A stretch of DNA of 64,000 bases from a virus (lineage: Duplodnaviria; Heunggongvirae; Uroviricota; Caudoviricetes), in the IMG/VR virus record IMGVR_UViG_3300046642_001000, positions 39,935 to 103,934 of that record. One strand, 5' to 3'. Positions 1 through 64,000 of the stretch are shown here, piece after piece. Under the pieces are notes generated by a model that was not told where the DNA came from, searched no databases, and saw only the letters and a list, made by a program, of their open reading frames with translations. Position 1 is the stretch's first letter; each line of letters starts with the position of its first letter. A program made the translations under genes and the position numbers.

Positions 1-1170
1 TTCATCACAAACCAGACTCCGGCGACGTACGCGTTCTGCATGTACAACCTGCTGAACACGATGTCTGCCGCGGGCTGGAGCATCATGGCCTGGTCGGACG
101 GGACCACTGTCCACAACACCGGGACGATCCCCGGACCGTATCAGGCCGGTCCAGGATCTCCCGATCCCGTCTTCCCGCTGACCGGAACCTTCTCGAACAC
201 CGGAAACACCGGTGCCAACGGGATGGACAACAACAACAGCTGGTGGGTCATGCGTCAGCCGAAGGGGACGGGTTCTGTCGGAGCATACGCCGGAAACCGC
301 ATGCTCGTCTTCCAGCGCGGCACGAACGACACCCTCTGGAGGATCAAGTACTCGGTCGGTCCGCTCGCCGGAATCAGCCACGTTTCTCAGTACCAGTTCG
401 CGAGCGACGCGACCCACACCCCGAGTCTTTTTGCGAGCGTGGTCCAGGACGACGCGACCATCTGCGGTGGCGGTTCGGATGCTTCCCCGACGTTCCAGAC
501 GCTCTTCGGTGCTGGTGCTCCTCAACGTGGAACCAGTCGATTCAACGTCATGGCCAATGACGGTCTGGCATTCGAGACCAGTCCGTTCGCGATCTATGCT
601 GTCGCCTGGAACGCCGGCGCGGGTTTCCCCCCATCGATGGCGTTCATCTTCGAACCGATGACAGCTGGTTCGACTGCTCCCGGAGAAATCGATCCCTTCG
701 TTGTTGGTTGCAGCTCTGTCAGCCCTGGAACCCTCAACGGTTCGCTCTTTCTTTCGACCAGTAACCCAGGCTGTGCATGGATCACGGGAGGTAGCAACAA
801 CGTCACTGGTGCATTCGCCTGGTACAAGTACGGACAGTCGTCGGCAGCAGTGCAGAAGCTGATGCCGCAGATTTTCATATACTGGAATAGCGGTCTGGGG
901 GCTACCGTGTCTGTCCCCGGAAGCTCGGTCACTGGAAACCCCATGTCGACGAACCCAGTCAACTCGGATGACGACCTGTTCCCTATGGCCTACGGACGTC
1001 CTCCCGCGTTCGGCTCGGGACCCGGAGGATACAAGGGTGTCGGTTCGATGATGAAGTGGAACTCGGCGGTGCGTGCGACGGGAGACACCCAGGCGCAGGC
1101 GACGGTCAGAGACCGAATCATCCTTGGATCCGTCAGCGTCCCGTGGGATGCTTCGGTTCCGACGCTCTAG
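1..1170 (+). CDS. Putative virion protein, paralog 1 of 3 (5'-truncated by window edge)
   Basis: Frame is open from base 1 (FITNQTPATYAFCMYNLLNTMSAAGW), aligning with the N-termini of the next two ORFs; shared motifs WSDG, WRIKYS, GGGSDASPTF, DPF, DDLxP, GYKG, RDRI..PWD. Confidence 0.8.
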   Translation, partial: FITNQTPATYAFCMYNLLNTMSAAGWSIMAWSDGTTVHNTGTIPGPYQAGPGSPDPVFPLTGTFSNTGNTGANGMDNNNSWWVMRQPKGTGSVGAYAGNRMLVFQRGTNDTLWRIKYSVGPLAGISHVSQYQFASDATHTPSLFASVVQDDATICGGGSDASPTFQTLFGAGAPQRGTSRFNVMANDGLAFETSPFAIYAVAWNAGAGFPPSMAFIFEPMTAGSTAPGEIDPFVVGCSSVSPGTLNGSLFLSTSNPGCAWITGGSNNVTGAFAWYKYGQSSAAVQKLMPQIFIYWNSGLGATVSVPGSSVTGNPMSTNPVNSDDDLFPMAYGRPPAFGSGPGGYKGVGSMMKWNSAVRATGDTQAQATVRDRIILGSVSVPWDASVPTL

Positions 1171-1179
1171 GGAGAGACC

Positions 1180-2289
1180 ATGCAGCATTTCAATACAAAT
1201 TCGACTCCTAGCAGCTGGGCAGACTGCATGTTCCGGTTCTGGCAGACCCTTGCCAGCGCGGGTTGGCAGACGATCGCTTGGTCGGACGGAACCACCCCGC
1301 ACAACACCCCGATCGCGAATGCATACCCGTATTCTTCGGGAGCCATCGGATTCACGACTGCCGGCGGCGGCACCAACGGGGTCGACAACACTCGTGCCTG
1401 GATGGTCATGCAGCAGCCGCCTTCGAGCGGTGCCCTGACGGTCGGAGGAAACTACGCCGGGACCAGGCAGCTCGTCTGGCAACGTAGCGCCGTCAACAAC
1501 CAGCAATGGCGTATCAAGTACTCGTTCAGCGGTGGTTACACGGCCCCGTCTGTGGCCGGAACCGCGACGAACACCCCCGTCATCAATGCGGGAATCGGAG
1601 ACGAGGCTTACATCGCCGGTGGTGGTTCCGACGCTTCTCCGACGTTCGACCAGGTTTTCGGAGCCGGCACGAACGGCGGTTCTCGTTTGAACGTCATGGC
1701 GGATGACGGGTTCTTTGTCAGTGGTTCGAACTCGTATCCCTACGGATTCTACCTGATTACGTGGACCGCAGGAGCCTCGGCAGGTACTGAGACCGAGCAC
1801 ATGATGGATCCGATGATTTCCGGCAGCGCTCCCGCTGGAGATATCGATCCTTTCGTCTTTCGCCGGATGAGCACGGCCATCAACAACTCGGTCCTGAATC
1901 CTTACACTGCCCAGCAGTTTTTCGGCAGGGCCGCCAATGCTAATGGTGTAGCGCAGTGCTGGTTCAGGCTCCACCTGCAGGGCGCACAGTTCACGGGTCT
2001 GGCAGGAGTCTACTATACCCGAGGAAACAGCAACAACGGATTTCCCAACTCGTATCCCCAGCAGACCGGCGCCAACATAAATTCGAACGAAGACGACTTG
2101 CTTCCCGTGATTATGGCCCGCGGGGCAAGTGTCGGGGGATTCGGCGGATACAAGGGACTGAGCAGCCTCTTGCGGTACACCTCGAGCATCAAGACGACCG
2201 GGACCTCGATGTCTGTCAATTCAAACAGAGACAGACTCGTCGCCAACACGGTCACAGTCCCGTGGGACGGGTCATTGCCGCTGGTCTAG
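1180..2289 (+). CDS. Putative virion protein, paralog 2 of 3
   Basis: 369-aa ORF, SD GGAG upstream, same motif series as neighbours. Confidence 0.85.
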   Translation: MQHFNTNSTPSSWADCMFRFWQTLASAGWQTIAWSDGTTPHNTPIANAYPYSSGAIGFTTAGGGTNGVDNTRAWMVMQQPPSSGALTVGGNYAGTRQLVWQRSAVNNQQWRIKYSFSGGYTAPSVAGTATNTPVINAGIGDEAYIAGGGSDASPTFDQVFGAGTNGGSRLNVMADDGFFVSGSNSYPYGFYLITWTAGASAGTETEHMMDPMISGSAPAGDIDPFVFRRMSTAINNSVLNPYTAQQFFGRAANANGVAQCWFRLHLQGAQFTGLAGVYYTRGNSNNGFPNSYPQQTGANINSNEDDLLPVIMARGASVGGFGGYKGLSSLLRYTSSIKTTGTSMSVNSNRDRLVANTVTVPWDGSLPLV

Positions 2290-2298
2290 GAGATAGAG

Positions 2299-3450
2299 AT
2301 GGCGTTCTTCTTCAATCTAAATCAAACTCCGGCCAACTGGGTCGGATGCATGATGCAGCTCTGGCAGGTCATGGTCTCCGCGGGCTGGACGGTCCTGTCC
2401 TGGTCTGACGGTGCTGTCGGCGGCGGGACGACCCACGGGTCTCCTGGCCAGGGTTTCCTCGGGTTCTCCACGAGCTCGGCCGGAATCCCGAACTCTACCG
2501 CCGGTGTAGTCGGAAGCGCCAACAATCCCGACGCCTGGATCCTCATGCAGCAACCGACGAGCAGCCTGAGTCGCGGTCTTCCTTACGGTGGCACCCGTCA
2601 GTTTACGTTCCAGCAGAGCAACGTGAGCACCCGTACGCAGTGGCGTGTCAAGTACTCCTTGAGCGGTGGGTACTACCCGGTTCCCGGTTCGACGGGTTCC
2701 GTGACCGCCACTCCTTCGATCAACCCCGCCGTCAACGATGAGGTGATCCTCTTCGGCGGTGGTACAGACACGGTCCCGACGTTCGCGAACTGCTTCAACA
2801 ACGGTGGAGCCTGGGAAGGGGCGGTCCGCTGCCACTGTATGGCGGACGACGGGACGGGACCGTCGGGAAGCATCCCGGATTCTCCGTTCTCGTGGCTCAT
2901 GTTCGGAGCGAACCAGGGTGGCAACACCACGGGCATGAACTTCACCGGTTTTCCGATCAACTTCGCGTTCATGTTCGACGCGATGGAGGTCGGCACCGCC
3001 GCGCCGCAGGACCTGGACCCGTTCATCACGTACCAAGAAAACAGCGGCGGAGCTTGGTGTTTCAACAACGGAAACAACAACTGGTCCGCCGCCAGTAACA
3101 ACAGCTCGAACAATCCCAGTGGCTGGATGCGAAAGGGACAGACCAATCAGGCGTTCACCAGACTTCAGGCGCTCATCCCATGGACTGTCGAGACGGCGGC
3201 TCTGCCTGGTTCCATGGGAGGGAACCACATAACCTTCGCCGATGACCTCATTCCTGTCGTGTACACCAGAAACGCCAGCGATGGCGGTCTGACCGGGTAC
3301 AAGGGGATCAGCTCTCTCGTCCGTTGGAACTCTACCACCAGACAGACCAGCGACACCCTGAGCATCTCTCAGCCGGGATTTTCCCGTGACAGGATCATCG
3401 CGGCGCTCGTCAGTCTTCCCTGGGACGGATCATCGGTCCCGGTGATCTAA
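2299..3450 (+). CDS. Putative virion protein, paralog 3 of 3
   Basis: 383-aa ORF, SD AGGAG upstream, same motif series. Confidence 0.85.
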   Translation: MAFFFNLNQTPANWVGCMMQLWQVMVSAGWTVLSWSDGAVGGGTTHGSPGQGFLGFSTSSAGIPNSTAGVVGSANNPDAWILMQQPTSSLSRGLPYGGTRQFTFQQSNVSTRTQWRVKYSLSGGYYPVPGSTGSVTATPSINPAVNDEVILFGGGTDTVPTFANCFNNGGAWEGAVRCHCMADDGTGPSGSIPDSPFSWLMFGANQGGNTTGMNFTGFPINFAFMFDAMEVGTAAPQDLDPFITYQENSGGAWCFNNGNNNWSAASNNSSNNPSGWMRKGQTNQAFTRLQALIPWTVETAALPGSMGGNHITFADDLIPVVYTRNASDGGLTGYKGISSLVRWNSTTRQTSDTLSISQPGFSRDRIIAALVSLPWDGSSVPVI

Positions 3451-3465
3451 GGAAAGGAGGCGTAG

Positions 3466-6400
3466 GTGCTCTCCTACAAGGATACAGTACTCGGCGACGG
3501 TCCGATCCTCTTCTGGAGGCTCGACGAGACCGGTCTTGTGGATCCGGCACACATCTCGGACTCATCCAACAACGGGATGACCGGGACCCTGTATGGAACT
3601 GCCGCCATTGGCACGACCGGGTCTCTCACGTGGAACGAGTACTACACGGGCGTTCCTTCGGGAGCGTTCTTCGCGAACTCCACCTCCCCCGCGCTCATCC
3701 TCAATCCTCGAGACAAGTTCACGGGCTCGTTCGACATCAGTCCGGCCAACCCGACGTTCTCGGTCGAATGGTGGTACAAGCCGGTCTCTTTTTCCAACTT
3801 CAACAACTTCGTCGGTTTCGCCAACTGGGGGTACTTCACCTGTCACAATGACGCGAACGGGGGAATGTACTGCGGCATCCAGATCAGCGAACGCTTCACT
3901 CCTATTGACTGCGCGCAGTTCCGTGTCGGCGGTACCTACCTCATGTCCTTCACATACGACGGCGCGATGGCTCGTATGTACCGGAACGGGGTCAAGATCG
4001 CAGAGAAGACGATGTCCCCGCCGACCCAATGGTCAACCTATCCGGCGGGTGGTTTCAACGGCTGGATGGGTCTCAATTCGACCAACAGCAACGCCTGGAA
4101 CGCGACGTTCGACAACTTCTCCATCTACAAGACCGTCCTGACGGACGCCCAGATCCAGAACCACTACCAGGTCGGGATCTCGGGAACGCAGGTCTACGGG
4201 AGATATGAAAGCGTCATCCAGCTCTCCAACCCGACTGTCTACTATCGTCTGGGTGACGCGTCCGGTTCGAGCCCCAACATCAAGGACCACTCTCAGACGA
4301 ACGGGTTCCCCGGTACATTGGTGGGTGGAGCCAATGGGGTGATGTTCCAGCAGCCCAGCCTGGTGGACGGCAGGGACACCGACGGTGGCATCAGTGGTAC
4401 CTTGGCCGGAAACTCCCCCTACATTCTCACCCCGGCTTCCACCGGCCTCGGTGCCGGTCAGTTCAGCGTCGAGTGGTGGCAGAAGCCGTCGGCATTCCCG
4501 ACGGGCAGTGACATCAACAACACGATCGGAACGGGCTTCACCAAGTTCTTTGCGGGCATGTGCTCCGGTTCTGGCGAGGCTTTCTGCGGCATCAACAGCA
4601 AGGACATGTTCACGGCACGTGATCTCCAGCAAGGGTTCTTCCAGCTGGGACAGGCGGCCCACTATGTCTTCACCTATGACTCCACTTACGGGTACATCGC
4701 GAAGAACGGCAAGATCATTGCTTGGAAGAAGATGCAGCCGTCGGTCGCCTGGGGCGCGAACGGCTTCGCGGTCGGTTCTGGTTCCTGGGCGGGTGAGTAC
4801 GACGAAGTGGCGGTCTACAACAACGCGTTGTTCTACGATGAGATCTACGCGCACTACCTCTATGGTCTGGGAACCGCGTCCCTTCCCGCTCCGTCGATCT
4901 CTGGAGCGCTGGCTTTCAGCGGCTCCGTCTACGGGACGGGCAACAAGATCTTCAATACTGGTGGGTCCTACGTCCTGCTGTCGGGCAGCAACTTCCAGCC
5001 CAACACGAAGGTCTATGTCAGCGGGGTGCAGTGTCAGCCGTTCAACGGCCCTGTAGACCAGAACCCGTCTCGTAATCTCATCGTCGGAAACAACTCGGGC
5101 AAGCGCCAGTTTGCTTCGGTCGCCATCCCGAGTTCGAGCGGAAGCCAACTGCTGTTCTACGCTCCGACGGGAACCCTGGGACCGGCCGACGTGACGATCG
5201 TGAATCCGGACGGCCAGTCGGCGACCGGATCGGCCGCAGTGACCTTCGTGACTGCCTCGGACCCGTATCACGCGCTCGTCATCGCGGACCAACCGAATCT
5301 CTTCTGGAGACTGGACGACGGCTCGGGATCGTACCACCTTCCGAACTACGTCGCCACCGACGCGAACGACGTCATCTACTGGAGGTTCGACGAGGCAGCG
5401 GCTCCGTACCTGAGCACGGGAAACGGAAGCAGCCTCCCCCTGAACCCTCCTCCGACTGTCACGGCGGTCACTTCGACCCTGGGAATCTTCAGTGGCGCGG
5501 TCGCATTCCCTGGACCTCAGAACTCCCCGTACTATCTCGACACGGGTCCGACCGGGACAAACATCTCAGAGAACGCCAACATCACCGCCGGATGCTGGGT
5601 CTATCTCTTTGACTACGGCTTCAACTTCGGAGGAGGATTCGGAAACTTCGCTTCGATCCTTGGAAAGGCCTACCGGCCAGACTCTTCTGTTTGGGCGGCT
5701 CCTTTCTGGACGTGGAACCTCCAGGTTTTGAACGACGCGACCGGTCGACTCTTCGGGCAAGTCTCTGTCGCCGGAACGTCTCACGGCGTCGAATCGAACT
5801 TCGTCATCCCGCTCAGGCAGTGGTGCCACATCGGTCTGACGTATGACGGCACTACCTTGACCCTGTACGGGAACGGTGCACCGGCTCCCCAAGGAACCGT
5901 CGCCGGCGGTGGCGCCATCGACTACAGCGCACACGGTCCGTACCGAGTCGGTGGCGGAAACCCGATCAGCTCAGTTCAGAGTTCGCCGAGCGACAACCTT
6001 CATGGACTGGTCGATGACGTCCGCATCGCCAACATCGTCCGAAATGCGACGTACTTCACCCAGTTCTCTGGTAGCGGAGGACCTTCTACGGTCGCCGACT
6101 GGTCGAACCACGGGTTCACCGGGTCTGTCTTCATCGGAATGCCGAACTTGCTCTGGCAACAGCCGGGACTGATCCGTCCTCCTGCCTTCGGACAGCCGGC
6201 GAACCTGGCGATGACAAACATTGCCAGTGACGCCCCGACTCCATTCATCGCGCATACCGGTGACCCAGCGGGACTTGCGGCCCCGTGCGCCGCCGGGATC
6301 GGGTCGGGATCTGCTCCGAATGCCATCACGAGCTTCTCTGTTGAATGGTGGGCTCGCCGAGACGTGATCCCGCTGGTCGTGCCGGATCGCGTCAACTTCC

Positions 6401-7461
6401 CGTCATACCGTTTCGGTTTTTCGCAGGGACAGTTCCTCTACAACATCACTCGCGCGGATGGGCAGGTGACTGTCGGAACAGATGCTGCTAACTCGATGGT
6501 CATCAACAACTTCGTCGAACCGGTTGTTTCGACGCCATCGAAGGCTCACCACTACTGCTTCACGTTCCAGGACGCCGGAAACCAGACGGGCACGGGAATC
6601 ATCTATCGAGACGGTGTCAGCATCTTGTCGAACAACATCCAGAAGATCCCGACTGGTTGGCAGGCATTCGATGCCACCGGACCGTTCTCGGGAACCTTCG
6701 ATGAAGTCGCTGTCTACCCGTACGCCCTGACGCCAACTCAGGTGGCGAACCACTACTCTACGGGTCTGATCCCCAGCAACGGTGCCACCGAGTCTTATTT
6801 CTACTCCAACTTTGCTCTGAACGAGGGGTTCCCTTTCGGTGGCGGTGCCGAAGACTTCATGTGGCCGAGCCTGAATGTCCCCTCCAATTTCTACACGGGA
6901 TCCATCGGGACCCTGCCGAGCCCAGGATACATCGGCGACCTGATGTGGCCGCTCCTGTCTCCCGTCCAGGAAGGAGCTCCCGGGTTCTTTGGTGCCGAGC
7001 AGCTGTTCGATCTCGTTACCCCATTCCGTCTGCAGGCGATTCAGGGAGCCGGCTTCCTCGATAGCCAGCAGAACGTTCAGTACCTCTGGAACATCGGTTC
7101 GGGGTCCGGTGGCGGCGGCGGAGGAGGGGGCGGGCCTCCGACTCCTCCCGCCCCGGTCATCCAGAACTTCAACCCGGGTGTCGGAATCTCCATCACTTCC
7201 GGAACGATCCTGTCGTTCGACGTGGTCGACGCCAACGGCATCGCTCCCGTCTACGCGGCCATCCTGGCGAACTTCGTCGGTCAGCCGGTCCAGGAGCTCG
7301 TGTACAACAGTGTGAACTTCAACGCCCAGTACTCGAACGTCCACAACACGATCACCCCGATCTCCGGTGGATTCCACTTCACCCTGCTGCGAGATGGTGG
7401 TTGGCCGACCTCGGTTACTTTGACCCCGATCGCCTTCTCGTCGGGCAGCGAGAACACCTAG
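3466..7461 (+). CDS. Multi-LamG (concanavalin A-like lectin) domain tail/adsorption protein with an IPT/TIG-like segment
   Basis: Repeated 'P..(F/Y)WRL(D/G)(E/D)', 'FSVEWW', 'F.G..DEVAVY..AL...QI..HY' LamG patterns; 'GSNFQPNTKVYVSG..TLGPADVTIVNPDGQS' Ig/IPT pattern; strong SD AAGGAGG with GTG start. Confidence 0.8.
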   Translation: MLSYKDTVLGDGPILFWRLDETGLVDPAHISDSSNNGMTGTLYGTAAIGTTGSLTWNEYYTGVPSGAFFANSTSPALILNPRDKFTGSFDISPANPTFSVEWWYKPVSFSNFNNFVGFANWGYFTCHNDANGGMYCGIQISERFTPIDCAQFRVGGTYLMSFTYDGAMARMYRNGVKIAEKTMSPPTQWSTYPAGGFNGWMGLNSTNSNAWNATFDNFSIYKTVLTDAQIQNHYQVGISGTQVYGRYESVIQLSNPTVYYRLGDASGSSPNIKDHSQTNGFPGTLVGGANGVMFQQPSLVDGRDTDGGISGTLAGNSPYILTPASTGLGAGQFSVEWWQKPSAFPTGSDINNTIGTGFTKFFAGMCSGSGEAFCGINSKDMFTARDLQQGFFQLGQAAHYVFTYDSTYGYIAKNGKIIAWKKMQPSVAWGANGFAVGSGSWAGEYDEVAVYNNALFYDEIYAHYLYGLGTASLPAPSISGALAFSGSVYGTGNKIFNTGGSYVLLSGSNFQPNTKVYVSGVQCQPFNGPVDQNPSRNLIVGNNSGKRQFASVAIPSSSGSQLLFYAPTGTLGPADVTIVNPDGQSATGSAAVTFVTASDPYHALVIADQPNLFWRLDDGSGSYHLPNYVATDANDVIYWRFDEAAAPYLSTGNGSSLPLNPPPTVTAVTSTLGIFSGAVAFPGPQNSPYYLDTGPTGTNISENANITAGCWVYLFDYGFNFGGGFGNFASILGKAYRPDSSVWAAPFWTWNLQVLNDATGRLFGQVSVAGTSHGVESNFVIPLRQWCHIGLTYDGTTLTLYGNGAPAPQGTVAGGGAIDYSAHGPYRVGGGNPISSVQSSPSDNLHGLVDDVRIANIVRNATYFTQFSGSGGPSTVADWSNHGFTGSVFIGMPNLLWQQPGLIRPPAFGQPANLAMTNIASDAPTPFIAHTGDPAGLAAPCAAGIGSGSAPNAITSFSVEWWARRDVIPLVVPDRVNFPSYRFGFSQGQFLYNITRADGQVTVGTDAANSMVINNFVEPVVSTPSKAHHYCFTFQDAGNQTGTGIIYRDGVSILSNNIQKIPTGWQAFDATGPFSGTFDEVAVYPYALTPTQVANHYSTGLIPSNGATESYFYSNFALNEGFPFGGGAEDFMWPSLNVPSNFYTGSIGTLPSPGYIGDLMWPLLSPVQEGAPGFFGAEQLFDLVTPFRLQAIQGAGFLDSQQNVQYLWNIGSGSGGGGGGGGGPPTPPAPVIQNFNPGVGISITSGTILSFDVVDANGIAPVYAAILANFVGQPVQELVYNSVNFNAQYSNVHNTITPISGGFHFTLLRDGGWPTSVTLTPIAFSSGSENT

Positions 7462-7470
7462 TTATAGACG

Positions 7471-9222
7471 ATGGGACTTCCTACCTCATACAGCTGGCCG
7501 ATCCCGGTACCGACGGGAAGCGCCCCGCCGCCCCCGTTCAACCCGGGTCCGCCGACGGTGGCGCTGCCGTCGTTCAACGATCCGAGGAAGAAGCAGTTCG
7601 GTTCGGGCATCCGGTTCGCCAACGTCCCGGGTGGCAAGTCGACCAACGCCCAGCAGCTGAACGGCAAGGGGCAGGTCTTCCACGTCAGCACCGTCATCGG
7701 CGCGATGGGTCACGTGGACATGTTCAGCGACAAGAGCGGAGTGGTGCAGAGCCGCCGTCGTGCAAACTTCCGGCCCGTTCCGGCCGCCGTCCGCCACTTC
7801 GAGATCAACGGGTCGGACCGTTTCGGCAACCCGATCACCCCCGGAGTGGGACAGTACCCGCCCGGATTCCAGTTCGTCACCATCGATGACGGGTTCTGGA
7901 ACAATGCCCCGCTCCAGAATGTCATGTTCCCGGTCAGCCGGTACATGGCCCTGCAGCTGACGGGCAGCAACTACATCTTCAAGGCCGGCGGTCTCGACGC
8001 GACGGGTACCCCGTCATCGGGCTCTGAGATCTACAACACGGGTTCGAGCCTCTGGATCAACATCCCTCCGATGCCGGGACCGAAGTCCTACGGGGCGATG
8101 GCGCTCCTGCCGAACGGAGACGTCCTCGTCCTCGGTGGATCGGGAAGCTCGGCGGCAGATTCGACCGCCTCGTTCCACTACAGCCAGACGGCGAGCGTCT
8201 GGTTCCCGACGCCGTTCCTCAGCTCGGCCCTCTGCCCCCGCTACGAGTTCAGCATGATCGCCCTGAACGACGGACGCATCTTCGCTCCCGGTGGATGCGG
8301 TCTTCTTTCCGGAACGAGCCAGTTCACGGGTTCGGAACTCTTCATCCCGTCGGGGACCGGCGGTGTCTACGCCAACCCGCGGGTCGAATACTGGACCGGC
8401 TCGGCCGGTATCCCGCTCTACCCGTTCAACCGGGAAGGCTACTCGCTCACGAAGCTGAACGACGGGACCGTCCTCCTCCTCGGAGGTCATGATCCGCTCA
8501 CCCTGCAACCCTATGCCCATGCCCTCCGGTTCGTCCCGAGCAACATCTCGCTCCCCGGATCGAACGGGAGCTGGGTGGTTGAGCCGTCCATGTCCTTCGC
8601 ACGCTCTGGCCACCGTGCGATCCTTCTGGATGATGGGAAGGTGCTGGTGGCAGGAGGTAATGGGGGGCCGGAGTCGAACCTCGCTGGACGTCTGCCGTGG
8701 CAGGTGGCATCACAGTACGGCGCCCGAGCAGCCATTCCCGATGCCGAGGTGTTCAATCCCGGACCGGGAGTCGGACCGGACGTCGGCTGGAGCGGATCGA
8801 TCTCTACCCATCTCGGAAGCTTCACTGGTTCGGACGGTGGACGTTACATCACCGGTTCGTTCACCTGGTCCCAGCCGCTCATCTACGGGTCTGGTTCTTG
8901 GTCGCAGGCTGGTCAGATGCGGAAAGCCCGCACTCACTTCTCCATGATCGCCCTGAGACACGACGCCGCCGAAGGCCGGGTCCTGGTGGCCGGAGGGTTC
9001 AACGACGAGACCTACCTGAGCGGGGCGGAGATCTTCGACTACGAGCATCGCGGGTGGCACGAGGTCACCCACATGCAGCAGCCGTCGGCCCGCGCCAGAA
9101 TCTTCAACCTGAACCTCGACACCAGCCAGTCCCCGTGGGTCTTCATGATGCCTTCCGGAGAGACGACCGGGTCCCGTCCGAACGCCCTGGCTGGAAGTCA
9201 GGTCTTCCAGACTAACGGGTGA
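7471..9222 (+). CDS. Kelch-repeat (galactose-oxidase-like beta-propeller) protein
   Basis: Kelch motifs 'LLPNGDVLVLGG', 'LNDGRIFAPGG', 'LNDGTVLLLGG', 'RSGHRAILLDDGKVLVAGG', 'GRVLVAGGF...AEIFD'. Confidence 0.85.
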   Translation: MGLPTSYSWPIPVPTGSAPPPPFNPGPPTVALPSFNDPRKKQFGSGIRFANVPGGKSTNAQQLNGKGQVFHVSTVIGAMGHVDMFSDKSGVVQSRRRANFRPVPAAVRHFEINGSDRFGNPITPGVGQYPPGFQFVTIDDGFWNNAPLQNVMFPVSRYMALQLTGSNYIFKAGGLDATGTPSSGSEIYNTGSSLWINIPPMPGPKSYGAMALLPNGDVLVLGGSGSSAADSTASFHYSQTASVWFPTPFLSSALCPRYEFSMIALNDGRIFAPGGCGLLSGTSQFTGSELFIPSGTGGVYANPRVEYWTGSAGIPLYPFNREGYSLTKLNDGTVLLLGGHDPLTLQPYAHALRFVPSNISLPGSNGSWVVEPSMSFARSGHRAILLDDGKVLVAGGNGGPESNLAGRLPWQVASQYGARAAIPDAEVFNPGPGVGPDVGWSGSISTHLGSFTGSDGGRYITGSFTWSQPLIYGSGSWSQAGQMRKARTHFSMIALRHDAAEGRVLVAGGFNDETYLSGAEIFDYEHRGWHEVTHMQQPSARARIFNLNLDTSQSPWVFMMPSGETTGSRPNALAGSQVFQTNG

Positions 9223-9226
9223 GGCC

Positions 9227-9234
9227 TATTTAGA
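9227..9234 (+). promoter_or_regulatory. Candidate late-promoter motif TATTTAGA
   Basis: Exact copy ending 3 nt before ATG 9238; recurs in intergenic gaps. Confidence 0.6.
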
Positions 9235-9237
9235 CCG

Positions 9238-11763
9238 ATGTCTCGCATCTTCGGATTCTTTGATCTAAGCGGAGCACTCTACACGCCCCCGCCCGTCCAC
9301 GGCGCCCAGTCTACGACCTACAAGACGGGAAAGCTCGGCGTGATCACGGGCAGCCTGAACATCCGCCGTGGCCGCCAGATCTCCCTCTACAATCGGGACC
9401 TGGTCGGAGCCGCCTTCAAGTTCGAGACCGGAGAAGGTCCCAACAAGACGCTTTCGGGCACCTGGGGCAGGATCCCCGACCCGACCGTCTACGAGCACGA
9501 GATCGCCACTCCCCCGAGCTGGACCCAGTACCACATCGGGAAGAAGCACGCGTTCCATATCGCCGCCCTCAGCTCTTCCCACTCAGAGGTCAGCCGGCTC
9601 AACAACTTCCTGTCGGGAAACCTCCCGTTGGAGACCGGACCTGTGCCGGCCTCCGCTTCGGCCTACTACTCGAAGCAGCAGCAGCTGGTCTACAAGGTCT
9701 ACAAGCTCTCGGCATCGATCGACCTTCCGGTCGACCCGGTCGTCCTCGAGCGCTACCCGAGCCAACAGGAGATCGGAGCACCCCGCGGCGTCTTCGATCC
9801 CGTCTCAGGAAGCTACCGAAACAACAGCTACTGGAACCCGGCGATCTTCACGATCGACATCCCGGACCGTGGCAAGATCCGAGACATCCGCGTCTGGGTG
9901 GAATTCGTCCATGACGTCCGCGGTGCGAACGGCACCGGCAGCCTCACCGGCTCTGCCTTCGGCGGCGTGGCCGTGACGTCCTCCGCCTACTACAGGGGTG
10001 GCCTCGGCGGCATCCAGGTTGCGCTCCGATCCCCCAACGTGACCTTCCCCTATGCCCACCCCCTCTGGAACTCTCCCAACGTGGCGAACTTCCAGAAGCG
10101 TCCGCCGGAGCTCCAGTCCGGGATCGACGGCAACCACCCACAGTGGTACACCACCGGCACGATCGGAGTCAACGTCTTCGGAGACAAGTACCAGCGGGTG
10201 CCCGAGCTCCTGAAGAACTCGTACCTCCTATGGGCGGGACACTCTGTCGAAGACGACCTGGCGATGTCCCTGTCGAACCAGGCGGGAGGTCCTGCCGGAT
10301 CGCTTCCTCTGTCCCCGCCGCAGTCGACAGATCTCGTCCCCTACGGAGACGTCAACTCAGGAACCCTCTACCTGCTGAATCTTCCCGGCGGTGGCTATCC
10401 GAACGGGTTCAATCCCATGTACGCAGAGTGGGACAGCGACATCGACATGCGTACGGTCTTCTGGGACGGTTCGCCGATCCCGAACCCGCGCGACCTAAGC
10501 CCGCTGTTCCCGAACCCCGGACCGTTCAACGCCAACACGGGCGGGAACCTCTATGGTTACACCCTGAGTGCCTCGGCCTTCCCGTACTCGGGATCGACTG
10601 CCGCGAGATCGCTGTGGTACAACTCCCCGAACTCACAGGCTCTGGCCCAGGCGACCGCCGCCCTCGGACCCATCGGTCTGGGTTCGACCTATAGCGACTA
10701 CAATCCGACCCCCGGAGGTTTCGGTTTCCCGTGGTTCTATGACGGTCGCATCCCGTTGGGATCGCTGTCCTCCGGCCGTGGAACGAATGCCTGGCTCGCC
10801 GGACCTCCGCCGCTGGGATGGCTGACCTCCGGAAACCTGCAGCCCGGTCCGGGAGAGTTCCCGACGACCACTGGTTCGAACCTCGGCCCGGCCAACATCC
10901 GGCCCGTGTACAACGTCCTGGACGACCTGTATGTTCAGAAGATGTACGACGAGCCCTACGGCGGAATCAAGGCGGCCACGGTCGGTGGCTTCACCCAGTT
11001 CCCCCAGCCGATCTTCCCGACGCTGCCGCCCCAGCACGCCAAGATCGTCGGATTCCGTCCCGGTCTGCGCGGTACGGAGATCAACGGCAAGTGGCAGCTG
11101 ATGATCGGCATGTCGGCAGACTTCGACCCGGGCCTGGGCATGATCGCCAACCAGCGGGCCGGCATCTGGTTCCGGCAGTTCCGCCTGGAGTTCATCATCG
11201 ACCAGGGACAGCCGCCGGTCAGCTTCATCCACAGCCGGACCCGGAAGTACAAGAAGCCGTCCTATGTCCCCCAGCGGGACGGGAACAGGCGCGTCCAGAT
11301 CATGTCTGGTTCCGCCCAGTGGGACATCGGCATCAACTACATCTTCGTCCAGCAGGATCCGGAGTACGGACGGTCGATCGGGATCACGGACAACACCGGT
11401 TCGGACCCGAACTTCGCGGTCTTCACCCGGTTGACGGGCGCCCTGGCCGACATGCTCTTCGCCTCGGCTTCTCTCGGCCCGGGTTCTGGAACGGCCCACG
11501 CGATCTACAGCTACCTGAACAATGACACCGGGACGCCTTTCATCCCGATCTCGTCTGGATCGGGTATCGCGCCGGCCTTCCAGTTCTTCAATACCCAGGA
11601 TTTGCCAACGAAGTCAATCATTTCCTCGATCATCAACCCCCGTCCGGCCATCCCGCAGGCCCACACCCTGAAGGACACCGTGACCCGACTGGGAGGAGCG
11701 GCGAAGATGAGCTCGGCTCTCTCCTTCAAGTTGCTCAACATCAGAAAGTCTACGCTCGAATAA
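9238..11763 (+). CDS. Putative virion protein with a split P-domain-like (proprotein convertase P) beta module
   Basis: 841-aa ORF; 'IDIPDRGKIRDIRVWVEFVHD', 'IQVALRSP' and distal 'LRGTEINGKWQLMI' resemble P-domain halves. Confidence 0.55.
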   Translation: MSRIFGFFDLSGALYTPPPVHGAQSTTYKTGKLGVITGSLNIRRGRQISLYNRDLVGAAFKFETGEGPNKTLSGTWGRIPDPTVYEHEIATPPSWTQYHIGKKHAFHIAALSSSHSEVSRLNNFLSGNLPLETGPVPASASAYYSKQQQLVYKVYKLSASIDLPVDPVVLERYPSQQEIGAPRGVFDPVSGSYRNNSYWNPAIFTIDIPDRGKIRDIRVWVEFVHDVRGANGTGSLTGSAFGGVAVTSSAYYRGGLGGIQVALRSPNVTFPYAHPLWNSPNVANFQKRPPELQSGIDGNHPQWYTTGTIGVNVFGDKYQRVPELLKNSYLLWAGHSVEDDLAMSLSNQAGGPAGSLPLSPPQSTDLVPYGDVNSGTLYLLNLPGGGYPNGFNPMYAEWDSDIDMRTVFWDGSPIPNPRDLSPLFPNPGPFNANTGGNLYGYTLSASAFPYSGSTAARSLWYNSPNSQALAQATAALGPIGLGSTYSDYNPTPGGFGFPWFYDGRIPLGSLSSGRGTNAWLAGPPPLGWLTSGNLQPGPGEFPTTTGSNLGPANIRPVYNVLDDLYVQKMYDEPYGGIKAATVGGFTQFPQPIFPTLPPQHAKIVGFRPGLRGTEINGKWQLMIGMSADFDPGLGMIANQRAGIWFRQFRLEFIIDQGQPPVSFIHSRTRKYKKPSYVPQRDGNRRVQIMSGSAQWDIGINYIFVQQDPEYGRSIGITDNTGSDPNFAVFTRLTGALADMLFASASLGPGSGTAHAIYSYLNNDTGTPFIPISSGSGIAPAFQFFNTQDLPTKSIISSIINPRPAIPQAHTLKDTVTRLGGAAKMSSALSFKLLNIRKSTLE

Positions 11764-11777
11764 ACCGAGGGTAGGCC

Positions 11778-11785
11778 TATTTAGA
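11778..11785 (+). promoter_or_regulatory. Candidate late-promoter motif TATTTAGA
   Basis: AGGCCTATTTAGA is identical to the 9222-9234 copy. Confidence 0.6.
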
Positions 11786-11793
11786 AGGATAAG

Positions 11794-12480
11794 ATGGCCG
11801 GATTCCTCGACAAGAACACTCGGGTCGTAGACATGGTCCTGACAATGGAAGGGAAGAAGCTTCTCTCCCAGGGTCAGCTCCAGTTCGTCTATTTTGCCCT
11901 GTTCGACGACGAAGTGGACTACGATCCCTACGTCAGTCAGAGCGGATCGTTGTCGGCCCAGGCCCTTTCGGGGACGAAGAACGACCTGATCGAGATCCAG
12001 CCCGTCCGAGAGGCGGTCTCTGGATACCGGACCGGGTTCAACATGAGCGGGTCGGATTTCACGAACGTCCACCGTCCGTTGTTCACGATGAGGCAGGGTG
12101 CCCAGTACCTTCCCAGGCTGACGGCCTCGGACGCCCCGCATGGCCCGTCGAACCTGGAGATCAAGCAGCAGAAGCACCAGATCCTCTATACGAAGACGGA
12201 CCAGTACGGCAACATCGTGCAGCAGCAGGGACCGATCGACCACGGGTACGACCGGTACGATTCGCAGGACACCCGCTTCCTCATGGAGCTCCTTCCCCTC
12301 GAGGTGGCCCCGGACAAGCAACACCAGGAAGGCGTCCTCGTCCGGGTCTTCAGGACGGGAAGCGAGGGCATCGTGGAAGTGAAGGATCGTCGGGACACGA
12401 ACAACGACATGGCCTTCAACAATGATCTGATTTTCTATGTCGGCACCAGGCCGAAGGTAAAGGCGCGTGGCGGTAAGTAA
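11794..12480 (+). CDS. Large-phage virion protein (paralogous N-terminus with 20690)
   Basis: N-terminal 'GFLDKNTRVVDMVLTMEGKKLL..FALFDDEVDY' matches 'GFQDNSGEIFIDAVLTDLGREKL..GDDEIDY' of 20690. Confidence 0.7.
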   Translation: MAGFLDKNTRVVDMVLTMEGKKLLSQGQLQFVYFALFDDEVDYDPYVSQSGSLSAQALSGTKNDLIEIQPVREAVSGYRTGFNMSGSDFTNVHRPLFTMRQGAQYLPRLTASDAPHGPSNLEIKQQKHQILYTKTDQYGNIVQQQGPIDHGYDRYDSQDTRFLMELLPLEVAPDKQHQEGVLVRVFRTGSEGIVEVKDRRDTNNDMAFNNDLIFYVGTRPKVKARGGK

Positions 12481-15400
12481 GTCTACAGGCTTCAGGACCG
12501 GGATCAACGTCCACGGGAAGACCCGTGAATCGATGACGAACGGCTCGTCCGCGCGCAAGTTCACGAGCAAGGACCAGTTCGAGAACAATGACTCCCAGGA
12601 CGGGAACATTACCTCGAACGCCGAACATATCGTCGATCACGCCTCCGGTCTGAAGACGACCGCCATGGTCGTGGCCCAGGCGGGAGCGCTCGGTTTGGCC
12701 CAGCTGCAGGCCATGCGCGCCCAGCTGCAGGGGATCTCCCCCAACGGTCAGCCGAACGGTGCTCGTATCCCGGCCTTCGACGATCATGACCTGAAGGTCC
12801 AGCAGGGAGCCTTCGCCAAGGACATCGGGTCTGCCCTGGGCACCCACCCGGTAAACTCCATCCAGAAGCGCCTGTTGGCCCACACCGCCGACCTGGTGCA
12901 GCACTCGGTCAACAACTTCCTCCCGGTCTCTCTGAAGGGGCACGGGAAGTCCGTCAACACGTCCGTCGCGGACATCGACCACATCACGGTGGAGATGAAC
13001 GTGTACAAGGGCGTCCTGGATCTGTTCTTCGCGACGGTCCAGTTCACGGTTCCTCAGGGCACGGTGGCCGACGGTTCCCTCAAGGCGATCCGCATCTTCC
13101 GCGCGACCGTGGACAACCCGGACTTCTTCCAGCGGACTCCGGCCCGTCTCTCGGTGAACGCCATCGAGAGGCTCTGCGCCCACCCGCTCCGTAGTCGGGC
13201 CAAGAACCAGGACTACATCGGGCAGTACGAGCGGCAGCTGTCGGACATGTCCATCGACAACGCCCTCTCGGCCCTCAACCCGACCGACCCGCTCCGGAAC
13301 CTCCGGGTGCAGTCGCAGGACGAACGGCTCACCGCCACCGATCACCACTCGGCGCAAGACCGTCCGAACTCCGAAGTGGGCGACGCGGACCTGGCACCGT
13401 TCATCGACCCGTCCAGCTTCAAGAGCCTGGACAAGTCCGTGAGCGTCAACCTGAACTCGCTCCGGAACCTGCAGCTGCAGAACCCGCACCTGGCGGCCAC
13501 CCTGGCCCCGAAGGGCGTGCAGGTCGGTTCCGCCGCCATCATCGCCAACGCCTCCAAGCTCGGTAAGCAGGCGCTCCGGAACAACCGGACCAACTTCGCC
13601 CAGCAGAGCACCAGCAACTTCATCATCGACCAGGCGAACAAGCTGGAGTTCAAGGAGATCGCCTTCATGTCTCCTGACAAGCTGTCGGGACGGCTGATCG
13701 GTGACACGGTCGAGTACACCTTCGAAGACTACACCATCCACTACGCCAAGTCCTACCGCTACTACATCGTGACGGTGGACAACAACATGGCGGAGAGCAC
13801 CCGCTCCAAGATCGTGCAGATCAATGTGGACGGTCTTCGCATCCCGCAGGCCCCCACGAAGGCCGGCGGCTTCATCCTCGGCAACGCCATCTCCATCAAC
13901 GTGTCGGTGGACGACCTCCTGGTGGAGAAGTTCGAGATCTACCGCAAGGAGCTGACCGGCATCCCGAACACGGGCAACCGGAAGATCACCGTCCTGAACG
14001 GTACCAAGGGTTACCACCTCAGCGAGGATACCCGCCCGCCCCTGCCGAACGGCTTCACCCAGGTGGGCGAGGCCCTGAACAGGACGAATGTCGGAGGGGT
14101 GTTCTACGACCGCGACACCAAGCCCGGACACAAGTACGTCTACCGGGTCTTCTCGGTCGACATCTTCGGAAACAAGAGCGAGGCGCCCAAGGAGTTCCAG
14201 ATCTTCTGGCCAGAGAACGAGAAGCACGTGGACCTCGCGACCCCGCACCTCCTGGCAGAGCTGGACGCCTTCACCGGCCAGATCAAGCTCACATTCCAGT
14301 GTGAGGATACCCGGGTGACACGGCTCTTCCTGGCCCGTCGTGACACCAGCCTGGGACAGTCGGCCTTCGTCCCGCCCGGACAGATCGAGCACATCAAGCT
14401 CGGTCTGACAGACCACCTTCGTGCCGGTCACCGTTTCGACGACGTCCGCTTCGGATACGACCCGGACCGAAAGAAGCTTTGGAACGGTCTCTTCGAGAAC
14501 CACCAGGAGCAGATCGTCTTCCAGGACGCCGCCGTCGTGACCGAGCACACGTACCAGTACCGGCTCCACGGCATGGACAAGTTCGGCAACGTGACCCCCA
14601 CCGCCATCTCGCCGTCCCTGTTCGTGGCCGTGGCGGCCGCCGTCTACGAGCCGCAGAACCTGCAGGCCACCACCCAGAACTCGGGCAGCCAGGTCACCGG
14701 CATCTCACTCACGTGGCAGGACGGAAACATCGACATCTCGGCCGAAGACCTGGTCGGAAACCAGGAGCAGCTGCTTGAGACCGCGTCGCGGACCCTCTAT
14801 CAGGTCCAGCGCCGGCACGTCGGTGACGACAACTGGTACAACTTCCCGATGGTCTCGAACAAGAACTTCTTCGATGCGGCCGCCCCGCCCATCCAGAGCA
14901 TCGCCTACCAGACTCCGGTGGCGCTGGTGACCCCCACGGGCTTTGCGGAGCAGAACTACCTCAGGCAGATCGGCACCCAGCAGTCAGCCTCGATCGCCAG
15001 CATGCTTGTTCCCGATCCCCAGTCACCCCCGCAGATCGTCCAGAACGAGTCCTATGCCTACCGGGTGCAGGCGTTCCAGTCGGGAAACTTCACCTCGAAC
15101 TTCAGCGACGTCATCGTCATCAACGCCTCGGTGCCGGTGAGCTCGGTCCTGAACTTTCGCGTGAAGCCGACCGACAGCAAGTCCCGTCCGTTTTACGTGG
15201 CCCTGAACTGGGACACTTCCACGGCCTCGGGAGTCGTCGATCGCTGGGAGATCGAGCGGGCCGTCGTGAACAATGTGGCCGCCGCCAAGCTGAACAACCT
15301 GAATGCCTCCGACTTCGCCAACCTCGAGTACAACCCGTTCCGGACGGTCTACTCGGAGTCCAGCCGGTTCCGGGAGCGGACCGACGATGACGCCGCCCAG

Positions 15401-15865
15401 GCTGGCTTCCTCGGAGGAGCCGGGTCCCAGGGTCTGTTGTCTGGCCAGCACCACTACATCGACCAGTCGGTCGACTTCGGGAACACCTACTTCTATCGGA
15501 TCCGTTCGGTCTCGGTCGCTGGTGGCCAGACGTCCGACTGGGTCTACCGGGCCATCAAGGTGACGGACGATTCTTTTGAGAAGAAGATCGACGTCATCCT
15601 GACTCCGCAGGAGAAGGTCACCCTGTCCGCCACTCCCGATCCTATGATCTCCAAGGTCAACGTCCTCGTCCCGAACATCGCGATCCGTCCGACGTCCTTG
15701 ACCGTCCGTTCGATCCCGCCTCCGGCGGCCATCGCGCTTCGTGCGCCCGTGCGTTCCATTCCTGCCCCGCCTCCGGCGGCGATCCGAAAGGTCTCGCCTC
15801 CGCCGGCCCCGTCCGCCCTGTCGTCCAAGGTCTTCCTTTCGACGCTCAGCCGGAGGTTCTTCTAA
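12467..15865 (+). CDS. Large virion/baseplate-associated protein with FN3-like repeats
   Basis: 1132 aa; repeated 'Y.Y(R/Y)(V/I/L)' FN3-type strands (YRYYIVTVD, YVYRVFSVD, YQYRLHGMD, YAYRVQA, YFYRIRSVS); Pro-rich C-terminus. Confidence 0.65.
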   Translation: MAVSKSTGFRTGINVHGKTRESMTNGSSARKFTSKDQFENNDSQDGNITSNAEHIVDHASGLKTTAMVVAQAGALGLAQLQAMRAQLQGISPNGQPNGARIPAFDDHDLKVQQGAFAKDIGSALGTHPVNSIQKRLLAHTADLVQHSVNNFLPVSLKGHGKSVNTSVADIDHITVEMNVYKGVLDLFFATVQFTVPQGTVADGSLKAIRIFRATVDNPDFFQRTPARLSVNAIERLCAHPLRSRAKNQDYIGQYERQLSDMSIDNALSALNPTDPLRNLRVQSQDERLTATDHHSAQDRPNSEVGDADLAPFIDPSSFKSLDKSVSVNLNSLRNLQLQNPHLAATLAPKGVQVGSAAIIANASKLGKQALRNNRTNFAQQSTSNFIIDQANKLEFKEIAFMSPDKLSGRLIGDTVEYTFEDYTIHYAKSYRYYIVTVDNNMAESTRSKIVQINVDGLRIPQAPTKAGGFILGNAISINVSVDDLLVEKFEIYRKELTGIPNTGNRKITVLNGTKGYHLSEDTRPPLPNGFTQVGEALNRTNVGGVFYDRDTKPGHKYVYRVFSVDIFGNKSEAPKEFQIFWPENEKHVDLATPHLLAELDAFTGQIKLTFQCEDTRVTRLFLARRDTSLGQSAFVPPGQIEHIKLGLTDHLRAGHRFDDVRFGYDPDRKKLWNGLFENHQEQIVFQDAAVVTEHTYQYRLHGMDKFGNVTPTAISPSLFVAVAAAVYEPQNLQATTQNSGSQVTGISLTWQDGNIDISAEDLVGNQEQLLETASRTLYQVQRRHVGDDNWYNFPMVSNKNFFDAAAPPIQSIAYQTPVALVTPTGFAEQNYLRQIGTQQSASIASMLVPDPQSPPQIVQNESYAYRVQAFQSGNFTSNFSDVIVINASVPVSSVLNFRVKPTDSKSRPFYVALNWDTSTASGVVDRWEIERAVVNNVAAAKLNNLNASDFANLEYNPFRTVYSESSRFRERTDDDAAQAGFLGGAGSQGLLSGQHHYIDQSVDFGNTYFYRIRSVSVAGGQTSDWVYRAIKVTDDSFEKKIDVILTPQEKVTLSATPDPMISKVNVLVPNIAIRPTSLTVRSIPPPAAIALRAPVRSIPAPPPAAIRKVSPPPAPSALSSKVFLSTLSRRFF

Positions 15866-18169
15866 ATGATCAATCTCGGAGGAGGATCTAGAGGAGTCGT
15901 CGTCGGACCGCCCACGGGCGTCCGCCAGCCTGCTGCGCCCCGGCCTACTCCTGCGCCTCCGAACCACTCGGTCCTCGTGCCTCCTCCTCCGGTGTCGCAC
16001 CAGGTCATCATCCAGCCGCCGATCGTCCCTCCCAACCTCACGGCCAACCAGAAGACCATCTGGGACTTCGCCGATGTGATGGGAACCCCTCCGGCATCGA
16101 TAGGGCAGGATTACCTGGACAAGTGCAACAAGGTCGCCGCCCTCCTCGGAGTGCCTTCGGGAGTGGCCCAAAAGACCCTGGCGATGGTGGCCCTTTCTCC
16201 GATTCACACGGTCCAACCGGCCATCTCTGTCCAGCGTGCGCTGCCGACTTCCCCCGGGATGGTGTTCCCGTACGTGAACGTGGCTGCGCCTTCCTACTCC
16301 CTGATCACTCCGACCGACACGAGCGACAGCGTCGCCGTCCGCAACGCGTCCATGCAGGCCCGGAACAACGTCTTTGACTTCATCAACCGGACGTCCGCCT
16401 TCATCGCCCAGGCTTCCAACCAGGGACTGCAGCCGCCGGACAACCCGTTCGTGCTCATCTCGAACATCCAGGCGGCCCGTGAGGCCAACGCCAAGCGGGT
16501 CGGAAACTCCGGCCTGGGCCTGAGCATCACCTCGACCGACGCAGACACTCTGGTCTTCAACATCGGGGCCTATGTGGACCTCCTGACCGCCCAGTCCCAG
16601 GGAAAGCTGGACCTCACGAAGGTCACGAACGTGGCCGCCCAGATCAATTCCTTCACCCTTTCGATGGACGGGTACGGCTCGGGCGGCAACCCAGCCACCG
16701 ACCTGATGAGGTTCCTCCCATCGGCCGACGAGATCCGGGCCCAGAAGGACCTGGAGCTGCTCTCGGCCTTCGACTTCAGGAAGCGTCAGCCCAAGGTCGT
16801 CTTCACGTCGGACTTCCAGCCGGGTGACGAGCTCCAGGGCATGGTCATCGGGTGGAAGAAGATCCCGGACGCCAGTGGCTACATCCTGAAGCGTCGCGGG
16901 GTGTTCGACAACACCGAGCGTTCCATCCAGGTGAGCAACAAGGACCTGCAGATGTCCATGGACCACCTGCGGGACTACCTGAACGCGCACATCCTGACCT
17001 TCTACGACACCATCGACGACACCCAGGTCTGGGCGTACCTGGACAACTCCTGCTCGCCGGACCAGTACTACCTCTACACGGTGCAGGCATACCAGATCCA
17101 GAACGACGCCAAGGACCAGCTCTTCCAGGTTCCGACCAACCCGACGACCCTGGCCAACACGGCCCGGTCCAAGGTGCAGTCGACCCTTGCCCAGCTGGCC
17201 CAGCAGTACTACGGATCGCCCAACACGGACGACATCAACCCGTGGCCGATCATCTCGTTGCAGCTCTTCGGGAACAGCCAGTTCGACTGGATCCTCGCGG
17301 CCGTCAACGGACGGGCCTCGGTCAACCGGAACGACTCCAACCTGGACACCCGTCGGTTCTCGTACCTGGGCGCGCGCCTGTCGCACCTCTTGGACTTCAT
17401 GGACCGCGGTCTCTTCGTGACCCCAAAGAACGTGAACGACGTCGTCAAGGCCGTCACGGACAGCGTGAACAACTTCGGCGTGAGCCAGACCATCGCCGAG
17501 ATCCTCCACGAGACCGGCATCCTCTACTACTTCGAGGGGACGGAGCAGCCGAACCCCGCCGGACTGAACCGCGCCGGCACCCTGAACGTCGGGACCAGCC
17601 CGCTGCTGAGCGGCATCATCGCCGCGGTCGATCCGGAGACGGCGACACTGGACCTCAAGACCCTGGGGACCAACCTTCCGGCCCTGCTCAACAACAAGGG
17701 ACTGGCGACCGATCGTTCTTCCATCACTGGTCTACGACTGGGCCACGCCGGTGGGACGGGAGGGAACGTCCACGCCACCCCGCAGGAGATCAACGTCCCG
17801 GACCCAAACGTCACCAATGACACGGTCACCCAGGGAGACGTCCAGTACCTGAACCAGCTGCCGGCCAGCCAGAACGGCATCATCGACCTCACGACCTACG
17901 ACGGTCTCAGCGACCTGACCAGGACGATCAGGCTGTTCGCTGACGAAGGTCCGAACCGTGGCGGCGGAGACACGACGGCGCAGGGAGTCACCCAGCCGGC
18001 TCCTCCCCCGCAGTTCGTCTACGTTCCGCCGCCTCCTCCGGCCACGGTGTTCGTGCCGCCTTCGCGGGTGGCGGGTATCCCGGTCGCACCCCCACGCCAA
18101 GCTCCGCTTGCCAACCGTGATGACAACACCACCGTCCCGGTCGGCATTCGCAACAAGCTGTTGAGATAA
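15866..18169 (+). CDS. Virion protein with an FN3-like segment and Pro-rich termini
   Basis: 767 aa; 'IGWKKIPDASGYILKRR..YLYTVQA' FN3-like pattern. Confidence 0.6.
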   Translation: MINLGGGSRGVVVGPPTGVRQPAAPRPTPAPPNHSVLVPPPPVSHQVIIQPPIVPPNLTANQKTIWDFADVMGTPPASIGQDYLDKCNKVAALLGVPSGVAQKTLAMVALSPIHTVQPAISVQRALPTSPGMVFPYVNVAAPSYSLITPTDTSDSVAVRNASMQARNNVFDFINRTSAFIAQASNQGLQPPDNPFVLISNIQAAREANAKRVGNSGLGLSITSTDADTLVFNIGAYVDLLTAQSQGKLDLTKVTNVAAQINSFTLSMDGYGSGGNPATDLMRFLPSADEIRAQKDLELLSAFDFRKRQPKVVFTSDFQPGDELQGMVIGWKKIPDASGYILKRRGVFDNTERSIQVSNKDLQMSMDHLRDYLNAHILTFYDTIDDTQVWAYLDNSCSPDQYYLYTVQAYQIQNDAKDQLFQVPTNPTTLANTARSKVQSTLAQLAQQYYGSPNTDDINPWPIISLQLFGNSQFDWILAAVNGRASVNRNDSNLDTRRFSYLGARLSHLLDFMDRGLFVTPKNVNDVVKAVTDSVNNFGVSQTIAEILHETGILYYFEGTEQPNPAGLNRAGTLNVGTSPLLSGIIAAVDPETATLDLKTLGTNLPALLNNKGLATDRSSITGLRLGHAGGTGGNVHATPQEINVPDPNVTNDTVTQGDVQYLNQLPASQNGIIDLTTYDGLSDLTRTIRLFADEGPNRGGGDTTAQGVTQPAPPPQFVYVPPPPPATVFVPPSRVAGIPVAPPRQAPLANRDDNTTVPVGIRNKLLR

Positions 18170-18172
18170 GAC

Positions 18173-20632
18173 ATGGCGCTCAAGCTATTCTCAGGACTCG
18201 GACTGTTCAGCCATCCCTTCGATGTCGAGGGGCAGGCTTCGTCCGCCGTCATCCAAGGAAGTCCGCTCTTCGGGACTTCGAACGCGACCATCACGGTCGA
18301 TCACGTCGCCACGCCCGTGCTCGGGAACATGGGAATCCCGAGCATGATCAACAAGGTGTTCCCGTCGCTTCCGAGCCCGATCACCGTCTTCTCCCCGCCG
18401 CCGCGTCTTCCCGCCCCGCTCTCATCGAGCCCCAGCCAGATCGGACCGGGAGCCCCGTCGTTCATCACGACCACTCCGGCGGTACAGCCAGAGCTGGTCT
18501 CCATGGAGTCCGGTCCGGCGACCTTCGAGACGATCTATCATGATTTCGACATCGAGGTCTTCCCGACCTACAACTTCTGGGTCCCGGATGAGCTGAACGA
18601 CGACACCCAGGCCGTCGGCGACCGGAAGATGGAAGACATCCCTCGGTTCAACCGCATCGTGTGGAACTCGGCTCCTGACCTGGCGAAGCAGTACGCCGTC
18701 AAGCCGGCGACCAACAAGCGGGACGACACCAAGCCCATCCAGTTCGGGACGGAACTGCGTCGTCCGACCGCGGTCACCACCAAGGGCATCAAGTTCACCC
18801 CGCAACACCTGAACGACTTCGCTCTCATCAAGCAGAGCCTGGCGAACGGGCACATCAGCCCCGGTACCATCCACGCCGTCGTGGACATGCCGAGCAACAC
18901 CTCGGGGATCAGCCATCCGGTGGTCTCTACGGAGCCCTACGCCTACCTGGACGAGGACACGTTCCTCCAGCACCCTGACTTTGCCGGCATCTCCTTCGAA
19001 GAGATGAAGGCCAACATCCACTCGCTGACCAACGGTGTCATGTACGCTGGCCGTGTGAACAACGAAGCCATCTCGGCGGGCAAGACGGACGACAAGACCA
19101 ACCTGTTCTCGGGGAAGTTCTCGATCGAAAAGCCCCCGACCCAGGGTGGTTTCATGTTCATCCAGGGTGTCCACGCCTCCAGCCCGCCGCTGGGGTTCAA
19201 GGCGAGGACCGCCAGCTCCGGAGAGTCCATGGCCATCGCTGTGGACCCGATCCTGGAACACCTGCAGAAGATCCAGGCGCCCGAAATCCAGATCCCGGTG
19301 GACACCTCCACCCAGATCCGGGCCAAGTTCATCATGCCGAGCATCGGTGGTCTCCTCCAGCCGGAGAAGATCAACACCATGCAGACCCCGGAGCACGCGG
19401 AGAACGCCGTGGCGCTGGCCCAGTTCCTCCCGAACCTGGAGGTCCTCCACGCTTCCGGCCTTCAGAACCACCCACGGCAGATCGAGATCCCGGGATTCGC
19501 GTCCCCGCCGGGCCTCTCCCACATCGAGTACGTGGGTTACGTCCTGGAGAAGTACGAGCGGAACTCGAGCGGGGCCTTCGTCCTGAAGGAGACGATCGAC
19601 CTTCCCCACATCGACCTCAACACGTACATCGATTCGAAGATCAAGTACGCGCAGGTCTACCGCTACCGTATCCGGGCCATCCTCCGCTGGACCCGTCCGA
19701 GCTACATGGGCGTCATGGGACCGGAACCGACCTTGTTCTCAGGCCACACCAGCCAGACGCAGGCCCTCGCCCCGTACCGCAGCTCCTATTTCAACGGGGA
19801 ATGGAGCAAGACCTGGGCGTACGGCATCGTCATGGACACCGTCGCTCCCTCTCCTCCGGACGAGATGACGGTCCGCCCGGACTCCGCCCGGAAGCAGATC
19901 GTGGTGAACTTCAAGCTCCCCCTGAACCAGCAGCGGGACATCTACTACATGCGCCTCTTCAGGAAGCTCCAGGACCAGAACGGGTCGGACCTGACGGGCT
20001 GGATGGAGATCGGGAGCAAGTGGGGACCGGAGAACGTCCTCTTCTACGACACGGACGTGGACTTCTTCCAGAAGAACCACATCCGGTACGTGTACGCGGC
20101 CCAGACCTTCACCAGGCACAACGAATACAGCCCCCTCTCAGACCAACTGGCGACCCGCCTGAACCAGGACTACAACACCTATGGTGAGTATGGGGTCGAT
20201 TTCGTGAGCCAGGCTGGAGTGAAGCTGGAACTTCACGGTGCGTTCGCCACCTACCCGTTCCGGAGGTTCTACACGGAGACGGTTGTCCCGAACGACGCTC
20301 CCTTCACTTTCGCGGGCCGAGAGGCCAACGGCAACATCGCCCTGGACAACTCGCAGTACTACGTACGTCTGGAGTCTCTGGACACGGGGGAGATCAAGAC
20401 CTACCCGATCCAGCTGGTCTACAACAACCAGAAGACCCGGGTAGAGAACCAGAAGGTGGCGGTGGTGGTACCTTCCATGAAGATGCCGACCGCCAGACCG
20501 CAGCCGGTGGGCAAGAACCCGACCCCGCCGCCAGTCTTCCGGGACTGGATCCCGAACCAGAACCTTCCGAAGACCGCTTCGTCCCTGAAGGCTACGGCGA
20601 AGAAGGTGTTTATGCCGCAGGGTATCAAGTAG
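18173..20632 (+). CDS. Virion protein with FN3-like segments
   Basis: 819 aa; 'YVLEKY..YIDSKIKYAQVYRYRIRA', 'DTVAPSPP' motifs. Confidence 0.6.
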   Translation: MALKLFSGLGLFSHPFDVEGQASSAVIQGSPLFGTSNATITVDHVATPVLGNMGIPSMINKVFPSLPSPITVFSPPPRLPAPLSSSPSQIGPGAPSFITTTPAVQPELVSMESGPATFETIYHDFDIEVFPTYNFWVPDELNDDTQAVGDRKMEDIPRFNRIVWNSAPDLAKQYAVKPATNKRDDTKPIQFGTELRRPTAVTTKGIKFTPQHLNDFALIKQSLANGHISPGTIHAVVDMPSNTSGISHPVVSTEPYAYLDEDTFLQHPDFAGISFEEMKANIHSLTNGVMYAGRVNNEAISAGKTDDKTNLFSGKFSIEKPPTQGGFMFIQGVHASSPPLGFKARTASSGESMAIAVDPILEHLQKIQAPEIQIPVDTSTQIRAKFIMPSIGGLLQPEKINTMQTPEHAENAVALAQFLPNLEVLHASGLQNHPRQIEIPGFASPPGLSHIEYVGYVLEKYERNSSGAFVLKETIDLPHIDLNTYIDSKIKYAQVYRYRIRAILRWTRPSYMGVMGPEPTLFSGHTSQTQALAPYRSSYFNGEWSKTWAYGIVMDTVAPSPPDEMTVRPDSARKQIVVNFKLPLNQQRDIYYMRLFRKLQDQNGSDLTGWMEIGSKWGPENVLFYDTDVDFFQKNHIRYVYAAQTFTRHNEYSPLSDQLATRLNQDYNTYGEYGVDFVSQAGVKLELHGAFATYPFRRFYTETVVPNDAPFTFAGREANGNIALDNSQYYVRLESLDTGEIKTYPIQLVYNNQKTRVENQKVAVVVPSMKMPTARPQPVGKNPTPPPVFRDWIPNQNLPKTASSLKATAKKVFMPQGIK

Positions 20633-20689
20633 TCTTAGTCGATTTTGGGCTGAGAAGAATACTTAATCTCAGCCCTAGGAGAAAAAGAG

Positions 20690-21406
20690 ATGGGATTTCA
20701 GGACAACAGTGGAGAGATCTTCATCGACGCGGTCCTCACAGACCTCGGTCGAGAGAAGCTTGCCCGAAACGACGGCAGCTTCGCGATCGTGCGTTGGAGG
20801 TGCGGAGATGACGAGATCGACTACCGCTTCTGGAACGAGCTGACCGGCTCGGATTCCAAGGATCGTAAGATCTTGGACACCCCCGTCTTCGAGGCATTCA
20901 CCAACGAGAACTTCGCTCTGAAGTACCCGCTGGTGACCATCCGGAACGCCCGGCTCCAGTACCTCCCCGAGATGCAGTCGAAGCCGTCTTCCGTCACCCT
21001 CAAGGAGCAGACGGACTCGGTCGGCGGTGGCGTCTCGGTCATCGTCAGTCAGCAGATCGCCCGAAGCCAGACGATCCTCCCGGCCGAGATCGTGGACGTG
21101 AACTACTCCGTGGAGCTGGACAACGACATCATCTTCGTCTCCGACCAGATCCCGGTCTCGATCACTCCCTTCGGCACGGCGAAGTACATCGTTCCGGCCG
21201 ACTCGGGGATCCAGACCGCCGCCGGCGGCACCCAGTGCACGTTCAACCTCCGTGTCCAGACTCTGACCACCGAGATCTTCGACACGATGGTCGGCGCCCA
21301 GGTCGCGAAGCCCCGAACCATCAACACCACGGTCGTCGTCACCGGACAGCAGTCGGGCCTCTCGGTCCGAGTCCCGGTCTCGGTGGTCGAGTTCGCGACT
21401 TCGTAA
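20690..21406 (+). CDS. Large-phage virion protein
   Basis: 238 aa, SD AGGAG, N-terminus paralogous to 11794. Confidence 0.7.
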   Translation: MGFQDNSGEIFIDAVLTDLGREKLARNDGSFAIVRWRCGDDEIDYRFWNELTGSDSKDRKILDTPVFEAFTNENFALKYPLVTIRNARLQYLPEMQSKPSSVTLKEQTDSVGGGVSVIVSQQIARSQTILPAEIVDVNYSVELDNDIIFVSDQIPVSITPFGTAKYIVPADSGIQTAAGGTQCTFNLRVQTLTTEIFDTMVGAQVAKPRTINTTVVVTGQQSGLSVRVPVSVVEFATS

Positions 21407-21418
21407 GGAGAAGACCCA

Positions 21419-22414
21419 GTGAGCTTTAAGACATTCGATCTGGCACACGACGTCGCCTCCGTCATCTCGGCAATCAACGAGGTGGTCTCGGTCTCGTCGT
21501 CGATCTATGCCAACGACCTAAACGTGAAGTTCTTCACGAACATCGCGTCCGCCTCGGCGGGAACAGACCTCGGCGGGTACTGGGAGTCGGTCTACGACTC
21601 CAGCCCGACCTCGTCGCTGTCCACCGCCCTGATGGACTTCACGTACGGCTACCACACCAGCTCGCTGTTCAACTTGCCGGTCACGGTCTCTTCGTCCCAG
21701 AACGAGAAGATCAAGATCTACCGCATGATGGCCAGCACGCTGCTCGGTGATCCGAACGCGCAGTTCGTCATCAACAACACGACCCAGCCCGAGTGCTTCT
21801 TCATCATGGTGAAGCGCAACATCTCGAAGGACGAGATCAAGAAGGGAGCGACCTCGCTGGTGTTCAACACGACCGCCGTCCCCGGACAGTTCTCCGGCTC
21901 GGACGACGGCGCGGCCACCAGCTTCAAGCAGGGACCGGGCGGAGACTACGCCCCGCTGAAGTACAACGCCACCGGCTCCGAAGTCGGCCAGGTGTGGTAC
22001 AACGCCGGCGTCATCATCATCCCGGACGGCACCTACCCGGCGTCGCAGACGTGGTCCGGCACCGTCAACCTGAACCAGGCCGAGGCGTCGTCCTCGATCA
22101 ACCAGCTGGTCGACGGGTTCCGCAAGGTGATCGACAAGATCAACTTCCACAACCAGACCAACCTGTTCAGCACGGCGTACTTCTGCCGCGCAGAGAACAC
22201 GGAGTTCAACTACTCCTCCAACCCCACCTTCGTGGACGACAACCAGCGTATCCGAGTCACGTCGGGTTCGAACATCCTGCAGACCAGGACGTACATCACG
22301 ACGATCGGTCTGTACGACTCGAACGACAACCTGCTGGCGGCGGCGAAGGTCAACAAGCCCATCACGAAGTCCCCGGACAACGAGGGCATCTTCCGCATCC
22401 GGCTGGACTATTAA
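21419..22414 (+). CDS. Large-phage virion protein
   Basis: 331 aa; C-terminal 'FNYSSNPTF..TYITTIGLYD..LLAAAKVNKPI.K..RIRLDY' shared with 22433. Confidence 0.7.
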   Translation: MSFKTFDLAHDVASVISAINEVVSVSSSIYANDLNVKFFTNIASASAGTDLGGYWESVYDSSPTSSLSTALMDFTYGYHTSSLFNLPVTVSSSQNEKIKIYRMMASTLLGDPNAQFVINNTTQPECFFIMVKRNISKDEIKKGATSLVFNTTAVPGQFSGSDDGAATSFKQGPGGDYAPLKYNATGSEVGQVWYNAGVIIIPDGTYPASQTWSGTVNLNQAEASSSINQLVDGFRKVIDKINFHNQTNLFSTAYFCRAENTEFNYSSNPTFVDDNQRIRVTSGSNILQTRTYITTIGLYDSNDNLLAAAKVNKPITKSPDNEGIFRIRLDY

Positions 22415-22432
22415 GCCCGGGAGGGCTCCCGG

Positions 22433-24262
22433 GTGAGCGTCTACTTCAAGTTCGAAGAGAAGGACATCCTTTGGGCGGTCGTAACAACCACCCCCAGGAT
22501 CGTCCTTGCTTCGGGCTCGGCGGGCTGGCACGGCAACATCGGACCGTCCAGCTCACTGAGCCTGTACGAAGGCGTGCGCGCCCGTACTGACGTCTACAAC
22601 GGCGCTCCCTCCGGCATCAACCTCTACCCCCTCGACCCGGTCGACACCAACTCGATCGACAAGGTCATCTTCGTCTCCGGCAGCTACCCGTCCACCGGCT
22701 CCGTCCACTTCGTCAAGGCCCGCAACACGGACGTCGGAGGGGTCGCTGGCGCGGCAGACTTCCTGATCACCAGCGACGACTGGTACCAAGAGCACTTCAA
22801 CCCGGTCGTCGGACTCTTCGACTACTACTCGCGGGTCAACAGCCAGTACTTCACGGGGTCCTACGACTTCTACTCGTTGTTCTTCTGGCAGACCCTTCCC
22901 CGCACAGGATCGTTCGTCACGTTCTCCGGCAGCCTCCTGCCGACGGTCAGCTCAAGCTTCACCCTGGAGGTCCAGGCGAAGCCGATGCACGTGACCGGCA
23001 GCAACGACTTTGTCCTCCAGTCCCAGAAGGGACGCTTCAAGTTCTACATCACCGGCTCCACCGGCCAGCTGGCCTTCTCGGACGGGGCGACCATCCTGAC
23101 CTCCTCCGTGGCGCTTCAACGTGGCGTATGGGCAGACTGCCTGTTCGTGGCCAACGGGTCCTCGGCGTCCTTCTACATCAACACCGGTAGCGCGGGTACG
23201 TACGCCTATACGGGTACGCTCGCGGTTCCTCTGACAGCATCGGGGTTCCTCGTGGTGGGGTCTGAGCTGATCACCAGCTCGTCGGTCACCGGCGTGGGGA
23301 CATCCTCCTTCACGGCCTCGACCCTCTTCCCGTTCAACTCCTACTTCGGGTACATCTACGACTCGAGGATCTGGAGCCGGGCCCTGACCCAGGCGCAGGT
23401 CTCTGGGACCTGGAACCAGGTGAACCTCACCTCCGGTTCGGATCCGACCTTCGTCCACTACGCCAGGTTCAACGACGGACCGCAGGGGCACGCCCACCCG
23501 TACGTCCAGGGATCGGGCGCCTTCGACTACGGGTTCGGAGCCAGCCCGTTGCATGGGGACTTCCACAACTTCAACATCGCCCTCCCGGTCTCACCGACCT
23601 GGCAGCCGGTGGACAATCCCAACTCCATCGGGACCCTGACCAGAATCGATGACGAGGTGGACTTCTTCAGGATCGTCCACGTCCCGTCCATGTTCTACGG
23701 CAGACAGATCGCCACCGGTTCGGTGTACATGGTCTGCAACGCCTACATGAACAAGGGCATCCAGCGCGTGGTCCAGGACGACGGGCATGGTCGCCTGTAC
23801 GTCTCCGGCTCTATGACCCGGCAGGTCTCTGGAGAGAACTTCACCGGCCTGAGGTGGAACAAGGTCGGCAACGTGTTCTACAACGAGGGCCTGATCGTCA
23901 TCACGGACCCCAGCTTCTTCGACTTCGGAGCCATCGGTCGAGACGCCAGCCTCGCGTTCCCGGACACCCTCCAGATCGCGTTCTCCGGCCAGGAGAAGCT
24001 GACCACCAAGGTCTTCCAGTGCAGGATCGGAGCGGGCAAGGCGAACGGGTCCAACAACCCGACGTTCAGCTCTCTCAACATGGACCCGAAGAGCCAGTTC
24101 TACAACAAGCACATGGTGAAGAACTCTCCTCCGACCACCTGGATCTCCGCGGTCGGAATCTACAACGAGGACCACAAGCTCGTCGCCGTCGCCAAGCTCG
24201 CCTCTCCCATCCGTAAGCGCGAAAAGGACAAGCTCCTCATTCGCCTACGTATGGACTTTTAG
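22433..24262 (+). CDS. Virion protein with a LamG domain and a C-terminus shared with 21419
   Basis: 'SSFTLEVQAKP', 'YFGYIYDSRIWSRALT' LamG pattern; C-terminal 'TWISAVGIYN..LVAVAKLASPIRK..IRLRMDF'. Confidence 0.7.
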   Translation: MSVYFKFEEKDILWAVVTTTPRIVLASGSAGWHGNIGPSSSLSLYEGVRARTDVYNGAPSGINLYPLDPVDTNSIDKVIFVSGSYPSTGSVHFVKARNTDVGGVAGAADFLITSDDWYQEHFNPVVGLFDYYSRVNSQYFTGSYDFYSLFFWQTLPRTGSFVTFSGSLLPTVSSSFTLEVQAKPMHVTGSNDFVLQSQKGRFKFYITGSTGQLAFSDGATILTSSVALQRGVWADCLFVANGSSASFYINTGSAGTYAYTGTLAVPLTASGFLVVGSELITSSSVTGVGTSSFTASTLFPFNSYFGYIYDSRIWSRALTQAQVSGTWNQVNLTSGSDPTFVHYARFNDGPQGHAHPYVQGSGAFDYGFGASPLHGDFHNFNIALPVSPTWQPVDNPNSIGTLTRIDDEVDFFRIVHVPSMFYGRQIATGSVYMVCNAYMNKGIQRVVQDDGHGRLYVSGSMTRQVSGENFTGLRWNKVGNVFYNEGLIVITDPSFFDFGAIGRDASLAFPDTLQIAFSGQEKLTTKVFQCRIGAGKANGSNNPTFSSLNMDPKSQFYNKHMVKNSPPTTWISAVGIYNEDHKLVAVAKLASPIRKREKDKLLIRLRMDF

Positions 24263-24287
24263 ACCAACAGAGAACACTATTTATCCC

Positions 24288-24875
24288 GTGATATACGGGT
24301 GGGATGTGTCTACGGCTATCGTCGGATTCTCCGCGTTCACCAACGCGGGGAAGTGGGTCTCGTCTCATCACTGCGACCTCCGCAAGGCGGACGACGTGTT
24401 CGACGACAAGGCCTCGGTCCTGAACTACAAGGCGGATCGGGTGCGAGAGTTCGTCGAGGAGATGTTCGACAAGTACTCGGACCCGGAGGGCGACTGCCAC
24501 TTCGTGGAAGACAAGCTCGCCGGTTTCTCTGGCGGGGGATCGAACGCCGGAACCATCATGCGCCTGGCCGCGTTCAACGCCATGGTGTGCTGGATGATCT
24601 GGTGCCAGTGGCGGGGGGTTGGTCACATCGGCGCGATCCACCCGTCGACCGTCAAGGCGAACATGAAGACCCAGGGACTGATCATCCCCAAGGGCGGGGA
24701 CAAGAAGGAGCTCACCCTGAACTGGGTGCGGGCTCACGAGAAGGACTTCCCCATCGAACTGAACCGGAATGACAATCCCCAGCCATATTGCTATGATATG
24801 GCAGACGCCTACATTACTGCTAGAGCGGGCTACCTGCTCAGGAAGAAATTCTGTCAGCATGCGCCAAGAAGTTAA
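24288..24875 (+). CDS. RuvC-like (RNase H fold) Holliday junction resolvase
   Basis: 'IYGWDVST', 'FVED', 'HPSTVKA', 'DMADA' give the D-E-D-D acidic set typical of RuvC-like nucleases. Confidence 0.7.
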   Translation: MIYGWDVSTAIVGFSAFTNAGKWVSSHHCDLRKADDVFDDKASVLNYKADRVREFVEEMFDKYSDPEGDCHFVEDKLAGFSGGGSNAGTIMRLAAFNAMVCWMIWCQWRGVGHIGAIHPSTVKANMKTQGLIIPKGGDKKELTLNWVRAHEKDFPIELNRNDNPQPYCYDMADAYITARAGYLLRKKFCQHAPRS

Positions 24876-25824
24876 GCTCGCCGCCCTGAGGACCGCCCTC
24901 CGTCAAGAGGGAGAGGTCAAGGGCGACGAGGTGGTATTCTTCTGTCCGGATCCTCCGATCGGACACGGGAATCCGCGAAACAGGCCGATGGGCCAGCTCA
25001 GTGTGAACCTGAAGACAGACTGGTTCAATTGCTGGAGCTGCGGGTTCAAGGGCCGGAACATCTATCGGCTCCTCACGGTCCGTGGCAAGACCAAGGCCTC
25101 CCAGGAATATCTCGAGGAGATGGAGGACACCCGCGTCGGTTCTCGCCGGTGTATGGTCATCGACGTACCGGAGAAGGTGTACGACCCTCCGGCTCTCCCA
25201 CCGGAGTTCAAGTCCCTCTCAGTGACCTCCAGAAGCCCCTACTACAAGCAGGCCATGGCCTACATGGGGCGGAGGGGCCTGGACCTCTCCGACGTGCTCC
25301 GGTGGAAGCTGGGCTACTGTGAGAACGGGGAGATGGCGGGACGCATCATCATCCCAAGCTTCGACGAGTATGGCGAGCTGAACTTCTGCGTGGGCCGGAC
25401 ATTCTATGACCATGAGCCCTATCGCTACAAGCCGTATCCGATGCACCAGTGCAAGGACATCGTTTGGAACGACTACCTAGTCGACTGGACCCAACCTGTT
25501 GTCGTCACTGAAGGTCCGTTCGACGCCTTCGTCGCATCTGACAACGCGACGATCCTCCAGGGAACCATCTTGCCGGAGTCGCTCGTCCGGAAGATCGTCC
25601 TCAGCGGGGTGGACGTCTATTTTGCCATGGACGCGGACGCCTTCAAGCGTCAGCTGCAGTACATAGAACTTTTCCTCTCATACGGAATCGGGTGCCGCTA
25701 CATCAGCACCCGAGGGAAGAAGGACCTTGGAGCCATGACCAAGACAGAATTTCAAGAGCGGAAGAAGTCCGCCATGCTCGTCAGGAATGAGCTCGATATC
25801 CTGAAGATGAGGGTGATGGCTTGA
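24859..25824 (+). CDS. DNA primase-like protein (Zn finger + TOPRIM)
   Basis: 'FFCP..H..FNCWSCG' Zn finger, 'GRIIIP', 'VVVTEGPFDA', 'AMDADA', 'KDLG'. Start moved to ATG 24859 because the track's upstream extension overlaps the RuvC-like gene. Confidence 0.75.
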   Translation: MRQEVKLAALRTALRQEGEVKGDEVVFFCPDPPIGHGNPRNRPMGQLSVNLKTDWFNCWSCGFKGRNIYRLLTVRGKTKASQEYLEEMEDTRVGSRRCMVIDVPEKVYDPPALPPEFKSLSVTSRSPYYKQAMAYMGRRGLDLSDVLRWKLGYCENGEMAGRIIIPSFDEYGELNFCVGRTFYDHEPYRYKPYPMHQCKDIVWNDYLVDWTQPVVVTEGPFDAFVASDNATILQGTILPESLVRKIVLSGVDVYFAMDADAFKRQLQYIELFLSYGIGCRYISTRGKKDLGAMTKTEFQERKKSAMLVRNELDILKMRVMA

Positions 25825-28800
25825 GAATCGCCCACATCAGCGACGTCCACATCCGGAACCTGAAGTTCCACCAGGACTACCGTCGTGTGTTCGACAACCT
25901 GTACAAGAAGCTCGAAGAACTCAAGCCCGACCTGGTGGTGAACACAGGAGACACTGCCCACACCAAGACACAGATCTCACCGGAGTTCGTAGAGATGACC
26001 TCGGAGCACATCCGAAAGGTCATCGAGATTGCGCCGTACCACATCATCCTCGGCAACCATGACCTCAACCTCATGAACTCCGACCGGCAGGACGCGATCA
26101 CCCCGATCGTGGACTCCATCGGAGACGAACGCGTCCACCTCCACAAGAAGAGCGGACTCGTCGAGGTCCAGCTAAAGCACGAGGACGACCCATTCAACTT
26201 CTGGGTCTTCGGCATCGGTGACTCAGAGAACTACCCGACCCCCGAGCAGTGGGCCAAGTATAAGGAGCGCACGAACATCGGCCTGTTCCACGGGTCGATC
26301 GCTCGCTGTCTCACGGACTCGAACTGGCGGATGACCCACACGGAACACGACCTCTCGATCTTCGAGGGTCTGGACTACGTGCTCATGGGAGACATCCACA
26401 AGCAGCAGTTCATGGACCAGGAGAAGCGGGTCGGCTACGCCGGCTCTCTCATCCAGCAGAACTTCGGTGAGGACATCAACAAGGGTTTCCTGGTCTGGGA
26501 CATCGAGGACAAGGACAACCACAAGACCTTCCCGGTCTTCCTGTCCGGAGCCAGGAAGTTCTACACGGTCAAGCTCGACGAGGAGCTGAAGCTCCCCGAG
26601 ATCGAGTTGGAGGCCAACGCTAGGATCCGAGTCAGCCCTCCCCGCCAGCTCACCCTGGTGGAACAGAAGGAGATCGAGCGCCAGGTCCGGAAGCGGTACA
26701 ACCCGCACGACGTCATCACCCTTTCAGCTGGCCATGTGGCCATGGACCAGACGAAAGTCGGCAAGAAGATGATCGGGACGGAGAACCTCCGTCAGCTTGC
26801 GGTCCAGGAACGGCTCCTGAGGGACTGGCTGAAGCGCCATGGGATCGGCGAAAAGCACATAGAGCTCTGCCTGGAGCTCAACCGGAAGTACCAGGTGAGC
26901 TTCGAGCAGGAGGACGAGTGCGCTCGGAACATCTCCTGGCGACTCAACGCGATCCTCTGGTCCAACATGTTCAATTACGGCGAGAACAACGTCGTGGACT
27001 TCAACAACATCAAGGGCCTGACGGGCATCTTCGCCGAGAACAGCAAGGGCAAGTCCTCCTTCATCGACGTCATCATGGAGGCATTGTACGACAAGGTCAC
27101 GAAGAACGTCTCGAAGAACCTCCACATGATCAACGACAACAAGGACGTGGCGTCCATGGTTGCCGACATCACGGCGGAGGACAAGAACTACAGCATCGAG
27201 CGGAAGATCGACCGCGTCAAGTACGGTAAGATGAAGTTCAACGGGGACGAGAAGGAGTGGGGCAAGACGTCCTGCGACTTCTACGTCACCGATCCACAGG
27301 GCGTGAAGGAGTCCCTGAACGCCGACCTGCGTCCGGGAACGGAGCGGAACATCCGCCAGCGTCTCGGAAACTATGACGACTTCATGTTGACCAGCCTGAC
27401 CTCGCAGGTCAACACGATGGACATCATCAACTGCAAGGAGACGGACCGGAAGAAGATCCTCTACAAGTTCCTCGACCTGGACATCTTCGAGCTGAAGGGT
27501 CTCAAGGCGAAGGACGATTCCCGTGAGTGGTACACCAAGCTCGGCAACCTGGAAGACTCCGGGGTGCAGGAGCACGTCGCCAAGTACCGTTCCCGGGCGG
27601 CCACCATTTCTGGTGAGATCACCTTGCTGGAACTGGAGATGGAGAAGTCCAAGGCCCAGCAGAAGGCCCTGAACGACCAGGTAGTGTCTCTCAGTTCCCA
27701 AAAGGTGAAGGTGGACCTACACCCGGAGACGCTCGCGCAGGCGCAGGCCAAGATCAAGGCGGCCAACGGGAGCCTGGTGCTGCTCCGCGAGAAGATCTCG
27801 GCCAAGCAGGCCGAGCTGCTGGACTACGAGACCAGACTGTCCAAGATCGTGGAGGTCACGAACCTGGCGGAGCTCAAGGCGGCCTCGGACCGCTACTTGG
27901 ACATCAGGAACGAGCTGCAGCCGGTCGTGAGCCGACGTGAGAAGGCAGAGCAGACCCTCCAGCTCCACAAGAAGAAGCTCCCGCTCCTGAAGGAAGTCCC
28001 GTGCGGGGACCAGTTCCCGGAGTGCAAGTTCCTGGTGGACGCCTTCAACTCCCAGAAGAAGATCCCCTCGTGGGAAGAGGACCTCGCCGAGATACGGGTG
28101 GAAGAGGCCGCCCTCCGGGAAGAGCACAAGAAGGTAGAGCCGCTCTCGAAGCAATACACCGAGGAGCTCAGCAAGATCCAGCGTCGGGCCATGTTGCTGG
28201 CCGAACAGAAGAACGGGAAGCTGGAGCTGGAGAACCTGAGCCTGAAGGTCAAGGACTTCGAGGCCAAGAAGGTGAACGCCCAGGCGGAGATCGACCGGGC
28301 AGCGGAGGCGCAGGCCTCTCTCCTCCGGAACCAGGAGCTGGAGGAACAGATCGGGCAGCTGGTCGAAGAGAAGGAGGCGGAGGAACGGTCCGGCTCCAAG
28401 ATGCAGGGTCGGCTCAACGAGCTGAACCACGAGCGTGGCGGCCAGGAGACCATCCTGGCGAAGCTGGAAGCCGAGCTCTCGATCCTGCAGGACGTCAAGG
28501 ACCGTTGCACGGCCTTCGAACACTTCATTTCGGCCATGGGCAAGGACGGGATCGCGTACGACATCCTGACGCAGAAGCTGCCGGTCATCAACGAGGAGAT
28601 CAACAAGATCCTCGGGAACTCGGCGGACTTCGGCGTGGTGATCGAACACGACCCCGAGGAGCAGAGCATCCGCCTCTACCTTCAGTACGGGGAGTACAAG
28701 CCCCGCATCCTGGAGCTTGGCGGTGGCGCAGAGAAGATGCTGGCCTCGGTCGCCATCCGGACCGCGTTGCTCTCGATCTCGAACCTGCCAAAGACAAACA

Positions 28801-28994
28801 TGTTCATCATCGACGAGGGGTTCGGGAAGCTCGATCCTAAGAATCTAGAGTCTGTAGGCCGTATGTTCGACTACCTAAGAACGGTATTCGAACACGTGAT
28901 TGTCATCAGCCACATCGAGTCGATGAAGGACATGGTAGACAACATCATCGAGATCACGACGGACGAGGAAGGTTACTCGCACATCGAGGTCTGA
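25821..28994 (+). CDS. Fused SbcD/Mre11 nuclease - SbcC/Rad50 ATPase (T4 gp47-gp46-like)
   Basis: N-terminal phosphoesterase motifs HISDVH, TGD, GNHD, FHG, GDIH; then Walker A 'AENSKGKSS', coiled coil with Cys pair 'CGDQFPEC', signature 'LGGGAEK', Walker B 'FIIDEGFG', H-loop 'ISH'. Confidence 0.85.
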   Translation: MRIAHISDVHIRNLKFHQDYRRVFDNLYKKLEELKPDLVVNTGDTAHTKTQISPEFVEMTSEHIRKVIEIAPYHIILGNHDLNLMNSDRQDAITPIVDSIGDERVHLHKKSGLVEVQLKHEDDPFNFWVFGIGDSENYPTPEQWAKYKERTNIGLFHGSIARCLTDSNWRMTHTEHDLSIFEGLDYVLMGDIHKQQFMDQEKRVGYAGSLIQQNFGEDINKGFLVWDIEDKDNHKTFPVFLSGARKFYTVKLDEELKLPEIELEANARIRVSPPRQLTLVEQKEIERQVRKRYNPHDVITLSAGHVAMDQTKVGKKMIGTENLRQLAVQERLLRDWLKRHGIGEKHIELCLELNRKYQVSFEQEDECARNISWRLNAILWSNMFNYGENNVVDFNNIKGLTGIFAENSKGKSSFIDVIMEALYDKVTKNVSKNLHMINDNKDVASMVADITAEDKNYSIERKIDRVKYGKMKFNGDEKEWGKTSCDFYVTDPQGVKESLNADLRPGTERNIRQRLGNYDDFMLTSLTSQVNTMDIINCKETDRKKILYKFLDLDIFELKGLKAKDDSREWYTKLGNLEDSGVQEHVAKYRSRAATISGEITLLELEMEKSKAQQKALNDQVVSLSSQKVKVDLHPETLAQAQAKIKAANGSLVLLREKISAKQAELLDYETRLSKIVEVTNLAELKAASDRYLDIRNELQPVVSRREKAEQTLQLHKKKLPLLKEVPCGDQFPECKFLVDAFNSQKKIPSWEEDLAEIRVEEAALREEHKKVEPLSKQYTEELSKIQRRAMLLAEQKNGKLELENLSLKVKDFEAKKVNAQAEIDRAAEAQASLLRNQELEEQIGQLVEEKEAEERSGSKMQGRLNELNHERGGQETILAKLEAELSILQDVKDRCTAFEHFISAMGKDGIAYDILTQKLPVINEEINKILGNSADFGVVIEHDPEEQSIRLYLQYGEYKPRILELGGGAEKMLASVAIRTALLSISNLPKTNMFIIDEGFGKLDPKNLESVGRMFDYLRTVFEHVIVISHIESMKDMVDNIIEITTDEEGYSHIEV

Positions 28995-29008
28995 AAGGAA
29001 GACGGAGC

Positions 29009-29311
29009 ATGTTTTGGATGTTGAGAAATTCTTCGGGCAACAAGGACGCGATCCTGACCCTCGCGGTCGTAGGCTTCGCGTTCTGTCTCATCAAGGTCCT
29101 CCTCGCGGGAGTGACCATCGCTGTCGCTGGTCGGACGTTCGACTGCGGCACGATCGACGGATCGTCCATCGCGGCGATCCTGGCACCCACCCTGGGCGCC
29201 TACGTCGGTCGCCGGTACACCGACCGGAAGTACGGCGGTGATCCGGTCCCGGGAGTGGAGGCGGTCAAGCTCGATCCGAACGCCACGGACGCCGCCGCGG
29301 CGAAGAAGTAG
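29009..29311 (+). CDS. Small membrane protein (holin-like)
   Basis: 100 aa with 2-3 hydrophobic segments and a charged C-terminus. Confidence 0.45.
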   Translation: MFWMLRNSSGNKDAILTLAVVGFAFCLIKVLLAGVTIAVAGRTFDCGTIDGSSIAAILAPTLGAYVGRRYTDRKYGGDPVPGVEAVKLDPNATDAAAAKK

Positions 29312-30148
29312 ATGGAAGCCAGGACCAAGGGTCTCCTCACACTCTTCGGAGTGATGACGGCGGCCATCATCGCCCTGGTGATCGCCCTGGCCTGGCAGCA
29401 GCACGTCCATGCCAACCAAGTCGTCGCCCTCCAGAACCAGCTGGCCGAGAAGGACAAGACCCTGGAGATCCAGAAGGGTCTGTACACCAAGCTGACGGAG
29501 CAGACCAAGAACATCCAGGGAACCCTGGACTCGAGGGACACTCAGGTCAAGGAGCTGGAGGATCAGGTCAAGAAGGCCAAGCAGCAGCTTCTGGACGCCA
29601 CCCAGCTGGTGATCACCTGGAAGAAGAACTACGAGGGACTGGCGAAGGCGACCCAGACTCCCGTTCCCATCGATCCCAAGAATCCGCCCACCAATCCCAT
29701 CGAGATCGCCAAGGGTCGTGAGAAGGTGGACTTCCACGAGGACTTCGGCTACATCAAGGTGGACGGGTGGACGCTCACCAATCCGCCCCAGGCATGGGTA
29801 CGCCTGACGCAGGGGAGACCACTCAAGCTCACCCTGGCCCTGTCACAGGACAGCACCAAGGCGTGGCACACCTACGCCACCTCTTCCGAAGACAACATCG
29901 GCATCGACATCGCCGTCACGTCCGTCAACCCATACGTGCTCCAGCCCAAGTGGTACGAGCACATCGGGGTAGCCGTCGACCTGGGAGCCGGGACGAACCA
30001 GTCCGGAGTCGGCGCCCTGGTCGGTCTCGGTCTCAACTACCAGTTCATGCAGTTCACTCTGGGACCGCACGTCTGGCTAGGTCTGAACAACACCGTCGAC
30101 AAGTACTATGGGATCTCCTTCGAGTGGAGACCCTTCCAGAGGAAGTAG
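29312..30148 (+). CDS. Membrane-anchored coiled-coil protein (spanin-like?)
   Basis: N-terminal TM helix, long coiled coil, beta-rich C-terminus; follows the holin-like gene. Confidence 0.4.
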   Translation: MEARTKGLLTLFGVMTAAIIALVIALAWQQHVHANQVVALQNQLAEKDKTLEIQKGLYTKLTEQTKNIQGTLDSRDTQVKELEDQVKKAKQQLLDATQLVITWKKNYEGLAKATQTPVPIDPKNPPTNPIEIAKGREKVDFHEDFGYIKVDGWTLTNPPQAWVRLTQGRPLKLTLALSQDSTKAWHTYATSSEDNIGIDIAVTSVNPYVLQPKWYEHIGVAVDLGAGTNQSGVGALVGLGLNYQFMQFTLGPHVWLGLNNTVDKYYGISFEWRPFQRK

Positions 30149-30460
30149 ATGCCGACCAAGCCTTCAGATCGTTTCGTCGTCTACAGTCTTCGAGAGACCT
30201 ACGCTGAGCTCGGGTCTTTCGAGTTCAAGGTGGTTCTCTCTCCTCGGCACTTCAAGAACAGCCATTCCTCTGAAATGACACTGGTAGACTCCGACGGCAA
30301 GCCCATGCGCTTCGAGCTGAAGAAGTGGGGCCGGAAGATGAACTGCGTCTTCTTCGTGGACGAGAACACGGCTGACGGCGTCGCCCAGGCGAGGCTCCAG
30401 CTGCAGGACGACAGGGGCAACCAGCACCTGGGCCATCTTACATTCTGGGTGATCAAGTGA
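30149..30460 (+). CDS. Hypothetical protein
   Basis: 103-aa ORF abutting both neighbours. Confidence 0.65.
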   Translation: MPTKPSDRFVVYSLRETYAELGSFEFKVVLSPRHFKNSHSSEMTLVDSDGKPMRFELKKWGRKMNCVFFVDENTADGVAQARLQLQDDRGNQHLGHLTFWVIK

Positions 30461-30666
30461 GCGACCATCACAACCTCCGCGTACCCGCCTGGTGTCCCCA
30501 GTGCAGCCTTCCCATGAAGGGACACAAGTCCACGATGTCTTTCTACGACTACGGAGTCTGCATGAACTGCTTCATCGAGTTCATCGAACACCGGGAGCAG
30601 CGTTGGAAGGACGGATGGCGTCCTAACGAAGAACAGCTCAAGGCTTTCGCCGAAAAGATATCGTAA
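30457..30666 (+). CDS. Small Zn-finger protein
   Basis: CPQC...CMNC; GTGA overlap with the upstream stop. Confidence 0.65.
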   Translation: MSDHHNLRVPAWCPQCSLPMKGHKSTMSFYDYGVCMNCFIEFIEHREQRWKDGWRPNEEQLKAFAEKIS

Positions 30667-30750
30667 AGACTTCTCGAAAGTCAGCTCTTTTTTCTTGAAG
30701 TCTTCTACTTAGCTAGAGATGCATCTAAGCATCTGGGAGCATTCAAGAAA

Positions 30751-31146
30751 ATGAACAAGCCCGAGAGCTTCGAAGTCACAGAGTACAACGACGTCCGGGA
30801 GCCGATGCAGACCTTCCAGACGATCAAGCAGATCGTCGAGGACGAGAGGGTCGACGGTCGTCACCCCTCCTGCGCCTACAAGGTGGACTTCCTTGGGGAT
30901 GTTCTGCGGGTCCAGGTGACGATGTTCGAGATGCACCTGCCCCAGCGCATGGCCGAGGTCCAGGACACCTGCCACAAGCTTCAGAAGGCCTACGTCAGCT
31001 CGCTCAAGAAGGAGTTCAAGAAGCGGGCCAAGAGGGACCTGAAGCTCAAGGAAATCAAGGACAAGGCCGACTACACGGTGCAGAAGGTGTCGCTCAACGA
31101 GCGGTACTACTACATCGCCTGGCACATGTACGAGCTCGACGTCTAA
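30751..31146 (+). CDS. Hypothetical protein upstream of terminase
   Basis: 131-aa ORF with phage-typical codon bias. Confidence 0.7.
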   Translation: MNKPESFEVTEYNDVREPMQTFQTIKQIVEDERVDGRHPSCAYKVDFLGDVLRVQVTMFEMHLPQRMAEVQDTCHKLQKAYVSSLKKEFKKRAKRDLKLKEIKDKADYTVQKVSLNERYYYIAWHMYELDV

Positions 31147-31156
31147 GGATCACACC

Positions 31157-32833
31157 TTGGCGACGAAGAACACAATCAGGGATGAGATCATCCGCTGCGG
31201 GCGGGACCCGGTCTACTTCATCAAGAAGTACGTCCGGATCCAGCACCCGGTCCGCGGGCTCATCCCGTTTGCGCTCTTCGACTACCAGGAAGACCTGATC
31301 CGGGACTACCTCAAGAACCGCTTCAACGTCATCCTGAAGGCCCGCCAGCTCGGCATCTCCGAAGTCACCGCCGCCTACGCCCTCTGGCTCATCCTCTTCC
31401 ACCGCGACAAGAACGTGGTGGTCATGGCCTCCAAGGATGAGACCGCCAAGAACATCGTCCGCAAGGTCCGTACCGCCTTCAAGAAGCTCCCGAAGTGGCT
31501 CGTCCTGGCGGACCAGATCTCGGACAACGTCAAGTCGATCGAACTCACGAACGGCTCCCGCATCCACTCCATCGCAACATCAGGTGACGCCGGCCGTTCA
31601 GAAGCCGTCTCGCTGATGATCGTCGACGAGGCGGCCTTCATCCCCGGCTTCGATGACCTCTGGACCGGTATCTACCCGGTCGTGCAGGCCGGCGGCCGCG
31701 CCATCATCCTGTCGACCCCGAACGGCGTCGGCAACAAGTACCACCAGCTCTACACGGACGCCGAGACCGGCGAGAACGACTTCAACCCGACCCGTCTCAT
31801 GTGGTGGCGGCACCCGGAACACGTCGTCGATCTCGAGGACGACCCTCTCCGTCCCGGCTTCAAGACCTCTTCCTGGTTCAGGAAGGAAGTCAAGTCGGCG
31901 AACATGGGTCCCCGAGAAGTGGCCCAGGAGCTCGAGTGCAACTTCAACGCCTCGGGCGACACCGTCATCACCGGCGAACGTCTCGAAGAGATCGAGAAGG
32001 GCGTCCTCCCGCCGATCAGCATGGAGCTCGAAGATCGAGCCCTCCATGTCTGGTGGCCGTACGACTCCGGCAACACCTACCTGATCACGGCCGACGTTGC
32101 CCGAGGTGACGGCAAGGACTACTCGGCCGCCCACATCTTCGAGCTCAGGAACATGAGCCAGGTGGCGGAATACTACGCCAAGGTCCCGCCCGACCAGTTC
32201 GCCAAGAGCCTCTGCAAGATGGGTGAGACCTACGGCAATGCCATGCTGGTGATCGAGAACAACCAGGTCGGTCTGGCCTGCCTGGAACACGTCCGCCTGG
32301 CATGCTACCCCAACGTGTACTACTCCCGCCGCGGAGACCAGAAGCCCGGTGAGGCGGTCAACACCCTGTTCGGGATTCACGATCCTGACCTCATCCCAGG
32401 GTTCACCACCTCCCAGCGCACCCGCCCGCTCATCTGCAACAAGCTGGAGGAGTACATCCGCACTCGGAGCATGGTCATCCGGAGCCGGCGCTTCCTTCAG
32501 GAGCTCCGCACGTTCATCTGGAACAACGGTCGTCCGGAAGCCATGAAGGGCTACAACGACGACCTGGTGATGTCCGGGGCCATCGCGGCCTGGGTAAGGG
32601 ACACCGTCATGGGTCCCAGCTTCGCCACCCAAGAGGTGAACAAGAAGCTGATGAACGCCATGTCGAAGACCACGACACTGAACTCCGACATTCCGGGAGC
32701 CAACAAGGACCCGAAGATCGCACGCCAGCAGGCCCTGGGAATCTTTGGCGGTGGACAGACAGATCCGCGCAAGATGAAGATCACCCTGCCGAACGGGATC
32801 GTCGAAGACTATAGCTGGATCTTGAAGGGATAA
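31157..32833 (+). CDS. terL: Terminase large subunit (T4 gp17-like)
   Basis: 'LFDYQ' Q-motif, 'LKARQLGIS' Walker A, 'MIVDEAAF' Walker B, 'LSTPNG', nuclease 'ADVARGDGKDYS', 'NDDLVMS'. Confidence 0.95.
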   Translation: MATKNTIRDEIIRCGRDPVYFIKKYVRIQHPVRGLIPFALFDYQEDLIRDYLKNRFNVILKARQLGISEVTAAYALWLILFHRDKNVVVMASKDETAKNIVRKVRTAFKKLPKWLVLADQISDNVKSIELTNGSRIHSIATSGDAGRSEAVSLMIVDEAAFIPGFDDLWTGIYPVVQAGGRAIILSTPNGVGNKYHQLYTDAETGENDFNPTRLMWWRHPEHVVDLEDDPLRPGFKTSSWFRKEVKSANMGPREVAQELECNFNASGDTVITGERLEEIEKGVLPPISMELEDRALHVWWPYDSGNTYLITADVARGDGKDYSAAHIFELRNMSQVAEYYAKVPPDQFAKSLCKMGETYGNAMLVIENNQVGLACLEHVRLACYPNVYYSRRGDQKPGEAVNTLFGIHDPDLIPGFTTSQRTRPLICNKLEEYIRTRSMVIRSRRFLQELRTFIWNNGRPEAMKGYNDDLVMSGAIAAWVRDTVMGPSFATQEVNKKLMNAMSKTTTLNSDIPGANKDPKIARQQALGIFGGGQTDPRKMKITLPNGIVEDYSWILKG

Positions 32834-32836
32834 GAC

Positions 32837-34948
32837 ATGCCTGAGCTGCAGACAAAGACGAGAGAGCCCGAGAACATGTGGAAGCGCCTCACCAGGCTCT
32901 TCCGTTCAGGCCCCGTCGTCCGTCACAAGATCGCTGCCGGTGAGAAGCTCAATGAGCCGCGTGGAACCGCGAGGGCCTATAAGAAGGAGCTGAGCTCCCT
33001 CTACGTCCATTCGCTCGCCAGCTACGGCCAGTACGAGCGTCTCGCCCGTTACGCCGACTACTCCGAGATGGAGTTCACCCCGGAGATCGCCTCCGCTCTG
33101 GACATCTACGGTGACGAGGTCACCTCCTTCGACGAGCACGGGCAGACCATCAAGATCGTCAGCAAGAACCAGGAGATCAAGCAGACCCTGGAGACCCTGT
33201 TCTTCGACATCCTCAACTTCGAGTTCAACGCCTGGAGCTGGACCCGCAACCTCTGCAAGTATGGCGACTTCGTCCTGTTCGTGGACGCCTCCGAGTCCAA
33301 CGGCATCCTGAACCTGCTCCCCATCCCGATCAACGAGATCGAGCGTGAGGAGGGGTACGACAAGGAAGACCCGTTCGCCGTCCGGTTCCGCTGGCTGACC
33401 CAGGGCAACATGATCCTGGAGAACTGGCAGGTCATCCACTTCCGGCTCCTGGGCAACGACAACTTCCTCCCCTACGGCGCGTCCATCATCGAGCCGGCCC
33501 GCCGCATCTGGCGGCAGCTGATCCTCATCGAGGACGCGATGCTGGTGTACCGCATCGTCCGTTCGCCCGAGCGGCGCGTGTTCTACATCGACGTGGGCAA
33601 CGTCGCTCCGGCCGACATCGAGTCGTTCATGGAGCAGATCAAGACCCGTCTGCGCCGGACCCAGGTCGTCGACCCCACCACGGGTCGAGTGGACCTGCGG
33701 TACAACCCGCTCTCGGTCGACGAGGACTACTTCATCCCGACCCGCGGCGACAAGAGCTCGAAGATCGAGACTCTCGCCGGCGGCCAGTTCACGGGCGATA
33801 TCGACGACGTCCAGTACATCCAGAACAAGCTCTTCGCGGCCCTGAAGATCCCGAAGTCGTACCTCGGCTACGAGGGAGAGATCGGGAGCAAGGCCACGCT
33901 GGCCCAGCAGGACGTCCGGTTCGCCCGCACCATCGAGCGCATCCAGAAGATCATCATCTCCGAGCTGAACAAGATCGCCATCATCCACCTCTTCCTCCTC
34001 GGGTACTCCGGGGAAGACCTGGTGGACTTCGAAATCAAGATGGCGAACCCGTCCTCCATCGCCCTTCAGCAGAAGCTGGAGCTCTGGAGGACCAAGTTCG
34101 AGATCGCCGGCACGGCCACTGAGGGCATGTTGGACCGCAAGACCGTCTACAAGAAGATCTTCGACCTCTCGGACGACGAGATCGAGGCGGTCATGGAAGG
34201 GAAGCGGGCCGACAAGCTCGAGGACCTCACCCTGGAAGCCATGCAGCTTCCGACCGAGAACCAGCCGCCGGGCGGCGGCGCGGGTGGCGAGACCCCGCCG
34301 GAAGGTGGGGAAGAGACTCCTGGCGAGGGGGAGCTTCCCACCACGCTCGGAGGTGAACCCGGAGGTGGCGCCGAGGAGGCTCCACCCACGGAAGGTGTAG
34401 CCGGTACGCCCTACAGGACGTCACCCTCCGACCTCTCTGGTGAGGAGGAGAAGGAAGTCCTCCCCGAGAAGAAGGACAAGGGCTGGGGACTTGAGTGCAT
34501 GACCTGCGGCCACAGCTACCCCTGGAACAAGGGTTTCAACCCGGCCCAGGCGACCTGCTGCCAGAACCCAAGGGTCGGCTTCAAGAAGCTGGAACCTCAG
34601 GACGAGAAGAAGAACAAGGGCTCCGAGGGGAACGACGCCATGATGTCTACGGGAAAGGGGCACGACCTCTTCAACCCGTCGACCAACCTCCACACCCATG
34701 TCTTCGGTCGGAAGAAGCAGACCGCCAGCGATCCCAATGACATGCGGGCTTTCAAGAGGCTGATCAACCGTCCCTTCTCGGACAGCATCGCCCGGCAGAT
34801 CGGGAAGCGGGTCTATCTGAGCGAAGACGAAAGGTCGGAGTCCGTCATCGACCGGAAGCTCAAGGACTCCATCCAGAGGACCAAGGAGATCGACGAGACG
34901 ATCCGTCGGACCATGGATCAGGCCCGAGAATTGGACAAGAAGAAGTAG
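32837..34948 (+). CDS. Portal protein (T4 gp20-like)
   Basis: 'IEDAMLVYRIVRSPERRVFYIDVGN', 'EDYFIPTRG', 'DDVQYIQNKLFAALKIP' gp20 motifs. Confidence 0.92.
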   Translation: MPELQTKTREPENMWKRLTRLFRSGPVVRHKIAAGEKLNEPRGTARAYKKELSSLYVHSLASYGQYERLARYADYSEMEFTPEIASALDIYGDEVTSFDEHGQTIKIVSKNQEIKQTLETLFFDILNFEFNAWSWTRNLCKYGDFVLFVDASESNGILNLLPIPINEIEREEGYDKEDPFAVRFRWLTQGNMILENWQVIHFRLLGNDNFLPYGASIIEPARRIWRQLILIEDAMLVYRIVRSPERRVFYIDVGNVAPADIESFMEQIKTRLRRTQVVDPTTGRVDLRYNPLSVDEDYFIPTRGDKSSKIETLAGGQFTGDIDDVQYIQNKLFAALKIPKSYLGYEGEIGSKATLAQQDVRFARTIERIQKIIISELNKIAIIHLFLLGYSGEDLVDFEIKMANPSSIALQQKLELWRTKFEIAGTATEGMLDRKTVYKKIFDLSDDEIEAVMEGKRADKLEDLTLEAMQLPTENQPPGGGAGGETPPEGGEETPGEGELPTTLGGEPGGGAEEAPPTEGVAGTPYRTSPSDLSGEEEKEVLPEKKDKGWGLECMTCGHSYPWNKGFNPAQATCCQNPRVGFKKLEPQDEKKNKGSEGNDAMMSTGKGHDLFNPSTNLHTHVFGRKKQTASDPNDMRAFKRLINRPFSDSIARQIGKRVYLSEDERSESVIDRKLKDSIQRTKEIDETIRRTMDQARELDKKK

Positions 34949-35004
34949 AAGACGGTCTGGGTTCCTAATTAGACCTAGAACCTAAACCCAGAGGACATCT
35001 CAAT

Positions 35005-35856
35005 ATGGCCTTCAAGCACAACAAGAAGCGTAATTCCGGACTGGTGTACGAGTTCCTCGTGCGCCGTCTCGGCTCACAGCTCGTCGACCAGGACAAGGAA
35101 GGGGCGAACCAAACGGTGGAGATCACCGAGCGGTACTTCTCCGACGGTGAACCCCTGGCCGAGGAGCTCGAGCTGTTCCGGGCGATCCGTGACACCCGTG
35201 GGGTGACCAGCGAGACCGCCCGTCGGATCCTCGGTGAAGTGGCCCGTCAGGCCTCCAACGCCGACTCCAAGAAGCTCGACTCCAAGAAGAGCAACCTCAT
35301 CAAGGAGCTGAACTACACGTTCGGCCGGGACTTCTTCGACAAGCACCGGTTGCCCGAGTACCGGCTCCTCGCCAGCATCCAGCTCTACATCGACAGCCAC
35401 CGCGGCAAGCGTCTCTCCGAGAACTTCCAGGCGATCCAGCTGGAAGACGGCATGGTGGCGTGGATGACCTCCACCCCGCCGAAGCCGGACCAGCCGTTCG
35501 AAGAGAAGGTCGACGACCTGGTGAACGCCATGGCTTCCCGGCGCTTCAACGAGAAGTACGGGAACTCTCTCTCCGGCGGGCAGAAGGCCCTCCTCGAGAC
35601 GTACGTCCGGGCGCTGGTCACGGAACACTCCACCGACCTGAAGAAGAAGCTGGTCGAGGACAAGAACCGCATCGCTCAGACCCTGGTCAAGTCCTACAAG
35701 ATGAAGGAAGTCCAGGAAGACAAGGTCATGAAGCAGCGCTACGTGGAGGCGGCCAAGAAGCTCTCTGAGCTGGATGTCTCCCGTCTCGACGAGTCCGTCA
35801 TCGAAGAGATGATGCTCTTCCACAAGCTGGCTGAGGAGCTTTCGAGCAATGAGTAA
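35005..35856 (+). CDS. Large-phage head-region hypothetical protein
   Basis: 283 aa, 'FKHNKKRNSGLVYEFLVR' N-terminus; preceded by TAATTAGA motif variant. Confidence 0.75.
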   Translation: MAFKHNKKRNSGLVYEFLVRRLGSQLVDQDKEGANQTVEITERYFSDGEPLAEELELFRAIRDTRGVTSETARRILGEVARQASNADSKKLDSKKSNLIKELNYTFGRDFFDKHRLPEYRLLASIQLYIDSHRGKRLSENFQAIQLEDGMVAWMTSTPPKPDQPFEEKVDDLVNAMASRRFNEKYGNSLSGGQKALLETYVRALVTEHSTDLKKKLVEDKNRIAQTLVKSYKMKEVQEDKVMKQRYVEAAKKLSELDVSRLDESVIEEMMLFHKLAEELSSNE

Positions 35857-37102
35857 GAAGGAAGATCTGGAAGAGATGGGCTCCGGCGGCGGTGGCAACT
35901 CTGTCGGCGGGGTCGGTGGCGGCTACACCGTTCCCATGGGCATCAAGAAGCGGAAGGCGAAGGTGGACGAGGCGATCGCTCTCGATCCCGAGCTGACCCA
36001 CGGGATGGTCCTCACCTACCTCTCGTCGATGACCGACGGCCTGACCGAGTCGACCTGCAAGCTCCTCGACGAGGGGAACTACGTGCAGTTCGGAGACCAG
36101 GTCAAGGAACACACCGTCCGAGAGATGGTCCGGAACAAGATGAAGGAAGTCGTCCGCAAGAAGGCGGGCGGCGGCGGCTACGTGCTGTACTCCCCGAACC
36201 AGGGCAAGAAGAAGCCGTCCAAGGCGGTGGGCAACTTCCCGACCAAGGTGGGTGCCAAGAAGGCGGAGCTCAGCCGGTTCCCGCCGAAGGACCCGGGGAA
36301 GCTCAAGCGCCTGCGCAAGGAAGTCGACCGGCTCCTGAAGGACCCGAAGAAGCGGGCCGAGAAGGAGAAGTCGGCCGCCAAGGAAAAGGGTACCGACGCC
36401 GGCAAGAAGAAGGCTCCGGCTCCGAAGAAGGAGTCCGTGGCTGTCACCGTCTCCCCGGACGCCAAGGAGATCGCGGCGGACGGACCGGAAGGTCTCGCCC
36501 TTCTCCAGGCGGCCATCGGGCTGCTGGTGAACGAGTCCCTCTTCCACGAGGAAAAGACCGGCTCCAACTGGGACGAGTACATCACCCGTCTCAGCAAGCA
36601 GGCCCTGACCTCGGACAAGAAGTTCCAGGGTCTCCAGAAGAACATCGACAAGAAGACCGAGAAGGTCCTGAAGGACGCGCTCGGCGCGATCCAGAAGGCC
36701 GTCGGCAAGAAGGTGAAGATCAAGGAGATGGGCGGGATCAAGTCCGCGACCGGCGGTGGGAAGACCTACCTCCCGTTCTCGGCCACCGTCGGCCAGTCGG
36801 CCGTCGAACCGATCGCTCTCTACATCGAGCACGGTGTCCCGAAGATCGAGCTCTCCGACCAGGCCAAGGTGGCGCTGACCAAGTGCGATCCGGCCGAGTC
36901 CAAGCTCTTCCGGGCCGACCTCATCCAGGTGCAGGAGCGGATCCTCGACCGGATGGACGAGCTCGAGAAGGCCGTCATGAACCGTGACCGCTACCTGGAG
37001 AAGCAGGAAGACGGCGTGGACGAGATGGTCGCCGACCTCACCCCTCTCCAGATCAGCCTGCTGAAGCAGGTCCTGGTCAAGAAGTACAGGAAGATCTCCT
37101 AA
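35849..37102 (+). CDS. Putative prohead core/internal protein
   Basis: 417 aa, Lys-rich; lies between portal and protease. Confidence 0.6.
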   Translation: MSKKEDLEEMGSGGGGNSVGGVGGGYTVPMGIKKRKAKVDEAIALDPELTHGMVLTYLSSMTDGLTESTCKLLDEGNYVQFGDQVKEHTVREMVRNKMKEVVRKKAGGGGYVLYSPNQGKKKPSKAVGNFPTKVGAKKAELSRFPPKDPGKLKRLRKEVDRLLKDPKKRAEKEKSAAKEKGTDAGKKKAPAPKKESVAVTVSPDAKEIAADGPEGLALLQAAIGLLVNESLFHEEKTGSNWDEYITRLSKQALTSDKKFQGLQKNIDKKTEKVLKDALGAIQKAVGKKVKIKEMGGIKSATGGGKTYLPFSATVGQSAVEPIALYIEHGVPKIELSDQAKVALTKCDPAESKLFRADLIQVQERILDRMDELEKAVMNRDRYLEKQEDGVDEMVADLTPLQISLLKQVLVKKYRKIS

Positions 37103-37710
37103 TGCAGACCAAGCAGCTACTCCGTGAGTGGATCGCCGTCGATTCGAACTCGGACGTCATCAAGGAGTCCCGGGAAAAGAACCAGGGCAAGCTGATGCTG
37201 ACCGGCATCATCCAGAAGGCGAACCAGCTCAACCAGAACAAGCGCATCTACCCGATGGAGATCCTCCGTCGTGAGGTGGAGAACTACCAGAAGGCCGTCC
37301 GGGAGTCCCGCGCCGTCGGCGAGTGCGACCACCCGGAGAGCTCCTCGGTCAGCCTGAAGAACGTCAGCCACGTCGTCCGTGAGATGTGGTGGGACGGGAA
37401 CAACGTCATGGGTCGGGTCGAGGTGCTGGACAGCCTGCCCTCGGGAAAGATCCTGGCGGGCCTGCTGGAAGCCGGCGTGAAGCTCGGCATCAGCAGCCGC
37501 GGCGTCGGTTCCACCGAGAAGACCAACGAGGGTCACGACGTCGTCCAGGACGACTACCAGATCATCTGCTGGGACATGGTCTCGGAGCCTTCGACCCCGG
37601 GCGCCTACCTCTTCGCAGAGGGGAAGAGGGTGGAGTTCGAGCCCCACCGCGTCTTCAAGAAGGAAGACCGGATCTTCCGCGCCCTGAACGACATCGTCTT
37701 GCCGAGGTGA
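37102..37710 (+). CDS. Prohead core protease (T4 gp21-like)
   Basis: 'GIIQKA...NQNKRIYP', 'GECDHP', 'LGISSRGVGS', 'WDMVSEPSTPGA'. Confidence 0.92.
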   Translation: MQTKQLLREWIAVDSNSDVIKESREKNQGKLMLTGIIQKANQLNQNKRIYPMEILRREVENYQKAVRESRAVGECDHPESSSVSLKNVSHVVREMWWDGNNVMGRVEVLDSLPSGKILAGLLEAGVKLGISSRGVGSTEKTNEGHDVVQDDYQIICWDMVSEPSTPGAYLFAEGKRVEFEPHRVFKKEDRIFRALNDIVLPR

Positions 37711-37713
37711 TAG

Positions 37714-38427
37714 ATGAAGATTTCGATGGAAGAGCTCCGCGGTGCCATCCGCATGATCATCAAGGAGGAGGTCACGAAGATCCTCCCTTCCTTGATCGCA
37801 GAGGCGCTCGCTGAGAAGTACCTGAAGAAGGTGATGGCCGAGGTGGCAGGTGCCGCGGTCACCCCGGTGTCACGTCCGAAGGCTGGACACGTCCACAAGG
37901 GGAATCCTACCAACCTCCGAGAGCTCATGCAGGGCGACAACGAGGAGGACTGGGAGGAGGAGACTCCGAAGGCGATGGCCAACGACCACAAGGGCATCTA
38001 CCACCAGAGCCCGCTGGTCCGTGGCAAGCAGTCTCAGACCGAGGCGATCCGTCGCAAGCAGCTGGCGGACGTCTACGGGGAAGATCCCGAGCAGGCTCTT
38101 CAGGACCCGCGCGTCGCGGCCCAGGCAGCCCAGCGGCGTGCCATCGAACGGGCTTCAGGTGGAGATCCCAACCTGGCCATGATGTTCGAAGGGACCCGTC
38201 CCGCTCTCCCGGAGCAGTCGGCTGGAGGTTCCGCCCAGGGCGAGACCCAGGCTCTCTACGGGGAGGAAGGCGTCCCGCTGGAGATGCTCGGTAAGATGGG
38301 TGTGAACTTCAGCGCTGTCAAGCGAAACCTGGACGGGGAGACCCCGCCGGCCGCCAAGGAACAGATCGACGAAGCCCGCCTCAAGCAGCTCGAGGCTCAG
38401 CGAAAGGCGTTGGATCGCCGGGTATAA
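37714..38427 (+). CDS. Hypothetical head-region protein
   Basis: 237-aa ORF. Confidence 0.7.
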   Translation: MKISMEELRGAIRMIIKEEVTKILPSLIAEALAEKYLKKVMAEVAGAAVTPVSRPKAGHVHKGNPTNLRELMQGDNEEDWEEETPKAMANDHKGIYHQSPLVRGKQSQTEAIRRKQLADVYGEDPEQALQDPRVAAQAAQRRAIERASGGDPNLAMMFEGTRPALPEQSAGGSAQGETQALYGEEGVPLEMLGKMGVNFSAVKRNLDGETPPAAKEQIDEARLKQLEAQRKALDRRV

Positions 38428-38432
38428 TATAG

Positions 38433-39203
38433 GTGAGGCTCGACGAGTACATCGAAAGTCTGGACACGATCCTCGAGGCTCCGTATTCGGGATGGATCGG
38501 TGCCATGGGCCGTCCGGACGCCGACTACGTCGGCAAGGCCTACAAGTGGCAGCCCCAGGCTCAGCCCAAGGACTTCCCCTACGACCGTGATGACGACGGC
38601 GGAGCCTTGACGGCCCCGCGGTTCTCCGGCACCGGCCAGGGACGTGGTCAGGGAAAGATGCGCACCCTGGTCCGTCCCCTCACGGCGAAGGGCAAGGGTG
38701 TCACCGCCAAGTCTGGTTTCGAGGAAGCATCGGGCACTCCGATGAACTTCACCCAGTCGGGAAAGGGTGGCCAGCAGCTCGGCAACGTCGCCCCCGGCAT
38801 GGGCGGAGACTGGGCCGTCAATCCGAAGAAGAAGACGGACGACGACGAGTCGTTCATGGACACCCTCGGTTCCTACAACGAGTCCGTGGTAGATCCTCTG
38901 GTCCCTCCCGTGGAAGAACCTGCCGTCCTCGATCCAGATCACTGGGAAGACTCTTCAGACGACGAGCTCGAGAAGACGATCCAGCACGACCAGGGCGAAG
39001 AACCCCCCTCGGAAGAAGAGCTGACGGACTTCGACAGCTTCCCCTCGGTCCTCATGCAGGTGGTCGGATCTGGATTCGGCCAGGGACTGGGGAAGACCAA
39101 CCCCTCGGGCCGTGGCTACATGACCGGGTGGTCGGAAGACTACGACATCTTGGCCAATGAAGGCGCCTGGGCGGCCCTCATCAAGATGCTTGGCATGGAA
39201 TAA
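38433..39203 (+). CDS. Hypothetical acidic head-region protein
   Basis: 256-aa ORF, GTG start. Confidence 0.65.
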   Translation: MRLDEYIESLDTILEAPYSGWIGAMGRPDADYVGKAYKWQPQAQPKDFPYDRDDDGGALTAPRFSGTGQGRGQGKMRTLVRPLTAKGKGVTAKSGFEEASGTPMNFTQSGKGGQQLGNVAPGMGGDWAVNPKKKTDDDESFMDTLGSYNESVVDPLVPPVEEPAVLDPDHWEDSSDDELEKTIQHDQGEEPPSEEELTDFDSFPSVLMQVVGSGFGQGLGKTNPSGRGYMTGWSEDYDILANEGAWAALIKMLGME

Positions 39204-39236
39204 TCCCCGAAAAGAAGTAAGATTTCAAGCCTGGTC

Positions 39237-39244
39237 TATTTAGA
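39237..39244 (+). promoter_or_regulatory. Candidate late-promoter motif TATTTAGA
   Basis: Exact copy upstream of SD AAGGAG and ATG 39261. Confidence 0.6.
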
Positions 39245-39260
39245 CAAGGAGCCTCTGTAG

Positions 39261-39854
39261 ATGAAGATCACCGTAGAGCAGCTTCGTGGCATGGTTCAGA
39301 CGGCCATCAACGAGGCGAAGAAGAAGAAGGCGAAGGTCGCGGAGGCGGAACACCGCGCCGACGGCCAGATCGTCGACAAGAACTTTGACTTCGCTCCTGC
39401 CCTGGGCGGCTTCAACCTCTACCGTTCGCAGGGTGCCGCCAACTTCGGTCCCTACACCAACACCCCGCACAGCATCGACGACCGTATCTATGGTACGAAG
39501 ATGGAGTCGGCCCTTCGGCAGGCCATCGGCCAGATGATCTCCGAGGAGCTCTCTCCCGATCCGTCGAGCGCCTGGGCAGCCCTCGTTCCCCAGCCCGTTG
39601 CCGTCCCCACGAACATCTGGGAAGCGGCCATGCACTACTACGACTTCCAGCGCCGTGGCCTCGGTCAGGTGAAGGAAGACGCTACCCCGCCCAACACCTC
39701 GGTCGACGAGAAGCACATCGGCTTCAAGAAGCTGAAGGGGAAGCTCGCGCACAAGAAGGGCGTGAAGAACGCCGGTGCTCTGGCGGCCTCGATCGGTCGC
39801 GAGAAGTACGGCGCCAAGGGAATGGCCAAGAAGGCCGCAGCCGGCCGAAAGTAA
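39261..39854 (+). CDS. Putative internal head protein with a basic C-terminal motif
   Basis: C-terminal 'GFKKLKGKL..GVKNAGALAASIGREKYG..MAKKAAAGRK'. Confidence 0.6.
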   Translation: MKITVEQLRGMVQTAINEAKKKKAKVAEAEHRADGQIVDKNFDFAPALGGFNLYRSQGAANFGPYTNTPHSIDDRIYGTKMESALRQAIGQMISEELSPDPSSAWAALVPQPVAVPTNIWEAAMHYYDFQRRGLGQVKEDATPPNTSVDEKHIGFKKLKGKLAHKKGVKNAGALAASIGREKYGAKGMAKKAAAGRK

Positions 39855-39862
39855 GTGATTTG

Positions 39863-40111
39863 ATGAAGAAGGGCAAGGATTCCTCGCACGAACCTGTTCG
39901 GGCAAGACACGTAGAGGTGGCTCCCCGGAAGGACGAATCGCCGGAAAGAATGATCAAGCGGTTCATGAAGAAGGTGAGGAATGAGGGCATCATACAGGAA
40001 GTCTACCAGCGTAGAGGCTACGAGAAGCCTTCGGTAAAGAACCGGAGGAAGCGCGCAAGGGCAGACTTCAACCGACGCTTGGAACTCAAGCGCGGAGAAT
40101 CGAGAAACTAA
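39863..40111 (+). CDS. rpsU: Phage-encoded ribosomal protein bS21 homolog
   Basis: 'V..RKDESPERMIKRFMKKVRNEGIIQEVYQRRGYEKPSVKNRRKR' matches the bS21 pattern (E..E.(A/M)L(K/R)RF...G(I/L)..E...R..YEKPS). Confidence 0.85.
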   Translation: MKKGKDSSHEPVRARHVEVAPRKDESPERMIKRFMKKVRNEGIIQEVYQRRGYEKPSVKNRRKRARADFNRRLELKRGESRN

Positions 40112-40141
40112 AAAAAAGAGCGAAATTATTCTGGGCGTCTT

Positions 40142-40149
40142 TATTTAGA
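40142..40149 (+). promoter_or_regulatory. Candidate late-promoter motif TATTTAGA
   Basis: Exact copy upstream of the scaffold/capsid operon. Confidence 0.6.
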
Positions 40150-40183
40150 TGTAGAAGTTTCCGCCCGGAGAGGAAAGGACGAC

Positions 40184-41446
40184 ATGGCCGCAAAGGAAGG
40201 ACGAGAGCTCGTGAAGGAGGCAGTAAAGGACGCGAAGGCCCTGAAGGCCGCCGCGCTCGAAGCCGCCAAGAACGAGATCGTGGAGCAGATGGCTCCCGGC
40301 GTGAAGGCACTCCTCGAGAAGCAGATCCGCTCCGCCCTTGCCGGCGAGAGCGTCGACCGCGTGAACGACCAGGGAGCTGACTACTACTCTCCGGCGAAGC
40401 GGGAGAAGGAAAAGAAGTACCAGGAAGGCAAGAACATGGGAGACAAGGACATGGCCGAAGCGAAGGACGACAAGGAGAAGGAGCTCGACCTCGAGTCGCT
40501 GTCAGGGTTCTTCCCGCAGCTTTCCGAAGACGGCGAGGAGCACATGGAGCTTCCGGGTGAGCACGGCGAGGATGAGAATCCCGAGAGTGCGACCGGTGCC
40601 CACGAGCACGGCGTCGAAGAAGGCGAACACCTCGAGTGCCCCAAGTGCGGCCACGAGATGGAAGCCGGTGGTGACGGTGCCGAAGGCGCCGAAGGTATGG
40701 AAGACGAGGGGATGGGCGGCATGTCCATTCCTCACCTCGGCGAAGATGCCGAAGCCGAGCCCGACATGAAGGAGGGCAAGGACAAGGAGAAGGACGAAAT
40801 GGACGAGGAAGTCGAGATCTCCGAATCGGAGCTCCACAAGGTCTACGAGGCTGCCCTCCAGACCGAGGCCCAGGTGTCGAAGGGCTTCAAGGACATCGTC
40901 GGTGGAGGCGAGCTCGACCAGGCGTCCAAGGAAACCGGCATCGCCGACAAGAAGACGGGCGAGAAGCACTGGGAGACCGAGGTCCCGCCGGACCACGTCG
41001 ACTACCAGATCAAGGAGGCGCTCAAGGCTGGCCTCGCGGAGAACAAGATGCTCCGCGGCAAGCTCAAGGAAGCGGTCACCCTGATCAAGCGCCTCGGCCA
41101 GACGCTGCACGAGACCAACCTGTTCAACAGCAAGGTCCTGCACGTCAACCGCATCCTGAACACCCACGGCCGGCTCACGAAGGAGCAGAAGCAGGTCGTC
41201 CTCGAATCGATCGACAAGGCAAAGTCGGTCGCCCAGGTGAAGATGGTCTACGAGGCCATCGTGAGCTCCTTCAAGGCATCGGCCGGTCCGCTCAGCGAGT
41301 CCAAGTCTCGCAAGCCGACAGGCAACGCCCAGCGCCCCCGCACGTCGGGAGCGCCCAAGCCGGAAATCCTCCGTGAGTCGGTGGATCGGGCAGAGGGGCA
41401 GGGCAAGTACGACCGCATGCGTCAGCTTGCGGGCCTGCTCAAGTAA
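40184..41446 (+). CDS. Prohead scaffolding protein (T4 gp22-like)
   Basis: Acidic coiled coil directly upstream of the MCP; 'L.ETNLFNSKVL', 'QKQVVLESIDKA.SV..VK.VYE', C-terminal 'RMRQLAGL'. Confidence 0.75.
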   Translation: MAAKEGRELVKEAVKDAKALKAAALEAAKNEIVEQMAPGVKALLEKQIRSALAGESVDRVNDQGADYYSPAKREKEKKYQEGKNMGDKDMAEAKDDKEKELDLESLSGFFPQLSEDGEEHMELPGEHGEDENPESATGAHEHGVEEGEHLECPKCGHEMEAGGDGAEGAEGMEDEGMGGMSIPHLGEDAEAEPDMKEGKDKEKDEMDEEVEISESELHKVYEAALQTEAQVSKGFKDIVGGGELDQASKETGIADKKTGEKHWETEVPPDHVDYQIKEALKAGLAENKMLRGKLKEAVTLIKRLGQTLHETNLFNSKVLHVNRILNTHGRLTKEQKQVVLESIDKAKSVAQVKMVYEAIVSSFKASAGPLSESKSRKPTGNAQRPRTSGAPKPEILRESVDRAEGQGKYDRMRQLAGLLK

Positions 41447-41480
41447 CCCAGACCCAAAGACGAACTAGGAGAAACGAAAA

Positions 41481-43187
41481 ATGGCATTCGATATGAAGGA
41501 ACTGACGGAGGGCATCTCCCGGCAGGACATGCTGAAGGAGTCCGCCCGTCTCGTCAAGAAGTGGGAGCGCACCGGCCTCCTCGAGGGCCTGGCCGACTCG
41601 CCGCGCAACAAGGCGAAGTCGAACATGGCGCGCCTCCTGGAGTCCCAGGCGGCCCAGCTGCTCACCGAGTCCAACTCGGTCGGTGGCGACCTCCAGGGCT
41701 TCCAGAACGTGGCATTCCCGATCGTCCGGCGCGTGTTCGGTGGCCTCATCGCCAACGAGCTCGTCTCGGTGCAGCCGCTCTCGCTGCCGTCGGGCCTCCT
41801 GTTCTACCTCGACTACCAGTACGCCAACGTCAAGGCGGGCAACAAGAACGACGACTTCTCGTCGGGCGGTTCGCTCTTCGGTGACCAGACGGCCCCGGGC
41901 ACGCAGAACCTTGCGACCAAGGGTATGTACAACCTGGGTACGTCGTACTCCATGCGTGAAAAGGTCTCGACCCAGACCTTCGCGCAGGGACTCTCGGCGG
42001 CCACCCTGGCTGACGTGGCCTACGACCCGGACCTCTCGGGCACCATCGCTGCAGGCCAGCTCACCAAGCTGACCCTGACCGGCGCGTACACGACCCTCTC
42101 CGCCCTCGGCGAAGCGGCGTCGGACATCGCGGCGATCAAGCAGTGGATGCCGCTCTCGGGCTCCTCGACTTCGTGGGCTGCGACCACGGACGGCGTCCCG
42201 GTTGCTGACGGCAGCGGCCAGGGCACCGGCAACGCGCTGATCGTCTACCGCCGGCACACCAAGGTGGCGCCGAACGGCCAGGACCTGGTCTTCATCGTCT
42301 CGGGCACCGTCGATGCGGTTCCGCAGGCGAAGGTCAGCTACACGGTCGGTTCGACGATCGTGGCGTCGACCACGGGCACCCTCGTCCTGCCGAACTTCGA
42401 GTCGGACTTCGGCGCGACCCCGACCCCGGTCATCCCGGAGATCAACCTCAAGATCCAGAGCACCGCGGTTGTCACCAACACCCGCAAGCTGCGCGCCAAG
42501 TGGACGCCGGAGCTCGCTCAGGATCTGGCCGCGTACCAGAACCTGGACGCCGAGGTGGAGCTCACCCAGGTCCTCTCGGAGGCGATCGCACTCGAGATCG
42601 ACCGCGAGATCCTGAGCGACCTGCTCTACTTCGCGACCGGCGCGAACTTCTTCTGGAGCCGCAAGCCGGGCAACTTCGTGGACAAGACCACGGGCCTGGG
42701 CGTCTCGGGAGCAAGCTTCACCGGCACCGTCCGCGAGTGGTACGAGACCCTCATCGAGACCTGCATCGATGTGGCGAACAACATCCACCGCAAGACGCTG
42801 CGTGGCGCGGCCAACTTCATGGTGACCAGCCCGGACGTGGCCACCATCCTCGAGGCCTCGGTGCTCTACAAGCCGATCCTCTCGATGGATCCGAAGGAGA
42901 CCATGTTCACGGTCGGCACCGAGAAGGTCGGGACCCTGAACAACCGGTTCACGGTCTACAAGGACCCCTACTTCCCCCGCAACCGAGTCCTCATCGGGTT
43001 CAAGGGTGGTAGCTTCCTCGAGACCGGCTACGTGTACGCCCCGTACGTGCCGCTCATCGTCACCCCGACGATCTACGCCCCGGAGGACTTCACTCCTCGG
43101 AAGGGCGTCATGACCCGGTACGCGAAGAAGCTGGTCCGCAGCGACTTCTACGGGACCGTGACCGTCGAGGACATGAACGTCATCTAA
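41481..43187 (+). CDS. Major capsid protein (T4 gp23-like)
   Basis: 'FPIVRRVFGGLIANELVSVQPL', 'TRKLRAKWTPELAQDL', 'EIDREI', 'YAPYVPL', 'GVMTRY'. Confidence 0.95.
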   Translation: MAFDMKELTEGISRQDMLKESARLVKKWERTGLLEGLADSPRNKAKSNMARLLESQAAQLLTESNSVGGDLQGFQNVAFPIVRRVFGGLIANELVSVQPLSLPSGLLFYLDYQYANVKAGNKNDDFSSGGSLFGDQTAPGTQNLATKGMYNLGTSYSMREKVSTQTFAQGLSAATLADVAYDPDLSGTIAAGQLTKLTLTGAYTTLSALGEAASDIAAIKQWMPLSGSSTSWAATTDGVPVADGSGQGTGNALIVYRRHTKVAPNGQDLVFIVSGTVDAVPQAKVSYTVGSTIVASTTGTLVLPNFESDFGATPTPVIPEINLKIQSTAVVTNTRKLRAKWTPELAQDLAAYQNLDAEVELTQVLSEAIALEIDREILSDLLYFATGANFFWSRKPGNFVDKTTGLGVSGASFTGTVREWYETLIETCIDVANNIHRKTLRGAANFMVTSPDVATILEASVLYKPILSMDPKETMFTVGTEKVGTLNNRFTVYKDPYFPRNRVLIGFKGGSFLETGYVYAPYVPLIVTPTIYAPEDFTPRKGVMTRYAKKLVRSDFYGTVTVEDMNVI

Positions 43188-43216
43188 CCCAAGACCTTAG
43201 CCTAAGCTAAGATGAG

Positions 43217-43246
43217 AAGGGGGCCAAACGGCCCCCTTTTCTTTTT
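43217..43246 (+). terminator. Intrinsic terminator after MCP
   Basis: AAGGGGGCC-AAAC-GGCCCCCTT hairpin followed by TTCTTTTT. Confidence 0.85.
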
Positions 43247-43253
43247 GGCCTGC

Positions 43254-43261
43254 TATTTAGA
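43254..43261 (+). promoter_or_regulatory. Candidate late-promoter motif TATTTAGA
   Basis: Directly after the terminator, ending 3 nt before ATG 43265. Confidence 0.65.
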
Positions 43262-43264
43262 ACC

Positions 43265-43573
43265 ATGGCCACAAAGAACATCGGAATCCAGATCTTCGAC
43301 AACATCGACGCGGCCCACGACCCGCGTAGCCAGGCGGAGCTCTCGGCCGACGGTGACATCCGGCTTCGGAGAGAGATCGACGCCGCCTTCGCGCTGGTCG
43401 ACGCCTCGGCAGGAACCCTCAGCGGATCCGTCGCCTCGGCGGTCAGCGGGTCGTCGGTCTACACCCCGATCAGCGCCAGCCAATGGCAGGCCCCCGCTCC
43501 CACGACGGTCAAGCAGGCCCTCGACCGTCTGGCGAACATGGTCTTCCTCCTGACCGGCTCCATCCTCCACTAG
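43265..43573 (+). CDS. Small hypothetical (head decoration?) protein
   Basis: 102-aa ORF. Confidence 0.65.
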   Translation: MATKNIGIQIFDNIDAAHDPRSQAELSADGDIRLRREIDAAFALVDASAGTLSGSVASAVSGSSVYTPISASQWQAPAPTTVKQALDRLANMVFLLTGSILH

Positions 43574-43653
43574 TCTCAGTTCCTCTTTCTGGGGACGCGT
43601 CTTCCTGGACGCGCATACCTATCTGGTAGAGCCTTACCTAGGAGACCAGAAAG

Positions 43654-44013
43654 ATGGCCAAGAAGCTCCCCACCCTCAACGAAGTCTTCATCAGCTCCGG
43701 CGGCCGCCCGATCAACGTCGGGTCGGCCTACAGCCTCAAGCGTGAAGGCGGGTTCCCCAACAAGCAGAACCTCGGTCCGCGCCAATACGGCTCGAACATC
43801 GGCAAGGGCAAGATGTCCGAGGCCATGAAGCCGGAGCTCGACAAGATCGTCCAGCAGTACGCCCAGGAGATCGTCTCCAAGCGTGGGGTCGGACTGGACG
43901 AAGTCGAAGACATCCTCCGCAAGTTCAGCCACGACATGGAGAAGGCCGAGGGAGAAGACCCGGCCGAGCTCGACGCGGGAGGACCGCCCGCGGGAAGCAC
44001 CGGGGAGAAGTAA
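43654..44013 (+). CDS. Hypothetical protein
   Basis: 119-aa ORF with SD AGGAG. Confidence 0.7.
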   Translation: MAKKLPTLNEVFISSGGRPINVGSAYSLKREGGFPNKQNLGPRQYGSNIGKGKMSEAMKPELDKIVQQYAQEIVSKRGVGLDEVEDILRKFSHDMEKAEGEDPAELDAGGPPAGSTGEK

Positions 44014-44016
44014 GCG

Positions 44017-45192
44017 ATGCCGTTCGTTCCGAACACCGGGCAGACCGCCTTCGGCATCTACGATCAGGACCCGCAGTTCCAGATCGATGCCGACAAGATG
44101 CTGGACTTCGTGTTCAGGAAGCTGGGCGACCCTGTCATGCAGGTGGAGCTCACGCCGGACAACGTCTATGAGTCGTTCGAGGAAGCCGTCCTCGAGTACT
44201 CCGCCATCATCAACATGTACCAGGCCAAGAGCGTCCTCAGCACGCTCCTCGGCACCCCCACGGGATCGCTCACGGGTCGGGAGAACCAGTACCCGAACCG
44301 GAGCCTGGAGCTGGCCAAGCGGCTGTCCGCGCCGTTCTCGAACGAGGTCGGTGTAGGCGACGCGAACATCATGTCGGCCTCCATCATGACCCAGGCCGGC
44401 GTCTCCAAGTACGACCTGAACCCGCTCGTGGTGGGCACAGGCTCCTTCACCGGCGGCGGCAGCCCGCAGGTCCCGGCCGTCTTCCCGACCGGCTCCGACG
44501 GCAAGCCCATGCGTCTCTACATCAAGGAGATCTTCCACCCGGACCCGCTGTCGGCCTACCGGTTCTTCGGCACGACCTCCGCCATCAACTACCTGAACAA
44601 CGAGTTCAGCTTCGAGTCGTTCACCCCGGAGACCATCTTCTACCTGCTGCCCATCTGGGAGGACGTCCTCCGTGGCATGCAGTTCAAGATGAGCAACAAG
44701 GTCCGCCGGTCGAACTACAGCTACGACCTGCACCACAACGAGCTGACCCTCTACCCGCACCCGCAGACGAACATCCCGCTGTTCTTCACCTACACCGTGG
44801 CGCAGGATCCCTATGCCCCGTCGGTGGAGGGGGACAAGACGGTCGACGGCGTGGCGAACATGTCGAACGTCCCGTTCGACAACATCAAGTACTCCGAGCT
44901 GAACTCCATCGGCAAGCAGTGGATCAGGAAGATGACCGTGGCCCTCTCGAAGGAGGTCCTCGGCCGCGTCCGTGGAAAGATGCAGACCATCCCGATCCCG
45001 AACGGGGACCTGCAGCTGGACGGCAACGAGCTCCTCACCGACTCCAAGGCGGAGCAGGACAGCCTGCGCGCGGAGCTCAAGGAGATCCTGGAAGACACCA
45101 CCTACGACAAGCTCATCGCCCGGGAAGCTCAGATGGCGGCTGACCTCGACAACGTCATCAAGAACGTTCCCCTCGGGATCTACATCGGCTAA
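44017..45192 (+). CDS. Neck protein (T4 gp13-like head adaptor)
   Basis: 'RKLGDPVMQVELT', 'FEEAVLEYS', 'QWIRKMTVALSKEVLGRVRGK..IPIPNGDLQLDG'. Confidence 0.8.
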   Translation: MPFVPNTGQTAFGIYDQDPQFQIDADKMLDFVFRKLGDPVMQVELTPDNVYESFEEAVLEYSAIINMYQAKSVLSTLLGTPTGSLTGRENQYPNRSLELAKRLSAPFSNEVGVGDANIMSASIMTQAGVSKYDLNPLVVGTGSFTGGGSPQVPAVFPTGSDGKPMRLYIKEIFHPDPLSAYRFFGTTSAINYLNNEFSFESFTPETIFYLLPIWEDVLRGMQFKMSNKVRRSNYSYDLHHNELTLYPHPQTNIPLFFTYTVAQDPYAPSVEGDKTVDGVANMSNVPFDNIKYSELNSIGKQWIRKMTVALSKEVLGRVRGKMQTIPIPNGDLQLDGNELLTDSKAEQDSLRAELKEILEDTTYDKLIAREAQMAADLDNVIKNVPLGIYIG

Positions 45193-45935
45193 TGGCACGC
45201 AAGTTCGTCGGCACCAGAGAGATCGCCTTCGTCAACTCGATCATCCGCGAGCTGCATCAGCACGTCGTGGACGAGGAGGTGATGTACTACGCGGTGCTCC
45301 TGGACAAGACGAAGACCGACGACCTCTACAACGAGGCCATCAAGAAGACGTGGGCCGCCCCCGTCCGCTGCACCGCCCGGGTCCTCTACGACAACCCCAC
45401 GACCAAGAGCGGCCTCTGGGGGTCGGACAGCGACTACGCCAGCGAGGTGTACTTCCACACTCAGGAGCTGAACGAGCGGAACCTCAAGCCGAGGGAAGGC
45501 GACTTCATCGAGTACGGCCAGCAGTACTACGAGATCACCTCGGTGACCAAGCCCCAGCTCATCTTCGGGCAGGTCAACAACAAGCTCATGACCAAGTGCA
45601 AGCTGGTCGTCGCCCGGGAGCAGCAGTTCTCCAACGGGGCGAACTCCAACCAGAACGTGGACCGCACCCACCCGTTGGACAACAAGCCGAGCTTCACCCG
45701 TCAGCTTCCGGAACAGACCAGGTCCACCTACCACTCAGGGAGCCTGTCGGTTCCCGCCTTCGTGGACGAACCTGGGACGCAACCTGGACGGGAAGAACTT
45801 CCTATCTATTCCAACGTGACGCGCCCGCCGGCGAACAAGGTCAAGGGTCTGGAGATCTTCAACTCCGACGCCAGCCAGGAACAGGTCTCTGACGGCCTGT
45901 ACTGGAGGGACGAGCAGGGGAACATCGTGGGCTAA
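45192..45935 (+). CDS. Head completion/neck protein (T4 gp14-like)
   Basis: Follows gp13; 'YNEAIKK', 'L.PREGDFI.Y...YYEIT.V'. Confidence 0.7.
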   Translation: MARKFVGTREIAFVNSIIRELHQHVVDEEVMYYAVLLDKTKTDDLYNEAIKKTWAAPVRCTARVLYDNPTTKSGLWGSDSDYASEVYFHTQELNERNLKPREGDFIEYGQQYYEITSVTKPQLIFGQVNNKLMTKCKLVVAREQQFSNGANSNQNVDRTHPLDNKPSFTRQLPEQTRSTYHSGSLSVPAFVDEPGTQPGREELPIYSNVTRPPANKVKGLEIFNSDASQEQVSDGLYWRDEQGNIVG

Positions 45936-47596
45936 TGCCTCTTCTCGCGTTCAATACCGGCAGCTCGCCGATCAAGATCTTCGGGATCCCCGTCACGGTG
46001 CCCCCGAGCCCGTCGACGTCCAGCCTCCTCTACTTCAACGTGACCAGCTACCTGGGCGGCTCCACCGTCCAGGACTTCTACCAGATGGAGCAGCAGCGGC
46101 TCTCGTCTTCGCTGGGCTACGTGTGGAGCGGGGTGATCAACTTCGACTGTCGGCCACTGACACCCACCTACGGCATCCCCGAACCCCTCGGCGCCCTCCT
46201 GGGAACTCCCCCCTATGTTCCCCCACCCCTGGGAGAGGATGGCGCCCTGCTCATCGAGCACCCCGTCGGGGAGTTCATCTGGACCAAGCTGACGTCCGAC
46301 GTCCTGGCCCAGGACATCCAGATCTTTGACTTCGAGCTCAACGGTCCGGCCAGCCTCGAGCTGGGGGACCAGATCGTCGATCCGCAGTTCTTCTACGATG
46401 TCACCCGACTTCCGTTCGGGGCGCGGGGGTTCTCGGGCTTCGTTCCCGGGACCTTCGCGATCGTGAACAGCCAGGACTTCACGACGACGAACGTCCCGAA
46501 CCCCAGCACCTTCGGAGTGGCGACCGTCACTGGGGCGTTCACTTCCCAGGGATCCGGCCCGACGTCGGTCGGGTTCGAGCTCATCGTCCAGGACGCGGCC
46601 TCTCCCGCCCCGGCGACACAGATTTCCGGGATCGCCTTCAATCCCCGGGTGTACTTCGGTGCCGTCCAACAGCAGACGTTCGTTTTCACTCCAGAGACTG
46701 TCCTCTACTCGGATGACTTCGAGACGGACAGCATGACCAACATGGGCCTCGACCCGGCCTGGAACATCATCAATCCACCCCTCGGTCCCGGCGGGACGGG
46801 TCCCCAACGCATCGGGGAGATCCAGGGGACATGCGACGGGAACGGCTTCTTTGACCTGGCCACCCCCAGCGGAAGCTTCCAGATGTTCCTGGGATCGCTT
46901 CCCGGACCGTACCAGGCTCCGCCGTCGAGCAACACGCTCCCCGGGTACAGCGGGTTCTGTCTCGTCTACCGGGACTTCGACCTGACGTTGGTCCCTCCTG
47001 ACAAGGGAGTCCACCTCCAGTTCATCGCGAACGGGGCGACGAACGACACTATCAAGTTCGTCAACTTCAACGTCTACGCGCAGGACGCCAGCAGCATGAA
47101 CATGCCGGACCAGCTGTTGCAGACGCTGTTCTCGGTGAACTCTCCCGGTCCCTACCAGCAGTTCGACCTCGACCTGACCCCGTACATCGGGACGGTCTGC
47201 CGGGTCTACTTCCAGGTGGTCGACGATCGGATCGGCATCGACCCCATCTGCGTAGTGGTAGACCAGGTCCAAGTCATTCAGGGGTCGAACGTGGCCTCGA
47301 ACCCTCTCGTCTTCGATGAGGCCTTCGTCCTCGCTCTTCCCGGATCTCTGCTCGAGAGCAGCAGGCAGATCAATCCCGGTTTCATCCAGGTCCCGGCCGG
47401 GTTCAGGTACTACTACGCGATCCCCATCTCGTACGGGACCCCGTTTTTCCAGTTTGACTTCAACCAGCAGCCGGTCCACATCGTGGCTACGATCACGGTC
47501 ACGAATCACTTCGGGGTACAGATCCCCATGCGGATCTGGGAAAGCGTCAACGAAAATTGGGAAGGCGGGGCATTCGCCTCGCTACAGATATTCTAA
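45935..47596 (+). CDS. Hypothetical beta-rich virion protein
   Basis: 553-aa ORF, translationally coupled (TAATG). Confidence 0.65.
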   Translation: MPLLAFNTGSSPIKIFGIPVTVPPSPSTSSLLYFNVTSYLGGSTVQDFYQMEQQRLSSSLGYVWSGVINFDCRPLTPTYGIPEPLGALLGTPPYVPPPLGEDGALLIEHPVGEFIWTKLTSDVLAQDIQIFDFELNGPASLELGDQIVDPQFFYDVTRLPFGARGFSGFVPGTFAIVNSQDFTTTNVPNPSTFGVATVTGAFTSQGSGPTSVGFELIVQDAASPAPATQISGIAFNPRVYFGAVQQQTFVFTPETVLYSDDFETDSMTNMGLDPAWNIINPPLGPGGTGPQRIGEIQGTCDGNGFFDLATPSGSFQMFLGSLPGPYQAPPSSNTLPGYSGFCLVYRDFDLTLVPPDKGVHLQFIANGATNDTIKFVNFNVYAQDASSMNMPDQLLQTLFSVNSPGPYQQFDLDLTPYIGTVCRVYFQVVDDRIGIDPICVVVDQVQVIQGSNVASNPLVFDEAFVLALPGSLLESSRQINPGFIQVPAGFRYYYAIPISYGTPFFQFDFNQQPVHIVATITVTNHFGVQIPMRIWESVNENWEGGAFASLQIF

Positions 47597-47612
47597 AAGG
47601 AAGGAACATGCG

Positions 47613-48425
47613 ATGAAAATTTTTCCGACGATCTACGCCTTGCTTCTGATCTCTCTCTTCTCGTTCGGTTGTACGTCCTGCGCGCACACGAAGCCGAAGC
47701 TGTGGGACACCATGGGGGACGATGACGCGGCCTACGCCCAGCACCTCATGCGGGCCACGGTCCAGATCGACCACCGGATGATCACCCTCATCCCCGACAT
47801 GGAGAAGTCCAACGAGAAGGACGGACTGAAGCTGAAGCCGGCCGCGATGGTCGCCCAGGGAACGGGAGTGGTCGTCGCCGTGAGGGGCAAGGAAAGCCTC
47901 ATCGTCACGGCGGCCCACGTCTGCAAGCCCCAGGACACCGTCCACGTCCAGCTGACCAAGGAAGTCGGGGTGGACGCTCCGGTCCTCGGGGAAGACTTTT
48001 TGATCTGGAACATGGAGCTCGACCAGATGGCCGCCCAGGCGCTGGTCATCGACGAGCTGAACGACGTCTGCGTCATGCGGGTCCTCGGGGTTCCGGGAGA
48101 CGTGGTGGAAGTGGCGACCCAGGACCCGCCCATCGGAGCGAGAGTCACGGCCGTCGGCAGCCCCCATGGCTTCCTGAACTATCACCGAGCCTTCGTCACG
48201 GACGGTCGGTACGTCGGCGCCCAGCAGTACAAGGACCATCCCCACTCGGACACCGTGGCCCTTCCAGGGACGCACGGGTGCTCCGGCGGTGGGGTGTTCT
48301 ACCGGGGCAAGCTCTTCGGGGTCATGTCAAGGATCCGAGAAGAGTTCCAGGAGATCGTCATAATTGAAGGAGACGCCCCGCTCAGGGACGCCATCAAGAA
48401 GGCAAGGAGCCTCTGGAAGCCGTGA
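47613..48425 (+). CDS. Trypsin-like serine protease with a signal peptide/lipobox
   Basis: Triad motifs 'TAAHVC', 'NDVC', 'GCSGGG'; hydrophobic N-terminus ending 'SFGC'; SD AAGGA before ATG 47613. Confidence 0.75.
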   Translation: MKIFPTIYALLLISLFSFGCTSCAHTKPKLWDTMGDDDAAYAQHLMRATVQIDHRMITLIPDMEKSNEKDGLKLKPAAMVAQGTGVVVAVRGKESLIVTAAHVCKPQDTVHVQLTKEVGVDAPVLGEDFLIWNMELDQMAAQALVIDELNDVCVMRVLGVPGDVVEVATQDPPIGARVTAVGSPHGFLNYHRAFVTDGRYVGAQQYKDHPHSDTVALPGTHGCSGGGVFYRGKLFGVMSRIREEFQEIVIIEGDAPLRDAIKKARSLWKP

Positions 48426-49276
48426 ACAAGTACGACGACGCACGTCAGGAAGTAGAGTTCGAGCCGATCACGATCGAGACGGTGGACCGCGCCGTGCGTG
48501 ACTGGTTCGACCGTACCGTCGACGTCGCCGTCGAAACGCCGACCTCTGAGCGCGCCAAGGTCCCCGTCATCTTCAGCTCCGGAGAACGCTACGCCATCAA
48601 GAGGAAGGGCATCCGGGACCAGGCGGGCGTCCTCATCCTCCCTCTCATCTCGATCCGGCGTACCGGCATGGACGCCGACCCGAGCATGCAGGCCCTCGGT
48701 ACTCAGACGGGAAACCTGACGATCGCCAAGAGGATCGATCCGAAGACCAACCAGCTCAAGAACAACATCCAGCGGGTCACCTCGGCAGGCATCCCGATCA
48801 TGGGTCCCGGGCCCGGGGCGGTCTACCAGGTGACGCAGGTCCCCTTCCCCGACCGGAACATCTTCAACTACGAGCTAGTCATCCAGACGAGCTACACGAA
48901 GCAGATGAACCGGGTCCTCGAGAAGCTCTTCCGGGAGCTGGACATCCGGAAGACCTTCGTGGCTCCCATCATCAACGACGGACGACACTCCGAAAACGGG
49001 GAAGAGTTCGAAGATCGCAAGCCCTTCAAGGGAGGGTACTTTGTCGGGTTCTTCGATTCTTCCATGTCGGACTCCTCCAACTTCGAGGAGTTCACGGACC
49101 AGGAGAGGATCGTCCGGTACAGCACGTCTTTCAGGGTCCCGGCCAACCTGACCCTTGATACGGAAGGGGAAAAGCCCTCCGTCAAGATCACCAAGACGGC
49201 CTACTCCGTCGGTTTCAAGGAGAAGCTGGTATCCCGGGCAGAGTTCAAGAAGATGTTCCCGGACGAGCCAGAATAG
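48422..49276 (+). CDS. Tail terminator/sheath stabiliser (T4 gp15-like)
   Basis: 'TVDRAV.DWF', 'KVPVIF..GER', 'LPLISIRRT', 'YELVIQTSY..QMN..LE'; directly precedes the sheath. Confidence 0.7.
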   Translation: MNKYDDARQEVEFEPITIETVDRAVRDWFDRTVDVAVETPTSERAKVPVIFSSGERYAIKRKGIRDQAGVLILPLISIRRTGMDADPSMQALGTQTGNLTIAKRIDPKTNQLKNNIQRVTSAGIPIMGPGPGAVYQVTQVPFPDRNIFNYELVIQTSYTKQMNRVLEKLFRELDIRKTFVAPIINDGRHSENGEEFEDRKPFKGGYFVGFFDSSMSDSSNFEEFTDQERIVRYSTSFRVPANLTLDTEGEKPSVKITKTAYSVGFKEKLVSRAEFKKMFPDEPE

Positions 49277-49336
49277 ACCCCCGAGTTTTTTACCCGAGAA
49301 TTTTGAGAAAAAGAGGCCGTTGGGCCTCTACCCGTC

Positions 49337-49344
49337 TATTTAGA
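49337..49344 (+). promoter_or_regulatory. Candidate late-promoter motif TATTTAGA
   Basis: Exact copy upstream of the sheath gene, in GTCT-ATTT-AGAC. Confidence 0.6.
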
Positions 49345-49401
49345 CTTAGCACGGTGTGAGTTCTATGAATAGAACCGCAACCTTTAGGAGACATCTTACA
49401 G

Positions 49402-51744
49402 ATGGCGCAAAAGTTTCTTAGCCCCGGCGTCTTTACCTCGGAGCTCGACCAGAGCCAACTGGCGCAAGGCGTGGCTGGAATCGGCGCGGCGCTCATCGGT
49501 CGGACTCCGTTCGGTCCCGCTTTCATGCCCGCCGTCGTCAAGGGATACGACGACTTCGCCCAGCGCTTCGGTGCGGTGGATCCGGAGTTCGCCCTTCCCT
49601 ACGCCGCTCGCGGCTACCTGCAGAACGCAGGGGCTGCGACGGTCGTCCGTGTCCTCGGACACAAGGACGGCACGGGGACGGTCGCCACGAGCGCGGCCTA
49701 CCCGCTCGGGTGGATCCCCGGACAGATCGTCGGCATCGCCGACGGTGTGACCGGCAGCGTCCTCCTCGAGCTGCATGCCGCCTTCCCGGTCCAGGTGACC
49801 GGAGTGGCCGGCGACCCGAACAGCTTCGTCCTCAAGGTCGTTTCGGGCTCCACCGCCCTGTTCGCCACCACGGCGTCGTTCCTGACGTCCTCGGCGAACT
49901 ACGTCGGCAAGGTCCTGAACTCGGACCCGACCCTGTGGCCGACCTACTTCCACTACGTCTTCCGCAACCTGAAGTACTCGCAGCCGGCGGTGTCGGCCTC
50001 GTGGCTCATCGCCACGGAGCTCTCGGCCGCCAGCTTCCTGCGTGACTTCGAAGGTGGCCAGACCCAGTGGGTGAAGTCGCAGCCGCTCGGTGGCCAGGAC
50101 TTCAACATGATGCGGTTCTGGACGCGTGGTCACGGCCTCGCGGAGAACGACCGCCTCAAGATCACCATCGCGAACGTGAAGCCGTCGCCGAACCCGCTGG
50201 CGACCCCGTACGGCACGTTCGACGTCATCGTCCGTGGCTTCTATGACACCGACCAGCGCGTCCAGAACCTGGACTCGTTCGTCGGGTGCACCATGGACCC
50301 GGACTCGGACAACTACGTCCTGAAGCGGATCGGCGACCAGGTCGAGATGTTCGACACGTCGCAGCGCAAGTTCATCCAGCAGGGCACCTGGCCGGCCAAG
50401 AGCAAGCTCATCTGGGTGGAGCTCCCGACCGCGACCCAGATCCCGGCCGAGGCGCTCCCCTGGGGCTTCCGCGGCTACATCGATCCGCAGTTCGCGCCGC
50501 TCTCGGCGTCGGCTCCCGGACCGTTCATGCAGGACATGCCGTACGTCCAGACCCAGAAGGACCGCTTCGGCAACCTCGACGCCAACACCGCCTGGGGCAT
50601 CCAGTTCCTGTCGGGTGGCATCGTCGACCGCATGCGTCCGCTACCGGACTCCATCGAGTCGTCCAACCTGGTCAACCAGGACGGGGACTTCTCGCTGAGC
50701 AACCTCAGCGGTTCGTACCAGAACGGACGGCAGCTGTACGCCTACGTTCCCGGCTACGGCCTCTACCAGGTGCCGGTCTACCAGTCGGCCTCCCTCCACA
50801 AGTTCACGCTGCCCTTCCGCGGCGGACACGATGGCTGGGACATCCGCGTGGAGGACCCGCTGTACCTGAACAACGTGGACGATGAGACGATCATCGGCGT
50901 CATCGCCGAGAAGCGTGCCGTCGACACGGTGGCCAACCCGGACGCCTACGACATGAACCTCCTGGCTCTCCCGAACCAGGACAACCTCAAGATCACCGAC
51001 TACGGTCGGACGATGGTGAACAACCGTCAGGACGCCCTGTACATCATGGACGTCACCGGCGCCAGCGTGAACGAGGTCGTGGGGCAGCTGCAGGCTCGCC
51101 AGATCGATGACAACTACACGGCGTGCTACTACCCGGACATGAAGCTGAACGACACGGTCAACAAGAAGATCGTGCGCGTGAAGCCCTCGGTCGCGGTGGT
51201 GGCGGCGATCGCCTTCAACGACCGCACCGCCCAGCCGTGGTTCGCCCCGGCCGGTCTGAACCGCGGTGGTCTCAACCAGTTCGGCATCATCGACGTGGTG
51301 GACCGCCTCACCTTCGACGACCGGAATGTGCTCTACGACAACCGGATCAACCCGATCGCGACCTTCCCGGATACGGGCATCTCGATCTTCGGCCAGAAGA
51401 CCCTCCAGGTCGCGGCCTCGGCTCTCGACCGCGTGAACGTCCGCCGGCTCTTGATCTTCGCCAAGAAGACCATCGCCTCGGCCGCCAAGTACCTGGTCTT
51501 CGAGCCGGACAACCCCCAGACCTGGGACCGCTTCCTGAAGCTGGTCAACCCGATCCTCAAGAAGGTGCAGCAGGACCAGGGCCTCAACCGGTTCAAGGTC
51601 GTGATGGACTCCACCACGAACACGCCGGACATCGTGGACCGGAACATCATGGTCGGCAAGATCTTCCTCGAGCCGACCAAGGCGGCGGAGTTCATCGACC
51701 TGAGCTTCATCATCACCGCACAGGGCGTCGAGTTCGGCTCGTAA
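49402..51744 (+). CDS. Tail sheath protein (T4 gp18-like)
   Basis: 'LSPGVFTSELD', 'IGRTPFGPAF.P', 'WFAPAGLNRG', 'LY..RINPI', 'GQKTLQ..SALDRVNVRRL', 'FEP.N', 'IFLEPTKAAEFI'. Confidence 0.95.
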   Translation: MAQKFLSPGVFTSELDQSQLAQGVAGIGAALIGRTPFGPAFMPAVVKGYDDFAQRFGAVDPEFALPYAARGYLQNAGAATVVRVLGHKDGTGTVATSAAYPLGWIPGQIVGIADGVTGSVLLELHAAFPVQVTGVAGDPNSFVLKVVSGSTALFATTASFLTSSANYVGKVLNSDPTLWPTYFHYVFRNLKYSQPAVSASWLIATELSAASFLRDFEGGQTQWVKSQPLGGQDFNMMRFWTRGHGLAENDRLKITIANVKPSPNPLATPYGTFDVIVRGFYDTDQRVQNLDSFVGCTMDPDSDNYVLKRIGDQVEMFDTSQRKFIQQGTWPAKSKLIWVELPTATQIPAEALPWGFRGYIDPQFAPLSASAPGPFMQDMPYVQTQKDRFGNLDANTAWGIQFLSGGIVDRMRPLPDSIESSNLVNQDGDFSLSNLSGSYQNGRQLYAYVPGYGLYQVPVYQSASLHKFTLPFRGGHDGWDIRVEDPLYLNNVDDETIIGVIAEKRAVDTVANPDAYDMNLLALPNQDNLKITDYGRTMVNNRQDALYIMDVTGASVNEVVGQLQARQIDDNYTACYYPDMKLNDTVNKKIVRVKPSVAVVAAIAFNDRTAQPWFAPAGLNRGGLNQFGIIDVVDRLTFDDRNVLYDNRINPIATFPDTGISIFGQKTLQVAASALDRVNVRRLLIFAKKTIASAAKYLVFEPDNPQTWDRFLKLVNPILKKVQQDQGLNRFKVVMDSTTNTPDIVDRNIMVGKIFLEPTKAAEFIDLSFIITAQGVEFGS

Positions 51745-51773
51745 GAGCCGCCTCGGCCTTGTAGGAGATAGAA

Positions 51774-52070
51774 ATGCCTGCAGTCGGTGATCTCTACTTC
51801 GGTGCCTACTCCGGATCCGCGAAGGCGGCGGCCACCAGCAGCGTCCAGCTGCTGGCAGCCGACGTCAACCGGAAGGGTCTGATCGTCTTCAACGACTCCC
51901 CGAACATCCTGTTCCTGAAGTTCGGAGCGGCAGCGAAGACGAACGACTACACGCTTCAGGTGGCTCCGGCCACCAAGTACGAGTCGCCCTGGCCGCTCGT
52001 CCCGCAAGGGGTGATCTCGGGAGTGTGGGGCGCCGCCTCCGGCTCCGCCTACGTCACCGAGATCACCTAA
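51774..52070 (+). CDS. Small beta-rich hypothetical protein
   Basis: 98-aa ORF, SD AGGAG. Confidence 0.7.
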   Translation: MPAVGDLYFGAYSGSAKAAATSSVQLLAADVNRKGLIVFNDSPNILFLKFGAAAKTNDYTLQVAPATKYESPWPLVPQGVISGVWGAASGSAYVTEIT

Positions 52071-52086
52071 CGGGCAGAGGTAACCA

Positions 52087-53706
52087 GTGACTTGGCTTGC
52101 CGAAGCATACGTCACCGGGACTAACGGCCTCCCCATCAATCAGCTGGGTCTGGCCGTCTATCCTCTCGGTAGCGGCCTCTCTGGATCGGTCCCGGTCACC
52201 ATCATCGGGACGGACCCGATCCTCGTTCAGGTCACTGCCTCCGTCGGTCAGTCCGTCGCCGTCAACAACTTCCCCGCCGTCCAACAGGTAACGGGTTCCG
52301 TCCTCACGGCTTCCGGATCCTTTGTCGAGCTTCTTCTCGGCGGCCAGCCGCTCTCCACAAACAATCCTCTTCCGATCTCTGGAACAGAGGTCAACGTCTC
52401 CATCAAGGGTGGGGTGCAGGTCTTTGTCTCGGCCTCCGTCCCGCTTTCTGTATCTCAGGCCACATCGTCCATCCCCTGGATCATCTCGGGCAGTACCGAC
52501 ATCACAAACTTCCCGGCGGTCCAACAGGTCACGGGAACGGTCGGTCTGTCGGCGGCTGACATCTTCCCGCCCGAGATGGTCGGGTCTTTCGGCGTCCTCC
52601 TGGCAAACTCCGAAGTTCCGATCGTCAACATCGCCTTCCCGTACGGGATCCCCTTCGAGCAGGTCCAGGCCAGCGGTGTCTTTGGCGGCACCGTCGGTTG
52701 GGCCAACGGCATCGCCAGCGTGCAGGCCGGAACAGGATCCAAGGGAGCCGCCAGTTTCGAGACAAACGACGCGTGTCGCTACATCGCCGGCCAGGGCGTC
52801 AGGATGAAGTTCGCCGGGATGTTCGCCCAACCGGTGGTCAACTCCATGCAGGAGATGGGCATCGGCGAGGACATCGACGGGTTCTTCTTCGGCGCGTCGG
52901 GAAGCAACTTCGGAATCCTCCGTCGGCAGAACGGCAAGGAGTTCTGGACGTTCACGAGTTCTTTCAGCTACGACAAGCTGGACGGGACCGGACCTTCGGG
53001 GATGCAGATCGACGTCACCAAGGGAAACGTCTACGAGATCGACTACCAGTGGCTCGGCTTTGGCGCCGTCAACTTCCTGGTCGAGAACCCCGACAACGGG
53101 AAGTTCATCCCGGTCCACCAGATCAAGTACGCCAACGCGAACGTCATCCCGAGCATCGCGAACCCGATCCTGCCGCTTCGCATGGCGGTCAAGAACTTCG
53201 GCAACACGACGAACGTCTCTGTCTCCGCGTCGAGCATGGGCGTCTTCACCGAGGGAGCCGAGCCGCTCGAGCACGGCAACCGTCGGAGCTTCAGCAACAA
53301 TAAGATCAACGTCCTGACCGAGATCTCCATCTTCGCTCTCCAGAACGGCGACCAGTTCAACGGTCGAAGGAACCGTCTCAGGACCAAGATCGACTTCTTT
53401 GGCGGATCGAACCGGCAGAACAACACGAACGTCGAGTGTCGGCTGATTCTGAACCCGACCCTGGGAACATCGTCTTTCACGCCGATCGCGCCCGGTCTTT
53501 CGCCCATGTCTGTAGACATCGCCGGGTCCACCTTCACCGGCGGACGGGAGCTCTTCAACTTCCAGCTCGGCCCCGCGGGAACCCAGAACTTCGATCTTTC
53601 GGGCTACGAGCTCCGGATGGATCCAGACGACATCCTCGTCGTGGCAGGTTCGGGGTCGGCCAACAGTGGTATCTCGGTCTCTCTCGCCTGGGTGGAGGAA
53701 CTATGA
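52087..53706 (+). CDS. Putative virion appendage protein
   Basis: Twice-repeated 'NFPAVQQVTG' stalk-like segment followed by a beta-sandwich-like domain. Confidence 0.55.
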   Translation: MTWLAEAYVTGTNGLPINQLGLAVYPLGSGLSGSVPVTIIGTDPILVQVTASVGQSVAVNNFPAVQQVTGSVLTASGSFVELLLGGQPLSTNNPLPISGTEVNVSIKGGVQVFVSASVPLSVSQATSSIPWIISGSTDITNFPAVQQVTGTVGLSAADIFPPEMVGSFGVLLANSEVPIVNIAFPYGIPFEQVQASGVFGGTVGWANGIASVQAGTGSKGAASFETNDACRYIAGQGVRMKFAGMFAQPVVNSMQEMGIGEDIDGFFFGASGSNFGILRRQNGKEFWTFTSSFSYDKLDGTGPSGMQIDVTKGNVYEIDYQWLGFGAVNFLVENPDNGKFIPVHQIKYANANVIPSIANPILPLRMAVKNFGNTTNVSVSASSMGVFTEGAEPLEHGNRRSFSNNKINVLTEISIFALQNGDQFNGRRNRLRTKIDFFGGSNRQNNTNVECRLILNPTLGTSSFTPIAPGLSPMSVDIAGSTFTGGRELFNFQLGPAGTQNFDLSGYELRMDPDDILVVAGSGSANSGISVSLAWVEEL

Positions 53707-54164
53707 TGCTGGAAGTCTTCTTCCGGGATCTCGTCTCTTCTCGTCTGGATGAGCCAGTCCGGGGCTACGTCGTCTCCATCCTTGTAGACTACACCACCCA
53801 ACCCATCTCCAGAGAGCCGCTCTGTCTAAGACTTGGCGACCTCTCTGCGAGACGGGTAGTAGTCCTCAAGGAGGTGGGCGACGAGGCCCTTCTGGTCTCC
53901 GGCTTTCTAAGGGGCCCAGATCCAAGGTATTATGCCCAGATCGGGTCCGCGGCCTATGCCGAGCTGTCCAACCGGATCCGGGACCCTCTCTTCCGGCTCA
54001 TGGCCCACGGGTTCCCCGACATCCAGGGGGCCCTGGCAGAGGTTCGGCGTGAGCTCACCCTCCAGGGGACGGACTACCTGGCCCTGGTAAGGGAAGCCCA
54101 TCTGGGAGCCTCGGAGAAGGCCTGGAAGCGCCTGGAAAGCCTTGGCCTGGTGCTGCCCTCCTAA
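53703..54164 (+). CDS. Host-like uncharacterised helical protein
   Basis: 153 aa from ATG 53703 (SD GGAGG); 'GD.AL.VSGF', 'YY..IG..AY..L', 'AL.EV' pattern that I recall from uncharacterised Myxococcota/proteobacterial proteins (unverified). Confidence 0.5.
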   Translation: MMLEVFFRDLVSSRLDEPVRGYVVSILVDYTTQPISREPLCLRLGDLSARRVVVLKEVGDEALLVSGFLRGPDPRYYAQIGSAAYAELSNRIRDPLFRLMAHGFPDIQGALAEVRRELTLQGTDYLALVREAHLGASEKAWKRLESLGLVLPS

Positions 54165-54227
54165 CCTGCCTATTCTTCTACTCCGAATCGTTTCCCGAAA
54201 TTCCGACCGAAAACTCGCGTCAACAGG

Positions 54228-54235
54228 TATTTAGA
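54228..54235 (+). promoter_or_regulatory. Candidate late-promoter motif TATTTAGA
   Basis: Upstream of the tube gene, within CAGGT-ATTTAG-ACCTG. Confidence 0.6.
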
Positions 54236-54290
54236 CCTGAAGGGCGTCTCACACAATTGGGACGTCAGCACTTTAGGGAGAACATAGAAG

Positions 54291-54779
54291 ATGGCCGAGA
54301 CGCTCGATACGGCGCACCTCTTGGCGAACAACTACGAGCCGAAGAGGAAGTTCAGGTGGGTCCTCCAGATCGACGGCATCGATGCGTTCGTCATGAAGAC
54401 CGCTGCTCGCCCGCAGCAGACGTTCGAAGAGACCGTCATCGACTTCATCAACACGAAGCGGTACGTCTCTGGCAAGGGGGCGTGGAACCCGATCGCGTGC
54501 ACGATGCACGATCCGATCGCCCCGTCCGCCTCGCAGAAGATCATGGACTGGGTGCGACTCAACTATGAGCCGCTCACCGGACGCATGGGCTACGCGTCCT
54601 TCTACAAGAAGGACATCAGCCTCAAGCTCCTGGATCCCCAGGGGACGGTGGTCGAGCTGTGGGACATCACCGGAGCGTGGCCGCAGGACGTGAACTTCGG
54701 TGACCTCGACTACGCCTCTTCGGACAACGTGGAAGTAAGCTTCAGCCTCCGATTCGACAACGCGACCCTGCAGTTCTAA
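54291..54779 (+). CDS. Tail tube protein (T4 gp19-like)
   Basis: 'YEPKRKFRW', 'RP', 'GK..W.PI..T..DPI', 'GAWP..V.FG.LDY', 'L.FDNA'. Confidence 0.9.
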   Translation: MAETLDTAHLLANNYEPKRKFRWVLQIDGIDAFVMKTAARPQQTFEETVIDFINTKRYVSGKGAWNPIACTMHDPIAPSASQKIMDWVRLNYEPLTGRMGYASFYKKDISLKLLDPQGTVVELWDITGAWPQDVNFGDLDYASSDNVEVSFSLRFDNATLQF

Positions 54780-54808
54780 AACGAGGGTCAACGACGGTAA
54801 GGCACCAG

Positions 54809-54838
54809 GGGCGGTCCGAAAGGGCCGCCCTTTTTTTT
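54809..54838 (+). terminator. Intrinsic terminator after the tail tube gene
   Basis: GGGCGGTCC-GAAA-GGGCCGCCC followed by T8. Confidence 0.9.
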
Positions 54839-54867
54839 GTGTACTTTTGGTGGGAGTGTGGTATAAT
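54839..54867 (+). promoter_or_regulatory. Sigma70-type extended -10 promoter
   Basis: TG-G-TATAAT (54859-54867), 10 nt upstream of ATG 54878; no SD, so near-leaderless. Confidence 0.7.
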
Positions 54868-54877
54868 TCTATTCACG

Positions 54878-55381
54878 ATGACGATCTCACAACTGCTTCG
54901 GAAGATCAGCAAGCTCAAGGGCGAAGTTCAGGAGCAGCGGGCGCGGGCCCAGGCTGCCACGGTCTACAAGGAGAAGGAGCCCCCGGCCTTCTCTTTCGAG
55001 GACTCCATGTGCGGCGCAGACCGCGCGGTGGAAGACCTCGTGACCTTCGAGGCGGCCCTCCGTCGGGCCAACTCTCTCACCACGGTGAGCCTGGCCGGTG
55101 GGAAGACGATCACCCTCTCCGAGGCGACCTGCCGCCTGCAGGAGCTGAAGGGCCGGATCGCCTGGCTGAAGACGCTGCCGTCGCAGGCGCAGAACAAGCG
55201 GTTCGTGGACTCGGTGGAGTACGACACCCTGGCCGAGAAGCCGCACAAGGTTACCACCACGTACGTCTGCCCGTTCCCGGAGGCGATGCGCTCCTCGGCC
55301 ATCCGGTCCGCGCAGGAGGCGTTCGACAGCCTCAATGATCTCGTAGAAACGGCCAACCACCAGACGGTGGTCGAGCTGTAA
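54878..55381 (+). CDS. DIP1984-like (DUF6847-type) helical protein
   Basis: Pattern M.(I/L)..LL....LK..(I/V)......E.P...E......L..L...(I/L)..AN..T.V...G..TL.EA....LK.RI..L..L...D.L...(I/V)...N..T.V recognised from memory of the DIP1984 family. Confidence 0.65.
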   Translation: MTISQLLRKISKLKGEVQEQRARAQAATVYKEKEPPAFSFEDSMCGADRAVEDLVTFEAALRRANSLTTVSLAGGKTITLSEATCRLQELKGRIAWLKTLPSQAQNKRFVDSVEYDTLAEKPHKVTTTYVCPFPEAMRSSAIRSAQEAFDSLNDLVETANHQTVVEL

Positions 55382-55384
55382 GGT

Positions 55385-55636
55385 TCGGGAAGAGGGGCGG
55401 CTGTACCTGAGACCGTCGGGTTGGCGACCGTAGGAACCGAGACTCCTCACCTAGGAGTCGAGGCGACTACAACCATTCAGGCTCGTCCAAAAGACGACCT
55501 ACAAAAACGACGACGACAAAGCATCTCAGCCGTCAGCGTTCAGACATGGAAGCCTTCAGCGGCCAGCAGCGAGCGTCGAGCACCTAGAGATTAGCGTGCC
55601 AACTAACGTTCACAGGGAAACCGCTCCTCTTCCCGA
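55385..55636 (+). ncRNA. Putative structured ncRNA / 3' RNA element with a heptad-repeat loop
   Basis: 16-bp closing stem 55385-55400/55621-55636 followed by T7; internal hairpins 55415-28, 55441-59, 55483-97; helices 55430-34/55498-502 and 55420-25/55598-603; no credible ORF. Confidence 0.75.
55516..55595 (+). repeat. Eleven phased 7-nt N4-AG(C/A) units
   Basis: ACAAAGC a TCTCAGC CGTCAGC GTTCAGA ca TGGAAGC CTTCAGC GGCCAGC AGCGAGC GTCGAGC ACCTAGA GATTAGC. Confidence 0.8.
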
Positions 55637-55652
55637 TTTTTTTGAGGTCCAC

Positions 55653-55823
55653 ATGGCCAAAGATCCTGAGATCACCGAGTGGCTCCGGAAGGCGATGGCC
55701 GAGTGGCGAGCCATGCCGGACGGTCCTGAGAAAGATCAGGTCGGTCGGGAGCTGGAGAAGAAGATCTCCGGCGTGATGGGGGCCCTCGACTCTCTCATCC
55801 CGGCCCGGCACCGGACGAACTAA
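55653..55823 (+). CDS. Small helical hypothetical protein (56 aa)
   Basis: SD GAGG, ATG 55653, MAKDPEITEWLRKAMAEW... Confidence 0.65.
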   Translation: MAKDPEITEWLRKAMAEWRAMPDGPEKDQVGRELEKKISGVMGALDSLIPARHRTN

Positions 55824-55834
55824 CGAAACTTTTT

Positions 55835-55863
55835 TTGGCACTTTTGACCAGTGAGGCTAATTT
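55835..55863 (+). promoter_or_regulatory. Sigma70-type promoter giving a probable leaderless transcript at ATG 55869
   Basis: TTGGCA-N17-TAATTT; the -10 box ends 5 nt before ATG. TAATTTATCCC-ATG also mirrors TATTTATCCC-GTG at 24278. Confidence 0.6.
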
Positions 55864-55868
55864 ATCCC

Positions 55869-64000: not shown

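What the first reader, a model, noticed from the sequence alone, without database searches (positions are those of the whole stretch)
54878..55636. DIP1984-like protein followed by a closed RNA loop of 11 phased heptamers: candidate ring-protein/RNA complex
Three nt after the stop codon, a 16-bp stem encloses ~250 nt. The 5' half is a multi-hairpin domain. The 3' half is a weakly paired array with AG(C/A) at 55520, 528, 535, 542, 551, 558, 565, 572, 579, 586 and 593, i.e. 7-nt spacing apart from one 8 and one 9. Variable spacers with a fixed trinucleotide in fixed register recall TRAP, an 11-mer ring that wraps 11 (G/U)AG repeats. Inference: the upstream helical protein oligomerises and binds one heptad per subunit, forming an undescribed RNP or an autoregulatory/terminator switch.
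Basis: partly seen in the sequence, partly recalled or inferred. Interest (0 to 1): 0.85.

Follow-up and report, generated by a model that had tools for sequence, protein, structure and literature searches.

The report
Undescribed heptad-repeat RNA partnering DIP1984-like gene
Right behind a small gene of unknown function, this soil phage encodes a roughly 250-base folded RNA that displays about ten evenly spaced 7-base units. The same gene-plus-RNA pair recurs in dozens of uncultured phages and, in altered form, in phage T5 and on bacterial plasmids, so it looks like an uncatalogued protein-RNA particle.

Summary
A 16-bp stem (55385-55400 / 55621-55636) starts 3 nt after the stop codon and encloses about 220 nt. 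AG(C/A) sits at all 11 listed positions, with 7-nt spacing apart from one 8 and one 9. This is far beyond chance.

It is a conserved RNA. In 52 of 55 non-redundant homologue loci, down to 26% protein identity, the same gene is followed by a covarying closing helix and an in-register AGCNNUN array. Gene neighbourhoods differ, so gene plus RNA is a self-contained cassette. No Rfam family and no paper matched.

Bona fide DIP1984/DUF6847 genes on plasmids, and T5.085 in phage T5, also carry a stem-closed 3' RNA. Their 7-nt periodicity is weaker and the core triplets differ.

The TRAP-like 11-mer ring is not supported:
- Unit number ranges from 7 to 14, with a mode of 10.
- The protein is helical.
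- The predicted self-interface is a two-fold dimer.

Direct binding is inferred, not shown. Earlier follow-ups of this scan found the same gene-RNA pair on other DNA. This window adds the clearest array, covariation statistics and the dimer model.

The parts
54807..54832 (+). Intrinsic terminator of the tail tube gene. It sets the cassette apart as its own transcription unit.
   Evidence: Terminator scan, 11-pair stem plus T run
54859..54867 (+). Promoter-like extended -10 (TGgTATAAT), 10 nt before the ATG and with no Shine-Dalgarno. This implies a leaderless or near-leaderless mRNA (inferred).
   Evidence: Read from the sequence. The consensus scan did not call it.
54878..55381 (+). 167-aa DIP1984/DUF6847-like helical protein gene
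   Evidence: ORF. Weak Pfam, NCBIfam and PHROG 1491 hits. AF2 pLDDT 94.7, best PDB match 3KDQ. 27 homologue clusters.
55385..55400 (+). P1, 5' arm of the closing helix
   Evidence: Covariation in 14 of 15 P1 pairs.
55406..55426 (+). P2/P3, 5' strands of the inner closing helix (CCUG, GA, CGU, GGUUGGCG)
   Evidence: MFE helices. Helices 2 and 3 of model R1 covary: 13 of 14 and 4 of 5 pairs.
55430..55470 (+). Hairpin H1 of the 5' domain
   Evidence: MFE. The 5' domain varies in hairpin number between subgroups.
55479..55500 (+). Hairpin H2 of the 5' domain
   Evidence: MFE. The equivalent hairpin covaries (helix 4).
55507..55519 (+). Conserved linker motif ACGACGACGACAA (family consensus GAYNNYGAYAC) just before the array
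   Evidence: Alignment A3 consensus. A similar GAUAUUACCGACAC precedes the T5 array.
55520..55599 (+). Array of 11 heptads. The family logo is A .99, G .93, C .76, N, N, U .78, N. Units at 55528-55586 are in register across 37 relatives.
55597..55616 (+). P3/P2, 3' strands. The last heptad runs directly into P3 (UGCCAACU).
55621..55636 (+). P1, 3' arm
55637..55643 (+). U7 tract after P1. It is probably the transcript end. A U-rich tail follows P1 in many but not all relatives.
   Evidence: Sequence. Tails listed.

Best explanation
The gene 54878-55381 and the RNA 55385-55636 form one two-part cassette that makes a protein-RNA particle.

Proposed mechanism:
1. A promoter just upstream gives a near-leaderless mRNA that runs on into the RNA.
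2. The two ends of the RNA pair in an interrupted helix of about 34 bp (P1-P2-P3), followed by U7. This helix ends the transcript and could also serve as a stalk for a double-strand RNase to cut the RNA free.
3. The helix closes a loop holding two hairpins, a conserved GAYNNYGAYAC linker and about ten heptads of the form U-N-A-G-C-N-N.
4. Copies of the DIP1984-like protein, predicted to be two-fold dimers, dock on the phased heptads. Roughly ten sites would take about five dimers.
5. Because protein and RNA come from one transcript, the RNA most likely holds or titrates its own protein, either as a scaffold or as a neutralising partner.

Shown: the RNA, its structure, its periodicity, its strict linkage to the gene, and its spread on phages and plasmids.
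Inferred: protein binding, stoichiometry, processing, and what the particle does.
For: Linkage:
- 52 of 55 non-redundant 3' flanks of homologues, at 26-100% protein identity, exceed the 99th percentile of 942 control windows for phased AG units.
- The units align in register.

RNA structure:
- Closing arms differ completely between subgroups yet stay complementary.
- Cognate arm duplexes average -48.8 kcal/mol against -35.5 for non-cognate, and the cognate arm is best in 19 of 53 cases.
- In a model-fitted alignment of 15 sequences, 85.6% of cells are paired against 64.2% in shuffles and 36-43% when partners are slid. P1, P2 and P3 show two-sided changes in 14/15, 13/14 and 4/5 pairs.
- RNAalifold on one subgroup found 7 compensatory pairs.
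- G-U pairs and a fixed orientation point to RNA, not DNA.

The cassette moves as a unit. It sits in the tail module here, among ThiF/JAB/HNH genes in L079, and among CoaE/NT5C genes elsewhere.

Wider family:
- Bona fide DIP1984 genes in five phyla have 260-620-nt unannotated 3' gaps. These carry a closing helix and a shared GGCG(A/U)G motif.
- Phage subgroup L014/15/17/18 carries both that motif and AG heptads.
- T5.085 has a 363-nt gap with a closing helix, z -4.8, and 7/8-nt periodicity.
- The core triplet seems to change with the protein clade: AGC, YAC/CAC, AAG. That fits recognition by the neighbouring protein, but the reading is tentative.

Self-association:
- ipSAE is 0.72 with a best control of 0.00. 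The mark was reached by 20 of 30 solved homodimers and 1 of 23 monomers. The three runs share at least 91% of their contacts and partner pLDDT is at least 86.
- Invariant polar and basic residues Q5, R8, K12, K14, N153, E157 and N160 lie outside the predicted interface.
Against: - There is no direct evidence of binding.
- The protein family is near neutral, median pI 6.7, and has no known RNA-binding domain.
- The dimer prediction may be memory of the four-chain crystal 3KDQ, and the calibration used two copies, not four.
- A two-fold dimer does not by itself read ten units of one polarity.
- Thermodynamic folding does not show the array as clearly unpaired: pairing probability 0.60 against 0.67 elsewhere.
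- The reverse test, whether the RNA ever occurs without the gene, was weak. A family-specific pattern found only two already known contigs.
- Periodicity in cellular relatives is marginal for single sequences.
- The covariation alignment was fitted to the structure.
Confidence: 0.55

Rival explanations
1. The RNA is bound by some other factor, a host protein or a phage protein encoded elsewhere. Alternatively it acts through RNA-RNA pairing. In either case the DIP1984-like gene is only its constant neighbour or processing helper.
For: The protein is not basic and has no RNA-binding domain. Phased AGCNNUC runs also occur in other phages that lack any DUF6847 gene. Other RNA genes often lie nearby: tRNAs here, RNase P RNA in six loci.
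Against: Gene and RNA stay adjacent, in the same order and a few nt apart, across phyla and changing neighbourhoods. The core triplet differs between protein clades. A shared host factor would not explain this across Actinomycetota, Pseudomonadota, Bacillota, cyanobacteria and phages.
Confidence: 0.15
2. This is a toxin-antitoxin-like or infection-related addiction module. The protein is harmful or active on its own, and the repeat RNA neutralises it, as in type III systems but with reversed gene order.
For: It is a two-part protein plus repeat-RNA cassette found almost only on mobile DNA. It occurs on small Acinetobacter plasmids (339 of 365 plasmid hits), on large actinobacterial plasmids, and in phages at variable positions.
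Against: No PADLOC model matches. The fold is not nuclease-like and matches only 3KDQ. The units are 7 nt, not the 34-45 nt of known type III antitoxins, and they lie inside one folded RNA rather than in a processed tandem array. The gene order is reversed.
Confidence: 0.15
3. It is a cis-acting 3' UTR device. P1 plus U7 is a terminator or stabiliser whose formation is tuned by protein binding to the array, controlling read-through into the downstream genes (here the 56-aa ORF and the tRNAs).
For: P1 is followed by U7 here and by U-rich tails in many relatives. The last heptad overlaps the 3' strand of P3, so binding could compete with helix formation.
Against: The U tract is not universal and the downstream genes differ in every subgroup. 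About 250 nt with extra covarying hairpins is far more than a terminator needs. The terminator scan does not call it.
Confidence: 0.1
4. It is a DNA-level element (iterons, origin, packaging or recombination site) or a slippage-generated microsatellite with no function.
For: It consists of short phased repeats in a non-coding gap.
Against: The helices use G-U pairs and compensatory changes on one strand only. The array lies on the gene's strand in every locus. The units share only 3-4 of 7 letters and are in register between relatives at 26-40% protein identity. Tandem Repeats Finder sees no repeat.
Confidence: 0.03

Closest known systems
TRAP (MtrB) with the trp leader of Bacillus subtilis
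   Same: Both have a row of phased triplets with an AG core and free spacers, about ten to eleven units, read (by hypothesis here) one unit per protein subunit.
   Different: The TRAP period is 5-6 nt and here it is 7. TRAP is an 11-mer beta-sandwich ring. Here the protein is a helical bundle with a predicted two-fold interface. The unit number is not fixed. The array lies inside a stem-closed RNA 3' of the gene, not in a 5' leader. This comparison rests on my knowledge of TRAP, apart from the tool results cited.
HutP with hut mRNA (Bacillus subtilis)
   Same: Both show a 7-nt period and an AG-containing triplet (UAG-N4 repeats).
   Different: HutP reads two blocks of three units. Here there are nine to ten contiguous units. 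The conserved U lies two bases before AG, not next to it. The protein fold is unrelated. The HutP system is a 5' antiterminator that depends on histidine and Mg. The HutP details are from my knowledge.
CsrB/RsmZ-type sponge RNAs with CsrA/RsmE dimers
   Same: Both are one RNA with many copies of a short motif that could load several symmetric protein dimers. The idea of titrating a protein is shared.
   Different: Csr motifs are GGA in hairpin loops at irregular spacing. Here the units are linear and strictly phased. No other arrays exist in this 64-kb window that could be regulatory targets. There is no Rfam match.
Ro60 (Rsr) with bacterial Y RNAs
   Same: Both are a gene-adjacent, stem-closed non-coding RNA forming a particle with the neighbouring protein. 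Both are found in bacteria and phages and lie near tRNA-related genes. Earlier follow-ups of this scan named this as the closest.
   Different: There is no Ro60/TROVE protein, no Y RNA or YrlA match in Rfam, and no heptad array in Y RNAs.
DIP1984 / DUF6847 / 'septicolysin' proteins (crystal structure 3KDQ)
   Same: The fold is the same, TM 0.76-0.82. There is weak but consistent sequence similarity: 23 of 29 relatives hit the NCBIfam model and two pass the Pfam cut-off. These genes too are followed by a stem-closed RNA.
   Different: The window protein scores below both curated cut-offs. The cellular RNAs have shorter, weaker arrays with other core triplets, plus a GGCG(A/U)G motif that most phage RNAs, this one included, lack.

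Membership tests
TRAP / trp-leader system | TRAP (MtrB) protein, an 11-subunit beta-sandwich ring | tested here: not met
   The neighbouring protein is four helices plus a beta-hairpin. There is no TRAP family hit in Pfam. The predicted interface is two-fold.
TRAP / trp-leader system | Eleven (G/U)AG triplets separated by 2-3 nt | tested here: not met
   Spacing counts are 7 nt in 174 steps, 9 in 31, 8 in 24 and 6 in 5. There are 7-14 units, mode 10.
HutP / hut antiterminator | UAG-N4 repeats in two blocks of three in a 5' leader, read by a HutP hexamer | tested here: not met
   The period of 7 is shared. But there are nine to ten contiguous units, U sits at -2 rather than -1, the element lies 3' of the gene, and no HutP family hit was found.
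Csr/Rsm sponge RNAs | Many GGA motifs in hairpin loops, with a match to the Rfam CsrB/RsmX/Y/Z models | tested here: not met
   No Rfam match even at E up to 10. The motif is AGC in a linear array.
Y RNA with Ro60 | Ro60/TROVE gene next to the RNA, with a Y RNA or YrlA model match | tested here: not met
   The neighbour has the DIP1984-like fold. Rfam found only tRNA and RNase P RNA in 21 loci.
Type III toxin-antitoxin (ToxIN, CptIN, TenpIN) | Endoribonuclease toxin preceded by tandem 34-45-nt RNA repeats | tested here: not met
   There is no PADLOC hit. The units are 7 nt, the RNA lies after the gene, and the fold matches only 3KDQ.
DIP1984 / DUF6847 protein family | Score over the curated cut-off of PF20935 (27 bits) or NF038048 (70 bits) | tested here: inconclusive
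   The window protein scores 15.6 and 22.9 bits. Relatives L054 and L061 score 28.4 and 33.3 bits on Pfam. It is a divergent branch.
DIP1984 / DUF6847 protein family | Fold of the solved member 3KDQ | tested here: met
   Foldseek E 7e-4, TM 0.76 by query and 0.82 by target, over 166 columns. 3KDQ matches a bona fide member at 1.4e-17.
Intrinsic (Rho-independent) terminator | G+C-rich stem with a short loop, followed directly by a U run | tested here: inconclusive
   The stem and U7 are present, but the 'loop' is 220 nt. The scan, which allows loops of 3-8 nt, does not call it. The 3' end is not mapped.
Any Rfam 15 family | Covariance-model match at or near the gathering score | tested here: not met
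   The window region's best hit is a chance match at 13 bits, E 1. Nothing over the element was found in 20 phage loci or in 5 cellular loci at E up to 1.

The most novel reading that the evidence does not exclude
The DIP1984/DUF6847 proteins, a widespread family of unknown function on phages and plasmids, would be the protein half of a so far unrecognised class of ribonucleoprotein. The partner RNA, closed by a long helix, would act as a ruler. Its phased 7-nt units would set how many protein dimers assemble, about five in this phage clade. RNA motif and protein specificity would have co-evolved, giving AGC, YAC and AAG cores in different clades.
Probability: 0.4. Interest if true: 0.88.

Novelty: categorically new. 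Interest (0 to 1): 0.8.

Why it matters
The finding would give a first functional handle on DIP1984/DUF6847/'septicolysin', a protein family with a solved structure (3KDQ) but no known role. The family is common on Acinetobacter resistance plasmids and in phages, including the model phage T5.

It would also add a large, ornate RNA family that the catalogues lack. Its architecture, about ten in-register heptads displayed in a loop closed by a helix of about 34 bp, has no described counterpart.

Because T5 and E. coli, and small Acinetobacter plasmids, carry versions of the pair, the hypothesis can be tested at the bench with standard tools.

Tried and rejected
- Tandem Repeats Finder found nothing. 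The units share too few letters.
- Rfam at gathering and permissive thresholds found nothing on the window, 20 phage loci or 5 cellular loci.
- No whole genome is held for the window.
- tblastn of three phage-clade proteins against 50,697 GenBank phage records found no match. The AGC clade is known only from metagenomes.
- A generic five-heptad pattern search in viral contigs was not specific. It returned more than 119 loci of a different kind, none with a DIP1984-like ORF.
- A family-specific pattern returned only two known contigs, so the reverse association test is weak.
- RNAalifold on a plain MAFFT alignment of 37 full elements gave no structure, because the arms were out of register. A narrow covariance model solved this for 15 sequences.
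- The narrow model did not reach the cellular RNAs or T5. Their homology to the phage RNA therefore rests on position, architecture and shared motifs.
- Sequencing runs: 24 soil and rhizosphere DNA holders, and no RNA holder listed.
- Literature searches for DIP1984, DUF6847, septicolysin with sRNA, T5.085, and heptamer repeats in phage RNAs found nothing relevant.

Ideas dropped:
- An RNA tape measure for the tail. Large ORFs follow the baseplate hub gene, and the cassette lies outside tail modules in other phages.
- Anticodon-loop or tRNA mimicry by the heptads. No consistent register was found.
- A sponge for a regulator of other arrays. There are no other arrays in the window.

Full report
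WHAT IS THERE

The window is part of a large, G+C-rich myovirus-like phage known only from soil and rhizosphere metagenomes. The gene order around the finding is:
- sheath gene, virion protein, T4 gp19-like tail tube gene at 54291-54779
- a clean terminator at 54807-54832
- the 167-aa gene at 54878-55381
- a 271-nt gap
- a 56-aa ORF
- three tRNA-like genes at 56312-56546
- a baseplate hub gene

An extended -10 box (TGgTATAAT, 54859-54867) lies 10 nt before the ATG and there is no Shine-Dalgarno. The gene and the gap behind it therefore look like one separate, near-leaderless transcription unit. This is read and is inferred.

- The stop codon ends at 55381. The arms 55385-55400 and 55621-55636 form 16 pairs with one G-U, followed by seven U.
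- A score for chains of phased AG(C/A) gives 29. 2000 dinucleotide shuffles gave a mean of 5.6 and a maximum of 15.3. The next best tile of the whole window on either strand scores 10.2.
- The gap folds at -104.5 kcal/mol, z -4.7.
- Tandem Repeats Finder is blind to the array because only 3-4 of 7 letters are fixed.

IT IS A CONSERVED RNA

The protein has 27 homologue clusters. Scans with their alignment fetched 24 viral, 34 metagenome and 13 'genome' loci. The 'genome' loci are mostly large contigs binned with Patescibacteria or unnamed Gammaproteobacteria.

The array:
- In 52 of 55 non-redundant loci, the 450 nt after the homologue's stop codon beat the 99th percentile of 942 control windows from the same loci. 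The other three have arrays broken by insertions.
- The unit logo is A .99, G .93, C .76, N, N, U .78, N. The U was not part of the search criterion.
- Steps between units are 7 nt in 174 cases, 9 in 31, 8 in 24 and 6 in 5.
- In a 37-sequence alignment nine unit columns are in register. They correspond to 55528-55586 of the window.
- The array is preceded by a conserved GAYNNYGAYAC linker.
- Extra hairpins are tolerated at three fixed places: after units 3, 4 and 6.
- This is an old, position-specific layout and not recent slippage.
- The unit number is 7-14 with a mode of 10. The '11' of this window is not a family constant.

The closing helix:
- Its sequence differs totally between subgroups, yet the arms always match. 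Examples are purine-rich GGAAGAGGGG types, UAGGGUACG types and GGGUGACGGACG types.
- With fixed windows, so without choosing the stems, cognate 5' and 3' segments pair at -48.8 kcal/mol on average against -35.5 for non-cognate pairs. The cognate partner is the best of 53 in 19 cases.
- One subgroup alone gives 7 compensatory pairs.
- A covariance model built from five short members found the window's element end to end (55386-55635, 25.5 bits, E 1.5e-5) and 14 others.
- On that alignment 85.6% of cells pair, against 64.2% in shuffles (0 of 500 as high) and 36-43% when partners are slid.
- P1, P2 and P3 show two-sided changes in 14/15, 13/14 and 4/5 pairs and are 95, 85 and 95% paired.
- Helices that the seed predicted inside the array are the least kept, at 65-77%.
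- Caveat: the alignment was fitted to the model.
- G-U pairs, the strand-specific array and the constant orientation exclude a plain DNA repeat.

In summary, the RNA is an interrupted closing helix of about 34 bp, a variable 5' domain of two to four hairpins, the linker, and an array whose last unit runs into P3. Single-sequence thermodynamics do not show the array as clearly open (0.60 against 0.67 pairing probability). The claim that it is displayed single-stranded rests on the lack of conserved pairing.

A SELF-CONTAINED CASSETTE

The pair sits in the tail module here. In L079 it lies among VWA, JAB, ThiF and HNH genes. In another contig it lies among small early-type genes, CoaE, a metallophosphatase and NT5C. 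The 56-aa ORF after it is kept only in the closest relatives. The RNA often lies close to other RNA genes: tRNAs here and in L032 and L036, and a phage-borne RNase P RNA directly after it in six loci.

THE PROTEIN

- The AF2 model is confident (pLDDT 94.7). It shows four long helices plus a beta-hairpin.
- The only significant solved match is 3KDQ, which is the solved DIP1984-family member.
- Sequence models hit weakly, and two relatives pass the Pfam cut-off. The phage proteins are therefore a divergent branch of DUF6847.
- The family is near neutral, median pI 6.7, and matches no defence model.
- Four copies folded together give ipSAE 0.72 against a best control of 0.00. The mark was reached by 20 of 30 solved homodimers and 1 of 23 monomers. 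The runs share at least 91% of their contacts and partner pLDDT is at least 86.
- Both copies use the same residues, so the interface is a two-fold dimer and not a head-to-tail ring contact. The result may reflect memory of the four-chain 3KDQ crystal.
- Invariant Q5, R8, K12, K14, N153, E157 and N160 lie outside that interface. They are my candidates for an RNA-contact patch (inference).

THE WIDER FAMILY

I then asked whether true DIP1984 genes have such an RNA. A member scoring 148 bits in a small genome (L205), and annotated DIP1984 genes on plasmids, all have 260-620 nt of unannotated DNA behind them. The plasmids come from Acinetobacter, Psychrobacter, Enterococcus, Picosynechococcus, Mycolicibacterium, Mycobacterium, Streptomyces and Streptantibioticus.

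- They lack AGC arrays.
- Each has a closing helix starting a few nt after the stop. Its arms differ between genera but match within each sequence.
- Next to the helix is a shared GGCG(A/U)G ... (N)GA motif that looks like a kink-turn or tandem G-A element.
- The same GGGCGAGUA occurs in phage subgroup L014/15/17/18, which also has AG heptads. This bridges the two groups.
- The cellular RNAs show weaker 7-nt periodicity with YAC or CAC cores. It is significant only in some single sequences, so this point is tentative.
- Rfam has nothing for them.

Following a lead from earlier notes of this scan, I checked phage T5:
- T5.085 is annotated 'tail fiber protein' and belongs to phrog_1491 at 276 bits. 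The window protein hits the same PHROG at E 0.005.
- It is followed by a 363-nt gap.
- The gap has a closing helix of more than 20 bp (z -4.8), a GAUAUUACCGACAC linker, and AAG-type units with lag-7/8 periodicity above all shuffles.
- The profile match of T5.085 to the phage clade is weak (E 4.5e-4 over 38 columns).

HOW IT MOST LIKELY WORKS

The strict adjacency through changing neighbourhoods and phyla, together with a core triplet that seems to change with the protein clade, is best explained by a dedicated protein-RNA pair. The RNA is made in cis behind the protein's coding region. Its ends zip into the long helix, which is a terminator here and possibly a processing stalk. Protein dimers load onto the phased units. 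I put this at about 0.55.

What the particle does is open. The distribution on phages and plasmids, and the nearness to tRNA and RNase P genes, allow a scaffold or neutralising role, or a role in RNA metabolism. The rivals are another binder, a toxin-antitoxin-like module, a read-through switch and a DNA element. They are listed with their evidence in the rival explanations.

COMPARISON WITH KNOWN SYSTEMS

It works most like TRAP or HutP (phased AG triplets) or like Csr-type sponges (many sites, symmetric dimers). It is laid out like Ro60 with Y RNA (a neighbouring gene plus a stem-closed RNA). It fails the defining features of every one of these (see the membership table). No paper or Rfam family describes it.

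Earlier follow-ups in this scan reached the same gene-RNA pairing on other genomes. This window contributes four things:
- the clade with the longest and cleanest array
- statistics on linkage and covariation
- the bridge between phage and cellular forms
- the dimer prediction that argues against a simple ring

Noticed in passing
L112, L127, L128, L134 and other loci L080-L198 (for example L128:1516-1581 and L128:1947-1977): In other viral contigs of 34-48 kb, nearly every intergenic gap holds a run of 3-9 AGCNNTC heptads followed about 20 nt later by its inverted counterpart. This gives hairpins of 5-bp TCAGC/GCTGA blocks with 2-nt mismatches. No DUF6847 gene was found in five such records, two of them complete. 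Unexplained.
   Followed up: partly
L020:3414-3775, L021:3305-3644, L022:3722-4065, L023:3303-3632, L025:3301-3791, L027:3298-3636: Six related phage loci carry a full bacterial-type RNase P RNA gene (RF00010, 254-308 bits) directly after the heptad RNA.
   Followed up: no
window 54859-54880 and 55835-55871: Two genes are preceded by the same ACTTTTG ... -10 box layout, with the ATG only about 7-10 nt after the -10 and no Shine-Dalgarno. This suggests leaderless mRNAs in this phage.
   Followed up: no
L213-L217, about 110-125 nt after the DIP1984 stop codon: The actinobacterial DIP1984-linked RNAs contain a near-perfect tRNA T-arm look-alike, GGGGUUCGACUCCCC, conserved in five plasmids.
   Followed up: no
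L205, L210, L211, L220 (just inside the closing helix): A conserved GGC-GA-GUA opposite UAC-N-GA next to the closing helix has the layout of a kink-turn. Some phage versions keep the tandem G-A but lose the bulge.
   Followed up: partly
NC_005859 43505-44143 (L224:1206-1844, minus strand): T5.085 is annotated 'tail fiber protein', as is PHROG 1491. The fold relatives and the variable genomic context of the family suggest this label is wrong.
   Followed up: partly
window 55653-55823: A 56-aa ORF with a GAGG ribosome-binding site follows the RNA. It is conserved only in the closest relatives (87% clade) and has no family match.
   Followed up: partly
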